A stretch of DNA of 59,870 nucleotides from an uncultured bacterium (lineage in GTDB: Bacteria > Pseudomonadota > Gammaproteobacteria > Burkholderiales > CAIKXV01). Position numbers and translations under genes: made by a program. Below the pieces are notes generated by a model. The model had not been told where the DNA came from and made no database searches. It worked only from the letters and a program-made list of their open reading frames with translations. Within the stretch, counting starts at the first letter, position 1. Each line of letters opens with the position of its first letter. Where the stretch lies: NCBI GenBank assembly GCA_903873475.1, contig CAIQON010000235.1, positions 1 to 59,870 on the forward strand. The letters run 5' to 3'. This document shows positions 1 to 59,870 of the stretch, piece by piece.

Positions 1-3000
1 ATCTCGGCGGGCGAGACGGCGGGCAATGGCTACATGTTCAACGGCATCCCGGACGGGATCGGGGTGCTGGACAACGGTGACGGCACGCTGCGGGTCCTGG
101 TGAACCACGAGCTGGGAGCGACGGTAGGAGACGTGCGGGCGCACGGGTCGAAGGGCGCGTACGTGTCGGAGCTGGTGCTGGACAAGGCGACGCTGTCAGT
201 GGTTCGGGGTCAGGACTTCCTGCAGTCGGCGACCAACCTGTACATGGCCTCGCCGGACGGGGCGAGCTGGAGCAACGGGACGACGACGGCGTTCAGCCGG
301 TTCTGTTCGGGAGACCTGGCGGCCGATACGGCCTTTCGCAGCGGCACGACGGGCTACGACGGCCGCATCTACCTGGCGGGCGAGGAGTCCGGGGCCGAGG
401 GCCGCGCGTTCGCGCACATCGTGACCGGCGCGGAGGCGGGTCGAGTGTACGAGCTGCCTTCGCTGGGCAACCTGTCCTTCGAGAACGTGGTGGCCAACCC
501 GGTGGCGCAGGGCAAGACGGTGGTGGCGGCGCTCGACGACACGAGCACGAACGGCCAGGTTTACCTGTACGTGGGTAACAAGAGCGCGACGGGTAACGCG
601 GTGGAGCAGGCGGGCCTGGCGGGCGGCAAGCTGTTCGGCGTGAAGGTGGGCAGCGGCGCGACGGCGGCCACGGAGACGGGGGCGGTGCCAGCCGAGACCG
701 GCCTGGGCCTGGTCAACGGCGCGGCCAGCTTCAGCCTGGTGGACCTTGGCGACGTGAAGGGCAAGACGGGAGCGACGCTCAACACGGAGAGCATCGCGGC
801 GGGGGCGACGAACTTCCTGCGGCCCGAGGATGGCGCATGGAGCGCTGACGGCAAGACGTTCTACTTCGTGACGACCGCCACGACGACCACGGCGAGCCGG
901 CTGTGGGCGCTGGAGTTCACGAGCGCGGCCACTCCGGAGTCAGGCGGCACGATCCGCGTGCTGCTCGACGGCAGCGAAGGTCAGATCATGATGGACAATC
1001 TGACGGTGGCCGCGGACGGTTCGATCCTGATCCAGGAAGATCCGGGCGCGAACGACCGTCTGGCGAAGATCTGGAAGTACACGCCGTCGAACGACACGCT
1101 GGTAGAGATCGCGCAGCACGACCCGGCGCTGTTCACCGGGGCGGGCAGGCTGACCAACGACGAGGAGTCGTCGGGCATCGTCGAGGTGACGAGCTTCTTC
1201 ACCGGCGTGGCGGGCTACGACACGGCGAAGTACAACTACTTCCTGGTGGCCGACCAGATCCACAAGGGCGTCGCTTCCCCCACCTCGGTCGTCGAGATGG
1301 GTCAGCTCAGCCTGGTCGCGACCAGCAAGAACGAACTGCTCGGCGAACAGGATGCGCTGGCGAGCTACCTGAAGGCGTTCCATGCCACGCCGGCAACGGC
1401 TTTCACCCAGGCTGACACGACGCTTGCGCAGGACACCCGTATCCAGAACCTCAACTTCCGAAGCGAGGACGTGCTCGGCAATACGCCGCAGCTCTCCTTT
1501 ACCCAGCCACAGAACAGCTTCGACCTCGCCAACTACTCGCTCACGGGTCGCTATGCGCTCCCGGCCGAGCCCATCGCCGCGGAGAAACTCGCGCACGAGG
1601 CCTCTGGCGTCACGTTCAACCGGGATACCAACACCCTCTTCGTGGTCGGCGATGGCGGCACCTCGGTCACCCAGGTCACCCGGCAGGGCCTGCTCGTAGA
1701 CTCGATGGCGCTGGCCTCGGGCTCCAGCCCGCAGGGCACGTTCTTCTATGACCCCGAGGGAATCGCCTACATTGGCGGTGGCAAGTTCGTGATGGTCGAG
1801 GAACGTGAGCGTGAGGTGCACGAGTTCACCTATGCGGCCAGCACCACGCTGGGCGGATCGAGCGGCGTGCGCACGGTCAAGCTGGGTACCACCATCGGCA
1901 ACATCGGGATCGAAGGCCTCTCGTTCGATCCGCTGACCGGCGGCTTCCTCGCGGCCAAGGAAGCGACGCCGACAGGCATCTTCCAGACGACCATCGACTT
2001 CGCGGCCGGTACGGCCTCCAACGGCTCGGCGACGACCGAAAATTCGACCAACCTGTTCTCGCCGGGCCTCACCGGGCTCTCCTCGATCAACGACATCTTC
2101 GCGCTGTCCAACGTTGTCGCGAACACCGCGCCGGATGCCGCGCACTTCCTGCTGCTGAGCGCGGCGGACGGAAAGCTGCTGAAGATGGACCGCGCCGGCA
2201 ACGTCCTGAGCACGCTGCTGGTGGGAAGCGTCGCGAAGAACGAAGGCGTGACCATGGATGGGGCAGGAAACATCTACGTCGTGGGCGAGGAGGGCGGTGG
2301 CAGTCTCGACAAACCCGAATTGCTCGTGTTCGCACCGACGACCTCATCCACCGCGGTCGGCGTCGGCAGCAGCCTCTACCTGACCTTCAGTTCTCCGGTG
2401 GTTGCCGGGGCGGGGAACCTGGTGCTGAGCAACGGCGCGGGGGATACCCGGACGATCGCCGTCGGGGATGCCACGCAAGTGAGCATCAGCGGCTCTGTCG
2501 TCAAGCTGAACCCGACCGCCGATCTGCAGCCGGGTTCGTCCTACACTGTCGGCTACGCAGCCGGTGTATTCAAGAACGGCGCGGGTGCGGATGTTCCAGC
2601 GGTTGGCTCGAGCTCGCTCACGTTCAGCACCGTCGGCGACGTGCTGGCGCCAGCGCTGGTGGCTTCCACGCCACTCGACAATGCCTCCGGTGTGAACAGC
2701 AACCACATCATCCTTACCTTTAGCGAAGCAGTGCGGGCGGGTGCGGGCAACATCATCATCAGCGGGGTGAACCCCGGCGGCTTGACCGATGTACGCACGG
2801 TGCCGGTGGGCGACCTGACGCAGGTGACCTTCACCGGGACTACCGTCGACATCAACCCGGGCGCAGACCTGCGCAACGGCTACACCTACAACGTCCAGTT
2901 CTCCAGCGGCGTGATCACCGACCTCGCCGGTAACGCCTGGGCTGGTATCAACAGGCCGACGACCCTCAACTTCACGCGCGGATCGGGTGGCGCCGCCGGC

Positions 3001-5121
3001 CCGCAGACGGTGATCGTTTCGGAAGTGAACTCCAACGCCACCCCGGCGGACTTCTTCGAGCTCTACAACTATGGCACCGACACGGTCGACCTGACCGGGT
3101 GGCGCTGGGACGACGATTCCGCATCGTTCACCGACTCTGGCAGCGCAGCCTTCGCCAGCGGGACCACGATTGCGGCTGGCGGCCGCCTGGTCGTCGTCGC
3201 AGCGCCCGACGCCGCTGCGTTCCGGACAGCCTGGGGGCTCAGCCCGGAAGTCGTGACCGTTGCCACAGGTGGACCCGGGCTTGGCTCGGGCGATGCAATA
3301 GTCGTGTTCAACAGCGCAGGACAGGCGGTGACCGCGGTCAACTACAAAGGCACCGCAATCTCGGCCACCGACGGCGCGCTGATCCCGGTATCCGCGGCTG
3401 CCAGCGGCGTCACCTTCGCGGTCGGACACGCGGGCGCGGCCTACGGCGGCACCGCGACTGCCTCGGCGATCTGGGACGGCGTCTCGACGTCCGCTCCGGC
3501 GTACCGTTCCGCCGCGGTGGGGGTGCTTGGCGGATTCGCACAGCCTGCCGCCGCCGCCAACGTAGGCTCTCCGGGTGCGGTGGCTGCCGGCAGTGCGCCG
3601 GATACCACGGCGCCGACCCTGATCAGTTCGGCGCCCGGGGACAACGCGGCGTCGGTCTCGACGACGGCCAGCCTCGTGCTGACCTTCAGCGAGGCGGTCA
3701 AGGCCGGCACTGGCAGCATCGTGATCAACAACACCGCGACGGCCGGTGACACCCGCACCATCGCCGTGACCGACACCAGCCAGGTCACGTTCAGCGGCGG
3801 GGTGGTCACCGTCAACCCGACGGCCAACCTCGCCGCCGGCAACGCCTACCATGTCACCCTGGGCGCCGGCGTGATCCTCGACAACGCGAACAACCCATTC
3901 GCGGGTATTGCCGACACCACGACGCTCAACTTCGTCACGGCGACGAGCGCGCCGACGCTGCTGATCACGGAGCTGAACTCCAACGCGGGTCCGGAGGACT
4001 TCTTCGAGATCTACAACTACGGGGCAAGTGCGATCAACCTGTCGGGGTGGAAGTGGGACGACGATTCCGCCTCGTTCAGCGACCCCTCCGTCGGGACCTT
4101 CGCGGCTGGCACCACGCTGGCGGCTGGCGGACGACTGGTGGTGATCGCCGGCACAAACACCGACGCGTTCAGGACCGCCTGGGGCATGAGCGCAGACGCG
4201 CCGGTCGTGTCTACCGGTGGGTCAGGCCTTGGCCAGAACGATGCTGTAGTCCTGTTCAACGACGGCGGCTCGGTGGTCACCTCGTTCAACTACTCGGGCT
4301 CCGCGAAGAACGCCAGCGATGGCAGCGTGATCCCGACCTCCCCGGCCTCCCATGGAGTCACCTTCACCTCGGGCCACGCGGGGACGGCCTACGGCGGGAC
4401 CCTCACGACCTCGGCCGTCTGGGATGGCCTGTCGGTGACGGCACCCTCTTACCGCGCGGCCTCTGTTGGCGTGGACGGTGGGGTCGCCCAGGCCGCCACC
4501 CCCGCGAATATCGGCTCGCCCGGTAGCGTGCCTTCTCTGGACGTTGGCGAGGTCCGTTTCCTGGCCGCCAATACCGATGCCACCGACGCTTTTGCCTTCA
4601 TCCTGCTGCAGGCGGTATCGGCGGGAACCCGCCTCGGGTTCACCGACCGCAACTTCAGCGAGGCCACCGGCATGCCGGTGTCCGGTGAAAGCGCCTACCT
4701 GTGGACGGCGGACACGGCCTACAACGCCGGCACGATCGTGACCATCCAGCCCGATGTTGCGAGCGGCACGAACCCGATCGCGGACAAAGGCACGGTTCAG
4801 GGCGCGGGCGGGGGGCTGTCGACGACCGCTGAGACGATCTACGCCTTCCAGGGCAGCATCGCCGGGCTGCTCGACGGTGGGGCCGGTGCAATCACGATCG
4901 ACCGCCTGCTGGCGAGCCTCAACGTGGGCGGCGCGGCGGCGGGTGACGTGCCCACGAGCATCGCGGCGGCTTCGCAGAGCTTCAACTCAGACAATGCGAA
5001 GTACACGGCATCGACCAGCGCGACCGACATCACCGCGCTGGTCGCGTCGATCGGCAACCCGGCGAACTGGACGCTCAACGACACGACGGCATTCGCGCTG
5101 AGCAACGGCAGTCTGTTCTGA
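1..5121 (+). CDS. Giant T1SS-secreted multidomain protein, 5'-partial: PhoX/DUF839-like propeller, SdiA-regulated (YjiK) propeller, 3x SbsA Ig-like (Big_5), 2x lamin-tail domain
   Basis: Frame is open from base 1 (ISAGETAGNGYM...), so the start lies upstream. Motifs VNHE, RFCS, GEE, EN, RPEDG, MDN, QED, ESSG (PhoX-like); EASGVTF/DPEGIAY/IEGLSFD/NEGV (YjiK); DTTAPTL..S.P.DNA..LTFSEAV.AGTG (Big_5); ISEVNSN..DFFELYNYG...VDLTGW (LTD). Lies directly upstream of tolC-ABC-hlyD. Confidence 0.85.
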   Translation: MSAGETAGNGYMFNGIPDGIGVLDNGDGTLRVLVNHELGATVGDVRAHGSKGAYVSELVLDKATLSVVRGQDFLQSATNLYMASPDGASWSNGTTTAFSRFCSGDLAADTAFRSGTTGYDGRIYLAGEESGAEGRAFAHIVTGAEAGRVYELPSLGNLSFENVVANPVAQGKTVVAALDDTSTNGQVYLYVGNKSATGNAVEQAGLAGGKLFGVKVGSGATAATETGAVPAETGLGLVNGAASFSLVDLGDVKGKTGATLNTESIAAGATNFLRPEDGAWSADGKTFYFVTTATTTTASRLWALEFTSAATPESGGTIRVLLDGSEGQIMMDNLTVAADGSILIQEDPGANDRLAKIWKYTPSNDTLVEIAQHDPALFTGAGRLTNDEESSGIVEVTSFFTGVAGYDTAKYNYFLVADQIHKGVASPTSVVEMGQLSLVATSKNELLGEQDALASYLKAFHATPATAFTQADTTLAQDTRIQNLNFRSEDVLGNTPQLSFTQPQNSFDLANYSLTGRYALPAEPIAAEKLAHEASGVTFNRDTNTLFVVGDGGTSVTQVTRQGLLVDSMALASGSSPQGTFFYDPEGIAYIGGGKFVMVEEREREVHEFTYAASTTLGGSSGVRTVKLGTTIGNIGIEGLSFDPLTGGFLAAKEATPTGIFQTTIDFAAGTASNGSATTENSTNLFSPGLTGLSSINDIFALSNVVANTAPDAAHFLLLSAADGKLLKMDRAGNVLSTLLVGSVAKNEGVTMDGAGNIYVVGEEGGGSLDKPELLVFAPTTSSTAVGVGSSLYLTFSSPVVAGAGNLVLSNGAGDTRTIAVGDATQVSISGSVVKLNPTADLQPGSSYTVGYAAGVFKNGAGADVPAVGSSSLTFSTVGDVLAPALVASTPLDNASGVNSNHIILTFSEAVRAGAGNIIISGVNPGGLTDVRTVPVGDLTQVTFTGTTVDINPGADLRNGYTYNVQFSSGVITDLAGNAWAGINRPTTLNFTRGSGGAAGPQTVIVSEVNSNATPADFFELYNYGTDTVDLTGWRWDDDSASFTDSGSAAFASGTTIAAGGRLVVVAAPDAAAFRTAWGLSPEVVTVATGGPGLGSGDAIVVFNSAGQAVTAVNYKGTAISATDGALIPVSAAASGVTFAVGHAGAAYGGTATASAIWDGVSTSAPAYRSAAVGVLGGFAQPAAAANVGSPGAVAAGSAPDTTAPTLISSAPGDNAASVSTTASLVLTFSEAVKAGTGSIVINNTATAGDTRTIAVTDTSQVTFSGGVVTVNPTANLAAGNAYHVTLGAGVILDNANNPFAGIADTTTLNFVTATSAPTLLITELNSNAGPEDFFEIYNYGASAINLSGWKWDDDSASFSDPSVGTFAAGTTLAAGGRLVVIAGTNTDAFRTAWGMSADAPVVSTGGSGLGQNDAVVLFNDGGSVVTSFNYSGSAKNASDGSVIPTSPASHGVTFTSGHAGTAYGGTLTTSAVWDGLSVTAPSYRAASVGVDGGVAQAATPANIGSPGSVPSLDVGEVRFLAANTDATDAFAFILLQAVSAGTRLGFTDRNFSEATGMPVSGESAYLWTADTAYNAGTIVTIQPDVASGTNPIADKGTVQGAGGGLSTTAETIYAFQGSIAGLLDGGAGAITIDRLLASLNVGGAAAGDVPTSIAAASQSFNSDNAKYTASTSATDITALVASIGNPANWTLNDTTAFALSNGSLF

Positions 5122-5159
5122 ACGCCTGTCGTACGCCTGGTCGTTACCTGCAGTCTGCA

Positions 5160-6437
5160 CTGAGAGGGCGCAAGGAAGCGGAGTCTGTCCGCTGCTTCCT
5201 GCGCCCTGCGTGGGCGGCACTGTCTATCGCCCTGCTGCTCCCGCTCGGCAGTGCCCCGGTTTCCGCTGCCGACGACCTGCAGCGGTTGCTTGTACAGGCG
5301 ATGCTTTCGCATCCAGCGATCGCCGGTCGTGCGGCGGCGCTTGAGGCCAGCCGTGCCGACCGCGAGGGTGCCGGCTGGCAGCGGTTTCCGACGCCATCCC
5401 TGGAGGCCTCGTCCCGGGATTCAGGTTCGTCCGCGAGCCTGCTCGCCGTGGAGCAGCCGCTGTGGACCGGCGGCCGCATCACCTCCGGCATCCGTGCAGC
5501 CGGCTTCCGCGAGGAGGCAGCCAGATCGGCGCTCGCCGAGTCGCGCGAGACGATCGCGCTGCGCCTGCTCAATGCCTATGGCGAGGTCGTGCGCCAGCAG
5601 CAGCGACTCGTGCATGCAGAGATTGCCGTGCTCGAACACGAAAGGCTGGCCGCGCTCATCGGTCGCCGAGTGGCCCAGGAGGTGAGTCCGCCGTCCGATC
5701 GCGAGTTTGCACTGGCGAGGCTGGCCCAGGCCCGCGTGGAGCAGTCACTGGTCAGGCAAGCGCTGCAGGCCGCCCGCGTACAGGTGTCTCAACTGGTCGG
5801 AGCGCCGGTGAACACCGTGGGTGAGCCGGCGCCAGGCCTGAGGCCGCTGCCCCTGTCCCTGGAATCGGCCTTCGACAGTGCGGTGGCACGATCCCCGGTC
5901 CTGGAGCGTCTGGACCGCACGGCGCTCGCAGCCGGTGCAGATGTCGATGCCCGCCGCTCCGTGCTCTACCCGCAACTGGCGTTCCGGCTCGAAAAGCAGT
6001 TCGGTACGGCGGCCGATAACCGCGCGCTGGTCGTGCTGCGCGCCCAGCCCGGTGCAGGGCTGTCCGCAGGCACTGCCGTGGCTGCCGCACAGCGCCGGGT
6101 TGACGAGGCGGTGCAGGCGCGCGCGGAAGCCGTGCGCGCCCTTCGCGAGCAGGTGGAAACGACCTGGGTGCAGTACGGCTCGGCCCTCGAACGACTCGAG
6201 GGTGTCCGGCAATCGGTCGACATGAGCCAGGCCGTCTCGGAATCCTATGCCCGGCAATATGTCGCCGGGCGCAAGACCTGGATCGATGTCCTCAACGCAG
6301 TGCGCGAAGTCACGCAATCGCAGTTTGCGTTCGTCGATGCAGGGGCCCAGGCAAGGACCGCCGGTCTGACACTCTGGCTGCTCACGGGTGGCCTCGATGG
6401 AATGGACGCCGTTGGCGTTGAAGCGAGGCGACCATGA
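5160..6437 (+). CDS. TolC family outer membrane efflux protein (T1SS)
   Basis: EQPLWTGG and YARQYVAGRKTWIDVLNA motifs. The ORF track starts at TTG 5286, but an in-frame signal peptide (RPAWAALSIALLLPLGSAPVSA-ADD) lies upstream, so the start is uncertain (CTG 5148 or 5160). Confidence 0.85.
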   Translation: MRGRKEAESVRCFLRPAWAALSIALLLPLGSAPVSAADDLQRLLVQAMLSHPAIAGRAAALEASRADREGAGWQRFPTPSLEASSRDSGSSASLLAVEQPLWTGGRITSGIRAAGFREEAARSALAESRETIALRLLNAYGEVVRQQQRLVHAEIAVLEHERLAALIGRRVAQEVSPPSDREFALARLAQARVEQSLVRQALQAARVQVSQLVGAPVNTVGEPAPGLRPLPLSLESAFDSAVARSPVLERLDRTALAAGADVDARRSVLYPQLAFRLEKQFGTAADNRALVVLRAQPGAGLSAGTAVAAAQRRVDEAVQARAEAVRALREQVETTWVQYGSALERLEGVRQSVDMSQAVSESYARQYVAGRKTWIDVLNAVREVTQSQFAFVDAGAQARTAGLTLWLLTGGLDGMDAVGVEARRP

Positions 6438-8524
6438 GCGACGTCATCACCGAAGCGGCCCGCTTGTCCGGCCAGCGAATCGCGCGTGCCCGGCGAGACG
6501 CAGTCCGCCAGGCGGTAGAGCGTATCGACCCTGCCGCACCCGCGCTCGGGTTCAGCGCGGCCTGGCGGCTGGCAGGTCTCGCGGGAGAACCGCGGGCCGT
6601 GCAGTCGGCGGCGGTTGGCGACCTGCCGCTCGCGTGCTGGCTGCCCGGCGGCGAGATCTGTCTGCTCACATCGCCCGGTCCCGACGGACGGTTCGCCGGG
6701 CGCCGGCTCGATGGCCGCGCCATCGTCGTCGACCCGGCCGAGCCCGCGGCGCTTTTCGTCCGCATCGTGTCGAGGGCGGATGCGGCTCGCACGCCCGGCG
6801 CACTGGCCGTCGTGACCGCAGCCATCTGGAAGCGGCGCGGCACGCTGCTCGAAGCCGTCTGCGCGACGGCCGTCGTCAGCCTGCTCGGGCTCGGCGTCTC
6901 GCTCTACTCGATGCAGGTCTACGATCGGGTGATCCCGAACCAGGGCTATCAGTCGCTCTGGGTCCTGACCATCGGCGTCGCTGTCGCGCTGTTGCTGGAA
7001 TGGATTCTGAAGCAGGTGCGCGCCTGGATCGTCGACCAGGCCGGCGTGGCCATCGACGGCGAACTCTCGCGCTGGCTGTTCGACCGACTGCAGCATTCCC
7101 GACTCGATGCGCGGCCGCCGACCGTCGGCTCGCTCGCCGCGCAGGCGAAGGGCCTCGAGACCGTGCGTACGATGCTCACCTCGACGACCCTCTTCGTGCT
7201 CGCCGATGTCCCGTTCGCGATCTTCTTCATGCTCGTGATCGCCGCCATCGGCGGTGCCCTGGTCTGGGTACCGCTGCTGGTACTGCCGCTGGCGCTGGGC
7301 GCCGGCTTCCTGTTCCAGCATGTGATTGCGCGCGAAGCCCGGCGGATGACCGTCAGCGGCTACCGCAAGAATGGCCTGCTGGTGGAGACACTGGAAGGCG
7401 CGGAGTCCGTGCGCGCCGCCCACGCGGAGTGGCAGCTCGCCACGCGCTGGAACCGTCTCGTCGATGAGGTCGCCACCGCGGATGCCCGCATCCGCAACGC
7501 TTCGGCCTGGTCGCAGAACCTGGTGGCCCTCCTGCAGCAGGGCGGCTATGTCGCGACCGTGGCGTTCGGCGCATGGCTGATCGTCGATAACCGTCTGACC
7601 ATGGGCGCACTGCTCGCGATCACCATCATTGCCAACCGCGCGATGGCGCCGATCATCCAGCTGCCCGGGCTCATGGTCCAGTGGGCTCATGCGCGGGCCG
7701 CGCTCGATGGCATCGATCAGATCGTCGTGTTGCCGAACGACCTTGACCCGGACGCCGGGCGCACCGCGCCGGAGACGCTCGCCGGAGACCTTCGGCTGGA
7801 GGCCGCCACGTTCGCCTATGGCGCCCAACGTGTCGTGCTCGACGTGGAAAACCTGCAGATCGCGGCCGGCGAGCGGGTTGGCGTGCTGGGTACCATCGGT
7901 TCAGGAAAGTCTGCGCTGATCAAGGTGCTGTCCGGGCTGTACAGGCCGACTGCTGGCCGGGTATTGCTGGGTGGTGTCGACATGGCAGCGCTGCACCCCG
8001 CCTATTCACGCGAAGCCATCGGCTATCTCCCGCAGGATTCGCGACTGGTGAGCGGAACCCTTCGCGAGAACATCCTGCTGGGCCTGGCCGATCCCGGCGA
8101 TGACGCGATCCTGGATGCAGCGCGCAAGACCGGCCTGATCGACCTGGTGGGCCGGCATCCCCAGGGCCTGGCGCTGGGTATCACCGAGGGCGGACGCGGC
8201 GTGTCCGGTGGGCAGCGCCAGCTGATCGCCCTCACCCGCCTGGTGCTGGCGAAGCCCCGCATCTGGCTGCTCGACGAGCCGACCGCGTCGATGGACAACG
8301 AATCGGAGCTGCGAGTCCTGCAGCTCCTGCAGTCCAGCGTCGGCCCGCAGGACACGCTGGTGGTCGCTACGCACAAGAGTGCCTTCCTGCCGCTGCTCAC
8401 CCGGATCATCGTGATCCGCGACGGACGCGTGGTGATGGACGGGGCGCGCGATCTCGTCCTGAAGGCACTGCAGTCCCGGGTACCGGCCAACGGCGAGCCG
8501 CCGACGCAGCGAGGACAGGCATGA
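6434..8524 (+). CDS. Type I secretion permease/ATPase (LapB/HlyB-like)
   Basis: YSMQVYDRVIP transmembrane motif, Walker A GTIGSGKS, signature VSGGQRQ, Walker B LLDEPT; ATGA overlap with tolC. Confidence 0.95.
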   Translation: MSDVITEAARLSGQRIARARRDAVRQAVERIDPAAPALGFSAAWRLAGLAGEPRAVQSAAVGDLPLACWLPGGEICLLTSPGPDGRFAGRRLDGRAIVVDPAEPAALFVRIVSRADAARTPGALAVVTAAIWKRRGTLLEAVCATAVVSLLGLGVSLYSMQVYDRVIPNQGYQSLWVLTIGVAVALLLEWILKQVRAWIVDQAGVAIDGELSRWLFDRLQHSRLDARPPTVGSLAAQAKGLETVRTMLTSTTLFVLADVPFAIFFMLVIAAIGGALVWVPLLVLPLALGAGFLFQHVIAREARRMTVSGYRKNGLLVETLEGAESVRAAHAEWQLATRWNRLVDEVATADARIRNASAWSQNLVALLQQGGYVATVAFGAWLIVDNRLTMGALLAITIIANRAMAPIIQLPGLMVQWAHARAALDGIDQIVVLPNDLDPDAGRTAPETLAGDLRLEAATFAYGAQRVVLDVENLQIAAGERVGVLGTIGSGKSALIKVLSGLYRPTAGRVLLGGVDMAALHPAYSREAIGYLPQDSRLVSGTLRENILLGLADPGDDAILDAARKTGLIDLVGRHPQGLALGITEGGRGVSGGQRQLIALTRLVLAKPRIWLLDEPTASMDNESELRVLQLLQSSVGPQDTLVVATHKSAFLPLLTRIIVIRDGRVVMDGARDLVLKALQSRVPANGEPPTQRGQA

Positions 8525-9696
8525 GGCAGATGAAGTTCGTATCCAGCAAGGGGCGCGCCGCGGTCCACGTGCTGCTCTGGCTGTCGATCGGCGCGGTCAT
8601 CGCCTTCGTGCTCTGGACGCGCTGGGCGATGGTCGACGAGATCACCCGCGCGCCGGGTCAGGTGATCACGACCTCGCGCAACCAGGTCATACAGGCGCCA
8701 CCCAGCGGCGGCGTGGTCGAGGCCATCCTGGTGCGCGAGGGCAGCACGGTCACACGAGGCCAGTTGCTGGTGCGTTTCGAGCGGCCGCGCCTCCAGGCCA
8801 CCGTCGATGAGGTCGCGGGACGGGCTGCGGCCCTGCGCGCCACCATTGCCCGTCTCGAGGCCGAGGTGTTCGGCCGGCCTGCGCCGGTGTTTCCGCGCGA
8901 ACTCGATGCATGGCCCCAGTTCCGCACGAACCAGCTCGCACTGTTCCAGCGGCGCGGCAAGCTGCTGGCCGAGGAGTTGTCCGCGCTCGACCGCCAGCGT
9001 GATCTGGCGCAGCAGGAGCTGGACCTGAACCTGCCGCTGCTGGCCAGTGGCGATGTCAGCCGCGCGGAGATCCTGCGCCTGCAACGCCAGGTCGCCGACT
9101 TCGCGGGACAGATCGTGAACAAGAGAAATCGCTATCTGCAGGACAGCCAGGCAGAGCTTGGCAAGGCACAGGAAGACCTGGCGGGCACCTCACAGCTCGT
9201 CGCACAGCGCCGCGAAGAGCTCGACCTCACCGAGGTGCACGCGCCCATGGACGGCGTCGTGCGCAACGTGCGCATCACCACGCGCGGTGCAGTCGCCAGG
9301 CCGGGCGACGAGCTGATGCAGATCGTGCCGGTGGACGATCGCCTGCTGATCGAAGCCAAGGTCCGGCCGACCGACATCGGCTTCGTGCGCACCGGCCTGC
9401 CGGCGAGCGTGAAGCTCGACGCATTCGACTACGCGATCTATGGTGCCCTTTCGGGAACGACCACGTTCGTGAGCGCGGATACGCTGACCGAGCAGGTGGG
9501 TGGCCAGGAAGTCGCCTACTACCGCGTGCATGTGCGCATCGACGAGTCCGGACCGCGCACCGGGCGTGGCGACCGAATACTGCTTCAGCCCGGCATGACC
9601 GCCACCGTAGAGATACGCACCGGCGAGCGCAGCATCTGGCGGTACCTGACCCGTCCGATCACGCGCACGATGGACGAGGCGCTGCGCGAGCGTTGA
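8521..9696 (+). CDS. HlyD family type I secretion membrane fusion protein
   Basis: N-terminal TM helix, ILVREGSTV, APMDGVV, LQPGMTATVEIRTG; ATGA overlap with the ABC gene. Confidence 0.95.
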   Translation: MRQMKFVSSKGRAAVHVLLWLSIGAVIAFVLWTRWAMVDEITRAPGQVITTSRNQVIQAPPSGGVVEAILVREGSTVTRGQLLVRFERPRLQATVDEVAGRAAALRATIARLEAEVFGRPAPVFPRELDAWPQFRTNQLALFQRRGKLLAEELSALDRQRDLAQQELDLNLPLLASGDVSRAEILRLQRQVADFAGQIVNKRNRYLQDSQAELGKAQEDLAGTSQLVAQRREELDLTEVHAPMDGVVRNVRITTRGAVARPGDELMQIVPVDDRLLIEAKVRPTDIGFVRTGLPASVKLDAFDYAIYGALSGTTTFVSADTLTEQVGGQEVAYYRVHVRIDESGPRTGRGDRILLQPGMTATVEIRTGERSIWRYLTRPITRTMDEALRER

Positions 9697-9756
9697 GTTC
9701 GCGCCTGCGCGGCGAAGCTGGCGCTTGCCGGATATTCTCGCGAAGCAATAAATGCA

Positions 9757-9774
9757 AGGTCATCCCATGAGCCA
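9757..9774. promoter_or_regulatory. Imperfect copy of putative WYL operator (AGGTCA-TCCCA-TGAGCCA)
   Basis: Same right arm, same 5-nt spacing and similar TCC spacer as the perfect palindrome at 10308-10330; about 100 nt upstream of the lipoprotein gene. Confidence 0.5.
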
Positions 9775-9871
9775 TCGCTCGTGGATGCTCCCGGCTGTTG
9801 GCCTCGTCATTGACGGGCTTCCAACCGCGTGGCGGCGTCTCCGCTGCACGCGATAACCGGGAGACAGGATC

Positions 9872-10297
9872 ATGCTCGAAAAGACGACTGCCGTCGCACT
9901 CTGCTTCGCGCTCGCAGTGGGTGGTTGTGCCACCGCATCGAAAGACATCGTGCCTCAGAGTGTGTCGCCCCTTTCCTATCAGGGCCTGGACTGCGACCAG
10001 CTCAGTGCCGAGCTGGGTCGAATCAGCAGGCGTACGGTGGAGCTTGGTGGGCGCCTGGACCAGGCCGCATCAAATGATGTCGCGCTGACGACGGCCGGCG
10101 TGTTGCTTTTCTGGCCGGCGTTGTTTTTTCTGGGCGGCACCCGCGCCCAGGAAGCCGAGTACGGACGGCTGAAAGGCGAAGCCGACGCCGTGCAGCAGGC
10201 GGCCGTAGTGAAGCGCTGCACGCTCGTGGTGCCCCCGACTCCGGCGCCTCCGTCCGCTCCGAAGACGATCGATGCCTCGGCGTCGACTTCTCAGTAG
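9872..10297 (+). CDS. Hypothetical lipoprotein
   Basis: Lipobox-type signal LAVGG-C, RBS AGGA, hydrophobic segment GVLLFWPALFFL, two further Cys residues. Confidence 0.75.
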   Translation: MLEKTTAVALCFALAVGGCATASKDIVPQSVSPLSYQGLDCDQLSAELGRISRRTVELGGRLDQAASNDVALTTAGVLLFWPALFFLGGTRAQEAEYGRLKGEADAVQQAAVVKRCTLVVPPTPAPPSAPKTIDASASTSQ

Positions 10298-10307
10298 CGG
10301 GTAAGCG

Positions 10308-10330
10308 GCTGGCTCATCCAGTGAGCCAGC
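10308..10330. promoter_or_regulatory. Perfect 9-5-9 inverted repeat, putative WYL autoregulatory operator
   Basis: GCTGGCTCA-TCCAG-TGAGCCAGC, 42 nt before the WYL start codon; no U-tract follows. Confidence 0.55.
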
Positions 10331-10372
10331 AACCGCGCACACTGGGCGGCCACCAGTGGTAATCAAACCGCC

Positions 10373-11353
10373 TTGAATCCCATCGAACGCTTCTATCGTA
10401 TCGACCAGCTGATCACCGAGCACGGCAGCCTGTCGATGCAGTCGCTATGCAGTGAGCTCGAGGTCTCGCGCGCAACCGCCAAGCGCGACCTGACCTACAT
10501 GCGCGATCGGCTCAATGCGCCGATCGTGTTCGACCGGTTCACGGGCGGCTATCGGTTCGAGAAGTCGAAGAGCCGTTCCGGGCCGCGGTATGCGTTGCCC
10601 GGTCTCTGGTTCTCCGCCGACGAGATCCACGCCCTGATGACGATGAACGCCTTGCTGCAGGAACTCGATCCGGGCGGCTTCATCGGTGCCGAGGTGCGCC
10701 CGCTGATCGACCGGCTCGAGGGGTTGCTCGGGCGGGCGAACGCGCCGGCGCGGGCGGTCATGCTGCGGGTGAGGCTGGTCCGCAGCATGGGCCGGCCAGT
10801 GCCGTTGAAGTGGTTCCAGATGGTCGGTGCGGCAGTCATGGCGGGCCGGCGGCTGCAGATCGCCTACCTCGGGCGCCATCGCAACGAGCGGTCGACGCGC
10901 GAAGTCTCGCCCCTGCGGCTCGTCTTCCATCGCAACTCCTGGTATCTCGATGCGTGGTGCCACCAGGTGGATGACTTCCGGACCTTCGCGATCGACGCGA
11001 TCGAGCAGGCCATTCCCCTCGACGCACGGGCACGCCGCGTGTCATTGGCGGAAGTCGATGCACGGCTGGGCGGTGGCTACGGCATTTACAAGGGCGAGCG
11101 GCTGCGGTGGGCGCGGCTGCGCTTCGATGCGCGGGCTGCCGTTTGGGTGCGTTCCGAGCAATGGCATCCGCAGCAGAAGGCGCGTGCGCTGCCGGATGGC
11201 AAGTATGAACTGCGCCTGCCCTATGCCGAGCCGCACGAACTGGTGATGGACATCCTGCGCCATGCCGAACAGGTCGAGGTGGTCGAGCCCGACGAGTTGC
11301 GGGACGAGGTCGCTCGCAGGCTGCGCCTGGCGGTGGAACGATACGGCGCTTGA
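10373..11353 (+). CDS. wHTH-WYL-WCX transcriptional regulator (YafY/PafC family)
   Basis: ELEVSRATAKRDL HTH; REVSPLRL...NSWYLDAWC...RTFAIDAI WYL domain; WHPQQ and EVVEPDELR WCX; TTG start. Confidence 0.93.
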   Translation: MNPIERFYRIDQLITEHGSLSMQSLCSELEVSRATAKRDLTYMRDRLNAPIVFDRFTGGYRFEKSKSRSGPRYALPGLWFSADEIHALMTMNALLQELDPGGFIGAEVRPLIDRLEGLLGRANAPARAVMLRVRLVRSMGRPVPLKWFQMVGAAVMAGRRLQIAYLGRHRNERSTREVSPLRLVFHRNSWYLDAWCHQVDDFRTFAIDAIEQAIPLDARARRVSLAEVDARLGGGYGIYKGERLRWARLRFDARAAVWVRSEQWHPQQKARALPDGKYELRLPYAEPHELVMDILRHAEQVEVVEPDELRDEVARRLRLAVERYGA

Positions 11354-11376
11354 TCGGGCACGCCGTCGGGCACCGC

Positions 11377-11406
11377 TTGACGCCTCGCCCCTGCGATTCC
11401 TACACT
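11377..11406 (+). promoter_or_regulatory. Putative sigma70 promoter
   Basis: TTGACG-N18-TACACT upstream of the Bug gene at 11470. Confidence 0.45.
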
Positions 11407-11469
11407 GCCTCCCTACAGGTGATCGTGAAGCCGCGCGACAGACGAGGCCACGATCCGGAGGAGAAACCG

Positions 11470-12495
11470 ATGTCCCAGCCCCGTCCGCTCCGCGGACAGC
11501 AGCGCCGCCCGCGCCTGCTGCCTGCTGTCATGGCCACCCTGGCGTTGTCCTGTGCACTGCCCGCGGCAGCGCAGGCCCAGGATTTTCCCGCGCGTCCGAT
11601 CCGCCTGATTGAAGGCTTCGGTGCCGGTGGTGTCGTCGACCTGGTGGCGCGATTGCTGATGCCGAAGATGTCCGCTGCGCTCGGCCAGCCGATCATCCTC
11701 GAGAACCGCGTCGGCGCGGCCGGGGTGATCGCGAGCAGCCTGGTGGCGAAGGCTGCGCCCGATGGCCATACCTGGCTGATCACCACTGGCTCGCATACGT
11801 CGAACACGGCCTTCAACCCGTCTGGCGTACCGTACGACCCCGTCAAGGACTTCGCGCCGGTCACGCAGATCGCGCGCACCTACGGCATGGTGCACCTGGT
11901 GCATCCGTCGATCCCGGCGCGCAGCGTCAAGGAGTTCGTCACGCTTGCGCGCAAGTATCCGGGCAAGCTCACCTACGGCGCCGCTGGCGTCGGCAACATC
12001 CTGTACATCGGGGCCGAGATGCTCAAGGCGGTGTCGGGCACCGACATCCGCTACGTGCAGTACAAGGGTGCGGCACAGGCCACCAACGATCTCATGGGCG
12101 GGCACATCGACACGCTGTTCCTCACCACCCCGGTGGCGATGCCGCTGATCAAGGGTGGCAAGGCACGCCCGCTGGCGATCACCGGGCCGATCCGCTGGAA
12201 GGGCCTGCCCGAAGTACCGACGATGCGCGAGGCAGGCTTCCCCGATTTCGACCTGATCGGCTGGTTCGGCCTCTGGTTGCCGCCCGGCACGCGCCCCGAG
12301 ATCGTCGCCCGCCTGCATGCCGAGGTCGAGCGTGCCGTCGCCGATCCGGACATCCGCAACCGGTTCGATGAACTCGGACTGCTGGCCGGCGGCATGAGCA
12401 CCGCCGATTTCGCGCGCTACGTGGCACAGGACCTCGCGCAGATGCGCGACCTCGCAGCCCGCATCGCGAAGGCGGGCGGCCACAAGACCGACTGA
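11470..12495 (+). CDS. Bug/TctC tripartite tricarboxylate transporter substrate-binding protein (1)
   Basis: RBS GGAGGAG; FPARPIRLI..FGAGGVVD, ENRVGAAG, YKG, PEVPTMREAG. Confidence 0.93.
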   Translation: MSQPRPLRGQQRRPRLLPAVMATLALSCALPAAAQAQDFPARPIRLIEGFGAGGVVDLVARLLMPKMSAALGQPIILENRVGAAGVIASSLVAKAAPDGHTWLITTGSHTSNTAFNPSGVPYDPVKDFAPVTQIARTYGMVHLVHPSIPARSVKEFVTLARKYPGKLTYGAAGVGNILYIGAEMLKAVSGTDIRYVQYKGAAQATNDLMGGHIDTLFLTTPVAMPLIKGGKARPLAITGPIRWKGLPEVPTMREAGFPDFDLIGWFGLWLPPGTRPEIVARLHAEVERAVADPDIRNRFDELGLLAGGMSTADFARYVAQDLAQMRDLAARIAKAGGHKTD

Positions 12496-12554
12496 AGGTC
12501 CTCCTTCGACCTGCCCGTCGTCCACCGTATCCCCTTCCATCCACTGGCCCGCAC

Positions 12555-14330
12555 ATGAGCATGACCCCGATCTCCGACGACCCCTATCGCCACGCCCGCC
12601 GCAGCGAGGTGCGCGACGGCATGCAGATCGACTGGGACGTGCCGATCCTGATGGACGACGGCGTCGTGCTGCGCGCCGACGTGTTCCGACCGCTGGGCGA
12701 AGGCCGCCATCCAGTCATCCTGTCGAGCGGCCCGTATGCCAAGGGCCTCGATTTCCAGGAAGGCTATCCGAGCCACTGGGCGCGGCTGGTCAAGGCCGCA
12801 CCCGAGATCCTCGAAGGTTCGTCCAACAAGTACCAGAACTGGGAACTGGTCGACCCCGAGAAGTGGGTGCCCGATGGTTACGCCTGCGTACGCGTGGATT
12901 CGCGTGGTGCAGGCCGCTCGCCCGGGGTGATCGACTGCTGGTCGCCGCGCGAGACGCTCGACATGAAGCTGTGCATCGAGTGGGCGGGCGATCAGTCGTG
13001 GAGCAGCGGCAAGGTCGGGTTGAACGGCATCTCGTACTACGCGATGAACCAGTGGCAGGTTGGTGCACTCAAGCCGAAACACCTGGCCGCGATGTGCATC
13101 TGGGAGGGTTCGTCCGACTACTACCGCGAACTCTCGCGCCACGGCGGCATCCTGTGCGGCTTCCTCGACGGCTGGTACCGGCGGCAGGTGAAGTCGGTGC
13201 AGCACGGCCTGGGCACGCGCGGCCCGAAGAGCAAGGTGACCGGCGAGCCGGTCGCCGGTCCGCTCGAACTGAGCGAGGCCGAACTCGAAGCCAATCGCGT
13301 CGACCTCGGCGGCGAAGCGCTCGCGCGCCCCATGATCGACGACTACTACCGCGCGCGCATGCCGCGCTTCGAGGACATCGAGGTGCCGCTGGTGTCGTGC
13401 TCGAACTGGGGCGGCATGGGGCTGCATCCGCGCGGCAATTTCGAGGGCTACCTGCGCGCGGGCTCGCGCCAGAAGTGGCTCGAGATCCATGGCGACACCC
13501 ACTTCACGCATTTCTATACGAGCTATGGCATCGCCCTGCAAAAGCGCTTCTTCGGCCATTTCCTGAAGGGCGAGGACACCGGCTGGGGACGCCAGCCGCG
13601 CGTGTCGGTCAACGTGCGCCATCCGGGCGAACGCTTCGAACTGCGCGATGAACAGGAATGGCCGCTGGCCGGCACCCGCTTCACGCCGTTCTACCTCGAC
13701 CCGGCCAGCCGGACGCTGACCACCACGCGCCCGTCCGCGAGCGCCACGCTCGATTACGAAGCGATGGGCGAAGGGCTGACTTTCAGCACCCCGCCGCTCA
13801 CCGCACCGATCGAGATCACCGGTCCGGTGGCGGCGAAGCTGTGGCTGTCGTCGCGCACCCGCGATGCAGACGTGTTCTTCGTGGTGCGCGTGTACGACCC
13901 GCAAGGCAAGGAAGTCACCTTCATCGGGGCCAACGATCCGCGCGTGCCGGTGGCGATCGGCTGGCTGCGCGCGTCGCAGCGCAAGCTCGACCCGGGCGAG
14001 AGCCGGCCGTGGCGGCCGTGGCACACGCATGACGAAGCCTGGCCACTGCAGCCCGGCGTGCCGGTAGAGCTCGATGTCGAAGTGTGGCCGACGTCGATCG
14101 TGGTACCGGTGGGCTATCGGCTCGCGGTGACCGTGCTCGGGCGAGACTACGAAGTGGATGGCACCGATGCCTCGCCGCCAAACGCGCCGTATCCGATGAA
14201 GGGCGTGGGGCCGTTCCTGCACGACGACCCGGTCGATCGGCCGCCCGAGGTGTTCGGTGGCGTGAACACGCTGCACTTCGACCGCGAGCGGGCGCCGTAT
14301 GTGCTGTTGCCGGTGATCGAGGCACGGTAG
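12555..14330 (+). CDS. CocE/NonD family serine hydrolase (peptidase S15)
   Basis: DGVVLRADVFRP, GPYAK, DSRGAGRSPG, nucleophile elbow GISYYA, C-terminal EITGPVAAKLWLSS...DADVF and GWLRAS. Confidence 0.92.
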   Translation: MSMTPISDDPYRHARRSEVRDGMQIDWDVPILMDDGVVLRADVFRPLGEGRHPVILSSGPYAKGLDFQEGYPSHWARLVKAAPEILEGSSNKYQNWELVDPEKWVPDGYACVRVDSRGAGRSPGVIDCWSPRETLDMKLCIEWAGDQSWSSGKVGLNGISYYAMNQWQVGALKPKHLAAMCIWEGSSDYYRELSRHGGILCGFLDGWYRRQVKSVQHGLGTRGPKSKVTGEPVAGPLELSEAELEANRVDLGGEALARPMIDDYYRARMPRFEDIEVPLVSCSNWGGMGLHPRGNFEGYLRAGSRQKWLEIHGDTHFTHFYTSYGIALQKRFFGHFLKGEDTGWGRQPRVSVNVRHPGERFELRDEQEWPLAGTRFTPFYLDPASRTLTTTRPSASATLDYEAMGEGLTFSTPPLTAPIEITGPVAAKLWLSSRTRDADVFFVVRVYDPQGKEVTFIGANDPRVPVAIGWLRASQRKLDPGESRPWRPWHTHDEAWPLQPGVPVELDVEVWPTSIVVPVGYRLAVTVLGRDYEVDGTDASPPNAPYPMKGVGPFLHDDPVDRPPEVFGGVNTLHFDRERAPYVLLPVIEAR

Positions 14331-14416
14331 GCTCAAGGGCGGCCCGCGGCCGCGCTGGCTTCGTTATTGCTTCCGGTGGGGCGGTCGTGGCCCCGCACGC
14401 CGCGCGGCTCTCCGTG

Positions 14417-15427
14417 ATGAAAGGCTCTCTCGTGTACGCCAACCTGCACCGTACCGCCACGCCGGCGCGCCTGTATCTTGTCGCAGCCGCTGCAACGATG
14501 GCCGCCTCCAGCGGTGCATCCGCCCAATCCTGGCCGGTGTCACCCGTGCGCATGATCGTACCGTTCACCGTCGGCGGTGCATCGGACACTGCCGGCCGTA
14601 TCCTGGCCCAACAGTTCAGCGAGCGCTGGGGGCAGAAGGTGTTCGTCGAGAACCGACCGGGCGCCGGCGGCACCATCGGCACCGAAATCGCCGCGCGGGC
14701 GAAGCCCGATGGCTACACGCTCCTGCTCGGGTCGTCGACCGAACTCGCGGTGAACCCGAACCTGTACCCCAAGCTCGCGTACGACACGCTGCGCGACTTC
14801 GCACCGATCGGACTGGTCTCCTCGACGCCGATGCTGCTGCTGGTGCATCCGTCGCTGCCGGTGAAGACAGTGGCTGACCTGGTGAAGCTCGCGAAGGCGC
14901 GACCGGGCGACCTGATCTATGCCTCGTCCGGCAACGGCGCCAGTACACATCTCGCGCCGGAGATGTTCAAGCGCGCAGCGGGCATCGACCTGCTGCACCT
15001 GCCACATACCGGCGCGGCACCGGCCGTCGTGAGCATCATGAACGGACAGGCGCAGGCAGGCATCCATGCGGTGCCGGCCGTGCTTGGCCAGGTGCGCAGC
15101 GGCAAGCTGCGCGCACTCGCGGTCACCAGCGCAAGGCCGATCGACCCGTTGCCGGGCGTGCCGACGCTGGTGCAGTCGGGCTATCCCTCGATGGACGTGG
15201 TGATCTGGAACGGCCTGCTGGCTCCTTCAGGTACGCCGGCCGAGGTACTGTCGCGTATCGAGTCGGACCTGCTCGTGGTGCTGAAGGATGCGCAGGTGCA
15301 GAAGAGCTTCGCCAACCAGGGCGCCGAGATGACGCCCGGCGATGGCAAGGTGCTCGGGCAGCTGATCCGCTCCGAGCTCGCACGCTTCGGGCAGGTGATA
15401 CAACAGGCGAAGATCCGGCTCGACTGA
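14417..15427 (+). CDS. Bug/TctC substrate-binding protein (2)
   Basis: WPVSPVRMIVPFTVGGASD, ENRPGAGG, PDGYTLL, SSGNG; start approximate. Confidence 0.92.
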   Translation: MKGSLVYANLHRTATPARLYLVAAAATMAASSGASAQSWPVSPVRMIVPFTVGGASDTAGRILAQQFSERWGQKVFVENRPGAGGTIGTEIAARAKPDGYTLLLGSSTELAVNPNLYPKLAYDTLRDFAPIGLVSSTPMLLLVHPSLPVKTVADLVKLAKARPGDLIYASSGNGASTHLAPEMFKRAAGIDLLHLPHTGAAPAVVSIMNGQAQAGIHAVPAVLGQVRSGKLRALAVTSARPIDPLPGVPTLVQSGYPSMDVVIWNGLLAPSGTPAEVLSRIESDLLVVLKDAQVQKSFANQGAEMTPGDGKVLGQLIRSELARFGQVIQQAKIRLD

Positions 15428-15453
15428 TCCGGCTCGACTGATCCGGCTCGACT
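15412..15453. repeat. 14-bp tandem repeat x3 (GATCCGGCTCGACT) spanning the Bug stop codon
   Basis: Three exact copies at 15412, 15426 and 15440. Confidence 0.95.
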
Positions 15454-15472
15454 GACCCGCAGGAGGAAGGCA

Positions 15473-15955
15473 ATGGCACTTGATCACGCGCACTTCATGG
15501 ACATCGCGCTGGAACTGTCGCGCGAAGCCTGGGTGCAGGGCAACCGGCCGCTCGGCTCGCTGATCGTCGACGGCGACGGCAACATCCTCGCGCGCGGCGG
15601 CAACCGGGTGTATTCCGACTCAGACCCGACCGCGCATGGCGAGATGGTGGTGATCCGCGAGGTCTGCCATGCACAGCAGCGCGTGGATCTGTCCGATTGC
15701 ACGCTGTATACCGCGCTGGAGCCCTGCCCGATGTGCTGCTGGGCGATCCTGGAAGCGAAGGTCGGCTGCCTGGTGATCGGCGGACGCCATGCGGGCATCG
15801 GCCGCAAGGATGTCGGCCGCTACAGCGTCGAGACGCTGCTCGACCTCACCGGCCGGAAGCTGGATTTCGTCACCGGCGTGCGCACGAAGGAATGCGAGGA
15901 ACTGCGGCTGACGTGGATCGCCGAGCGCGCGGCGCGCGGGCTCGGGCCGAGGTAG
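15473..15955 (+). CDS. Zn-dependent nucleoside/nucleobase deaminase (TadA/GuaD-like)
   Basis: DPTAHGE and EPCPMC zinc motifs; RBS AGGAGG. Confidence 0.9.
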   Translation: MALDHAHFMDIALELSREAWVQGNRPLGSLIVDGDGNILARGGNRVYSDSDPTAHGEMVVIREVCHAQQRVDLSDCTLYTALEPCPMCCWAILEAKVGCLVIGGRHAGIGRKDVGRYSVETLLDLTGRKLDFVTGVRTKECEELRLTWIAERAARGLGPR

Positions 15956-16038
15956 GGGGCGCATGATGCACCCAGCGACGCGCGTCACACAAGATTCGCT
16001 GCAGGATTGATTTTTTCGGCAAGCTGCCAGAGAGTGGG

Positions 16039-16584
16039 ATGACCATGCAATCGATCAAGCACACCATCGATCCGGCCTGTGCCGGAGTTCCGTTGCAGGA
16101 CCTGATCGACACTCGCGTCGCCCGCTTCACCGAGATACCGGGTGACTGGGACGCCTTCGCCGACTCGCAGGTCGAAGGCCGGCGGCGCGGCCAGCACCGC
16201 TTCATCGGCGCTGGCGGGTCGGGCAAGCATGATCCGCGCGCGATCCCTGCAGGCGGCTTCACGCTGAGCATCATGCAGGTACCGCCAGGCCAGGGGGGCT
16301 CGGCCCATACGCATGAAGTCGAAGAAGCGTTCTTCGTGCTCGAAGGCGTACTCACCGTCTTCCTGGAAGATGCCCAGGGCAACCGGGTCTCGACCCGGCT
16401 CAACCGCTGGGAGGCCATCTCTTGCCCGGCAGGGGTGCTCCACGGCTTCGAGAACGAGGGTGACGTGGACGTCTACATGCAGACCTTCATCGGCTCCGGC
16501 AAGCCGGGGCCCGTCGGCTACGCCGACGACGCGATCTACTCGGAAGAAACGACGCGGCTGGCCGCGCGCCAGTCCGCGACCTGA
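16039..16584 (+). CDS. Cupin domain protein
   Basis: HTHEVEEAFFVLEG and PAGVLHGFEN cupin motifs. Confidence 0.88.
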   Translation: MTMQSIKHTIDPACAGVPLQDLIDTRVARFTEIPGDWDAFADSQVEGRRRGQHRFIGAGGSGKHDPRAIPAGGFTLSIMQVPPGQGGSAHTHEVEEAFFVLEGVLTVFLEDAQGNRVSTRLNRWEAISCPAGVLHGFENEGDVDVYMQTFIGSGKPGPVGYADDAIYSEETTRLAARQSAT

Positions 16585-17084
16585 TTGTCGGACAGGGACA
16601 CCAGGGGTGGCGGCGCATCGTTGACCTGCAGGTGGAACACGTCCGGCCGGTTGTAGTGCCCGCCGAAGTCGTGCACCAGCCGCGCGCAAACGGTGAGCTC
16701 GAGGTCGATGTCCGCATCCGTCGCGGGCAACCGCTCGGCCATCTCGGCAGTGACAATGCCGCAGGCGCTGATCACGAAGCACTTGCAGGTATAGGCGACG
16801 TTGCGTGCAACCAGCAGGCTCATCTCCGGCATGTCGGGGAAGCCTGGCGTGGGCTTGAAGTGGTTCGGCCATGACGCCACATGGATGCGCGAATACTGCG
16901 AGGCGATGACGGCCTGCGCCAGCGGGTTCGAGTTCTCGCCGCAGATCAGCCCGCTTACCGGCCCGAACTCGGAGGGCCAGGTGCGCTGGCTGTCGCCCCC
17001 ACCGCCGGTGTGCACCAGGCGCTCGCTCATGGTGGGCATCAGCTTCTGGTGCCGGCCGACGATCGTCCCCTGGTCCAGTGACAG
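16536..17084 (-). pseudogene. Nitrilase (carbon-nitrogen hydrolase) remnant
   Basis: GRHQKLMPT (catalytic Lys), LICGENSNP (catalytic Cys) and DFGGHYNRPDVF are present. The N-terminal catalytic Glu region is absent, the segment between the Cys region and the C-terminal motif looks shortened, and the frame runs into the cupin 3' end. Confidence 0.75.
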
Positions 17085-18071
17085 TCACTGCAGCGAGATC
17101 TTCGCCTCGCGGATGATGGGCCCCAGCCGACGCAGGTCATCCGCGATGGCCTGTCCCAGCTGCTCCGGCGTGGATGTGGCGTTCACGAGCCCCATGCCGT
17201 TGACCCGCTCCATCACCCCCGGCTGGCGCATGATGCGAACGATCTCGGTGTTGAGGCGGGACACCACGTCCGCTGGCGTGCCGGCGGTAGCCATGACGGC
17301 ATAGAAGCCGTTGACGGCGGTCATGTCGGCGAAGCCCAGCTCCGACAGCGCAGGGACCGTTGGCAGCGAAGACAGTCGTGCCGGACCCACCACGGCCAGT
17401 GCCTTCACCTTGCCGGCCTGCACGTGCGGGATCGAGGTCGCCGAGTCGAACATGTAGTCGACCTGTCCTCCCAGCAGGGCATTGAGCGCGGGTGCGATGC
17501 CGCCGAATGGCACGTGCAGCGAACTCGTGCCGGTCTGCATCCCGAACAGGATGCCACCCAGCTGCGGGTTGGTGCCGTTACCCGACGAAGCGTACGTGAG
17601 CTTGCCCGGCTGCGCCTTCAACAGCTCGACGAACTCCTTCACCGTGTTCACTGCATGGCGCGGATGCACGGCGAGGATGAGGTTCAGGCGCGCCGGCATC
17701 ACGATCGGCGCGAAGCTCTTGATCGAATCGAACGGCATGTTCTTGTAGACATGCGGGTTCACGGTCAGTGTGCTCGAACTGCTGATCATCAGCGTATGGC
17801 CATCGGGCGCCGCGCGCGCGACGGACTCACCGGCCAGGTTGCCACCCGCGCCGGGGCGATTGACGACCAGCACCGGCTGGCCCAGAACCGGGGCGAGATC
17901 GACCGCGATCAGCCGGGCCACGGCGTCGATCGAACCGCCTGCGGGGACCGTGACGACCAGGTTGACCGGCTTCGAGGGGAATCCCTGCGCGGCAGCGGGC
18001 GCTGCAAGCAGCAACGCTGGAATCGCGACGGCACCTGCAAACGATACGTGTGGCCGGTTCATGGTTGGCAT
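17085..18071 (-). CDS. Bug/TctC substrate-binding protein (3)
   Basis: RBS AGGAG; FPSKPVNLVV..PAGGSID, NRPGAGG, SSGNG. Confidence 0.93.
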   Translation of the reverse strand: MPTMNRPHVSFAGAVAIPALLLAAPAAAQGFPSKPVNLVVTVPAGGSIDAVARLIAVDLAPVLGQPVLVVNRPGAGGNLAGESVARAAPDGHTLMISSSSTLTVNPHVYKNMPFDSIKSFAPIVMPARLNLILAVHPRHAVNTVKEFVELLKAQPGKLTYASSGNGTNPQLGGILFGMQTGTSSLHVPFGGIAPALNALLGGQVDYMFDSATSIPHVQAGKVKALAVVGPARLSSLPTVPALSELGFADMTAVNGFYAVMATAGTPADVVSRLNTEIVRIMRQPGVMERVNGMGLVNATSTPEQLGQAIADDLRRLGPIIREAKISLQ

Positions 18072-18426
18072 TCTCCTTTCGGCTTTTCGGATGCTACGTC
18101 AGTGCAAGCTTCGTACCACGAAGAAAGCTGCCGCCTGGAGGTTGCCAGCGATCTTCTTGCCGGATCGTCGGGAAGACCGAGGTTCGATGATTATCGGCCA
18201 AAGCGATACGCGACAGATATCGATCTGCCCGGTATTGCGCGTCCAATGAATCAGATCCTCGCTCAGGGCGACCCACTCGGTCAGATCCTCGATACGCATG
18301 GGCGTGCCCTCGGGCCGTCGCAGCGCGCCTGCAGGAGATGGCAGAGGCATGGCCGACCTGGCGGCAAACATGGCAAAGTATCTGTACACGTCGCTACCCG
18401 GTGGCGGACTACCTGTACGGACGCCG

Positions 18427-19419
18427 ATGGCCCGAATCTCATCCCGTATCTCGTTCTGTCCCTCCTTCCGCGCCTTCCCGGCTGTCGTCGCCCTTGCGCT
18501 CGCCCCTGCCGCAAGTGCCCAGCCCTGGCCATCGAAGCCGGTGCGCCTGATGGTCTCCGCCTCGCCGGGCGGCGCGATGGATACCCTCGCGCGCATTTCC
18601 GGCCAGGCGATGTCCGAGCGCCTCGGCCAGCCGGTGGTCGTCGAGAACCGTCCCGGCGCAGGTGGTGCGCTCGGTGGCGAGATCGTCGCGCGTTCCCCCG
18701 CCGACGGCTACACGCTCAACATCAACTCGATCGCGCATGCCGTGCTGCCGAGCGCGAACCGCAAGCTGTCCTACAGCCCGGAGCGCGACCTAGCCACGGT
18801 GAGCGTGATGGCGAACGGGCCGAACGTGCTGGTCGTGCATCCGTCGCTGCCGGCAAGGTCGGTGAAGGAACTGGTTGCGCTGGCGCGCGCGCGGCCCGGA
18901 GACCTGCTCTACTCGTCCTCGGGCATCGGCGGTAACCCGCACATGGCGATGGAGATGTTCAAGCTGCTGGCGAAGATCGACATCGTCCACGTGCCCTACA
19001 AGGGCGCCGCACCGGGCATGGTCGACCTGATCGCCGGTCGCGTGGCGATGACCTTCTCCAGCGTCGTCTCGGCGCGGCAGGAGGTCGCCATCGGACGGCT
19101 GCGCATGCTCGCCTCCGCCGGCGCGAAGCGCTCGGTGATCGTGCCCGACCTGCCGACGATGGCCGAGGCCGGCGTGACGGGCTATGCGGTCGACATCTGG
19201 TACGCGCTGTTCGCGCCGGCGGCGACGCCGAAGGAGGTGCTCGTCCGCCTGAACACCGAAGCCGCCCGCAGCGTGCAGGCACCCGCCGTCACTGCACGGC
19301 TGCTAGAGCAGGGGCTGGAGCCGGTCGGCGAGACGCTCGAGCGCAGCGATGCCTATATCCGCGCCGAGACGGCACGCTGGGCGAAGGTGGTGAAGGCGGC
19401 CGGGATCAGCGCGGACTGA
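18427..19419 (+). CDS. Bug/TctC substrate-binding protein (4)
   Basis: WPSKPVRLMV..SPGGAMD, ENRPGAGG, HVPYKG; start approximate. Confidence 0.92.
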   Translation: MARISSRISFCPSFRAFPAVVALALAPAASAQPWPSKPVRLMVSASPGGAMDTLARISGQAMSERLGQPVVVENRPGAGGALGGEIVARSPADGYTLNINSIAHAVLPSANRKLSYSPERDLATVSVMANGPNVLVVHPSLPARSVKELVALARARPGDLLYSSSGIGGNPHMAMEMFKLLAKIDIVHVPYKGAAPGMVDLIAGRVAMTFSSVVSARQEVAIGRLRMLASAGAKRSVIVPDLPTMAEAGVTGYAVDIWYALFAPAATPKEVLVRLNTEAARSVQAPAVTARLLEQGLEPVGETLERSDAYIRAETARWAKVVKAAGISAD

Positions 19420-20908
19420 CGCACTGCACGTAGCGGCCGGCGCTTGCACCGGCGATGCGCCCGAACACCGCTCCCGATGCGAGCCCGGTGCCGCCAGGAT
19501 AGTTGTGGAAGAAGATCCCGCCGACCATCTCGCCGGCGGCGAACAGGCCGGGGATCGCATGGCCGGTGGTGTCTTCCACTTCCGCCGACGTGCTCACCTT
19601 CACGCCGCCGAAGCTGAACGTGATGCCGCAGGTCACCGCATAGGCCTCGAACGGTGGCTGGTCGATGGTGTCGGCCCAGTTGGTCTTGTCGACCGGCAGG
19701 CCCTCGGTGCGGCGGCCGTCGCGCACCGCCATGTTGAGCGGGATGTCGGTGCGCACCGCGCGGTTGTAGGCGAGGATCTCGTCGAGGCAGGCCTTCGCAT
19801 CGACGCCTTCGAGCTTCGCCACCAGTGCTTCGAGCGTGTCGGCGCGCACCTTGGTCACCTGCTTGATACGGTACTCGCTGCGCAGCGTCGGGATCACCTT
19901 GTTGTCGAAGATCTGCCAGGCGAACATGCCGGGCTGCTCCAGGATGCGCCGCCCGTAGCGGGCATAGGTGAAGTTGCGGAAGTCGGCGCCTTCGTCCAGG
20001 AAACGGCGGCCGTTCGCGTTCACCATGATGCCCCAGGGATAGCCGTGCTTCTGGTACTGATCGCCGACCGCCAGGTCGCCGAAGGGCGGGGCGTTCTGGT
20101 CCCACCCGACCGCATGGCAGCCGGACCAGTGGCCATAGGGCATCGCGCCGGCGGCGAGTGCCATCTGCAGCCCGGCGCCGGTGTTGTAGCGCGTGCCGCG
20201 CACCTTCGCGAGGTCCCAGCCTGGCCCGAGGTAGCGGGCGCGCATCTCGGCGCTCGACTCGAAGCCGCCGCAGGCCAGCACCACCGCATCCGCGGCCACG
20301 ACCTCCACCCGGCCGTTCGAGCGCACCTTCACGCCGGTGACCGCGCCATCGTCGTCGATGACAAGGGCGGTGACCGGTGTGTCGTAGCGGATCTCGATCC
20401 CTTCGCGCGCACAGGCCTTGTGCTCGGCTTCCACCAGTCCGGGACCGCCGCCCCACGCTTCGACGGCCAACCCGCCCCAGAACTTGCGCCGCTTGCCGTC
20501 GATCGGATGCGACTGGTTTCCGTAGCTTGCCTGGAAGCGCACGCCCTTGCCGCTCAGCCAGCGTGCGGTGTCGAAGCTGTTGGAGATCAGCACTTCGCAC
20601 AGCTCCGGGTCGCTCTGGTACTGGGTGATGCGCGCCATGTCCTCGAAATAGCTCTCGCGGGTGTAGCGGCCGAAGTCGTGCAGCGACTTCTCTTCGTCGG
20701 TGAGGTCGATCACCTGCGCGAGGTCATCGACGCCGTCGAAGGTGATGCGCATCGAGCCCGCGGCATAGCGGCTGTTGCCGCCGCAATCCTCCTGCGGAGC
20801 GCTCTCGAGCATCACCACTTCCGCGCCCGCCTCGCGGGCCGACAGCGCCGCGCACGATGCTGCGTTGCCCGCGCCGACCACCACCACCTTCCGTGCTCCG
20901 GATGCCAT
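19406..20908 (-). CDS. tcuA: FAD-dependent tricarballylate dehydrogenase TcuA-like flavoprotein
   Basis: VVVVGAGNAA FAD motif, GGNSRY, LACGGFE, KVRGTRYNTG, GITFSFGG, GLFAAGEMVGG, NYPGGTGL. Confidence 0.8.
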   Translation of the reverse strand: MASGARKVVVVGAGNAASCAALSAREAGAEVVMLESAPQEDCGGNSRYAAGSMRITFDGVDDLAQVIDLTDEEKSLHDFGRYTRESYFEDMARITQYQSDPELCEVLISNSFDTARWLSGKGVRFQASYGNQSHPIDGKRRKFWGGLAVEAWGGGPGLVEAEHKACAREGIEIRYDTPVTALVIDDDGAVTGVKVRSNGRVEVVAADAVVLACGGFESSAEMRARYLGPGWDLAKVRGTRYNTGAGLQMALAAGAMPYGHWSGCHAVGWDQNAPPFGDLAVGDQYQKHGYPWGIMVNANGRRFLDEGADFRNFTYARYGRRILEQPGMFAWQIFDNKVIPTLRSEYRIKQVTKVRADTLEALVAKLEGVDAKACLDEILAYNRAVRTDIPLNMAVRDGRRTEGLPVDKTNWADTIDQPPFEAYAVTCGITFSFGGVKVSTSAEVEDTTGHAIPGLFAAGEMVGGIFFHNYPGGTGLASGAVFGRIAGASAGRYVQCVSPR

Positions 20909-20952
20909 CGTGTATCCCGTCCCCGCGCCGTGCGCCAGCCGGGCGCCCGGTC

Positions 20953-20979
20953 GATTGCTCGGTTGATTGTTCAGTTGAT
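20953..20979. repeat. Imperfect 12-bp tandem repeat at a Bug stop codon
   Basis: GATTGCTCGGTT-GATTGTTCAGTT-GAT overlapping the stop at 20971-20973. Confidence 0.55.
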
Positions 20980-22002
20980 AGGAATGCCCGCCGCCTTGAT
21001 CGTCGCAGCCCACAGCGCGATGTCATGGCGCAGCAGCTTGTCGAGCTGCGCGGGCGTCGATGGCGTCGGCTCTATGCCCTGCGCGGCAAGCTGCGCACGC
21101 AGTTCCTGGTTCTCCAGCACCTTCAGCGTCGCCTTCGACAGTCGGTCCAGGATCGGCCGCGGCGTCTTCGCCGGCGCGAACAGCGCATGCCAGACCTCGT
21201 AGACGTACTTCGGTACGCCCGACTCCGCGACCGTGGGTACGTCCGGTACCACGCTCGACCGCTTGGCCGTGGTCACGGCGATCATGCGCAGCTTGCCCGC
21301 CTTGACCTGGGGCGTGGCGCTGGGCAGCGTGGGGATGGAGAAGTTGACCTCTCCCGTCATCGTGGCCAGCACCGAAGGTGCGCCGCCCTTGTACGGCACA
21401 TGGTTGAAGCGCGTGCCCGAGACGTATTCGAGCAGCGCCACCGCGAGATGCCCGACGCTGCCCACGCCGGCCGAGCCGTAGGTGAGCTTGCCCGGATCCT
21501 TCTTCGCCAGCGCGACCAGGTCGACCATGTTGCGCACCGGCAGCGTGTTGGTGACCACCACGGCCGAGGGTGCGACCCCGACCAGCGAGATCGGCGCGAA
21601 GTCTGCGAGGGCGTCGTACGGCAGCTTCGCGTACAGCGTTTCGTTGATCGCCATGCCGGAGTGGCTGACCAGCAGCGTATAGCCGTCCGCCGGTGCCCGA
21701 GCGACGATGGCGGTGCCGATCGTCGCGCCGGCGCCGGCGCGGTTGTCGATCACGAAGGTCTGGCCCAGTTCTTCGCCCAGCGCCGTGCCCATCAGCCGGC
21801 CGACGATGTCGCTGGTGCCACCGGGCGCGAAGGGCACGATGAAGCGCACCGGCCGCTGCGGATAGGGCTGCGCGATTGCCGCCGGCACAGCCAGCGACGC
21901 GGCAACGACCGCGGCAAGGTGGACGTGCCGGAAGCGGTTTCGCCCAACGGGCCGCGGACCAGCACCGCCTGCTGGCCCTGGTTGCGCACGGTCTGCGCCC
22001 AC
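20971..22002 (-). CDS. Bug/TctC substrate-binding protein (5)
   Basis: YPQRPVRFIVPFAPGGTSD, DNRAGAG, HVPYKGG; start uncertain. Confidence 0.92.
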   Translation of the reverse strand: MGADRAQPGPAGGAGPRPVGRNRFRHVHLAAVVAASLAVPAAIAQPYPQRPVRFIVPFAPGGTSDIVGRLMGTALGEELGQTFVIDNRAGAGATIGTAIVARAPADGYTLLVSHSGMAINETLYAKLPYDALADFAPISLVGVAPSAVVVTNTLPVRNMVDLVALAKKDPGKLTYGSAGVGSVGHLAVALLEYVSGTRFNHVPYKGGAPSVLATMTGEVNFSIPTLPSATPQVKAGKLRMIAVTTAKRSSVVPDVPTVAESGVPKYVYEVWHALFAPAKTPRPILDRLSKATLKVLENQELRAQLAAQGIEPTPSTPAQLDKLLRHDIALWAATIKAAGIPIN

Positions 22003-22151
22003 GTCTTCGCCTCCGTCCGGATGGGTTGTACGAATGCCGCGCTCACTTTACCCCACACGGCGTGGGCGGCCAACGCCGCCCGGGCTTGCTGTGCCAGCCC
22101 GCAGCATCGTTATATGCTTGCCGGCTCGTCCAGCCGATACCGGGTTCGCCC

Positions 22152-23720
22152 TTGCGCACCGTCGCCGAAGCTGCTGCAGCCATCCGTTCCGGCGCCCTGT
22201 CGCCGATGGACCTCGTGGACGAGTGCCTGCGCAGCATCGAGCATCACGACCCGGTGCTGCACGCATTCAACCTCGTGCTGCCCGACGCGGCGCGTGCAGC
22301 CGCGCGCGCTGCGCAGGCCGAGCTGCGGGCCGGGCACGATCGCGGCCCGCTGCACGGCATCCCGTTCGGCGTGAAGGACGTGTACGACGTGGCCGGCCTG
22401 CCGACCACCGGCTATTCGCGCGCCTTCCTCGATCGAAAGGCCACCGGGCATGCGACGGCGGTCGCCCGCCTGGTCGATGCGGGCGCTGTCTTCGTGGGCA
22501 AGCTCGCGACCCACGAGCTCGCCAACGGTGGCCCCTCGTTCGACCTGCCGTGGCCACCGGCGCGCAATCCCTGGGACCTCGAGCGCGTGACCGGCGGATC
22601 CAGCACCGGCGCAGGTGCCGCCGTCGCTGCCGGCCTGCTGCCGGCAGCCCTGGGGACGGATACCGGGGGCTCGGTGCGCATCCCGGCGTCGCTGTGCGGC
22701 GTGACCGGCCTAAAGCCGACATCGGGACGCGTGAGCCGCGCCGGCGTGCTCGCCCATTCGCACAGCATCGACCACTGCGGTCCGCTGGCCTGGACGGTGG
22801 AAGACTGCGCGATCCTGCTGCAGGCGTTCGCCGGTGCCGATCCGCGCGATCCGGCGGCCTCGGTCGAGCCCGTACCCGACTACCGGGCCGGCTTCACGCC
22901 GCACCTGCGCGGCCTGCGCATCGGCATCGTGCGCCGCTTCTGGGAGACCGACCTGCCGGCGGATGCCGAGACCGCAGGCGCGCTCGAGCAGGCAATCGGC
23001 GTGCTGCGCAGCCTCGGTGCCGGCGTAGAGACGGTCGACCTGCCGCCGCTGCAGCAGTACTACGACGTCAAGACCGTGATCGCCAAGCGCGAGGTGTTCG
23101 ATACCTACCGCGCGTTCCTCGTCGAACGGCTCGACCGCTTCGGTGCGGATTTCCTCGGCATGACGCTGGGCGGCTGCCTGTACGGCGAGGACGACCTGCA
23201 CCATGCGCGCGCCGCGCGCCGGCGCCTGGCCGCGGCGATGGACGATGCGCTGCAGCGATGCGACGTGCTGATGACCGCTGCGAGCGGCCCGGCCGGACGC
23301 TTCGAGGACGCCGGCCCCGCCCGCGTGATCGACCACTGGAGCCGGCCCAACCGCGAGACGCCGTTCAGCGTCACCGGCTGCCCGGCCCTTGCGCTGTGCA
23401 TCGGCTTCAACCGCGGCGGGCTGCCGCTCGGCATGCAGCTGGCTGGCCGCCGCTTCGACGAGGCGACGGTGCTGCGAACGGGTCATGCCTACGAGCGCGC
23501 GGCAGGCTGGCGCAGCAGGCGCCCGATGCTCATCGATGCACCGGCGCGACTGCGAGCGCCTGCTCCTGCCGCGTATCCGGAACCGGAGGCGGTGTCGCTG
23601 GCAAGAGCGGACGAGACCCTGCGCGCCTTCGACCTGCAACCTGGCGATGCACATCTGCGGCAACTGTGCGCCGTATTGCCACATGCGCTCGAGGCAGCGC
23701 GCCGGGTGAGGATGATCTGA
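22152..23720 (+). CDS. Amidase signature family enzyme (AtzE/GatA-like) with C-terminal extension
   Basis: PLHGIPFGVKD, GGSSTG, GTDTGGSVRIPA (Lys-cisSer-Ser triad), GLPLGMQL; TTG start inferred. Confidence 0.9.
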   Translation: MRTVAEAAAAIRSGALSPMDLVDECLRSIEHHDPVLHAFNLVLPDAARAAARAAQAELRAGHDRGPLHGIPFGVKDVYDVAGLPTTGYSRAFLDRKATGHATAVARLVDAGAVFVGKLATHELANGGPSFDLPWPPARNPWDLERVTGGSSTGAGAAVAAGLLPAALGTDTGGSVRIPASLCGVTGLKPTSGRVSRAGVLAHSHSIDHCGPLAWTVEDCAILLQAFAGADPRDPAASVEPVPDYRAGFTPHLRGLRIGIVRRFWETDLPADAETAGALEQAIGVLRSLGAGVETVDLPPLQQYYDVKTVIAKREVFDTYRAFLVERLDRFGADFLGMTLGGCLYGEDDLHHARAARRRLAAAMDDALQRCDVLMTAASGPAGRFEDAGPARVIDHWSRPNRETPFSVTGCPALALCIGFNRGGLPLGMQLAGRRFDEATVLRTGHAYERAAGWRSRRPMLIDAPARLRAPAPAAYPEPEAVSLARADETLRAFDLQPGDAHLRQLCAVLPHALEAARRVRMI

Positions 23721-23757
23721 CGATGGACGACGATCGGTCCTGGACCGGGAGGAATGG

Positions 23758-24750
23758 ATGATGGCAATGAACGGGAAAGCGTGGTCCCTGGCATCGGCTG
23801 CGGCGCTGCTGCCGTGCCTGCTCAGCTCGGCGGCAGTTCATGCGGCGGAGGCCTGGCCGTCGAAGCCGATACGCTTCGTCGTGCCGTTCGCTGCCGGCGG
23901 AGGTGCAGATTTCACAGGGCGACTGTACGGCCGCTACCTCGCCGACGCATGGGGCGGCAGCGTGCTCGTGGAGAACCGGCCGGGCGCCGGCAGCAACATC
24001 GGCACCCAGTTCGTCGCGCAGGCACCTGCTGACGGATACACCGTGCTCGTCACCAGCACCGCGTTCGCGATCAACCCGGCGCTGTACGCGAACGCGGGCT
24101 ATGACCCGATCAAGGGCTTCGAGGCCGTGGTCAACGCCGGCTACAGCCCGACCATCCTGTTCGTGCATCCGTCGATGCCCGCGAAGACCGTGAAGGAGCT
24201 GCTCGCCCTGGGCCGCTCGCGTCCGCTCTCCTATGCATCGGCCGGCGTCGGCACCGTGCCGTTCCTCACCGTCGAGTACCTGTTCAACCTCGTGTCGAAG
24301 GCGGACATCACCCACGTGCCCTACGGCGGCGCCGGGCCTGCGCTGCAGGCGGTGCTCGGCGGCCATGTGCCGGTGGGCGTCGCCACCTATGCGACGCCCG
24401 GCCTGAACGACCGTTTCGAGGCCGGCAAGCTGCGGCCGCTGGCGGTGATGGCCGCGAAGCGCACGAAGGAGCGGCCGGAAGTGCCCACCGCGTCCGAGGC
24501 CGGCTTCCCAGGCTATGTCGACTCCACCTGGCAGGGCGTGTTCGTCCCGGCCGGCACGCCGCCGGCGATCGTCGAACGGCTCAACGCCGGGTTCAACGAG
24601 GCGATGAAGTCGTCGGTTGTATCCGAGGCCCTGAACCGCATCGGCTTCGAGCGTGAGCCCAACGGTGCTCGGCAGTTCGCGGACTATGTACGTGGGGAAG
24701 TCGGCCGCTGGGCAAAGGTGGTGAAAGAAACCGGCGTGAAGGCCAACTGA
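23758..24750 (+). CDS. Bug/TctC substrate-binding protein (6)
   Basis: RBS GGAGG; WPSKPIRFVVPFAAGGGAD, ENRPGAG. Confidence 0.93.
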   Translation: MMAMNGKAWSLASAAALLPCLLSSAAVHAAEAWPSKPIRFVVPFAAGGGADFTGRLYGRYLADAWGGSVLVENRPGAGSNIGTQFVAQAPADGYTVLVTSTAFAINPALYANAGYDPIKGFEAVVNAGYSPTILFVHPSMPAKTVKELLALGRSRPLSYASAGVGTVPFLTVEYLFNLVSKADITHVPYGGAGPALQAVLGGHVPVGVATYATPGLNDRFEAGKLRPLAVMAAKRTKERPEVPTASEAGFPGYVDSTWQGVFVPAGTPPAIVERLNAGFNEAMKSSVVSEALNRIGFEREPNGARQFADYVRGEVGRWAKVVKETGVKAN

Positions 24751-24799
24751 GCGTGTTTGCGCGGTAAGCTGCAGGTCGAACGTAGACGACGAATCCGCC

Positions 24800-25357
24800 A
24801 TGCGTGTCAGGACCAGCATTACCGATCCCCTTCGGCAGGACCTGCTGTCGGTGGGTAGCCAGGGCGGACTGCTCTGGATCAGCCTGTGTCCCGGCAAGAC
24901 CGCGCCCAGCCTCGAGGGTACGCCGTGGGCGCGCGACCTCGACCTCGACCTCCATGCGATCCAGCACTGGGGTGCGCAGGCCGTGCTCACGCTTATCGAG
25001 GACGCAGAGTTCGAAATGCTCCAAGTTCAGCGGCTGGGTGCCTCGGTGAAGGCGCGTGGCATCGACTGGCACCACCTGCCGATCGCCGACCAGCATGCGC
25101 CCGATGAGCGCTTCGAGGCGCGCTGGGCCGAGGTGGGCGCGCAGGTCTGCGGCCTGCTGGCCGGCGGTGGCCGTGCGCTCGTCCATTGCCGGGGCGGGCT
25201 CGGGCGCGCCGGCACGGTCGCGGCACGGATCCTCGTCCAGACCGGTACCCCGCCGGCCGATGCGATCCGCCAGGTGCGCGCTGCACGCAAGGACGCCATC
25301 GAGAACGCCACTCAGGAGCGGTACGTGATGGCGCTCGGCGCGGCCCCGGGACGCTGA
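24800..25357 (+). CDS. Cys-based dual-specificity/protein-tyrosine phosphatase (CDKN3-like)
   Basis: HCRGGLGRAG (CX5R) loop, CPGK, RDLDLDL, WHHLPIAD, AIENATQ. Confidence 0.9.
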   Translation: MRVRTSITDPLRQDLLSVGSQGGLLWISLCPGKTAPSLEGTPWARDLDLDLHAIQHWGAQAVLTLIEDAEFEMLQVQRLGASVKARGIDWHHLPIADQHAPDERFEARWAEVGAQVCGLLAGGGRALVHCRGGLGRAGTVAARILVQTGTPPADAIRQVRAARKDAIENATQERYVMALGAAPGR

Positions 25358-25367
25358 GCGCGCGCTC

Positions 25368-26399
25368 CTACCTGAAGGCTGCAACCAGGTCGCGCAGCTC
25401 CGGAGAGGGTTCGCGGAAGCTGACCACCTGGACGTCCAGTGGGCTCTCCTTGAACAGGTGCATCGCACGGCCCATCGCAGCGAGCACCCAGGGCTCGGGA
25501 TTGCCGAAGACACCACCACCGATCAGGGTCAGCAGCAGCCGGCGCGATCCGCCAGCCTGCGCACGCGCGAGCGCGGCACGGAACGTGGCTTCATAGGCGG
25601 CCTCCAGCACCAGTGTCGCGAAGGCCTGCCAGCGTGCACCGGCTGCCCGCCTGGCGTAACTGACCGGCAGCGCGGAGCAGAACGCCTGCGAGACGAGCGG
25701 CCGCCTGCTGGTCCCGCCGTCGGCCTGCGGCGCATCCGTGACCTCGACGTCGTGGTGCAGCCCGATGCACAGGCGGCCGCGCAAGCGGTCCCGCCCGGCT
25801 TCGTCGAGCCCGGCCAGGCAGTTATCGATCGCATCGACGCCGCTGCGCGTGCACAGCGCATAGCCATTGCGCATCGTCCACAGGGCTTCGACCGGCAGGC
25901 CGGTGGCCTGCGCCAGCGCTGCGCCCAGAGGTGCCAGCGCGTCGATCTGCCGGCCACTCGTCTGGCCGACCTGCCCGTCGACCGGCGCGAAATAGTTGCG
26001 GTAGATCGTGGCGGCGCCGGCGGCGATCGCACAGGCCGGTCCCTGCGTGGGGTCGGACGCATAACGCGTGACGCCCTGCTCCGGCGTCACGTTCTCGTCC
26101 AGCATCTCCAGCAGGTTGAACTGCGATGCGACCTGGAACAGGGCGCCGGCGTTCTCCGGCAACCGATGCAACTGCCGCGCGTCGCCCCGCACGATGCTGA
26201 CCTTCAGCCGCCCCAGCAGCGCTGGCCGGCCGGCGACGCGCTCGCGCAGCGCCTGCAGCGAAACCAGCTCGAGCGTTCCGATGCCCCAGGCTGCGCCGTT
26301 GACATTCGAGTGCAGGGTCGTGCCTCTCACCTCGAGGCTGGCCTGCACCTGCGCGTATGACGATTCCGGAAAGCCGGTGAGCTGTTCGAACCAGTCCAT
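25368..26399 (-). CDS. Uncharacterised protein, possible PARG/macrodomain-like fold
   Basis: Starts MDWFEQLTGF; motifs FQVASQFNLLE, TQGPACA, LTLIGGGVFGN. CDS is clear; the fold is inference. Confidence 0.7.
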   Translation of the reverse strand: MDWFEQLTGFPESSYAQVQASLEVRGTTLHSNVNGAAWGIGTLELVSLQALRERVAGRPALLGRLKVSIVRGDARQLHRLPENAGALFQVASQFNLLEMLDENVTPEQGVTRYASDPTQGPACAIAAGAATIYRNYFAPVDGQVGQTSGRQIDALAPLGAALAQATGLPVEALWTMRNGYALCTRSGVDAIDNCLAGLDEAGRDRLRGRLCIGLHHDVEVTDAPQADGGTSRRPLVSQAFCSALPVSYARRAAGARWQAFATLVLEAAYEATFRAALARAQAGGSRRLLLTLIGGGVFGNPEPWVLAAMGRAMHLFKESPLDVQVVSFREPSPELRDLVAAFR

Positions 26400-26421
26400 G
26401 CGATGGAATGCTGTTGCCCGG

Positions 26422-26445
26422 TGGTCTGTCGTCTTGGTCTGTCGT
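26422..26445. repeat. 11-bp direct repeat (TGGTCTGTCGT x2, period 13) in a divergent promoter region
   Basis: Copies at 26422-26432 and 26435-26445. Confidence 0.6.
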
Positions 26446-26524
26446 GGTGGTGCTTGCCGATCGCACCAGTGCCACTGTAACCTGAAGTCGATGGCGCACA
26501 GACGCCGACGGAGGAGGAGAAGCG

Positions 26525-27523
26525 ATGTACACCCGGAGCTGCATCGGGGCGGCGTTCCTGCTGTCCGCGGCCGCATTGTCACGGGCACCGGCACAGGCGC
26601 AGGCACAGGCACAGACCGCAGCCTATCCGGGCAAGTCGATCCGCATGGTCATCGGCTTCTCCCCCGGCAGCAACAGCGATTCGCTGGCCCGGCCGATGGC
26701 GCAGCGCCTGTCGGAGATGGTCGGGCAGCAGGTGATCGTGGACAACCGCCCGGGGGCAGCCGGCAACATCGCGATGGAGATGGTGGCCCGTGCCGCCCCC
26801 GATGGCTATACCGTGTTCAGCGGGCCGGGCTCCTCGATCACGGTGAACCCGCACATCCAGGCGAAGATGCCGATCGACGTGCTGCGCGACCTGCTGCCGA
26901 TCGCACCGACCGGCCAGTTCTCTGCGCTGCTGGTCGTGCATCCATCGCTGCCGGTGAAGTCGGTCACGGACCTGGTCGCGCTGGCGAAGCGAAAGCCCGG
27001 GCTGATCAGCTTCGGATCGCCCGGTCACGGCACCGGCTTCCACCTGGCGACCGAGCTGTTCAAGGTCCGCGCCGGCATCAATGCCACCCACGTGCCCTAC
27101 GCCAACGCCAGCGCGATGATGTCCGACCTGCTCGCGGGTCGTGTCGAGATGATGATCTTCTCCGCGATCGTGATGCAGCCTCATGTGAAGACGGGCAAGC
27201 TGCGCGCGCTCGCCACCACCGGCCGCGAACGCAGCAGCGTGATGCCGGAGCTGCCCACGATCGCCCAGGCCGGCGTCGCCGACTACGAATACACCGGCTT
27301 CCAGGGCGTGTTCGGCCCGGCGGCGATGCCGCGCGAGGTGGTCGACCGGCTCAACATGCTGGTCCTGAAGGTACTGGCGCTGCCGGACGTGCGCGAGTTC
27401 TATGCGACGCAGAACGTCGATCCGATGGTCCTGAACCCGGCGGAGTTCGCGGCCAGGGTGCGGCAGGAGCACGACAAATGGGGCAGGCTGATCCGGGAAG
27501 CCGGTTTGAAGGGCGGGCAGTGA
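26525..27523 (+). CDS. Bug/TctC substrate-binding protein (7)
   Basis: RBS GGAGGAGGAG; YPGKSIRMVIGFSPGSNSD, DNRPGAAG. Confidence 0.93.
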   Translation: MYTRSCIGAAFLLSAAALSRAPAQAQAQAQTAAYPGKSIRMVIGFSPGSNSDSLARPMAQRLSEMVGQQVIVDNRPGAAGNIAMEMVARAAPDGYTVFSGPGSSITVNPHIQAKMPIDVLRDLLPIAPTGQFSALLVVHPSLPVKSVTDLVALAKRKPGLISFGSPGHGTGFHLATELFKVRAGINATHVPYANASAMMSDLLAGRVEMMIFSAIVMQPHVKTGKLRALATTGRERSSVMPELPTIAQAGVADYEYTGFQGVFGPAAMPREVVDRLNMLVLKVLALPDVREFYATQNVDPMVLNPAEFAARVRQEHDKWGRLIREAGLKGGQ

Positions 27524-27829
27524 AGATGACATTCGATCGAGCGAGCGTGGCCACGAAACGCATCATTCCCCTGATTGCCCTTGCAAGTGGAGCCGCATCG
27601 CCGCGCAGACGGGACTGAAGTTCGATTGATGCTCGCCCCTTCGGTATTGCACCCGGGGATGTACGCATAGCGCGAAAGTCTGGCAGGGGGCGAATCCCCA
27701 GTCTGATGCCCGATGTGTCCCGGATCCAATCCGGCCGTCCGTGCGCTCGAGGCGCTCTGGGCGGTGGAATCGATCGCTGATGTCAACCACCTCACCCGGC
27801 TGATGTGCGGACAATGATGGAGGACTGCC

Positions 27830-29227
27830 ATGTCGAATGACGTTTCCCTGCTGCCCGGTGCCACGCGTGACCTGGCGACCTTCGCTGCCGGACTGACCTA
27901 TGAGGCGATCCCCGCCGAGGCGGTCGAGCGCATCAAGTCGAGCGTGCTCGACAGCATCGGGTGCTTCCTTTTCGGCTCCACGTTGCCATGGACGCGCAAG
28001 GTGATGGCACTGGCCCGCGCCGAAGGAGGGACCCCGGTCGCGTCGGTCTATGGAACCGGCGAGCGGACCTCGCTGTCGCTTGCGGCGCTGGTCAACGGGA
28101 CGTCGGGCCATGCATTCGAACTCGACGACATCCACAAGGAGTCGATCGTGCATGCGGGTTCCATCGCCACGCCGATCGCCCTGTCGTTCGCGGAGAAGCA
28201 GGGTGGTGCATCGGGACGGTCGGTGATCACCTCGATGGTGGCAGGCTACGAGGTCGGGCATCGGGTGGGTAGCGCCGCAACGATGAGCCTGTTCTTCCGC
28301 GGCTTCCATCCGCAGGGCACGTCCGGGGCATTCGTCGCGGCCGCCACCGCGGCGCGCGCGATGGACCTCGACGACAAGCGGTTCCTGCACGCGCTTGGCA
28401 TCGTCGGTTCCCAGGCAGGGGGGCTGATGGCTGCGCAGGAAGGCGCGATGGTCAAGCGCTTCCACAGCGGCCGCGCCGCGCAGAGCGGCATCTATGCCGC
28501 CACCCTCGCTGCCGACGACTTCACCGGGATCACGGATGTCCTGGAGGCGGGTTACGGCGGCTACCTGAGCTCGTACTCCGACAAGCCGGCCCCGGCGCGG
28601 CTGACCGACGGCCTCGGGACGCGATGGGAGACCCTCGCGGTCGGCTACAAGCCCCATGCGAGCGTCACGAGCATCCACACCGCGCTCGACGGCCTGGGCG
28701 AGATCCTGAAGGAACATTCGCTGGCGGCGGGCGACGTGGCTCGCGTGGACGCGGGGTTGAGCCCGATGACGCACGTGCACTGTGCCTGGGAGTACAAGGC
28801 GCAGGGCGTGACGGCCGCCCAGATGAACCTGTACTACGGTCTGGCCGTGATCGCGGTCGACGGCATGGCGTTCACCGAGCAGTACCGCGAGGATCGGCTC
28901 AAGGATCCGAGGCTGCTCGACTTCATCTCCCGGGTTTCGGCGACCGTCGATCCGGAGATCGAGGCAATGGGCGCCCCGTTCCGGCATTCGGCGCGCATCC
29001 GGGTGACGACGCACGACGGCAGGGTGATCGAGAAGATGATCCTGCATCGCCGTGGCAGTCCCGAAGCCCCGCTGAAGCCCGAGGACATCGAGTACAAGTA
29101 CCGGCATGTCGTCCGCTCGTGCATCCCCGAGGCGCGCATGGAGCGCATCCTCGAGCTGGTGCGACGTCTGGAACGCCTCGACACGACCGCCGAACTGATC
29201 GAACTGCTCGCCGCACCCACCCACTGA
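27830..29227 (+). CDS. MmgE/PrpD family protein
   Basis: AALVNGTSGHAFELDDIH, GYEVG, GFHPQG, KRFHSGRAA, YKPHAS, RGSPEAPL; RBS GGAGG. Confidence 0.93.
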   Translation: MSNDVSLLPGATRDLATFAAGLTYEAIPAEAVERIKSSVLDSIGCFLFGSTLPWTRKVMALARAEGGTPVASVYGTGERTSLSLAALVNGTSGHAFELDDIHKESIVHAGSIATPIALSFAEKQGGASGRSVITSMVAGYEVGHRVGSAATMSLFFRGFHPQGTSGAFVAAATAARAMDLDDKRFLHALGIVGSQAGGLMAAQEGAMVKRFHSGRAAQSGIYAATLAADDFTGITDVLEAGYGGYLSSYSDKPAPARLTDGLGTRWETLAVGYKPHASVTSIHTALDGLGEILKEHSLAAGDVARVDAGLSPMTHVHCAWEYKAQGVTAAQMNLYYGLAVIAVDGMAFTEQYREDRLKDPRLLDFISRVSATVDPEIEAMGAPFRHSARIRVTTHDGRVIEKMILHRRGSPEAPLKPEDIEYKYRHVVRSCIPEARMERILELVRRLERLDTTAELIELLAAPTH

Positions 29228-29229
29228 AC

Positions 29230-29502
29230 CGGACGACCGATCCGAAGCTGCCGCGCGGTGTGTCCTGCCATACGACGATCACGATGGCATCCGGCGAGGC
29301 TTACGTATCGCAGGTCGACTTTCCGAAGGGTTCGGTCCAGAACCCGATGTCCGATGATGAACTGCGTGCGAAGTTCGAAAGCCTTTCCGTGCCGGTCGTT
29401 GGGCGCGCCCGTGCGGCCAGGATCGCCGATACCGTGGTGGCGATCGAAAAGTGCCCGGACGTCGGGCAGTTGATGCGCCTGACGATGGGGCGCGCGGGCT
29501 GA
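29230..29502 (+). pseudogene. C-terminal remnant of a second MmgE/PrpD gene
   Basis: In a different frame directly after the prpD stop: DPKLPRGVSC...VDFPKGSVQNPMSDDELRAKF, a typical PrpD C-terminus; no N-terminal part. Confidence 0.75.
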
Positions 29503-29644
29503 GGCGATGTTTCGCGCCTGCCGACCGGCGGTATCGCGCGTGCTAGTCTTCGTCCGGGCGGCAGGATCGCTGCCGCCCTGTGGTTCGACCCCGACCGTGA
29601 TCTGACGCGGCGGGGATCGGAACATCGAGGAGGAGATCGCTCGA

Positions 29645-30616
29645 ATGATGAAGCCTGTCGTCTTGCACGCCTTTGCATGCTTCGTGCTGTACGGGGCCGC
29701 GCCGGCATCGGCACAGTCGTATCCGTCGAAACCGATCCGCATGATCGTGCCCTTTGCCGCTGGTGCACCGGACGCGGCGGCGCGCATCCTCGCCCAGCAG
29801 CTGCAGGTGCAGATGGGACAGCCGGTGCTGGTCGAGAACCGTCCGGGCGCCAATGGCCTGCCTGGTACCGAGGCGGTGGCCAGGGCAGACCCTGATGGCT
29901 ACACCCTGCTGATGGTCTCGACATCCATCGCGATCAATCCCAGCCTTTATCGCAAGATGCCGTTCGACGTGCAGAAGGACCTCGAGCCGGTGACCGCCGT
30001 GGTCACAGGCCCGGGCTACATCCTGGTGGTGAACCCGGCGTTGCCGGTGAAGACGGTGAAGGAACTGGTGGCGCTGGCGAAGACCCCCGGCAGGCAGCTC
30101 ACCTACGGCACGCCCGGTTTCGGCAATGCGCTGCACCTGGCGACCGAGATGTTCACCACGCGTGCCGGCATCAGCGTCACGCATGCGCCGTACAAGGGTG
30201 CAGGGCCTGCGATTGCCGACCTGATCGGCGGCCATATCCAGATGATGTTCGTGACGCCGCCGCTGTCGATGCCGCATATCCGCTCGGGCAAGCTGCGTCC
30301 GATCGGCTTCGCCGGCCCGAAGCGCTGGTCCGAGCTGCCGGACGTGCCGGTGATGGCCGAAGCGGGCATCGAGGGCGTGGTGCTCGACGGCGGCTGGTAC
30401 GGGCTGTTCGCGCCCGCGCGCACGCCGTCCGTGATCGTGAACCGGCTGCACGCCGAAGTTCAGAAGGCGCTTGGCGTCTCGGACGTGCGCGAGCGCTATG
30501 CGAAGATGATGCTCGATCCGGTGGGCAACACACCGGCCGAATTCAGGGTGGAACTGGCGGACCAGATCCGGAAGTACGCCGAGCTGGTGAAGGCGGCGAA
30601 GATCGAGCCGCAGTGA
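29645..30616 (+). CDS. Bug/TctC substrate-binding protein (8)
   Basis: RBS GAGGAGGAG; YPSKPIRMIVPFAAGAPD, ENRPGANG, HAPYKG. Confidence 0.93.
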   Translation: MMKPVVLHAFACFVLYGAAPASAQSYPSKPIRMIVPFAAGAPDAAARILAQQLQVQMGQPVLVENRPGANGLPGTEAVARADPDGYTLLMVSTSIAINPSLYRKMPFDVQKDLEPVTAVVTGPGYILVVNPALPVKTVKELVALAKTPGRQLTYGTPGFGNALHLATEMFTTRAGISVTHAPYKGAGPAIADLIGGHIQMMFVTPPLSMPHIRSGKLRPIGFAGPKRWSELPDVPVMAEAGIEGVVLDGGWYGLFAPARTPSVIVNRLHAEVQKALGVSDVRERYAKMMLDPVGNTPAEFRVELADQIRKYAELVKAAKIEPQ

Positions 30617-30649
30617 CCCGCAGTGTCCATGAACAGGGAGGGGGAGCGC

Positions 30650-31126
30650 ATGAAGATGAAGGTACGCCGGGTCGTCACCGGCCATGATGCACAGGGCAAG
30701 GCAGTAGTTTGCATCGACGAGATCGCAAAGAACGTGCTGTCGCGGCGCCAGGGCATCGAGGCAGCCGTGGTCTGGTCGACCGACACCTTCCCTGTCGACA
30801 ACGACGACGACGAGGACGGCAGCTTGCGTCCGATGGACACCACGCTCGACAACGGCACCGTGTTCCGCATCGTGCGCTACGAGCCGGGCGTCGTGCCGCG
30901 CCGGCATCGCACCGACTCGGTCGACTACGCGGTGGTGATGTCCGGGTCGATCGACATGGAACTCGACGGGCAGACCGTCACGCTGAACGCCGGCGACGTG
31001 CTGATCCAGCGCGGTACGATCCACAACTGGGTGAACCGCGGTACCGAGCCGTGCATGATCGCCTTCGTGCTGGTGTCGGCGAAGCCGGTCACCGCGGGCG
31101 GCAAGCCGCTCGAGGCGCACGGCTGA
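30650..31126 (+). CDS. Cupin domain protein
   Basis: RRVVTGHD N-terminus, HRTDSVDYAVV, QRGTIHNWVN. Confidence 0.88.
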   Translation: MKMKVRRVVTGHDAQGKAVVCIDEIAKNVLSRRQGIEAAVVWSTDTFPVDNDDDEDGSLRPMDTTLDNGTVFRIVRYEPGVVPRRHRTDSVDYAVVMSGSIDMELDGQTVTLNAGDVLIQRGTIHNWVNRGTEPCMIAFVLVSAKPVTAGGKPLEAHG

Positions 31127-31186
31127 CCTCGCCTCGCCGCGCAACGACCTGCATCGCATCCCAGTCAACACACCGGAGAAACACCA

Positions 31187-32044
31187 ATGCCCGAGGCCCG
31201 TGTCCGCGGCGTCATCCTCAACTACGAAGTCATCGGCAGCGAAGGTCCGTGGATTGCGCTGACCCCGGGCAGCCGCCGCTCGTACCATGAACTGATCCCG
31301 CTGTCGAAACAGCTGGCGAAGGACGGCTACCGGGTGCTGCTGCACGACCGCCGCAACTGCGGGGCCTCCGAGGTCGGCATCGAGGGTATCGGTTCGGAGC
31401 ACGAGATCTGGGCCGACGACCTGCATGCGCTGGCTGGCCAGCTCGGCGCACTGCCGCTGTTCGTCGGCGGTTCCTCGGCTGGCGCGCGGTTGGCGATCCT
31501 GTTCGCCCTGCGCCACCCGGAAGCGGTCAGCGGGTTGCTGCTGTGGCGCCTGACCGGTGGCCAGCATGCGGTGCAGAAGCTGGCGCGCCAGTACTATGAG
31601 CAGTTCGCCGAGATGGCCAAGGCGGGCGGCATGGGTGCGGTCTGCGAGTCCGAGCACTTCAAGGCGTGCATTGCTGCACGAGCCTCGAACCGCGAGCGCC
31701 TGATGGCGATGGACCCAGCCGAGTTCATCCGCGTGATGGACCTCTGGCGCGACAACTTCCTGGCCGCGGCCACGCTGCCGATCGTCGGTGCGACCGAGGA
31801 ACAGCTGCGCAACCTGAAGATGCCGGTCTGCCTGATCGCCGGCAACGACAAGGTGCATACGCCGGTGACCGCGCGCAAGGCGGCCAGCCTGCTGCCCAAC
31901 GCGGTGTTCCACGACGACGTGGTCGAGAAGCACCCGGACGACAACCTGCTGAACGACTGGAACCCGGCCGAGTGGCGCAGCAGGGAACCCCGCATCGCTG
32001 AACTGTTCCTGGCGCTGATGGCCAAGGCGACCGGACGGTCCTGA
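31187..32044 (+). CDS. Alpha/beta fold hydrolase
   Basis: HDRRNCGAS, GGSSAG elbow, IAGNDKVH; RBS GGAG. Confidence 0.88.
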   Translation: MPEARVRGVILNYEVIGSEGPWIALTPGSRRSYHELIPLSKQLAKDGYRVLLHDRRNCGASEVGIEGIGSEHEIWADDLHALAGQLGALPLFVGGSSAGARLAILFALRHPEAVSGLLLWRLTGGQHAVQKLARQYYEQFAEMAKAGGMGAVCESEHFKACIAARASNRERLMAMDPAEFIRVMDLWRDNFLAAATLPIVGATEEQLRNLKMPVCLIAGNDKVHTPVTARKAASLLPNAVFHDDVVEKHPDDNLLNDWNPAEWRSREPRIAELFLALMAKATGRS

Positions 32045-32126
32045 CACGCCGGGGCGAGGATCGCCTCGGACGCGCTGCCGGGGCGCTCGCCTATACTCGA
32101 ATTCCGCACACGACCGCGATCGCCCC

Positions 32127-33302
32127 ATGGACCACGCACCCGCCTCTCCCTCCTCCGACGAAACCCGCATGCTGCAGGAACTGGTCGCGAAGTTCGTCGA
32201 CCACGACCTGATGCCGCTCGAGCCCGCCGTACTCAGGCGCGAGGCGCAGGGCGAGGGCTACAAGCTGACCGAGGACGAGGAAAAGGCGCTGCATGCGCGC
32301 TGCCGCGAACTGGGCCTGTGGGGGCTCGACGTGCCCGAGGAATTCGGCGGCGCCAACCTGCCCCTGCTGTCCCTGGCCGCGGCCGAGGAGGAGATGGGCC
32401 GCGCCTGCGTGCCGTTCCTGATCCCGCCGGACAGCCCGAACCTGCACATGATGCTCGCGGTGGCCACGCCGATGCAGCGCGAGAAGTACTTGGCGCCGTA
32501 CGCGACCGGCGAGATGCGCTCGGCGGTGGCGATCTCCGAGCCTGGTGCCGGCGGCGATCCGGCCGGCATGATCACGCGCGCAGTACGCGAGGGCGACCAG
32601 TGGGTGATCAACGGCCGCAAGATCTGGGTCTCGAACATCCCGCGCGCCGACTTCATCATCCTGATGGCGCGCACCGGCGCCGGCAAGCGGCAGGACGGCA
32701 TCTCGGCCTTCATCGTCGAGAAGGGCACGAAGGGCTACATCATCGAGCGCGAGATCGCGATGATCGGTGGCCGCAAGACCTACGAACTGGTGTTCGACGA
32801 TTGCCGCATTCCGGCGGAGAACCTGCTCGGCGAACTCGACCGTGGCTATGCGCCGATGCAGCTGCGCCTGAACGTGCGCCGGATGCAGATGGGCGCGCGC
32901 TGCGTCGGCATGGCGCGACGCGCGCTCGAGATGATGGCCGAGCATGCCCGCCAGCGCGTCACCTGGGGCGTGCGCCTGGCCGACCGGCAGGCGATCCAGT
33001 GGTTCGCCGCCGATGCCGCGATGGAAATCCATGCCTGCCGGCTGATGGTCAGCGACCTCGCGGTGAAGCTCGGCGCGGGCATCGACGTGCGCAGCGAAGC
33101 ATCCATCCTGAAGGTGCGCTCGACCGAAATGGCGCAGACGGTGCTGGACAACGCGATGCAGACGCTGGGCGCGATGGGCATGACGAAAGAACTGCCGCTG
33201 CAGCTGATGCACCAGCAGGTGCGGGTGATGCGCATCTACGAAGGCCCGTCCGAGGTGCACCGCAGCGCCATCGGGCGCCGGGTGCTGGGGTCGAAGGTCT
33301 GA
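32127..33302 (+). CDS. Acyl-CoA dehydrogenase family protein
   Basis: VPEEFGG, AISEPGAGGD, INGRKIWVS, RIYEGPSEVH. Confidence 0.93.
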   Translation: MDHAPASPSSDETRMLQELVAKFVDHDLMPLEPAVLRREAQGEGYKLTEDEEKALHARCRELGLWGLDVPEEFGGANLPLLSLAAAEEEMGRACVPFLIPPDSPNLHMMLAVATPMQREKYLAPYATGEMRSAVAISEPGAGGDPAGMITRAVREGDQWVINGRKIWVSNIPRADFIILMARTGAGKRQDGISAFIVEKGTKGYIIEREIAMIGGRKTYELVFDDCRIPAENLLGELDRGYAPMQLRLNVRRMQMGARCVGMARRALEMMAEHARQRVTWGVRLADRQAIQWFAADAAMEIHACRLMVSDLAVKLGAGIDVRSEASILKVRSTEMAQTVLDNAMQTLGAMGMTKELPLQLMHQQVRVMRIYEGPSEVHRSAIGRRVLGSKV

Positions 33303-33315
33303 CGGACGCGGCGCG

Positions 33316-33897
33316 GTGGAGAGTGACCGGGATCTGGTCGAGGCCGTGATCGCGGGCCAGGCGGGGGCGATCGACCGTTTCGTGGACCGTCATGCACGCA
33401 TGGTCTTCTGGGTCGCCCGGTGCGAGACTGGCCTCGGCCTTCAGGATGCGGACGCGGTCCTGCAGCGCGTGTTCATGCACCTGCTTGACGACGATGCCCG
33501 CCGGCTCCGCGAATGGCAGGGCGATGAAGTGGAGCCGTATCTGCGGCAGGTTGCGCGCAACGAAGCGATCGCGTTCTCGCGCGAGATGGCTCGTACCGGG
33601 CAGGGCAGGCCCGACGTGGAGGGCCTGCCGGACTTCGCCGACAGAGCGTTCGATGCAGCCGCGCGTGCGCAGCTCTCGGACGTGCGTGATTGCCTGGTCG
33701 ATTGCTACGACCTGCTCGCCCCGGCGGAGCAGCGCGTGGTGGTGTTCCACTACCAGGACGAGCTGGACCAGCGTTCGATCGCCATCATGCTCGGCCTGAC
33801 CCCTGCCGCTGCGTCGAAGCGCGACGCGCGCGCGACGCGCAGGTTGCGCGGTTGCCTGTCGACGAAGCTCGGGCGCAAGCGATGGGTGCTTGCATGA
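33316..33897 (+). CDS. ECF-type RNA polymerase sigma factor (divergent region 2)
   Basis: SDRDLV..VIAG N-terminus, DADAVLQRVF and YLRQVARNEAI (region 2), LAPAEQRVVVFHY...IAIMLGLT...RATRRLR (region 4). Confidence 0.8.
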   Translation: MESDRDLVEAVIAGQAGAIDRFVDRHARMVFWVARCETGLGLQDADAVLQRVFMHLLDDDARRLREWQGDEVEPYLRQVARNEAIAFSREMARTGQGRPDVEGLPDFADRAFDAAARAQLSDVRDCLVDCYDLLAPAEQRVVVFHYQDELDQRSIAIMLGLTPAAASKRDARATRRLRGCLSTKLGRKRWVLA

Positions 33898-34498
33898 GCC
33901 TGCGCACGACGCGATGCTGAATCGAGGTCATTTCGATTCGCTCGAACTCGACGCAGTGCTGCGCGGTCGCCAGGACACCATCGTCGATGCATACCACCTC
34001 AATACCTGCCGCACCTGCCGGGAAGCCCTGCTCGATCTAACCTTGCTGGCCGGGCTCGCCAGGGGCGCGCCGTTCGACGACCCGCTCGAGCCCGGCGCGT
34101 CAGGGGACGATGGAAACATGGACGGAACCGGACCAGCCGTGGACCGCACCGGCGGCGGCACGCTCGACGTCGAATCGGTGTTTGCCCAGTTCGCTGCGCT
34201 CGAGGTCGCGGGCCGGGCGTCGCGCGAACCGGCGACGGGGCAGCCGTTCCCCGGCGTCCTCAGCGAGGAGACGGATCACCTGCTGGCAACCGACATGCAG
34301 GCCCTGCTTGCCGCCGCCTTCGCCGCGGACGCGCAGGAACCTCGTTTCCTCGACCACCTGCGTCATCTGCGGGCATGCGGAACGTGCCTTGGGCGTTTCC
34401 TGCGCGTATCCAGCCGGGACATGCCGTCACCCCGGCTTGTCAGGCGGATCGCACGCGCGTTCCAGCCGGCGCCGAAGCCCGGTCCCGATGCCGAGTGA
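33890..34498 (+). CDS. Putative soluble anti-sigma factor with two ZAS (HxxxCxxC) zinc fingers
   Basis: HLNTCRTC and HLRACGTC; overlaps the sigma stop; no TM helix. Confidence 0.65.
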   Translation: MHEPAHDAMLNRGHFDSLELDAVLRGRQDTIVDAYHLNTCRTCREALLDLTLLAGLARGAPFDDPLEPGASGDDGNMDGTGPAVDRTGGGTLDVESVFAQFAALEVAGRASREPATGQPFPGVLSEETDHLLATDMQALLAAAFAADAQEPRFLDHLRHLRACGTCLGRFLRVSSRDMPSPRLVRRIARAFQPAPKPGPDAE

Positions 34499-34569
34499 AC
34501 CCTTTCCGCGATCGCCGCGCGGGCCGGGCTCGCGGCTAGAATGATCACTCGACCACCGCGAGCCTCGCC

Positions 34570-35211
34570 CTGGACTCCGATACCGAGCGCTACTACCGGC
34601 TGAACGCCAGCGAAGTCGCCGGCCGCTACGAAGCGGTGGCGAGCCCCGTCGCCCGCTTTTTCAGGCTCGCTTTCCCGGAGGGCGGCCGCGTGCTCGACGT
34701 GGGCGCGGGCTCGGGTCGTGACCTCGCGGAACTGCTCGCGCTCGGCTACGACGCATGGGGCGCTGAGCCGGTGGCGGAAATGGCATCGGCCGCCCGGGCT
34801 GTCCATCCGCAACTGGCCGGGCGACTCGGCGATGCCTCGCTGCCCGCGCTCGGCCAGCCGTTCGGCGGCGGGTTCGACGGCGTCCTGTGCAGCGCGGTGC
34901 TGATGCACCTGCCCGAGGCAGACCTGTTCGATGCGGCGTTCTCGATCCGGAACGTGCTGCGCCCGCACGGCCGGCTGCTGCTGTCCTTGCCGCTGGCGCG
35001 CGGTGACCTGGCCGGGGGCGAGCGCGGCGTCGATGGGCGGCTGTTCAAGTCCTATGCACCGGAGTACCTGCAACGGCTGTTCGAGCGCATCGGGTTCCAG
35101 CTGGTCGGGCGCTGGGATTCCGACGATGCGCTCGCTCGCGCCGGGACGCGCTGGTATACGTTGTTGCTTGAGTCGCGCCCGGGCATGCCGGACGCAGTGG
35201 CACGCTTCTAG
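34570..35211 (+). CDS. Class I SAM-dependent methyltransferase (possibly 3'-truncated)
   Basis: VLDVGAGSGRD motif I, FDGVLCSAVLMH; reading frame extends upstream of GTG 34636 to CTG 34570 (LDSDTERYYRLNA). Confidence 0.8.
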   Translation: MDSDTERYYRLNASEVAGRYEAVASPVARFFRLAFPEGGRVLDVGAGSGRDLAELLALGYDAWGAEPVAEMASAARAVHPQLAGRLGDASLPALGQPFGGGFDGVLCSAVLMHLPEADLFDAAFSIRNVLRPHGRLLLSLPLARGDLAGGERGVDGRLFKSYAPEYLQRLFERIGFQLVGRWDSDDALARAGTRWYTLLLESRPGMPDAVARF

Positions 35212-35213
35212 CA
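35198..35213 (+). promoter_or_regulatory. Putative sigma54 (-24/-12) promoter
   Basis: TGGCACGCTTCTAGCA fits GG-N10-GC with the TGGCACG core; about 30 nt upstream of the Bug start at 35245. Confidence 0.55.
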
Positions 35214-35244
35214 TCATGCAGGTCCATCGCTCACGGAGGTCCGG

Positions 35245-36210
35245 ATGAAACGATCGCTCGCACTGCTGCTCATCGCCCTGTGGTCCGGCCCGGTACTCGC
35301 ACAAACCGACTATCCGAACCGACCGGTTCGGGTGATTGCGCCCTTCCCGCCCGGCCAGGGAACCGAGCTCATCGCGCGCGCCGTAGCGGCGCAGCTGACC
35401 GTACAGATGGGCCAGAACTTCTTCGTCGAGAACCGTCCGGGTGCGGCTGGCATCATCGGCACCGAGGCGGTGAAGAACGCCGCGCCCGACGGCTACACGC
35501 TGCTCGTCGCCGGCGGTGGGCCGTTCGCGATCAACATGGCGATGTACGCGAAGCTGCCGTACGACACGCTGCGCGACTTCCAGCCGATCGGGATGATCGC
35601 GGCGGTGCCGAACGTGCTGGTGGTGTCGAACGACTTCCCGGCGACCAACGTGAAGGAGCTGCTCGCCCATGCGGCGAAGCAGGGCGAGAAGCTGAACTAC
35701 GCTTCCTCGGGCGTCGGCGTTCCGAACCACCTGATCATGGAGATGCTCAAGTCCGCAGCCGGCCTGAAGATGACGCATGTGCCATACAAGGGCGCGGCGG
35801 CCAGCATCGCAGCACTGATCTCGGGCGAGATCGGGCTGATGTTCGAGACCCCGGGCGCGATCGTGCCGCACATACGGTCGGGGCGGGTGCGGGCGCTGGC
35901 GGTCAGCAGTGTGCAACGCTCGGTGGCACTGCCGGACCTGCCGACGATCGCCGAGGCCGGGGGGCCCAAGGGATTCGGCGCCCAGGGCTGGTCGGCACTG
36001 GCCGCGCCTGCCGCCACGCCGACCGCGGTCGTGCAGAAGCTGTACTCGGAACTGAAGACTGCACTGGCTCGTCCCGACATGAAGAAGCGCCTGCTCGACA
36101 TCGGGGTCGACCCGCTCGACTTCACGTTCGAGCAGACGGCAGCCTACTTCCGTTCCGAGGTCGAGAACTGGGCGAAGGCGGTGAAGAGCGCCGGCATCAA
36201 GCCGGAGTGA
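35245..36210 (+). CDS. Bug/TctC substrate-binding protein (9)
   Basis: RBS GGAGG; YPNRPVRVIAPFPPGQGTE, ENRPGAAG, HVPYKG. Confidence 0.93.
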   Translation: MKRSLALLLIALWSGPVLAQTDYPNRPVRVIAPFPPGQGTELIARAVAAQLTVQMGQNFFVENRPGAAGIIGTEAVKNAAPDGYTLLVAGGGPFAINMAMYAKLPYDTLRDFQPIGMIAAVPNVLVVSNDFPATNVKELLAHAAKQGEKLNYASSGVGVPNHLIMEMLKSAAGLKMTHVPYKGAAASIAALISGEIGLMFETPGAIVPHIRSGRVRALAVSSVQRSVALPDLPTIAEAGGPKGFGAQGWSALAAPAATPTAVVQKLYSELKTALARPDMKKRLLDIGVDPLDFTFEQTAAYFRSEVENWAKAVKSAGIKPE

Positions 36211-36225
36211 TCCGGCTGGTGGCCG

Positions 36226-36912
36226 TCAGGGCGTGAAGTCTTCCTCGGAAACCGCCGACGCGGGATCCACCTCGCGCTGCCGGTAGTAGTCCTCGTATCG
36301 GCGGTATTCGGTCATCAGCCTGCGCAGTGCACCCACGGCTTCTTCATGCAGGTCGACCCGCAGGTCGGTCTCTGGATGGTCGAGGCGGTCGACTACCCGG
36401 ATCCACGCGGAGCGTTCAGCCCAGCGCTTGCCTTCGGAGGCCTGGCCGCCGGCGTCGCGACCGCCTTCGAGGGCCTGCATCAGCCGCTCTGCCAGCGGCG
36501 CATCGGGATCGCGCAGGAAGCCAGCCTCGATTCCCGCAAGGGTCTGCGGCCCGGCCAGCACATTGCCGTAGGTCGCATAGCCCGGGCCGACGATGTGGCC
36601 GGACCATGGCTTCGTGCTGCGGCCGGTGTGCGCGACCACGTTCGCATCGCGGTCGATGATGCCGAACTGCCGGTAGTCGAAGTCGGGATCGCCAGCTTCC
36701 AGGGTGCGCAGGATATGCGTGGGCGTGTGTCCCTGGCCGAGCAGGTTCAGCGCGAGCACGTCCACCTGTCGCAGGTAGAACGCCTGCGACTTGCTGATGC
36801 CCACGTTCGGACGGACGCTCTCGTTGCGCCGGCCACAGGCGATCGAGAAGGTCGAACTGCCCATGCCGAAGCGGCCGGTGCGCGCACAGCGCGCGATGAT
36901 CGAGAAGGTCAT
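36226..36912 (-). CDS. DUF1028 family Ntn-hydrolase-like protein (N-terminal Thr present)
   Basis: MTFSIIARC..TGRFG, YRQFGIID, HTG, GNVLAG, ALEGGRDAGG, DLRVDLH. Confidence 0.87.
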   Translation of the reverse strand: MTFSIIARCARTGRFGMGSSTFSIACGRRNESVRPNVGISKSQAFYLRQVDVLALNLLGQGHTPTHILRTLEAGDPDFDYRQFGIIDRDANVVAHTGRSTKPWSGHIVGPGYATYGNVLAGPQTLAGIEAGFLRDPDAPLAERLMQALEGGRDAGGQASEGKRWAERSAWIRVVDRLDHPETDLRVDLHEEAVGALRRLMTEYRRYEDYYRQREVDPASAVSEEDFTP

Positions 36913-37628
36913 GTGCGCTCCCTGGCCTGCTGCTGGCGCAACCGCTCGGCGAAGGCGATCGGAGACTCCGCGTTGCGCGGGTTGCGTCCGCGCTCGTCGT
37001 AATAGGCGATCGTCGGTTTCGTGTCGTCGTGCAGCCGGCGCAGCTCGCCGACGGCCTGGTCATGGAGGTCGACCCGCAGGTCGATCTCGTTGAAGTCGCG
37101 CAGGTGCCAGCAGACCAGCGCAGCCGATCGTGCCGGCAGCGGCCCGCTGCGGCCGGCGCAGCCGCCGGACCGGTGGCCGGCCTCCAGGGCCACCAGCAGC
37201 CGCACGTCGAGGTCGTCTTCGGGGCTCGCGCCGAAGGATGCTGCCATCGCGTCCAGCACCGTCTCGCCGTGCAGGCCGTTCCCGAACGTGGCCCAGCCCT
37301 CGCCGGACCGGTGGCCAGCAGCGCGCAACCGGTCGCCGGTGTGCACCCGGGCGCATCCTTCACGATCGAGCACCGCCACCTGCCGCCAGGCGTGGTTCTC
37401 GTCGTTCGACGCCAGTGCGTCGAGCACGGCCTCGCACTCCCAGCCCTGCGCAAGCAGGGCCAGCGCGAGCCGGTTGTTCCGGGGCCGACCGTTGCCGGCG
37501 GTGAAGGTGGCGCCGAGGCCGGGGCGCACCGCGCCATCGCAATAGCGACCGATGGCCAGCGAGACACTTGCGGTTGCCATGCCGAGGCGTCCGGTGCGTG
37601 TGCAGCGGGCGAGGATGCCGTAGTCCAT
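36909..37628 (-). CDS. DUF1028 family paralogue lacking the N-terminal Thr
   Basis: MDYGILARC..TGRLG, WRQVAVLD, HTG, GNGL, ALEAGHRSGG, DLRVDLH; ATGA overlap with the partner gene. Confidence 0.85.
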   Translation of the reverse strand: MDYGILARCTRTGRLGMATASVSLAIGRYCDGAVRPGLGATFTAGNGRPRNNRLALALLAQGWECEAVLDALASNDENHAWRQVAVLDREGCARVHTGDRLRAAGHRSGEGWATFGNGLHGETVLDAMAASFGASPEDDLDVRLLVALEAGHRSGGCAGRSGPLPARSAALVCWHLRDFNEIDLRVDLHDQAVGELRRLHDDTKPTIAYYDERGRNPRNAESPIAFAERLRQQQARERT

Positions 37629-37792
37629 CGAGTGTCCCGGGGAAAGTGTCACGCCGCATGCTAGAGAGCCTGGCCCCCCGTGTCCATCGCATGCGTACAT
37701 TGCGATGAGATACCGCGCCGGCCCCGTCGAGGGGTAGAGTGGTACTCGACCGACCCGGCACAGACCGGGCGGCAGACCCGAGGAGGAGCCTA

Positions 37793-38806
37793 ATGCCGGA
37801 ACCGCGCCGTTCGCCGCAGGTCTTCGCGCCTGCCGTCGCCCGTCCGACGACGATCGCCGTCGTCGCATTCATCGCACTCGCTGCCACCGCCCTGCCTGCA
37901 ATCGCCCAGGACTATCCGGCGAAACCGATCCGCATGGTCGTTCCGTTCGCACCCGGCGGCAACACCGACATCATCGCGCGAGCGATCGCACCGGGCATGG
38001 CCCAGGACCTCGGGCAGCCGGTGATCATCGAAAACCGCGGTGGCGCCGGCAGCACCCTGGGCACTGCGATCGGTGCGAAGGCACCACCGGACGGCTACAC
38101 GCTGCTGATGGTATCCAGCGCGCACGTGATCAACCCGGCGGTTCGCAAGAGCCTGCCCTACGACTCGGTGAAGGACTTCGCGCCGGTGACGCTGGTGGCC
38201 GACGTGCCCAATGCGCTCGCCGTGCACCCGTCGGTGCCGGTGAAGGACGTGCGCGGGCTGATCGCGTTCGCCCGCAAGCGCCCGGGCGAGCTCACGTATG
38301 CGACGCCGGGCGCTGGCACCTCCTCCCACCTGGCGGTCGAGATGCTCGCCGCCGCCGAGAAGCTGCAGCTGGTGCAGATCCCCTACAAGGGGGTCGGGCC
38401 GGCCACTGCGGATGTCGTCGGTGGCCATGTGCACATGTTGTTCTCGAGCATGCCGGCGTTGATCGAGCACGTCAGGGCGGGCCGGTTGCGAATGCTGGCC
38501 CAGGCTGGCATGAAACGGACATCGGCCGCGCCCGACGTGCCGACCATGATCGAGGCCGGCTACAAGGACTTCTTCGTATCCAGCGGCTTCGGCATGTTCG
38601 CGCCCGCCGGCACGCCGCGGCCGATCATCGATCGCATCAACGCATCGGTGCGCAAGGTGCTCGCCGACCCGACCGTGCGCAAGCAGCTGGACGGGCAGGG
38701 TGCCGAGCCGGTCGGTAATTCGCCGGACGAATACGGCCGCTACAACCGCGCCGAGATCGAGCGCTGGGCGGCGGTGGCTCGGCAGGCGAATGTGCCGATG
38801 GAGTGA
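37793..38806 (+). CDS. Bug/TctC substrate-binding protein (10)
   Basis: RBS GAGGAGGAG; YPAKPIRMVVPFAPGGNTD, ENRGGAG. Confidence 0.93.
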   Translation: MPEPRRSPQVFAPAVARPTTIAVVAFIALAATALPAIAQDYPAKPIRMVVPFAPGGNTDIIARAIAPGMAQDLGQPVIIENRGGAGSTLGTAIGAKAPPDGYTLLMVSSAHVINPAVRKSLPYDSVKDFAPVTLVADVPNALAVHPSVPVKDVRGLIAFARKRPGELTYATPGAGTSSHLAVEMLAAAEKLQLVQIPYKGVGPATADVVGGHVHMLFSSMPALIEHVRAGRLRMLAQAGMKRTSAAPDVPTMIEAGYKDFFVSSGFGMFAPAGTPRPIIDRINASVRKVLADPTVRKQLDGQGAEPVGNSPDEYGRYNRAEIERWAAVARQANVPME

Positions 38807-38885
38807 CCGATCACTACCTTGCCCGCAGATGGCCCTGAAATCGGGTCGCTTGCCACGCTACTTGCGATGGATGCAGCTGACGGAT

Positions 38886-38913
38886 GTACGTACCATGCAC
38901 ACATAGGTGTACA
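38886..38913. promoter_or_regulatory. Putative vapBC operator palindromes
   Basis: GTACGTAC (38886-38893) and TGCACAC-ATAG-GTGTACA (38896-38913) just before the RBS AAGGAG. Confidence 0.45.
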
Positions 38914-38929
38914 CACCAAGGAGCGATTC

Positions 38930-39196
38930 ATGGGTGCAGTGGTCAGCAGGGTGTTCCGCAACGGGAACGGTCAGGCGGTGCGGATTCCGCAGGAGTTCCG
39001 CCTTGATGCGACCCGTGTCGAGATCAGTCGCAATGGTGAAGGTGACCTCGTCCTGAAGCCGCTGGCGGAAGATCGTGGCCAGGCGCTGCTTGATGCGCTC
39101 GGGGCGTTCGATGACGACATGACGGCAGAGTTCACCGCGCTCGTGTCTGCGGATCGCAAGGAACAGGTGCCGGTCCAGGAGCGTGATGCGCTTTGA
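38930..39196 (+). CDS. vapB: AbrB/MazE-type antitoxin VapB
   Basis: VFRNGNGQAVRIPQEFR swapped-hairpin motif, C-terminal QERDAL; overlaps vapC. Confidence 0.9.
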   Translation: MGAVVSRVFRNGNGQAVRIPQEFRLDATRVEISRNGEGDLVLKPLAEDRGQALLDALGAFDDDMTAEFTALVSADRKEQVPVQERDAL

Positions 39197-39603
39197 ATTA
39201 CATGCTGGATACGGACACGCTGATCTATTTCATCAGGAACAAGCCGCCATCGGTGGCAGCCCGGTTGAACGGATTGCCTGCAGGTGACTCGATCTGCATG
39301 TCGTTCGTTTCGTGGGCGGAGTTGTTGAAGGGCGCCGAGGGTAGCAAGCTCAAGCATGAAGTCCTGAAGCGGCCTTCGGTCCTCGTGCAGAGCATCCCCG
39401 TGCGCTACCCCGCAGGGCCTGGCATCTGTTCGCACTACGCTGCTCAAGCCGCGCGCCTGAAGGCCGATGGGAGGCTCATCGGTGGCAACGACCTGTGGAT
39501 CGCGAGTCATTCGCTCGCCGAGGAGGCAACGCTGGTCACCAGCAATGTCGGCGAATTTCGCCGGATCCAGGGACTGCAGGTGGAGGACTGGGCTGGCAGG
39601 TGA
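39193..39603 (+). CDS. vapC: PIN-domain toxin VapC
   Basis: YMLDTD, WAELLKG, GNDLWIA, LVTSN..EFRRI; TTGA overlap with vapB. Confidence 0.9.
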   Translation: MNYMLDTDTLIYFIRNKPPSVAARLNGLPAGDSICMSFVSWAELLKGAEGSKLKHEVLKRPSVLVQSIPVRYPAGPGICSHYAAQAARLKADGRLIGGNDLWIASHSLAEEATLVTSNVGEFRRIQGLQVEDWAGR

Positions 39604-39643
39604 ACCAGCGGCTGTGAGCCAGCCCAGCGGGGCATGGACTTGG

Positions 39644-40456
39644 TCAGCAGAACCTTGGCGCCAGCTTCAGGTTGTGGCCTGGATAGGCGCGTGCGGTCTG
39701 CAGCAGTTTCATGTTGGCCATCGCGAGCGCCATCTCGATGCCGGCGGGCAGCGTGCGGATGATCGGGATTTCGCCGTATCCCTTGTCATCGAGCCGCTGG
39801 CGGATGCCGTCGGCCATCGCCTGCAGGTGTTCGCACGACAGGATGACCGAATCGGCGCGGTTCTCGTCGACCGCCGCGATGCATTCGGCCGCGAGGTCGT
39901 CCATGATCTTCATCAGGCCGGGATCCTGCAGACGTCCAGCCCAGTTCTCCTTGTACTTCGCGAGCAGCAGGTAGGACTCCGTCGACGTGTGCATCGGGAT
40001 GCGCACGCTGACCAGCTTGTCGCCGAAGCCGTACTTCCGGGCGAGGTGGCGCACGATCAGCGAAGAAGACGGTACGGTGTGGATCTCGCTCGTTCGTTCG
40101 CCGATCAGCGAGGCCACATGCAGCGCCGCGTGGATCGCTCCGGTCACGGCCACCTTGTCCTGCATCACCACGCGCGCCGCGATGAAACCCGGATCGATCC
40201 CGCCCGTGAGGACGATGCCGTCGTACTTGCCGCTGAGCCCGTAATGCTTGACGCGGTTCACGATGCCGACATTGATGACCGCCAGGACTTCTTCGTCGCG
40301 CGTCTCGGAGGCGCTGTCGACCATGTAGCCTTCGTCCACGTCGACCTCGACACCCTGCAATGCGCCGGTGCTGCGATAGTCCTCGATGAGGTAACGCAAC
40401 ACCCATCCCCATTCGACCGCGGGGTTCCGGTACGGTGGTATGGCAACCAGCCTCAT
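39644..40456 (-). CDS. Asp/Glu/hydantoin racemase family protein (first catalytic Cys absent)
   Basis: YDGIVLTGGIDPG, VTGAIHAALHVA, ADSVILSC; RBS AAGGAG. Confidence 0.78.
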   Translation of the reverse strand: MRLVAIPPYRNPAVEWGWVLRYLIEDYRSTGALQGVEVDVDEGYMVDSASETRDEEVLAVINVGIVNRVKHYGLSGKYDGIVLTGGIDPGFIAARVVMQDKVAVTGAIHAALHVASLIGERTSEIHTVPSSSLIVRHLARKYGFGDKLVSVRIPMHTSTESYLLLAKYKENWAGRLQDPGLMKIMDDLAAECIAAVDENRADSVILSCEHLQAMADGIRQRLDDKGYGEIPIIRTLPAGIEMALAMANMKLLQTARAYPGHNLKLAPRFC

Positions 40457-40498
40457 CTTCCAGCTCCTTTCGTGCGTCGGGATTCTTCTAACGACCTG

Positions 40499-41473
40499 TC
40501 ATTCGGCCTGGGCGATGCCTTCGGCCTTGATCACCCGGATCCATTTGTCGATCTCGGTGCGGATGAACGCTGCGAATTCCTCGGGCGCGCTGACGACGGG
40601 CGTATTGCCTGTCCTCACCAGGCGCGAGGCGGTGTCGGTCTGGGTCAATGCACGGCGCGATTCCGCATGCAGCCGCTGCACGATCTCGACCGGTACGCCG
40701 GCGGGGCCGTACAGTCCGTACCAGCCGGACACGTTGTAGCCGGGTACGCCCGACTCGGCGATCGTCGGTACATCCGGCAGTTCACTGAACCGGCCCAAGC
40801 CGGTCAGCGCAATGCCGCGCAATCGGCCGGCTCGGACGGGCTCCAGCAAGCCCGTGGTACTTGCGATCACGAATTCGATCTCGCCGCCGAGCAGCGCAGC
40901 GGTGGACGGGCCTGCGCCCTTGAACGGCACGTGTGTCCAGCGGATGCCGGCCATGGACTGGAACAAAGCGCCGGCCAGGTGGTTTATTCCGCCCGTCCCG
41001 GAGGACCCGTAGTTGAGCTTTCCCGGGTGCTGTTTCGCCAGCGTAATCAACTGTCCGACGGTCTTCACGGGCACCGAGGGGTGCGCCGCCAGCACGAACT
41101 GTCCTTCGGTCAGCTGCGACACGAAGGTGAAATCCTTGAGGGGATCGTACGGCAGCTTAGCTCGCATTCCGGGGTTGATCGAGAACTCCGGCGCCGAGAC
41201 GAGCAGGGTGTAGCCGTCGCCCGCGGTCTTGGAGACAAGGGTAGTGCCCGCGACTCCACCGCCTCCCGGGCGGTTGTCGACGATGAATGGAACACCCGTC
41301 TGCTCGCCGAGCTTCTGTGCGAGCAGGCGCGCCACGGTGTCCACGCCTCCGCCAGGTGCGAAAGGGACGATGATGCGGACGGGTCGTACGGGCCATCCTT
41401 GAGCCCAGGCCGGGAGGGCCAGCAGGCAGGCAAGGACCAGCCCCGCGCCGGACAACAATCGACGTCGGGTCAT
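40499..41473 (-). CDS. Bug/TctC substrate-binding protein (11), twin-arginine-like leader
   Basis: MTRRRLL; WPVRPVRIIVPFAPGGGVD; RBS AAGGAGG. Confidence 0.93.
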   Translation of the reverse strand: MTRRRLLSGAGLVLACLLALPAWAQGWPVRPVRIIVPFAPGGGVDTVARLLAQKLGEQTGVPFIVDNRPGGGGVAGTTLVSKTAGDGYTLLVSAPEFSINPGMRAKLPYDPLKDFTFVSQLTEGQFVLAAHPSVPVKTVGQLITLAKQHPGKLNYGSSGTGGINHLAGALFQSMAGIRWTHVPFKGAGPSTAALLGGEIEFVIASTTGLLEPVRAGRLRGIALTGLGRFSELPDVPTIAESGVPGYNVSGWYGLYGPAGVPVEIVQRLHAESRRALTQTDTASRLVRTGNTPVVSAPEEFAAFIRTEIDKWIRVIKAEGIAQAE

Positions 41474-41610
41474 CGTAAGCCTCCTTGGGTGCTCCCCGCC
41501 TTCATCGTTGGCTCTGCTGGCCGCGAGGCAGTGGACGCAGGAGAAGTCTAGACTTCGTCACGGCAGGTCCGCCATGCACTGCACTCGATAGCTACTATTC
41601 ATGTGAAAGA

Positions 41611-42567
41611 ATGAACATGCAGGCGATGGATCGCAGCGAATTGCGTCTGCTCCGAGTCTTCCGCATCCTGATGACGGAACGCAGCGTTTCGCGTGCGGCC
41701 GAGCGACTTGGGTTGAGCCAGCCGGCGATGAGCCATGCGCTGCAGCGACTGCGCGTGATGTTCGACGACCCGCTGCTCCTGCGATCGAGCAAGGGTATGG
41801 TGCCGACGGAACGCGCCAGCCAGATCATCGGCGTCGTCGATGGCCTGCTAGCGGACTACGACCGCCTCGTTTCGCCGCAGGGGCCGTTCGATCCCGCGCT
41901 TTCGCAGCGACGTTTCGTGCTGACCGCACCCGAGTATGCAGAGCACCTGCTGCTGCCACTATTGTTCAAGCACCTGCGTGAACACGCACCGGGCATCAGC
42001 GTGGAGGTACGCACCCCCGACCGCGATCGGGGTCCGATGTGGCTCGAGCGGGGCGAGGTCGACCTGCGCATCGCCTGGATCCTGAAGCCGCCACCCTCGC
42101 TGCGCTCGACGCCGCTGTTTCAGGACCGCATCGTCTGCATTGCCGATCGCGATCATCCGACCGTGCACGGCACGCTGTCGCTGGCGCAGTACCTTGCGCT
42201 GCCACATATCCGGTTGCTCGGCGGCGGGCGAACGACGGCAGGCCAGGTGATTGACGGGGCGATCGAGAAGGCCGGTGGCGGCTCGCGGCCGATGTTCCTC
42301 GTGCAGAATGTGTTGACCATACCGCTGATGGTCGTCGGCACCGACATGATCGCCACGCTGCCCCAGGCGCTTGCGGCACGCTTCAGGCAGCAGCATCCTG
42401 TGCAGGTGCTTGATGTGCCATTGCCATTGCCGCGGGTACGGTACGCGGCGTACTGGCATGAACGCAGCCATCGCGACGCCGGACACCGGTGGCTGCGCAG
42501 TGCAGTGGCGCTGGCTGCAAAAGGATGCATCGAGGCGCCGATGGACCCTGCCGGCGCGAGGACATAG
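41611..42567 (+). CDS. LysR family transcriptional regulator (NodD/NahR/LeuO-like)
   Basis: ERSVSRAAERLGLSQPAMSHALQRLR..FDDPLL HTH, FDPA, WHERSHRDAGHRWLR; divergent from the Bug-racemase pair. Confidence 0.93.
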   Translation: MNMQAMDRSELRLLRVFRILMTERSVSRAAERLGLSQPAMSHALQRLRVMFDDPLLLRSSKGMVPTERASQIIGVVDGLLADYDRLVSPQGPFDPALSQRRFVLTAPEYAEHLLLPLLFKHLREHAPGISVEVRTPDRDRGPMWLERGEVDLRIAWILKPPPSLRSTPLFQDRIVCIADRDHPTVHGTLSLAQYLALPHIRLLGGGRTTAGQVIDGAIEKAGGGSRPMFLVQNVLTIPLMVVGTDMIATLPQALAARFRQQHPVQVLDVPLPLPRVRYAAYWHERSHRDAGHRWLRSAVALAAKGCIEAPMDPAGART

Positions 42568-42588
42568 ACTCCAGCGACCGAGTTTGTC

Positions 42589-43590
42589 GTGTCGAAGCAA
42601 ACTGCGATGTCCCTGTCCAGATCCCTTGCCGTACTGCTGACGCTGCCCTGTGCCGCCTTCTTTCAGGCGCAGGCGCAGACTTTGAGCCCCGCTACCTGGC
42701 CCGACCGCCCGCTCCGCCTGATCGCCCCAGTCTCCCCCGGCGGCGGCGGCGACTTCTCCGCGCGGCTGCTGGCGAAGTCGCTGGCCGCTTCGCTGCGCCA
42801 GCCGGTGGTGGTCGACAACCGCCCCGGTGGTGGCGGCGTGCTGGGCACAGCACTGGCCGCACAGGCCCCGGCCGACGGCTACACGGTGCTCTGGGTGTCG
42901 GGCTCGCATGCGATCAGTGCCGCGTTCGAGCGCAACCTCCCCTATGACCCGTTGAAGTCGTTCGATCCGGTGGCGCTGTTCGCGAAGCTGCCGTTCATCC
43001 TGGTTGTGAGCCCGACGCTGAACGTCTCCACGCTGCCGGAACTGATTGCCCGTCTGCGTGCGAACCCGGGCAAGCTCAACTACGCCAGCAGCGGCATCGG
43101 CAGCATCTCGCACGTCGGGCTCGAGATGCTCAAGCTGATGGCCAAGGTCGACATGGTCAACGTGAACTTCAAGGGCGCAGCCCCGTCGATCGCGGCGCTG
43201 CTGTCCGGAGAGGTGCAGATGGCGATGCTCGGCCCGCTGTCGGTGAAGCCGCAGATCGCCAACGGCCGGCTGCGGGCGCTGGCGGTGAGCACTGCGAAGC
43301 GCTCACCGGCGCTGCCTGGCGTGCCGACTTTCGCCGAATCCGGCGTGCCGGGCTACGACATCGCATCCTGGTACGGCATGGTTGCGCCGCGTGGTGCGCC
43401 GCGGGCCGCGATCGAACGGCTCAACGCGGCGATCAACGCGGCCGCGGACGAGCCCGCGGTGCGCGAGGCGCTCGCCGAGGAAGGCGCCGAACTGGTGAAG
43501 GGTACGCCACAGGCGTTCGACGCGTTCCTGCGCGCGCAGGTCGCGCAGTTCGTCGCGCTGCGCGGCAAGGTCGACCTCCAGCTGCGCTGA
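42589..43590 (+). CDS. Bug/TctC substrate-binding protein (12)
   Basis: WPDRPLRLIAPVSPGGGGD, DNRPGGGG; start may be ATG 42607. Confidence 0.92.
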   Translation: MSKQTAMSLSRSLAVLLTLPCAAFFQAQAQTLSPATWPDRPLRLIAPVSPGGGGDFSARLLAKSLAASLRQPVVVDNRPGGGGVLGTALAAQAPADGYTVLWVSGSHAISAAFERNLPYDPLKSFDPVALFAKLPFILVVSPTLNVSTLPELIARLRANPGKLNYASSGIGSISHVGLEMLKLMAKVDMVNVNFKGAAPSIAALLSGEVQMAMLGPLSVKPQIANGRLRALAVSTAKRSPALPGVPTFAESGVPGYDIASWYGMVAPRGAPRAAIERLNAAINAAADEPAVREALAEEGAELVKGTPQAFDAFLRAQVAQFVALRGKVDLQLR

Positions 43591-43645
43591 CGCGATTGCG
43601 GCAAAGGCTGTACCGTAGCGATGCAACGCATCCCGGAGCCCCCGC

Positions 43646-45046
43646 ATGACCCGTGAATCCGCCGTCTCGCGCGCCACGCGCCACTTCGATGAAGGCCGCT
43701 TCATCGAGGACCTCGCACGCCGCGTCGCGATCCGCACCGAGAGCCAGGTGCCGGAGAGCCGTCCCCACCTCGATACCTACCTGCGCGACGAGATGACCGG
43801 TGCCTTCGAGGCGATGGGCTTCCGTGTCGAGATCCTGCCGAACCCGGTGGAAAGTGCCGGGCCGATCCTGCTCGCCGAGCGCATCGAAGACGAATCGCTG
43901 CCCACCATGCTCTGCTATGGCCACGGCGACGTGATCCGCGGCCTCGAGGGTCAATGGCGCGACGGCCTGTCGCCCTGGGTGCTGAAGCAGGAGGGCGAGC
44001 GCTGGTACGGACGCGGCTCGGCCGACAACAAGGCGCAGCACTCGATCAACATGGCGGCGCTCGCGATGGTGATCGCCGAGCGGGGCCGGCTCGGCTTCAA
44101 TGCGCGCTTCATGCTCGAGACCGGCGAGGAGATGGGCTCGCCCGGCCTGCGCGAGTTCTGCGACCGGCATCGCGACCGGCTGCGCGCCGATGTCCTGATC
44201 GCCTCCGACGGACCCAGGCTGTCGGCGCACAGGCCGACGCTCTACCTCGGTTCGCGTGGCGTGATGAACATCGACTTCGCGATCGACCTGCGCGAGGGCG
44301 CGCACCATTCGGGCAACTGGGGCGGGTTGCTGGCCAACCCGGGCATCGTGCTGGCGCATGCGCTGGCGAGCATCGTCACGCGCGAGGGCAAGGTGCTGGT
44401 GCCGGGCTTGCTGCCCGACGGGATCCCGGACAGCATCCGCGAAGTCCTGGTCGACTGCGCACCGCAGCCCGAGCCGGGCGAGCCGACGATCGACGAAGGC
44501 TGGGGTGAACCAGGCCTGACCACCGCGGAGAAGCTCTACGCGTGGAATACCTTCGAGGTGCTGGCATTCCGCACCGGCAACCCGGAAAACCCGGTCAACG
44601 CGATCCCCGGCCGGGCGACGGCCACCTGCCAGGTCCGCTTCGTGGCCGGCTGCGATCCCACGACCTTCGTGCCGATCCTGCGCAGCCACCTCGATGCCTC
44701 GGGATTCCCGATGGTGCGGGTGAGCCCGGCGCGCTCGAGCTTCATGCAGGCCACGCGCATGGACCCGAAGGATCCGTGGGTGCAGTGGGCCGCCGAGTCG
44801 ATGGAGCGCACCACTGGCGAGCGGCCAGCGATCCTGCCGAACATCGGCGGATCGCTGCCTAACGACTGCTTCGCGCACGTGCTGGGCCTGCCGACGCTGT
44901 GGGTGCCGCACTCCTATGCCGGCTGCTCGCAGCATGCACCGGACGAGCATGTGCTCGCGCCGGTCCTGCGCGAAGGCCTGCAACTGATGACCGGGCTGTT
45001 CTGGGACCTGGGCGAGAAGGACGCAGGCGCCGCCATTCGGCCTTGA
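43646..45046 (+). CDS. M20 family metallopeptidase/amidohydrolase
   Basis: YGHGDV, GRGSADNK, GEEMGS, SDG, HSGNWGG, QHAPDE. Confidence 0.93.
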   Translation: MTRESAVSRATRHFDEGRFIEDLARRVAIRTESQVPESRPHLDTYLRDEMTGAFEAMGFRVEILPNPVESAGPILLAERIEDESLPTMLCYGHGDVIRGLEGQWRDGLSPWVLKQEGERWYGRGSADNKAQHSINMAALAMVIAERGRLGFNARFMLETGEEMGSPGLREFCDRHRDRLRADVLIASDGPRLSAHRPTLYLGSRGVMNIDFAIDLREGAHHSGNWGGLLANPGIVLAHALASIVTREGKVLVPGLLPDGIPDSIREVLVDCAPQPEPGEPTIDEGWGEPGLTTAEKLYAWNTFEVLAFRTGNPENPVNAIPGRATATCQVRFVAGCDPTTFVPILRSHLDASGFPMVRVSPARSSFMQATRMDPKDPWVQWAAESMERTTGERPAILPNIGGSLPNDCFAHVLGLPTLWVPHSYAGCSQHAPDEHVLAPVLREGLQLMTGLFWDLGEKDAGAAIRP

Positions 45047-45078
45047 TTCCGGCGGCTCTCCTCTCTACCGAGCACTGT

Positions 45079-45864
45079 TCAGCCCCCGGTTTCCATCCGC
45101 GATCCGCCCGCCCCCGGGGCAGGGTGTCCTTCCATCCTCGAGGCGAGTTCCGGAGCAAGCCCGAGCGTGGCGACCGGCTCGGGCATGGCATGCGTGCCGG
45201 CAACCGCCTTCTGCAGTGCGAGTCCGCCCAGGGCTTCCGCGGCGGTCACCACCGCATGGACAGAATCGATGAGCGGGACGGGAACGCGATGCGCGATGCG
45301 CGACGCGAGCCCGGCCAGCCCGGCACCGCCGAGTATTACGGCTTCGGCACCGTCCTCCTCGACAGCCGCTACGCATTGCGCCGCGAGCAGCGCAAGGGCG
45401 GACTCGGGGTCGGCGGCGATGGCCGCTCCGGTCGGTGCCACCGTGCGCACCGAGGCGAGCCGGCTGGACAGTCCGATCGACAGCACGAACTCCTCCAGCA
45501 TCGGGCCCCAGCGCGTACCGCCGGTGACGATGGAGAACCGGGCGCCGCGCGAGGCCGCGAGCATGCAGGAGGCCTCCGCCATGCCGACCACCGGCTGGGT
45601 GGCGAGTTCCTTCAGCGCCGCGAGCCCGGGGTCGCCGAAGCAGGCAAGCACGATGACGTCGGCCGTGTCTCCGTGGCGTGCATAGGCATCGAGCGTCGAG
45701 TGGGCCGCGATCGCGGCAGCGGAGCGCGTGGTGATGTAGCGCGCACCGAACCGTCCGGTGGCACCGGCGACCGTCGTGCCGGGACGGGCGACGGCGCGGG
45801 CGGCGAGGACGACCTTGTCCGTGATCTCGGGACTGGTGTTCGGATTGATCAGGAGCAGGTTCAT
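45079..45864 (-). CDS. Asp/Glu/hydantoin racemase family protein (second catalytic Cys absent)
   Basis: LLLINPNTS, LACFGDPG, PVVGMAEA, ILGGAGL. Confidence 0.88.
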   Translation of the reverse strand: MNLLLINPNTSPEITDKVVLAARAVARPGTTVAGATGRFGARYITTRSAAAIAAHSTLDAYARHGDTADVIVLACFGDPGLAALKELATQPVVGMAEASCMLAASRGARFSIVTGGTRWGPMLEEFVLSIGLSSRLASVRTVAPTGAAIAADPESALALLAAQCVAAVEEDGAEAVILGGAGLAGLASRIAHRVPVPLIDSVHAVVTAAEALGGLALQKAVAGTHAMPEPVATLGLAPELASRMEGHPAPGAGGSRMETGG

Positions 45865-46031
45865 GTTCGGCGATGTACGACGGGGCTTCCACGCATTAGA
45901 CATCATGCGGCAGGGGCAGGCCAGCGGGCGCGGCAGCCTCGCGGGCGTTGACACGGCCAGCCGCGCCACCCCAAGCTCCGGTAGCTGCGCCGGCGCATCC
46001 GCCGGACGCATCCCGTGCGAAAGTGCTTCCG

Positions 46032-47024
46032 ATGTCCCGTCTTCTTCCCGTGCCGTGCCTGCAGCCGGCGATCGTCCTGCTGCTGGCCGGGCTGCTACCC
46101 CCATCGCTGGCGCAGGCGCAGGCCTGGCCGGCGAAGCCCATCCGCATGATCGTGCCGGTTGCACCGGGGGGTGGCGCGGACATCACGTCGCGTCTGATCG
46201 CCCAGAAGCTGTCCGAGCGCTTCGGGCAGCAGGTGATCGTCGACAACCGCTCGGGCGCGGGCGGCATCGTCGGCCTCGAGATGCTCGCGCGGTCCAACCC
46301 GGACGGCTACACGATCTCGCAGGGCGGGGTGGGTCCGCTGGCGGTGAACCCGAGCCTGTACGCGAAGCTGCCCTACGATCCGCTGAAGGATTTCGCGCCG
46401 ATCCTGCGCGCGGTGTCGGCGCTCAACGTGCTGGTGGTGCATCCGTCGCTGCCGGTGCAATCGGTCAAGGACCTCATCGCATTCGCGCGAGCCAACCCGG
46501 GCAAGCTCAACTACGGTTCATCGGGCGCGGGGCGCGCCGACCACCTCGCGGGTGAACTGTTCTCGATGATGGCCAGCGTGCGCATGCAGCACGTGCCGTA
46601 CAAGGGTGGCGGCCCGGCGATGACCGACCTGGTCGGCGGCAACCTGCAGCTGATCTTCGCCACCGTGTCGACTGCAGCCAGCCACATGAAGAGCGGCAAG
46701 GTGCGCACCATCGCCAACACCTCGGCCGTGCGATCCGACCTGTTCCCCGACCTGCCGACGATCGGCGAATCCGGCGTGCCCGGCTTCGCGATCGACAACT
46801 GGTACTCGTTCATCGCACCCGCCGGCACGCCTGCGCCCATCATCGACACGCTCAACGTCGAGATCGCCCGCACGCTGTCGCTGCCTGACGTGAAGGAGCG
46901 GCTGCACGTGCTGGGCATCGTGCCCTTCACCACGGCGCGGCCCGCCGAGTTCGCGCAGTACCTGCGCGCCGAGATCGCGAAGTACGCGAAGCTGGTGAAG
47001 GCCGTCGGCATCACGCCGGAATAA
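46032..47024 (+). CDS. Bug/TctC substrate-binding protein (13)
   Basis: WPAKPIRMIVPVAPGGGAD, DNRSGAGG, HVPYKGG; start approximate. Confidence 0.92.
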   Translation: MSRLLPVPCLQPAIVLLLAGLLPPSLAQAQAWPAKPIRMIVPVAPGGGADITSRLIAQKLSERFGQQVIVDNRSGAGGIVGLEMLARSNPDGYTISQGGVGPLAVNPSLYAKLPYDPLKDFAPILRAVSALNVLVVHPSLPVQSVKDLIAFARANPGKLNYGSSGAGRADHLAGELFSMMASVRMQHVPYKGGGPAMTDLVGGNLQLIFATVSTAASHMKSGKVRTIANTSAVRSDLFPDLPTIGESGVPGFAIDNWYSFIAPAGTPAPIIDTLNVEIARTLSLPDVKERLHVLGIVPFTTARPAEFAQYLRAEIAKYAKLVKAVGITPE

Positions 47025-47028
47025 TCCG

Positions 47029-48165
47029 ATGCCGCGCTTCCTGCACACCGCCGACTGGCAGATCGGCCGCCAGTACAGCCAGTTCCCGCCCGACGACGGC
47101 GTGCCGCTGGCCGAGGCGCGGCTCGAAGCGGTCGCGACGATCGCAAGGCTGGCCACCGAGCACGCGGTCGATGCGGTGCTGGTGGCCGGCGACGTGTTCG
47201 ATGCGCAGGCGGTCTCCGAGCGCACGATCCGCCGGCTGTTCGCGCAGCTTGCCGGCTTCGCGGGTCCCTGGCTGATGATCCCCGGCAACCACGATGCCGC
47301 GCTCGCCGAGAGCGTCTGGACCTGCGCGCGGCGCATCGGTGCGGTGCCGCCCAACGTCCACCTGGCCCTCGAACCGGGCGTGATCGACTTCGCGGCGCTC
47401 GGCTTCGTCGCGCTCGCGGCACCGCTGACCCAGCGCCATACCTACAACGACCTCACCGAGTGGTTCGATACCGCTGAGACCCCGCCGGGCCTGCTGCGCA
47501 TCGGCCTCGCGCACGGCTGCGTGCAGGGCCAGCTGGCCGAGGACATCGATTCGCCGAATCCGATCGGCGCCGACCGCGCACGCCGGTCGCGGCTCGACTA
47601 CCTCGCGCTCGGTGACTGGCATGGTTGCCGGCAGATGGACGAGCGCACCTGGTACAGCGGCACGCCCGAGCCAGACCGCTTCCGCGACAACGATCCCGGC
47701 CATGTGCTGCGCGTGGAGATCGACGCGCCGGGGGCGCTGCCGGTGGTGACGCGTATCGCGACCGGCCGCTACTGCTGGCGCACGCTCGAGGCCAGCCTGT
47801 CGGTGGCAAGCGACGTGGACCAGCTGGCCGCGACGCTCGCCGCTGCACGGCCGGCTGACGTGCTCTCGCTGCAGGTTGCCGGCGAAGTCGACCTGCCGGG
47901 GCTGGTACGCCTGCGCGAGGCGATCGGCCTGGCCGAGGCGGGCGTGCGCCACCTGCAGCAGGATCTCTCCGCCCTGCGGCTGGTGCCGACCGCGGAGGAT
48001 ATCGCCGGGCTCGATGCGGACGGCTACCTCGGCGAGCTGATCGCCGAGCTTCGGGACGCGCAGTCGCTGCGTACCGACCCCGAGGCAGCGCGGGTGGCCA
48101 GCCATGCGCTGACCCTGCTGGCCACCTTCCTGCTCGAGGGCCGTGGCGCGGAGTCCCCGGCATGA
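47029..48165 (+). CDS. SbcD/Mre11-like (YhaO-type) metallophosphoesterase DNA exonuclease
   Basis: HTADWQIG, AGDVFD, PGNHD, AHG, LGDWH, YSGTPE. Confidence 0.93.
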   Translation: MPRFLHTADWQIGRQYSQFPPDDGVPLAEARLEAVATIARLATEHAVDAVLVAGDVFDAQAVSERTIRRLFAQLAGFAGPWLMIPGNHDAALAESVWTCARRIGAVPPNVHLALEPGVIDFAALGFVALAAPLTQRHTYNDLTEWFDTAETPPGLLRIGLAHGCVQGQLAEDIDSPNPIGADRARRSRLDYLALGDWHGCRQMDERTWYSGTPEPDRFRDNDPGHVLRVEIDAPGALPVVTRIATGRYCWRTLEASLSVASDVDQLAATLAAARPADVLSLQVAGEVDLPGLVRLREAIGLAEAGVRHLQQDLSALRLVPTAEDIAGLDADGYLGELIAELRDAQSLRTDPEAARVASHALTLLATFLLEGRGAESPA

Positions 48166-50810
48166 GGCTGCAGCGGCTCAAGGTCGAGCAGCTGCGCCAG
48201 TTCCGCGCGCCGTTCGAGATCGACGGCATCGAACCGGGGCTGAACCTGTTCGTCGGCGAGAACGAGGCGGGCAAGAGCACGCTGGTGCGGGCGATCCGCG
48301 CGGCCTTCTTCGAGCGGCATCGGTCGTCCACGGTCGAGGATCTTCGGCCGTGGGGCGAGGCCGCTGCGGCTCCGACCATCGAGCTCGACTTCACGGTGGG
48401 CGACACCGCCTTCCATCTGCGCAAGTCGTTCCTGCAGCGCAAGCGTTGCGAGCTGAAGTACGGGGCCTGCACGCTCGATGGCGAGGAGGCGGAACAGCAT
48501 CTCGCCGAACTGCTCGGTTTCGGCTTCTCCATCAAGGGTGCCAGCCGTCCCGAGCACTGGGGTATCCCCGGGCTGCTCTGGATCGAGCAGGGGCAGGGCC
48601 ACCTCATCAAGTCCTCGGTCGAGAACGCGGCCGACCACCTGCGCAAGGCACTGGACGCTTCGGTCGGCGAAGTCGCGAGCACGCAGGGCGACGCACTGAT
48701 CGCGAAGGTGCGAACCGAGCGCGACCTGCTGCTGACCCCGAAGGACGACAAGCCGCGCGGCGAACTGAAGCGTGCGCTCGACGAGCGCGACGAGTTGCAG
48801 GTGCAGCTGGCCGAGCTCGATGCGCGGATCGAGGCCTACCGCCGGCAGGTGGACCAGCTCGCCGCGCTGAAGGCGGAACACGCACTGGAGCAGGCGGCGC
48901 GGCCCTGGGATGCGCTGCGGCTGCTACAGCAGGCGGCGGAACAGGCGCTTGCCGCGAGCGAGGTCCTCGCGCAGCAACTCGACGCGGAGAAGGCATCGCT
49001 GCAGACGGTCGAGGATCGGCTGCAGTTGGTCGAGCAGCAACTGGCCGGCTTCGACGAAGACCGGCGTGCACTGGCGCAGCGCGAAGCCGGGCTGGCCGAG
49101 GCGGCGCAGCGCCTGGAAGCGGCGACGGCGATCGAGGCGCGTCGTGCCGGCGAACAGGCCCAGGCCGAAGCCGCCCGCGGCCTGACCGCGGCTGCGCTCG
49201 AGCGGGCACGCCACGACGACCTGCGCCGCGACCTGGCCGAGCGTGCGGCCGACGCCGACACGCGCATGCGTGAACTGGACACGCTGCTGCAGCGGGCCGT
49301 TGCGGAGCAGGCGCGCATCGAACAGCTGCGCCAGCAGGCCGCGGCCGCTGCCATTGATCCGGCGGACGTCGAACGGCTGCGCAGCCTGGCCGCGGAACTC
49401 GAGGCCCTGCGCATCCGGCAGCAGGTCGTGGCAACCCGGATCCGCTTCCGGCTCGTCGACGGCGCCCAGGTGACGCTCGCTGGGGAACCGCTGCAGGGTG
49501 AGGGTGAGCGTATGCTCACTTCGGCGGTATCAATTGAAATACCGGGAGGTCATCTTGAGGTCGTGCCCGGCGGCGATACGCTGGGCGCACTCGCACGGGA
49601 CGAGGCCGATGCCCGCGCTGCCTGCGATGCGCTGCTGCAGCGCTGCAGCGTGGTGACCGTCGCGGACGCTGAAGCCCGTCTGTCCGGGCACCGGCAGGCG
49701 CTGCAGGACGGTGCCCAGGCGGCGCGGACCCTGGCGAGCCTGGCGCCGAAGGGCATCGATGCACTGAAGGCCGACCGGGTCGGGCTGCTCGCCCGGATCG
49801 AGGTGGTGCAGCAGCAGATGGCGGCGCTTCCAGCGGACGAACGGGCGGCCGGCGACCAGGGCGTGAACGTATCGCTCGCCGAGGCCGAAGGCCGGCACCA
49901 GGCTGCGCGCGCCCAGGCCACGACGATCGGTACGCAGCTGGCCGAGGCGACGCAGTCGCGCCTGGTCGCGCATGAACAGCATGCCGCAGCGATCCGGGAG
50001 CACGCCCTGCTGCAGGTCCGTCTCGGCGCGGCCGACCGGCAGTCGCGCGAGCAGGATGCGGGCCGGCAACTGCTCGCCGCCCGTGCCGAGCGGCAGGCAT
50101 TGCTTGCGTCGATCGCGTCGAAGTCGGACGCGGTCGCGGGCACGCAGCCCGACATCCTGAGGCAGTCGGTGGAGCGGTTCCGGCGCAGCGCGGACCTCGC
50201 CGAGCGGGCGCACCAGGAGCGCGATCGCGACATCACGCGGCTCAACGGCATGCTGGAGGAGGCCGGCGCACAGGGCTTCGAGGAAGCCCGCGCCGCGCTG
50301 GCCGTGCGCCTCGAGGCCACACGGCGCCGCCAGCGCGAGCTCGACCTGCGCGCCAGGGCGCTGCACCTGCTGCTCGAGCGGCTCGAGGCGAGCCGCCGCG
50401 AACGTACGCGCCAGCTGCGCGCGCCGCTGCAGGCGCGCATCGACCACTACATCCGCCTGCTGTTTCCGAAGGCTGCGCTGGAGATCGGCGACGACCTGCT
50501 GCCCGGCCTGCTTACCCGTCCGGCGACGCAGGGCGAGGAGTCCGGCGCGGTCTCGGAACTCAGCCACGGCGCGCGCGAGCAGATGGGCGTGCTGACCCGC
50601 CTGGCCTATGCCGACCTGCTGCAGGAGGCCGGCCGCCCGACGCTCCTGATCCTCGACGATGCGCTGGTGCACAGCGATGCCCAGCGGCTCGACCGGATGA
50701 AGCGCGTGCTGTTCGATGCGGCGCAGCGCCACCAGGTGCTGCTGTTCACCTGCCATCCGGCGGCGTGGCGCGACATGGGCGTGGTGGCGCGTACGATCGC
50801 GCGCGGCTGA
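48162..50810 (+). CDS. SbcC/Rad50-like (YhaN-type) coiled-coil ATPase
   Basis: Walker A GENEAGKST, long coiled coil, LSHGAREQ signature, LILDDALVHSD Walker B, FTCH; ATGA overlap. Confidence 0.92.
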   Translation: MRLQRLKVEQLRQFRAPFEIDGIEPGLNLFVGENEAGKSTLVRAIRAAFFERHRSSTVEDLRPWGEAAAAPTIELDFTVGDTAFHLRKSFLQRKRCELKYGACTLDGEEAEQHLAELLGFGFSIKGASRPEHWGIPGLLWIEQGQGHLIKSSVENAADHLRKALDASVGEVASTQGDALIAKVRTERDLLLTPKDDKPRGELKRALDERDELQVQLAELDARIEAYRRQVDQLAALKAEHALEQAARPWDALRLLQQAAEQALAASEVLAQQLDAEKASLQTVEDRLQLVEQQLAGFDEDRRALAQREAGLAEAAQRLEAATAIEARRAGEQAQAEAARGLTAAALERARHDDLRRDLAERAADADTRMRELDTLLQRAVAEQARIEQLRQQAAAAAIDPADVERLRSLAAELEALRIRQQVVATRIRFRLVDGAQVTLAGEPLQGEGERMLTSAVSIEIPGGHLEVVPGGDTLGALARDEADARAACDALLQRCSVVTVADAEARLSGHRQALQDGAQAARTLASLAPKGIDALKADRVGLLARIEVVQQQMAALPADERAAGDQGVNVSLAEAEGRHQAARAQATTIGTQLAEATQSRLVAHEQHAAAIREHALLQVRLGAADRQSREQDAGRQLLAARAERQALLASIASKSDAVAGTQPDILRQSVERFRRSADLAERAHQERDRDITRLNGMLEEAGAQGFEEARAALAVRLEATRRRQRELDLRARALHLLLERLEASRRERTRQLRAPLQARIDHYIRLLFPKAALEIGDDLLPGLLTRPATQGEESGAVSELSHGAREQMGVLTRLAYADLLQEAGRPTLLILDDALVHSDAQRLDRMKRVLFDAAQRHQVLLFTCHPAAWRDMGVVARTIARG

Positions 50811-50876
50811 GGGCCGGCGCGCGGGTGGTACGCGCCTTGCTGGAGGGAGGTCCTGTCCGATACAGGGGAACTTCCC

Positions 50877-51881
50877 ATGCCTGCCCGCCGTCCTTCCTAC
50901 CGTTCTGCAATCCCGGCTGCCCTTGGGGCGGCCGCACTCCAGCTGCCCGCCGTGGTCCATGCGCAATCCACCGCCGCCGGCACCTATCCCGCGCGGCCAA
51001 TCCGCATGGTGGTGCCCTATGGTGCAGGCGGAGTGTCCGACATCCTCGGGCGCACCATCGCGGCGCGCATGTCGGAACTGCTGGCGCAGAACATCGTGGT
51101 CGACAACCGGGCCGGTGCCGGCGGCGTGGTCGGCTCCGAGTTCGTCGCCAAGGCAACGCCCGACGGCTACACGATCCTGTTCTCGAGCATCAGCGTGTAT
51201 TCGATCATCCCGCACATGCGCAGGCAGATGCCGTTCGACCCCGATACGGCCTTCACGCCGATCGGCGGCGTCGCGCAGTCCTCGACGATCATGGCGATCG
51301 GCAGTGCGCAGCCGATGAAGACGGTGAAGGAGGTGATCGAGCGCGCGAAATCCGGCAAGGGCAAGATCAGCTACGGCTCTTCGGGCATCGGCAGCGTCGG
51401 CCACCTCACCGGCGAAATCCTCGGGCAGCTGGCCGGGACCGAACTGCTGCACGTGCCGTTCAAGTCGGCTGCGATGGCCTATCCCGATGCGATGAACGGC
51501 ACCATCACCATGGTGATCGACTCGCTGCCCTCGGCGATGCAGCACCTGAAGTCGGGTTCGATGCGGCCGCTGGCGATGCTCTCGGCGGTGCGCGACCCGG
51601 CGATGCCGGACGTGCCGACGATCGCCGAGGCCGGTTTCCCGGAAGCGGTGCTCGTGTTCTGGTCCGGCCTGCACGGCCCGGCCGGGCTGACGGGCGCGGT
51701 CACCCAGCGGCTGGCCGAGGTGCTCGGCCGCTCGCTGCAGGCGCCCGAGCTGCGCGAGCGTTTCGCGGCGCTCGGCGCGCTGCCGCTGCCGATGACCGGC
51801 AAGGAACTGGCCAATCGCATCCGTACCGACCGCGAGCGGCTGGGCAAGGTGATGAAGGCAGCCGGAATACAGCCGGAGTAG
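50877..51881 (+). CDS. Bug/TctC substrate-binding protein (14)
   Basis: YPARPIRMVVPYGAGGVSD, DNRAGAGG, HVPFK. Confidence 0.93.
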   Translation: MPARRPSYRSAIPAALGAAALQLPAVVHAQSTAAGTYPARPIRMVVPYGAGGVSDILGRTIAARMSELLAQNIVVDNRAGAGGVVGSEFVAKATPDGYTILFSSISVYSIIPHMRRQMPFDPDTAFTPIGGVAQSSTIMAIGSAQPMKTVKEVIERAKSGKGKISYGSSGIGSVGHLTGEILGQLAGTELLHVPFKSAAMAYPDAMNGTITMVIDSLPSAMQHLKSGSMRPLAMLSAVRDPAMPDVPTIAEAGFPEAVLVFWSGLHGPAGLTGAVTQRLAEVLGRSLQAPELRERFAALGALPLPMTGKELANRIRTDRERLGKVMKAAGIQPE

Positions 51882-51936
51882 CGAGCCGCGCGCCGTAACC
51901 TGCTACCCTCGCCCGCTTCGAGGATGGCACGCGCAC

Positions 51937-53049
51937 ATGAGCAGCAAACCCGGCCGCAACGATCCCTGCCCCTGCGGCAGCGGACGCAAGTTCAAGCTCT
52001 GCCACGGCCGCGATCCCGGCCCGGAGGCGGCCGGCGACCGTTCGCATGTCGATGCCGGCCGGCGCGCGCTCGAGTGGATCGGCAATCGCCACCGCAAGGC
52101 GCTCGAACGCGAGACGACCGACCTGCTGTTCGAGGATCTCTGGCCCGAGGATGGTCCGCATCCCGAGGATGTCGATCCGCAGTTGATGCAGCAGATCATC
52201 ATCAACATCAACGAGTGGATGCTGGCCGCCGGATCGATCGAGATCCGGAAGGAGCTGCACCGGCTCAATGACATGGTCCTCGCCGATGGCGGGCCGCCAC
52301 TGAATCCTGCGCAGCGCGAGTACCTCCGGCAACTCGGGACCACCCCGCTCGGCCTCTACTACGTGACCGATGTCACCGCACGCGAAGGCGTGACGCTGGT
52401 CGATGCGCTCGCGCCCGGCCAGCCGCCGGTGTTCGTCAACGACGTGGCGCTCTCGGATACCGCCGATCCGGGCCTGCTGCTCGGTTGCCGCATCCTGAAG
52501 CTCGGCGATCGGCACGAGCTGTCCGGGTCGGTCTATCCGTTCCCGGAACTCGGTGCGGGCCACGCCATCGACGGCGTGCGCGAGCACCTGGCACACGAGG
52601 ACATCCCAGCGGAAGAGCGCATTTACGAGCAGGGCTGGGCGATCATGGCGATCTGGCTCGACCATGTACTGATGCCGGTCGAACCGTCGGAACTCCGGGA
52701 CGCATCGACCGGCGAGCCCCTGGTGTTCGTCACCGACCACTACCGCGTGCCTGATGCCGGTGCGCTGAAGGCCTTGCTCGATGCGTGTCCCGAACTCGAG
52801 GCCGATGGCCATGGTGGCTGGGTGAAGCTCTCCGTCGCGGAAGACGGCACCCGGCGTGCGGCCCTGCATGTCCATCCGGGCAAGGTCGCGTCGCGGCTGG
52901 AAGTGTTCTATCGCACCGAGGCACTGGCCGACGAAGGCCGGCCGTGGTTCGAGGGCGTGGCCCGCGATTCGGTGAAGCACCTCAGCCGGGATCGCACCGA
53001 CCCGCTCGAAGCGCTGCGTGGCGGGCTCGAGCAGGACGACGACCGCTGA
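51937..53049 (+). CDS. SEC-C motif-containing hypothetical protein
   Basis: N-terminal GRNDPCPCGSGRKFKLCHG; remainder not recognised. Confidence 0.85.
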   Translation: MSSKPGRNDPCPCGSGRKFKLCHGRDPGPEAAGDRSHVDAGRRALEWIGNRHRKALERETTDLLFEDLWPEDGPHPEDVDPQLMQQIIININEWMLAAGSIEIRKELHRLNDMVLADGGPPLNPAQREYLRQLGTTPLGLYYVTDVTAREGVTLVDALAPGQPPVFVNDVALSDTADPGLLLGCRILKLGDRHELSGSVYPFPELGAGHAIDGVREHLAHEDIPAEERIYEQGWAIMAIWLDHVLMPVEPSELRDASTGEPLVFVTDHYRVPDAGALKALLDACPELEADGHGGWVKLSVAEDGTRRAALHVHPGKVASRLEVFYRTEALADEGRPWFEGVARDSVKHLSRDRTDPLEALRGGLEQDDDR

Positions 53050-53053
53050 GGCT

Positions 53054-54052
53054 TCACTCGGGCTGGAGGCCTGCCGCCTTCGCGATCGCCGCGAACTTCG
53101 GCACTTCCGCGCGCATGAACGATGCGAACTCGTCCGGCGTGCTGCTCACCGGGTCGAGACCCTGGGCATCGAGGAACTTGCGCATCTCGGGTTCGGCCAC
53201 CATCCTGCGCAGTGCATCGTTCAGGGTGTCGACGATCGGCTTCGGTACGCCAGCCGATGACACCAGCCCGAACCAGGTCGTGATGTCGTAGCCGGGCAGC
53301 CCCGACTCGGCTACTGTCGGTACGTCCTTCAGCTGGCTGGAGCGCGTGCGTCCGGTCACCGCGAGCGCACGCAGCTTGCCGTTGCGCGCATAGGGCAGCG
53401 CACCGGAAATGCCGCCGAAGTAGAAGTCGATCTGGCCGCCCATCAGGTCGGCCAGCACCGGGGCCGCACCCTTGTACGGCACATGCAGCACGTCGACCTT
53501 CGCCATCGCCTTGAACAGCTCGCCGGCCAGGTGCGGCGGCGCGCCCACGCCCGAGGAGCCGTAGGTCATCTGCCCGGGGCGGCTGCGCGCGAGCGCGATG
53601 AGTTCCTTCACGTTCTTCGCCGGCACCGATGGATGCGAGACCAGCAGGTACTGGTTCTGCGCGACCAGCCCGATCGCGGTGAAGTCGCGGTTCACGTCGT
53701 AGCCGAGCTTCTTGTAGAGGCTGGGCCCGATGGTGACGAAGCTGCCGGCGAGCAGCAGGCTGTAGCCGTCGGGCGCCGAGCGCGCAATGTTCTCCGCGGC
53801 GATGTGGCCACCCGCACCGGCACGGTTGTCGATCACCACCGGCTGGCCCAGCATCTCGGACAGGCGGCGGCCGACCGCGCGGGTGACGATATCGCTCGGC
53901 CCGCCAGCCGGGAAGGCGGCGACGAAGCGGATGGGCTTTGCCGGGAACGCCTGTGCCGACACGGCCAGCGGCAGCAACAGCGGCGCTGCCGCGCAGCAGA
54001 TCGCGAGCATCGCCGCTGTCGGCAAAGGGGATACGGTGGTCAGGGGTTTCAT
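53054..54052 (-). CDS. Bug/TctC substrate-binding protein (15)
   Basis: FPAKPIRFVAAFPAGGPSD, DNRAGAGG, HVPYKG; TGATG coupling to the upstream gene. Confidence 0.93.
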   Translation of the reverse strand: MKPLTTVSPLPTAAMLAICCAAAPLLLPLAVSAQAFPAKPIRFVAAFPAGGPSDIVTRAVGRRLSEMLGQPVVIDNRAGAGGHIAAENIARSAPDGYSLLLAGSFVTIGPSLYKKLGYDVNRDFTAIGLVAQNQYLLVSHPSVPAKNVKELIALARSRPGQMTYGSSGVGAPPHLAGELFKAMAKVDVLHVPYKGAAPVLADLMGGQIDFYFGGISGALPYARNGKLRALAVTGRTRSSQLKDVPTVAESGLPGYDITTWFGLVSSAGVPKPIVDTLNDALRRMVAEPEMRKFLDAQGLDPVSSTPDEFASFMRAEVPKFAAIAKAAGLQPE

Positions 54053-55428
54053 CAGTCGTGTACCGGCTTCATCTGTGGCGGGAAGTCCGGCTCGAGCGGC
54101 ACGCGGAATGCGTTGACGATCGAGCCGAGCCCGAGGAAGTAGGCGCAGGTGATCGTGAGATCGGTGATGCACCGATCGCCCAGCTTCTGCTGCACCGAAG
54201 CGAAGGTGTCGTCGTCGACCTGGCCGTGGTGCCTGAACGCGCGCGCATAGGCGATGGCCGCCTTCTCCGTGTCGTCGGTCGTCGCCGGTACCTCGCCGGC
54301 GTTCAGCGCATCGAGTTCGGCCTGCGTGATGCCGGCCTTGCGTGCGGACGGCACATGGTGCGTCCAGGCGTACTGGTTGCCGCGCGCCATCGACAGGATC
54401 GCGAACTCGCGCGGCCGGCCCGACAGCGAGCTGCGGTAGCGCACGTACTCGCCCAGCGCAGCGAAGCAGCCGAGCCCGTCGGGCGCGTGGCCCATGCTGG
54501 CCAGGATGCCGGAGACGTAGCCGCGGGTGGCGGTGATGCGGTCGTAGACGAGCGCGAGCTCGGCGCTCTGCGCCGGATCTGCGGGCGTGATGCGCGGCGC
54601 AGCGCCGTCGGTCGCCGCCGGCCGCCCCAGGCCCGACAGGAAGCCGCGCAGCACGCGCGAGCACTCGTCCGGTATCTGCGCCGTCATGCCATGGCCACCG
54701 CCCGGGATGCCGACATAGGTGCAGTGGCGCAGGTGGGTGCGCATCAGCGCGTACTCGCTGTCCTCGACCGAAGGATCGGGCTCGGGCACGCACATCAGCA
54801 CCGGGAACTCGAAGGCTGCGAGTTTCTCCGGGAAGTAGTGGCTGGCCAGCAGCGGCACGAAGCGGCCGAGGAACTCGGGCGTCACGCCCTCCGCCGTATC
54901 GAGGTACCAGCGGATCATCTCGGGTGAGGCCTCGCCGATCCGGTCATGGACGGTCTCGTTCAGGAAATGGCGCACGCCGTTCCTGCCGACCCGCTCGAGC
55001 CAGTTGCCCTTCTTCGGCCGCGACGGATGGATGCCAGGCGTGGCGGCGAACAGCGCCAGCGAGGCGAAGCGCGACGGCGCCTGCAGCGCCGCGTCCATCG
55101 CGATGATGCCGCCCGCGGACGAGCCCATCACATGCGCCTGGGCGATGCCCAGATGATCGAACAGTTCGAGCAGGTCGAGCCCGAGCCGCTCCAGCGTCAG
55201 CGGCTGGTCGAGGCCGGCGTCGGACCGGCCGTGGCCGCGCAGGTCGGGCCGTACCACGCGGTAATCGCGCGCGAAATGGGGAACCCAGGCCTGCAGCCGC
55301 TCGGCGCTGCCCATGCCCGGATGTATCAGCACCAGCACCGGGGCTGGCTTCCAGGCGTCGGTGAAGTCGTCGACGCGATAGGCGAGGCGCACGCCGTCGC
55401 TGGCAGTGAAGTACTCCGGTGCGGTCAT
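54052..55428 (-). CDS. Alpha/beta hydrolase fused to a carboxymuconolactone decarboxylase (CMD/AhpD-like) domain
   Basis: HPGMG, DLRGHGRS, GSSAG, GGGH; C-terminal REFAIL..ARGNQYAWTHH..ARKAGIT and EKAAIAYA. Confidence 0.85.
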   Translation of the reverse strand: MTAPEYFTASDGVRLAYRVDDFTDAWKPAPVLVLIHPGMGSAERLQAWVPHFARDYRVVRPDLRGHGRSDAGLDQPLTLERLGLDLLELFDHLGIAQAHVMGSSAGGIIAMDAALQAPSRFASLALFAATPGIHPSRPKKGNWLERVGRNGVRHFLNETVHDRIGEASPEMIRWYLDTAEGVTPEFLGRFVPLLASHYFPEKLAAFEFPVLMCVPEPDPSVEDSEYALMRTHLRHCTYVGIPGGGHGMTAQIPDECSRVLRGFLSGLGRPAATDGAAPRITPADPAQSAELALVYDRITATRGYVSGILASMGHAPDGLGCFAALGEYVRYRSSLSGRPREFAILSMARGNQYAWTHHVPSARKAGITQAELDALNAGEVPATTDDTEKAAIAYARAFRHHGQVDDDTFASVQQKLGDRCITDLTITCAYFLGLGSIVNAFRVPLEPDFPPQMKPVHD

Positions 55429-55436
55429 CGCCAGCC

Positions 55437-55853
55437 TCAGTGCGCGTCGTCGGCCAGTTGCGCCAGTTCGACCAGGCAGTTGCCGGTGGCCGACGGGTCG
55501 AGGAAGGCGATGCGCGCGCCGCCATGGCCGATGCGCGGCACCGCGTCGAGCAGCGGGATACCCTTGGCCTTGAGTTCCTCGAGCGCCTCGTCGATGTCCT
55601 CGACCTCGAAGCAGATATGGTTCAGGCCGCCCTTGCCTTCGGCGACCATCTTTGCCTGCTTGCTGTCGGGCGTCGTGCCGGCGATCAGTTCGACCATCGA
55701 ATCGCCGACCGGGTAGAACGCGAGCTCGACCGGACGACCGGGCATCTTCTCGGTGCCGGTGAGCTTGATGCCGAAGCAGTCTTCCCAGAGCGCGCGGCTC
55801 TGCTCGAGGTTTCCGACGACGATGCCGACGTGTTCGATGCGCTTGATCTTCAT
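55437..55853 (-). CDS. mce: Methylmalonyl-CoA epimerase-like VOC family protein
   Basis: IEHVGIVV, VELI, GGLNHICFEVEDI, IAFLDP..TGNCLVELAQ. Confidence 0.78.
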   Translation of the reverse strand: MKIKRIEHVGIVVGNLEQSRALWEDCFGIKLTGTEKMPGRPVELAFYPVGDSMVELIAGTTPDSKQAKMVAEGKGGLNHICFEVEDIDEALEELKAKGIPLLDAVPRIGHGGARIAFLDPSATGNCLVELAQLADDAH

Positions 55854-55958
55854 GGAGGGCCCGGTGCGATCGCAGGTGCGGTGAAGGAGGCGGTGATAGT
55901 GCGCCTCGGGTGGATCATTTTCAACGGCACGGCCATGCGTGCGCAGTCCCGGCGCAGC

Positions 55959-57284
55959 TCACACCCGTGCCAGCACGCCCGCATCGGTGGCTGTCTCCAG
56001 ATTCCACATCAACCCGATCATGCGGCTGGCGTCCGCGTCGTGCCTCCCGTATGCCACCAGGCTGCGGAACTTCTCCTCGAGCTCGGCATCGGTCAGCGGC
56101 ACTTCCGCGCTGCCCTTTGCATGTTCGATGAAGGTCTCGTGCCGGGTGCCGTCCTTCATCACCACGCACACCGATGCGGCATCCTTCGCCATCGTGTCCG
56201 AGCAGAGCAGCCGGGCACGGCGGCGCATATCCGTCACGGCCAGGTCGCGTACCACCGCATCGGTGAACTGCTGTACGCCGGCCGCACCCTGCACCATCGC
56301 CACGGCGATGCAGTGCTCCGCGGATACCTTCGAACGCATGCCGTCGGCCGGCTCCGGGCGTGACATGATGACCTGCACCGCCGGGTTCACGGTGACCTCG
56401 ACGCAGTCGATGTCGCCCGCGCGGATGGCGTGGCGCTCGCGCAGCAGCAGGCAGCCGTCGATCACCGGATGCACGACGATGCCGCAGGGATAGGGCTTGA
56501 ACGCATTGGCCGCGAGCTCCCAGGTCACGCCGAGCGTGTCGGTGAGCGCGGACCAGTCGCAGCGGGTCGTGAATGCGTTGCCGAAGCCGCGCGGTGCCTC
56601 TAGCGCGCAGGCGGAACTGGCGATGCCCCTGGAGGCGTACCACGCAGCCATGAAGCCGCTGCGTGCGGCGTGGCCCATGTTGAACATGCGGGTCGGGCTG
56701 CCCAGCATCTCCGACAACCCGGCCGACTGGCTGGCCGCCATGCCGATCGCATAGGCGGCCTGCGTCTCGTCGAGCCTGAGCAGCCGCGCGCAGGCCGCCG
56801 CAGCGCCGATCACGCCGCAGGTCGAGGTGACATGCCATCCGCCAGCGTAGTGCTCCGGCGAGATCGCGTTGCCGACCTTGCATGCCGCCTCGATGCCGAT
56901 GACGAACGCATGCATGAAGGCCTCGCCCGGAACCTGCAGGTGCTCTGCCAGCGCCAGCGTGGCCGAGGCTACCGGTACCGACGGATGGATCACCGTCTGC
57001 AGGTGGGTATCGTCGAAGTCGAGCACGCTCGAGGACACGCCGTTGATCACGGCGGCGGTGGCCACATCGAAGCGGCGCCCGCGATTGATCACCGTCGCCT
57101 GCCCCGGCCCGGAGAACGTAGCCAGTGACTCGATCGCCAGTTCGACCGAGGGTGCGTTCGAACCGCCGATCGCGCAGCCCAGCCAGTTGAGCAGCGAGCG
57201 CTTCGCGTCATGCCGGACGCTGTCCGGGACGTCGGCCCAGCTCGAGGCCGCGATGAAGCGGGCGAGCCGGGCTGTCGCGCTCAT
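55959..57284 (-). CDS. MmgE/PrpD family protein
   Basis: INGVSSSVLDFDDTH, IHPS, GWHVT, FKPYPCGIVVHP, AKGS...LEEKF. Confidence 0.93.
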   Translation of the reverse strand: MSATARLARFIAASSWADVPDSVRHDAKRSLLNWLGCAIGGSNAPSVELAIESLATFSGPGQATVINRGRRFDVATAAVINGVSSSVLDFDDTHLQTVIHPSVPVASATLALAEHLQVPGEAFMHAFVIGIEAACKVGNAISPEHYAGGWHVTSTCGVIGAAAACARLLRLDETQAAYAIGMAASQSAGLSEMLGSPTRMFNMGHAARSGFMAAWYASRGIASSACALEAPRGFGNAFTTRCDWSALTDTLGVTWELAANAFKPYPCGIVVHPVIDGCLLLRERHAIRAGDIDCVEVTVNPAVQVIMSRPEPADGMRSKVSAEHCIAVAMVQGAAGVQQFTDAVVRDLAVTDMRRRARLLCSDTMAKDAASVCVVMKDGTRHETFIEHAKGSAEVPLTDAELEEKFRSLVAYGRHDADASRMIGLMWNLETATDAGVLARV

Positions 57285-58177
57285 CGCGCGTGCAGCTGCT
57301 GTTCGGCGGGCAGCGCGGCGTAGTGCGCGGCGATGTCCTTCGGCATCGCTACCCAGACATCGTCGCGGTGCGACAGCATGTGCTGCAGCGCCCGCCGCAG
57401 CCGGGCCAGCCGGTAGGGTTGCCCGACGACGAAGGTATGGATCGAGATCGCGTAGACGAGTGGCGTGTCCTTCGAATTGCGCAGCATCTCGTCGAAGTTG
57501 TCGACCAGCATCTCGGCATACTCCGCGCCGGTGTTGCGCCGGTAGACGACGGCGGGCTGGTCGTTGAGTTCGATCGGATAGGGCATCGCCAGCATGCTTC
57601 CGGTCGCCGACTTCACCCAGAACGGCTGCTCGTCGCAGATGCCCCAGTCCATGCAGTACTGGTAGCCGCTCTCGGCCAGCAGATCGGTCGTGTGCTCGCT
57701 CGGCGTGAGGTAGGGCGACATCCAGCCCACCGGCTTGACGCCGTTGCGCGCGGTGAAGGTACGGGTGACGTCCTGCACCATCTCGCGCTCCTGCTCGAGC
57801 GTCATCTCGATCTGGCGCTCGACCTGGTTGCGGCCGTGCGCGATCAGTTCGTCGCCGCGCTTCACGTGCGCCTCGAGCACCTCGGGGCAGTGGTCGTAGA
57901 TCGCGGTGTTCGCGATCACGCCCACCGGCAGGGCGAGTTCATCGAACAGGTTCATCAGCCGCCAGGCGCCGACGCGGTTGCCGTATTCGCGCCACAGCCA
58001 GCTGCGCTGGCTCCAGGGCAGCGTCGGACGGTCGAGGTCGGGGCCGGAGTTCTGGCCCCAGGGGAAGTGCTCGACGTTGACCGAAACGTAGAGCGCGAGG
58101 CGCTTGCCGCCGGGCCAGGTGAACGCGGGCCTGCGCGAGACCGGCGAATAGCCGAACCGGTCGGGTTCCTTCAGCAT
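57281..58177 (-). CDS. Polysaccharide deacetylase family protein (PuuE/allantoinase-like)
   Basis: WPGGKRLA, NVEHF, REYGNRVGAWR, AHG, GWMSP, CDEQP, SIHTFVVGQP. Confidence 0.9.
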   Translation of the reverse strand: MLKEPDRFGYSPVSRRPAFTWPGGKRLALYVSVNVEHFPWGQNSGPDLDRPTLPWSQRSWLWREYGNRVGAWRLMNLFDELALPVGVIANTAIYDHCPEVLEAHVKRGDELIAHGRNQVERQIEMTLEQEREMVQDVTRTFTARNGVKPVGWMSPYLTPSEHTTDLLAESGYQYCMDWGICDEQPFWVKSATGSMLAMPYPIELNDQPAVVYRRNTGAEYAEMLVDNFDEMLRNSKDTPLVYAISIHTFVVGQPYRLARLRRALQHMLSHRDDVWVAMPKDIAAHYAALPAEQQLHAR

Positions 58178-58206
58178 GGTGTCCTCGGTGTGTTGTTCGG
58201 GGTGGT

Positions 58207-59127
58207 TCAGATCGACGGCGGGTCTTCGCGCACGATGCGCTCGGCGAACTGCGGGTCGACATAGTCTTCATATGTGCCGGGCTTCGAGATCGCGCCGCAC
58301 GACAGCATCGCGTCGCGCTTCCACTCGAGCCCGGCGCGCTGGACGATCGGGTCGGTGCTCCAGACGCCTGTGGCCTTGTAGCCGTCGAAGCATGCGGCCA
58401 GCATGTCGTGTGGGACATCGGGCAGGTAGCCGGACACGACCCCGGCCAGTTCGGCGCCCGAGTGCGCCGCGATCCACTTCTGGGTGCGGTGCATCGCCCG
58501 CGTCACGCCCAGCACCGTGTCGGGATGGCTGCGGATGAACGCACGCGTCGTGTTGAGCGTGGTGTAGCAGGCCAGGCCGCGGTCGGAGGCGCGGTACCAG
58601 ACATGGCCGATGCCCTCTTCGATGGCCGCCTGCGCGAGCGGCTGGAACACCTGGATCACGTCGACCTCGCCTGCGCGCAGGGCAGCCACGTTCTCGGCCA
58701 TCGTGCGCTCGGGCGCGCGAAGCACCTGCCCGGGATCGATGCCGGCCAGCACGAGGTCGCGCTGCAGGCAGATCCAGGGCGTGGGCACTTCGCTCACCGT
58801 GGCGACCCGCGGACCGACCAGGTGCTGCATCGTGAAGCCCGGGTTCGGCGCGCGCCCGAGCACGAAGAACGGATCGCGGCCGACCACTTCGCAGAACGCC
58901 ACCGAATCGGACGCGGGGTCCTTGTCGAGCGCGATCATCAGCCGCATCGGGCCGCCCCACGACACCTCGGCGCCGCCGGCCGCAAGGATCTGGATCGTCT
59001 CGGCCGAGGTCTTCGGCGTGATCATGCCGACATCCAGGCCTTCGGCCCGCCAGGCGCCGAGTTCGGCGGCGGCGTAGAAGGGCGCATAGAACAGCGCACG
59101 GAAGTTCTCGATCAGGGTGAGTTTCAT
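58207..59127 (-). CDS. NMT1/THI5-like ABC-type substrate-binding protein, no signal peptide
   Basis: ENFRALFYAPFYAA...EGLDV, GGPMR, G.VDVIQVFQP; starts directly with the mature-like sequence. Confidence 0.8.
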   Translation of the reverse strand: MKLTLIENFRALFYAPFYAAAELGAWRAEGLDVGMITPKTSAETIQILAAGGAEVSWGGPMRLMIALDKDPASDSVAFCEVVGRDPFFVLGRAPNPGFTMQHLVGPRVATVSEVPTPWICLQRDLVLAGIDPGQVLRAPERTMAENVAALRAGEVDVIQVFQPLAQAAIEEGIGHVWYRASDRGLACYTTLNTTRAFIRSHPDTVLGVTRAMHRTQKWIAAHSGAELAGVVSGYLPDVPHDMLAACFDGYKATGVWSTDPIVQRAGLEWKRDAMLSCGAISKPGTYEDYVDPQFAERIVREDPPSI

Positions 59128-59265
59128 CGGGGCCTGTGCTGCGGACGATCGGAGCGAGGTCGGTGATCCTACAATGCATCACGGGGGCGTGCTGACGGGC
59201 ACGCCCGACGCCGGACTTACAATAGAATGCGGCCACCTCGCGCCGCACGAACCGGAGGAACCACG

Positions 59266-59859
59266 ATGTCCCGCCTCGATCCACTGCCCATCGGCGCAGT
59301 GCCCGAATTGCAGGAAACGTTCGAGAAGCACCTGGCCTCGAACGGTTACGTCCCCAACAGCCAGTTGATCATGCAGCGCCGCCCGAAGCTGGTGAAGGCG
59401 TGGCGCGTGCTTTCGCAGGCCGTGTTCGATCCCGATGGCGAGGTGAGCATCGCGTTCAAGCGCCTGCTCGCCTATGTCGTCGCGCGTACCCACGGCTGCC
59501 ATTACTGAATGGCGCACAACGCTGGGGGGTCTCTCCAGCAGGGTATTCCGGAAGACAAGCTGGCGCAGGTGTGGGAGTACCCCACCAGCCCGTTGTTTCC
59601 CGAGGCCGAGAAGGTCGCCATCGAGTTCGCCATCGCTGCGGCGTCTCAGCCGAACGACGTGACGGACGAACTGTTCGACCGGATGAAGCAGCACTGGGAC
59701 GAAGGCCAGATCGTCGAGATCACGGCCCTGATCTCCTACTTCGGCTTCATGAACCGGTGGAACGACACGATGGCCACGCCGCTCGAGGACAAGCCGGCGG
59801 CCGAGGCGCAGGCACACATCGCCAGCCATGGCTGGGAGCTGGGCAAGCACGGCAGGTAG
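59266..59859 (+). CDS. AhpD/carboxymuconolactone decarboxylase-like selenoprotein (UGA = Sec in CHYU), 197 aa
   Basis: RBS GGAGG with ATG 59266. In-frame TGA 59506-59508 sits at the second Cys position of the AhpD motif GCxYCxAH, and the frame continues to TAG 59859 with typical AhpD-like helices (AEKVAIEFA...QIVEITALISYFGFMNRWND). SECIS-like hairpin follows. Confidence 0.85.
59509..59539 (+). promoter_or_regulatory. Bacterial SECIS-like hairpin
   Basis: UGA + 12 nt + stem GCUGGGG (59521-59527) paired with CUCCAGC (59533-59539), loop GGUCU, resembling the E. coli fdhF apical loop and spacing. Confidence 0.75.
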
Positions 59860-59870
59860 CGCAAAGGCAG

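Follow-up and report, generated by a model that had tools for sequence, protein, structure and literature searches.

Analysis of the window (the whole stretch of 59,870 nucleotides) showed that positions 59266 to 59859 very probably constitute one gene, coding for a selenoprotein of 197 residues from the AhpD/CMD fold family, in which an in-frame UGA is read as selenocysteine (Sec). This reading is based on the cysteine found at the UGA column in homologues, the conservation of the UGA among relatives, a downstream hairpin locked in register, the forced codons of that hairpin, the Sec machinery of the genome, the agreement of three assemblies, and purifying selection. Insertion of selenium at residue 81 is itself predicted from this comparative and genomic evidence. 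All the refuting conditions set out in the initial annotation were checked, with outcomes that favoured the Sec reading. The features of the locus are shown in Table 1.

Table 1. Predicted features of the AhpD/CMD-like selenoprotein locus and the evidence for each
Feature	Position	Strand	Description and basis
Shine-Dalgarno-like GGAGGA	59254..59259	+	6 nt upstream of ATG 59266; sequence inspection
Predicted selenoprotein CDS, complete	59266..59859	+	197 codons, Sec = codon 81; AhpD/CMD-like
Redox motif C78-H-Y-U81-M-A-H84 (CxxU..H)	59497..59517	+	Alignment with Cys-form homologues and Bmp8
UGA, predicted selenocysteine (residue 81)	59506..59508	+	Homologue column, relatives' loci, DNA contigs
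Putative bacterial SECIS hairpin	59521..59539	+	7-bp stem, apical loop GGUCU; fold, covariation, register, codon choice

Gene structure, annotation and neighbourhood

The reading frame opened at the ATG at 59266 and closed at a TAG (59857-59859). The codons around the TGA were TGC CAT TAC TGA ATG GCG CAC, and translation with TGA as U gave 197 residues in one frame. In the list of open reading frames, the gene appeared as two pieces in this same frame (59227/59266 to 59508, and 59509 to 59859). The initial annotation had joined these pieces into one frame with the TGA inside C-H-Y-U-M-A-H, which was confirmed from the sequence, and had expected that standard annotation would split the gene or label it pseudo. 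The public databases do list two proteins, an 80-aa "hypothetical protein" and a 116-aa "alkylhydroperoxidase family enzyme".

A promoter and terminator scan of 59000-59870 revealed no sigma-70-like promoter in this region, and the single terminator-like site lay on the minus strand at 59248-59227. The gene is located at the end of the contig. The gene upstream of it codes for an NMT1-type binding protein, and this upstream gene is shared with the related loci L041 and L042. DNA similarity to two further loci, L039 and L040 (98% identical), was confined to 59240-59870 and started at 59240-59252; L039 has an EAL-GAF protein on its upstream side and TctC receptors on its downstream side. The Pfam scan of the genes around the window gene and L039 showed transporters, regulators and a TauD-family dioxygenase. 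The 15 neighbouring ORFs included neither a halogenase nor a bmp-like gene, and no AhpC/TSA-family gene occurred among the scanned neighbours. There was no conserved operon, even among copies that were 93-98% identical. Since the neighbourhood is not conserved, nothing about the substrate can be gathered from it.

Conservation of the UGA codon and the cysteine column

All 120 full-length database homologues (55-72% identical) carried Cys at the residue-81 column, and C78, Y80, C81, A83 and H84 were invariant in these 120 Cys-form proteins. On tblastn, all 14 same-genus genomes and one genome of another family yielded a homologue interrupted by a single in-frame TGA, and residues 1-197 were matched in the relatives with no further stops or frameshifts. 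Of the 25 relatives' loci that covered codon 81, 24 had TGA there and the 25th (42% identical) had TGT.

After addition of the genome_contigs loci and removal of duplicates and of matches below 50% identity, the set of distinct related genes comprised 60 with TGA at the exact codon and 23 with Cys. The 60 TGA genes all came from records whose titles call them metagenome-assembled genomes; most of these carried the label Burkholderiales or Betaproteobacteria. The TGA was kept down to 54% protein identity and in at least two paralogous clades. In the FastTree phylogeny of 120 proteins, the Sec and Cys forms interleaved with about six switches; as the 60 TGA genes fall in few clades, the Sec-versus-Cys contrasts reported here rest on few independent events.

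SECIS-type hairpin downstream of the UGA

A hairpin with the arms GCUGGGG (59521-59527) and CUCCAGC (59533-59539) around the loop GGUCU (59528-59532) began 12 nt past the UGA, with the apical loop beginning 19 nt past it. The initial annotation had described this 7-bp hairpin at the same spacing, and folding returned it as the minimum-energy structure (-11.8 kcal/mol). The energy was unexceptional for DNA of 68% G+C: the 40-nt stretch had z = -0.41, with 68 of 200 shuffles folding equally well, and the 71-nt stretch had z = 0.29 against shuffles, with no excess stability. The significance of the hairpin therefore rests on comparison with relatives and not on one sequence.

The comparison with relatives was consistent across the gene set. 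In-register pairing was kept in 60/60 distinct TGA genes, with 7/7 pairs in 44 and 6/7 pairs in 16, and a G occurred within the first two loop positions in all 60, whereas the 23 Cys-form genes had 1-6 of the 7 in-register pairs, mostly 2-4. Over 19 distinct rows, 99.2% of the cells were paired, and this fell to 32-62% in controls in which the 3' arm was slid. One stem pair showed a two-sided change (U-A in 11 rows, C-G in 8); covariation was limited to this pair, and 5 of the 7 pairs were invariant.

Codon choice followed the same division. The Gly87 codon was GGG or GGA in 58/60 Sec forms versus 3/23 Cys forms, and the Leu90 codon was CTC in 59/60 Sec forms versus 0/23 Cys forms. Over 1550 long ORFs of the genome, pre-filtered for GC3 > 0.75, the share among synonymous codons was 6.5% for GCT (Ala), 15.5% for GGG (Gly), 2.6% for TCT (Ser) and 28.5% for CTC (Leu), so that GCT, GGG and TCT were correctly described at the outset as atypical for this genome. 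Taken with the Sec and Cys forms, these shares argue that the hairpin codons are forced by the RNA structure.

The published bacterial SECIS (bSECIS) model specifies a loop of 3-9 nt, a stem of 4-16 bp, a G in the first two loop positions, a distance of 16-37 nt from the UGA and a minimum free energy of at most -7.5 kcal/mol (PMC13188914). The window hairpin lies within each of these limits (5 nt loop, 7 bp, GG, 19 nt, -11.8 kcal/mol). Searching 59000-59870 against Rfam, bacterial SECIS families included, gave no SECIS match at E <= 10. The four matches returned by cmscan in that region (TYMV_upPK, two miRNAs and an S15 leader) were at chance level and were rejected.

Selenocysteine machinery and candidate selenoproteins

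The initial annotation had noted that selA, selB, selC and selD were absent from the window, and all four were found elsewhere in the genome. Contig C368 contained selA (546.7 bits), selB (422.9 bits) and tRNA-Sec (anticodon tca) together, while selD (409.6 bits) was on contig C237 and contained its own in-frame TGA at SHGGG-U-GCKL. SelA was present in 15/15 genomes of the genus and in the out-of-genus TGA-form genome G020, and no match to it was found in the Cys-form genome G051 (99% complete). Among further genomes, SelA was found in 27/28 with the TGA form, versus 8/22 with the Cys form in which it was full-length or near full-length. The one TGA-form genome with no SelA match (G068) may be incomplete.

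A scan of the same genome for selenoproteins, with a crude filter requiring GC3 > 0.78 on both sides of the TGA and a hairpin, gave 20 matches, of which 12 looked like adjacent genes. Seven more candidate selenoprotein genes were obtained, with hairpin loops starting 18-20 nt past the TGA. The scan missed selD and is thus not a census. The predicted Sec set of the genome comprised four AhpD/YciW-like proteins, three UGSC proteins and SelD, and no Sec formate dehydrogenase was found in the genome with TIGR01553. According to a 2006 survey, Betaproteobacteria have a single selenoprotein family, FdhA (PMC1794560).

These results bear on whether the gene might be truly split, with TGA-ATG coupling yielding chains of 80 and 116 residues that assemble non-covalently. 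The ATG immediately behind the TGA, the conservation of both pieces under purifying selection and the two existing database proteins all agree with such an arrangement. The ATG is, however, the codon of Met82, which is present in 116/120 unsplit Cys-form homologues, so ATG 59509 is not a sign of restart, and inspection revealed no Shine-Dalgarno-like motif upstream of it. The cut would also fall inside the invariant C-x-Y-C-x-A-H with loss of the second redox residue, and it would leave unexplained both the register-locked hairpin with its forced codons, which are features of the TGA forms alone, and the SelA bias between TGA-form and Cys-form genomes. A split gene is accordingly judged highly improbable.

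It is just as hard to credit that the UGA is recoded to something other than Sec, or not to Sec only, through near-cognate Trp or Cys, or through Cys carried on tRNA(Sec) under selenium scarcity. The inserted residue cannot be read from the sequence, freshwater habitats can be poor in selenium, and the relatives have Cys at the column, all of which would suit this explanation. Against it stand the full selA-selB-selC-selD set, including a SelD that itself requires Sec decoding, and the SECIS-type hairpin at SelB spacing, which plain read-through does not need.

Selection, assembly and transcript coverage

Comparison with nine relatives put dN/dS at 0.015-0.27 before the Sec codon (residues 1-80) and at 0.00-0.23 behind it (residues 82-197), which indicates that both halves are under purifying selection. 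The reading of the gene as a pseudogene, produced by a TGC->TGA nonsense mutation in an ordinary CxxC AhpD-like gene, needs one base change and would fit the position at the contig end. Conservation effectively refutes it, since 60 distinct genes across paralogous clades retain the TGA, the sequence downstream of it shows the low dN/dS given above, and each relative has a single TGA with no other stops or frameshifts.

The source assembly is of metagenome type (407 contigs, 5.73% contamination), which could raise the suspicion that 59508 was misread or misassembled. Such an error is refuted by runs X1, X2 and X6, from three different studies, whose DNA contigs span 59506-59539 without difference and all have TGA, and by the TGA in the genomes of 14 further species belonging to the genus. 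In run X15, RNA contigs covered 59236-59443 and 59530-59669, with the UGA outside this coverage; they say nothing about a transcript across the UGA, and neither transcription nor read-through is shown by them.

Proposed mechanism

For the gene read as a single selenoprotein, the ribosome would start at ATG 59266 behind GGAGGA and would not terminate at the UGA. The hairpin would recruit SelB-GTP-Sec-tRNA(Sec), with Sec inserted as residue 81. Judged from family membership only, the product with C78-x-x-U81-x-x-H84 is most likely a thiol/selenol oxidoreductase. The substrate attacked by the U81 selenolate may be oxidised or electrophilic, for example a peroxide, a partner protein carrying a sulfenic acid or a disulfide, or, as in Bmp8, a carbon-bound halogen. 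C78 would then resolve the adduct to a selenenylsulfide, and a cellular thiol reductant would recycle the enzyme. The original proposal of a 197-aa Sec peroxidase/reductase is thus supported in the 197-aa Sec reading and overstated in the enzyme activity, which comes from the family.

Comparison with known systems

The protein is a member of the Pfam CMD family PF02627 (28.9 bits against a gathering cut-off of 23, residues 40-109). It matched TIGR01926 over model positions 12-174 of 178 with 56.6 bits, below the curated cut-off of 81.8, and is therefore a relative and not a member of that family; it scored 82.8 bits with NF053654 (YciW-related (seleno)protein), below the curated cut-off of 310. 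The subfamily was below the curated cut-off of every selenoprotein-aware NCBIfam model.

Although the gene had been called a hidden selenoprotein, its kind has been in print since 2005. AhpD-like CxxU selenoproteins (COG2128/TIGR01926, "AhpD-like 1") were predicted from the metagenomes of the Sargasso Sea (2005) and GOS (2008), with the CxxU motif given for the family (PMC1088965, PMC2398784), and AhpD-like selenoproteins are listed in a 2026 review, whose model is TIGR01926, and in BSepDB. As there described, the family shares with the window protein the CMD/AhpD superfamily, a length of about 180-200 aa, an uncharacterised function, Sec as the second residue of a CxxU aligned to CxxC (here C78-H-Y-U81) and a SECIS directly downstream. 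The window protein differs in scoring below the TIGR01926 and NF053654 cut-offs and in forming its own clade. The comparison was made by description, and the entries and supplements of the 2005-2008 papers may include this very subfamily.

On these descriptions the window gene is not new in kind. It is modestly new in that its subfamily is below every NCBIfam cut-off, is stored as two proteins and has Bmp8 as its closest solved relative; none of these points is a new kind of system. An annotation model for the subfamily would correct dozens of the genes found here, and the interleaved Sec and Cys forms are natural pairs for testing the benefit of Sec in the AhpD-like fold. In this freshwater betaproteobacterial genus, the Sec machinery appears to serve small thiol-oxidoreductase-like proteins.

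The hairpin had also been called fdhF-like. The SECIS loop of Escherichia coli fdhF reads GGUCU, and the string GGUC(U) is common to both hairpins. The fdhF SECIS likewise lies directly past its UGA, and SelB binds its small apical loop, which contains G and U; it belongs to a different gene, and the window stem is without the bulged U and without an Rfam match. The label therefore holds loosely, as the window hairpin resembles the general bSECIS model more than fdhF itself.

AhpD of Mycobacterium tuberculosis, an alkylhydroperoxidase responsible for re-reducing AhpC, belongs to this fold family too and likewise has a His behind its CxxC-type centre, but the similarity is distant (PDB entries 6e8l, E 4.8e-07, and 6k40, E 2.8e-04). 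In AhpD it is the second motif Cys that makes the attack, and Sec in its place would agree with this.

The closest solved structure was Bmp8 (PDB 6ohi, 6ohj), the tetrabromopyrrole debrominase of marine Pseudoalteromonas, with E 2.6e-23 for 6ohi in the single-sequence search and 9.4e-40 in the profile search, in which the next best solved structure had E 4.7e-15. The homology was full-length, with about 30% identity over residues 5-179 as counted on the match line, a level that does not imply a shared substrate. The window motif aligned with G-C-M-Y-C-K-S-H of Bmp8, and G-C-x-Y-C-x-x-H, E-A-E and G-F-x-N-R-W-N were common to both. Bmp8 differs in having Cys and not Sec, and in its location in the bmp biosynthetic cluster. 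Its proposed mode of dehalogenation is the oxidation of its own cysteines to a disulfide (PMC5577590). No paper in the literature searched connected bacterial Bmp8 with selenocysteine.

Given the wide margin by which Bmp8 leads the solved structures, the clade could conceivably be a selenium-dependent Bmp8 counterpart in freshwater Burkholderiales, acting on halogenated compounds or another soft electrophile through the U81 selenolate, although this analogy is considered unlikely. The iodothyronine deiodinases of animals dehalogenate through a selenolate and offer a parallel with Bmp8. If the analogy were true, the multiple paralogues per genome would reflect different substrates, and the chemistry of the deiodinases would have been reinvented on a different fold.

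Reading frame and downstream hairpin

Direct reading of the sequence showed that positions 59266-59859 of the forward strand form one reading frame, with a single TGA at codon 81 as its sole interruption. The ORF list breaks this frame in two, one part running up to 59508 and the other from the ATG at 59509. Translated with TGA as selenocysteine (Sec, U), the frame gave 197 residues with the motif C78-H-Y-U81-M-A-H84. The minimum-energy fold of the RNA past the UGA contained a 7-bp hairpin with an onset 12 nt past the UGA, and the initial annotation, which had proposed a hidden selenoprotein here, was exact on the frame, the TGA position, the stem and the spacing. The features of the gene and of related loci in the source genome are listed in the table below.

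Features of the AhpD-like gene, the Sec machinery and other candidate selenoprotein genes in the source genome (C, contigs; L, extracted loci)
Feature	Location	Strand	Remarks
Terminator-like hairpin with T-rich tail	59248-59227	-	Intergenic, upstream of divergent NMT1-family gene 58207-59127
GGAGGA, Shine-Dalgarno-like	59254-59259	+	Ends 6 nt before ATG 59266
Start codon ATG	59266	+	First base of frame 59266-59859
In-frame TGA, codon 81	59506-59508	+	Within TGC CAT TAC TGA ATG GCG CAC
SECIS-type hairpin	GCUGGGG 59521-59527 / GGUCU / CUCCAGC 59533-59539	+	Minimum-energy fold
Stop codon TAG	59857-59859	+	End of frame
selA, selB, tRNA-Sec	C368:7200-10421		Side by side
selD (L008)	C237:4138-5079		TGA at locus position 1531
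Paralogue (L033)	C48:13134-13667		TGA at C48:13374; 60% identical, AhpD-like CxxU
Distant YciW/AhpD-like candidate	C93:3972-4538 (L113:490-1056)		189 residues; D-C-H-Y-U-G
Distant YciW/AhpD-like candidate	C134:22734-23300 (L114:4-570)	-	189 residues; E-C-A-Y-U-S
UGSC-family candidate	C111 (L115)		PF24696 147 bits; NF041046 128.8 (cut-off 125)
UGSC-family candidate	C141 (L116)		PF24696 143 bits; NF041046 126.5 (cut-off 125)
UGSC-family candidate	C145 (L117)		PF24696 102 bits; NF041046 73.5 (cut-off 125)

The hairpin agreed with the bSECIS model as outlined in PMC13188914, having a loop of 5 nt (model 3-9 nt), a stem of 7 bp (4-16 bp), GG in the loop (G in positions 1-2), a distance of 19 nt from the UGA (16-37 nt) and an energy of -11.8 kcal/mol (at most -7.5 kcal/mol). 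By energy alone it is nothing out of the ordinary in a 68% G+C genome (z = -0.41 for a 40-nt stretch, with 68 of 200 shuffles equally stable; z = 0.29 for a 71-nt stretch), and the hairpin region produced no match to any Rfam family. The suspicion that the 5' arm and loop use rare codons was borne out by counts over 1550 long ORFs pre-filtered at GC3 > 0.75: GCT accounts for 6.5% of Ala codons, GGG for 15.5% of Gly codons and TCT for 2.6% of Ser codons.

Conservation of the UGA codon and the hairpin

A search of 5.8 billion protein sequences returned 1708 homologues of the read-through protein. Among the best 120 of these (55-72% identical, 194-286 aa), the residue-81 column was Cys in 120/120, which tells the identity of the column and not the frequency of Sec, as the protein database cannot hold Sec forms whole; in the same 120, C78, Y80, A83 and H84 were invariant. 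When 61 genomes were searched in all six frames, each of the 14 other species of the genus proved to carry a homologue interrupted by exactly one in-frame TGA (with two or three paralogues in several of them), as did G020, a genome from another family; G051 carried a 42%-identical homologue with no stop. Residue 81 was covered in 25 of 28 loci, with TGA at that very codon in 24 and TGT in one (G051). A genome_contigs scan added 74 loci, nearly all from records titled metagenome-assembled genomes, and after removal of identical genes and of matches under 50% identity the distinct genes comprised 60 with TGA and 23 with TGC or TGT at codon 81.

The stem was kept in the same register in all 60 TGA genes (7/7 pairs in 44, 6/7 in 16), whereas the 23 Cys genes had 1-6 of the 7 pairs, mostly 2-4. 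An alignment of 24 sequences had 19 distinct rows, and across these pairing reached 99.2% of cells, against 32-62% with the 3' arm slid by 1-3 columns; in these rows one pair changed on both sides (U-A in 11, C-G in 8), one changed on one side and five were invariant. A G lay within the first two loop positions in 60/60 TGA genes. Gly87 was encoded by GGG or GGA in 58/60 Sec forms as against 3/23 Cys forms, and Leu90 by CTC in 59/60 as against 0/23. This shows that the hairpin travels with the UGA and that codon choice reveals an RNA constraint. The initial annotation had proposed checking homologues for Cys or UGA at residue 81 and close relatives for a conserved UGA and hairpin, and these were present.

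A midpoint-rooted FastTree phylogeny, built from 59 Sec and 61 Cys proteins (120 in all, with X in place of the stop), required about six Sec/Cys switches and placed the gene inside a 21-member Sec clade (support 0.966). Because TGA forms fall in a few clades, the Sec/Cys contrasts rest on few independent events.

Genomic surroundings and record labels

Neighbour genes differed even between 93-98% identical copies. In one relative's locus (L041, 2527-3982), compared with window positions 59156-59247, an insert of about 1.45 kb separates the AhpD-like gene from the gene upstream of it. For L039 and L040, the similarity did not extend beyond the gene itself (59240-59870). Both copies in the source genome sit at contig ends. 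Seven loci of one Sec clade (L066, L070, L072, L073, L074, L081, L082) also contained a Cys-form paralogue 41-44% identical to the query, with TGC or TGT at codon 81 followed by ACG GCx CAC AAT. Eight loci (L040, L060, L064, L067, L074, L075, L106, L110) carried betaproteobacterial-type genes in metagenome-assembled-genome records titled 'Bordetella parapertussis', 'uncultured Streptomyces sp.', 'Streptomycetaceae' or 'Enterobacteriaceae', and these taxonomic labels look unreliable.

Selenocysteine machinery and other candidates

The source genome (407 contigs, 100% complete, 5.73% contamination) contained selA, selB, tRNA-Sec and selD, which the initial annotation had not seen in the window. 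Its SelD is itself a selenoprotein, with an in-frame TGA at SHGGG-U-GCKL, so Sec decoding must operate in the organism. SelA was found in 15/15 genomes of the genus and in G020 (TGA form); a search of the Cys-form genome G051, which is 99% complete, did not find it. Among 50 additional genomes, found by way of the loci (four loci left out), SelA was found in 27/28 TGA-form genomes (26 full length, one cut by a contig end) and not in the remaining one (G068); of the 22 Cys-form genomes, 8 had SelA at full or almost full length, 2 had only a 44-residue match in a 1039-aa frame and 12 had none, all these counts being given without a test statistic as the genomes are related and not independent.

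The source genome was also scanned, with a crude filter, for frames in which a TGA is flanked by coding-type GC3 and accompanied by a bSECIS-like hairpin, GC3 being required both before and after the TGA. This gave 20 matches, of which eight, the present gene included, resemble selenoprotein genes; with SelD, there are at least eight candidates. All their apical loops begin 18-20 nt past the UGA. The C48 paralogue (C-N-Y-U-M-A-H; hairpin GCCGGGG/CGGCG/CUCCGGC) is truncated at a contig end and belongs to a separate Sec clade found in most genomes of the genus. The hairpin loops of the C93 and C134 candidates begin 19-20 nt past the TGA; both scored under the NF053654 cut-off (44.6 and 54.0 bits, respectively), and Pfam CMD matched only the C134 candidate (25.8 bits). 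The three UGSC candidates have a U-G-S/G-C motif and a GU-containing apical loop 18-19 nt past the TGA. A TIGR01553 search of the genome yielded no formate dehydrogenase alpha subunit with Sec, the best match (120.5 bits, C245) being a 971-aa frame free of stops. The Sec machinery appears to be used for small redox proteins and not for FdhA, in contrast to a 2006 survey, which gives FdhA as the only selenoprotein family of Betaproteobacteria (PMC1794560).

Interpretation and alternative explanations

The locus is very probably a real, well-supported selenoprotein gene, as the initial annotation had read it, and is mis-split in public annotation. Comparative evidence points to SelB/SECIS-dependent Sec insertion at codon 81. 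U81 would be the attacking selenolate of the CxxU centre; the resulting adduct would be resolved by C78, giving a selenenylsulfide that a thiol system would recycle. An AhpD-like peroxide/peroxiredoxin role is the conventional guess.

Insertion of Cys via tRNA-Sec under selenium scarcity, in place of Sec, would look the same at sequence level and is improbable. A split protein of two chains is unlikely: the ATG behind the UGA is merely Met82, found in 116/120 unsplit homologues (best 120 of 1708), no ribosome-binding motif precedes 59509, a catalytic residue would be lost, and the hairpin and the SelA link would be left with no explanation. A pseudogene is excluded by the conservation of the UGA and by purifying selection downstream of it, dN/dS being 0.015-0.27 upstream vs 0.00-0.23 downstream in nine relatives 77-98% identical (one relative left out as gapped). 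Assembly error is excluded by TGA in the loci of genus relatives and by the contigs of three DNA runs, each belonging to a different study (one run, X1, may be the source sample); these covered the UGA and hairpin with no difference, and nearby the sole change is a G>C at 59514 in run X6, which is synonymous.

Comparison with known AhpD-like proteins

The read-through protein matched Pfam CMD (PF02627) with 28.9 bits (cut-off 23). The top NCBIfam matches were selenoprotein-aware AhpD/YciW models, every one under its curated cut-off, including NF053654 'YciW-related (seleno)protein' (82.8 vs 310 bits); TIGR01926 'peroxidase-related enzyme' gave 56.6 vs 81.8 bits. Homology suggests a CMD/AhpD-like fold. 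The nearest solved structure by far was the debrominase Bmp8 (6ohi; E 2.6e-23 with a single sequence, ~30% identity by our own count on the printed match line), and a 46-sequence profile gave E 9.4e-40 for 6ohi and 4.7e-15 for the next entry, 2prr.

AhpD-like CxxU selenoproteins are not new, the kind having been known for two decades. Reported sets include 27 Sargasso Sea sequences from 2005 (COG2128; PMC1088965) and, from GOS, 299 'AhpD-like 1' (COG2128, CxxU) and 70 'AhpD-like 2' (pfam02627, CxxU) sequences (PMC2398784). Entries of a 2026 review include 'AhpD-like protein, TIGR01926, CxxU', 'CMD-like protein, PF02627, CxxU' and several AhpD-related families, whose functions it states as unknown (PMC13188914), and BSepDB has a page for the AhpD-like family (PMC13326102). 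Modestly new is a subfamily under all curated model thresholds, as is the storage of its halves as separate proteins in public collections: the exact 80-aa and 116-aa halves belong to clusters with 20 and 47 members, named, where a name is given, 'hypothetical protein', 'alkylhydroperoxidase family enzyme' or 'carboxymuconolactone decarboxylase family protein'. In the literature search, no paper found linked bacterial Bmp8 to selenocysteine, some matches being the animal growth factor. Bmp8 is also the nearest relative that has been characterised, and according to a secondary source it is proposed to debrominate tetrabromopyrrole via oxidation of its own cysteines to a disulfide (PMC5577590). 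Its G-C-x-Y-C-x-x-H motif aligns with the present protein, and this specific closeness to Bmp8 is likewise modestly new.
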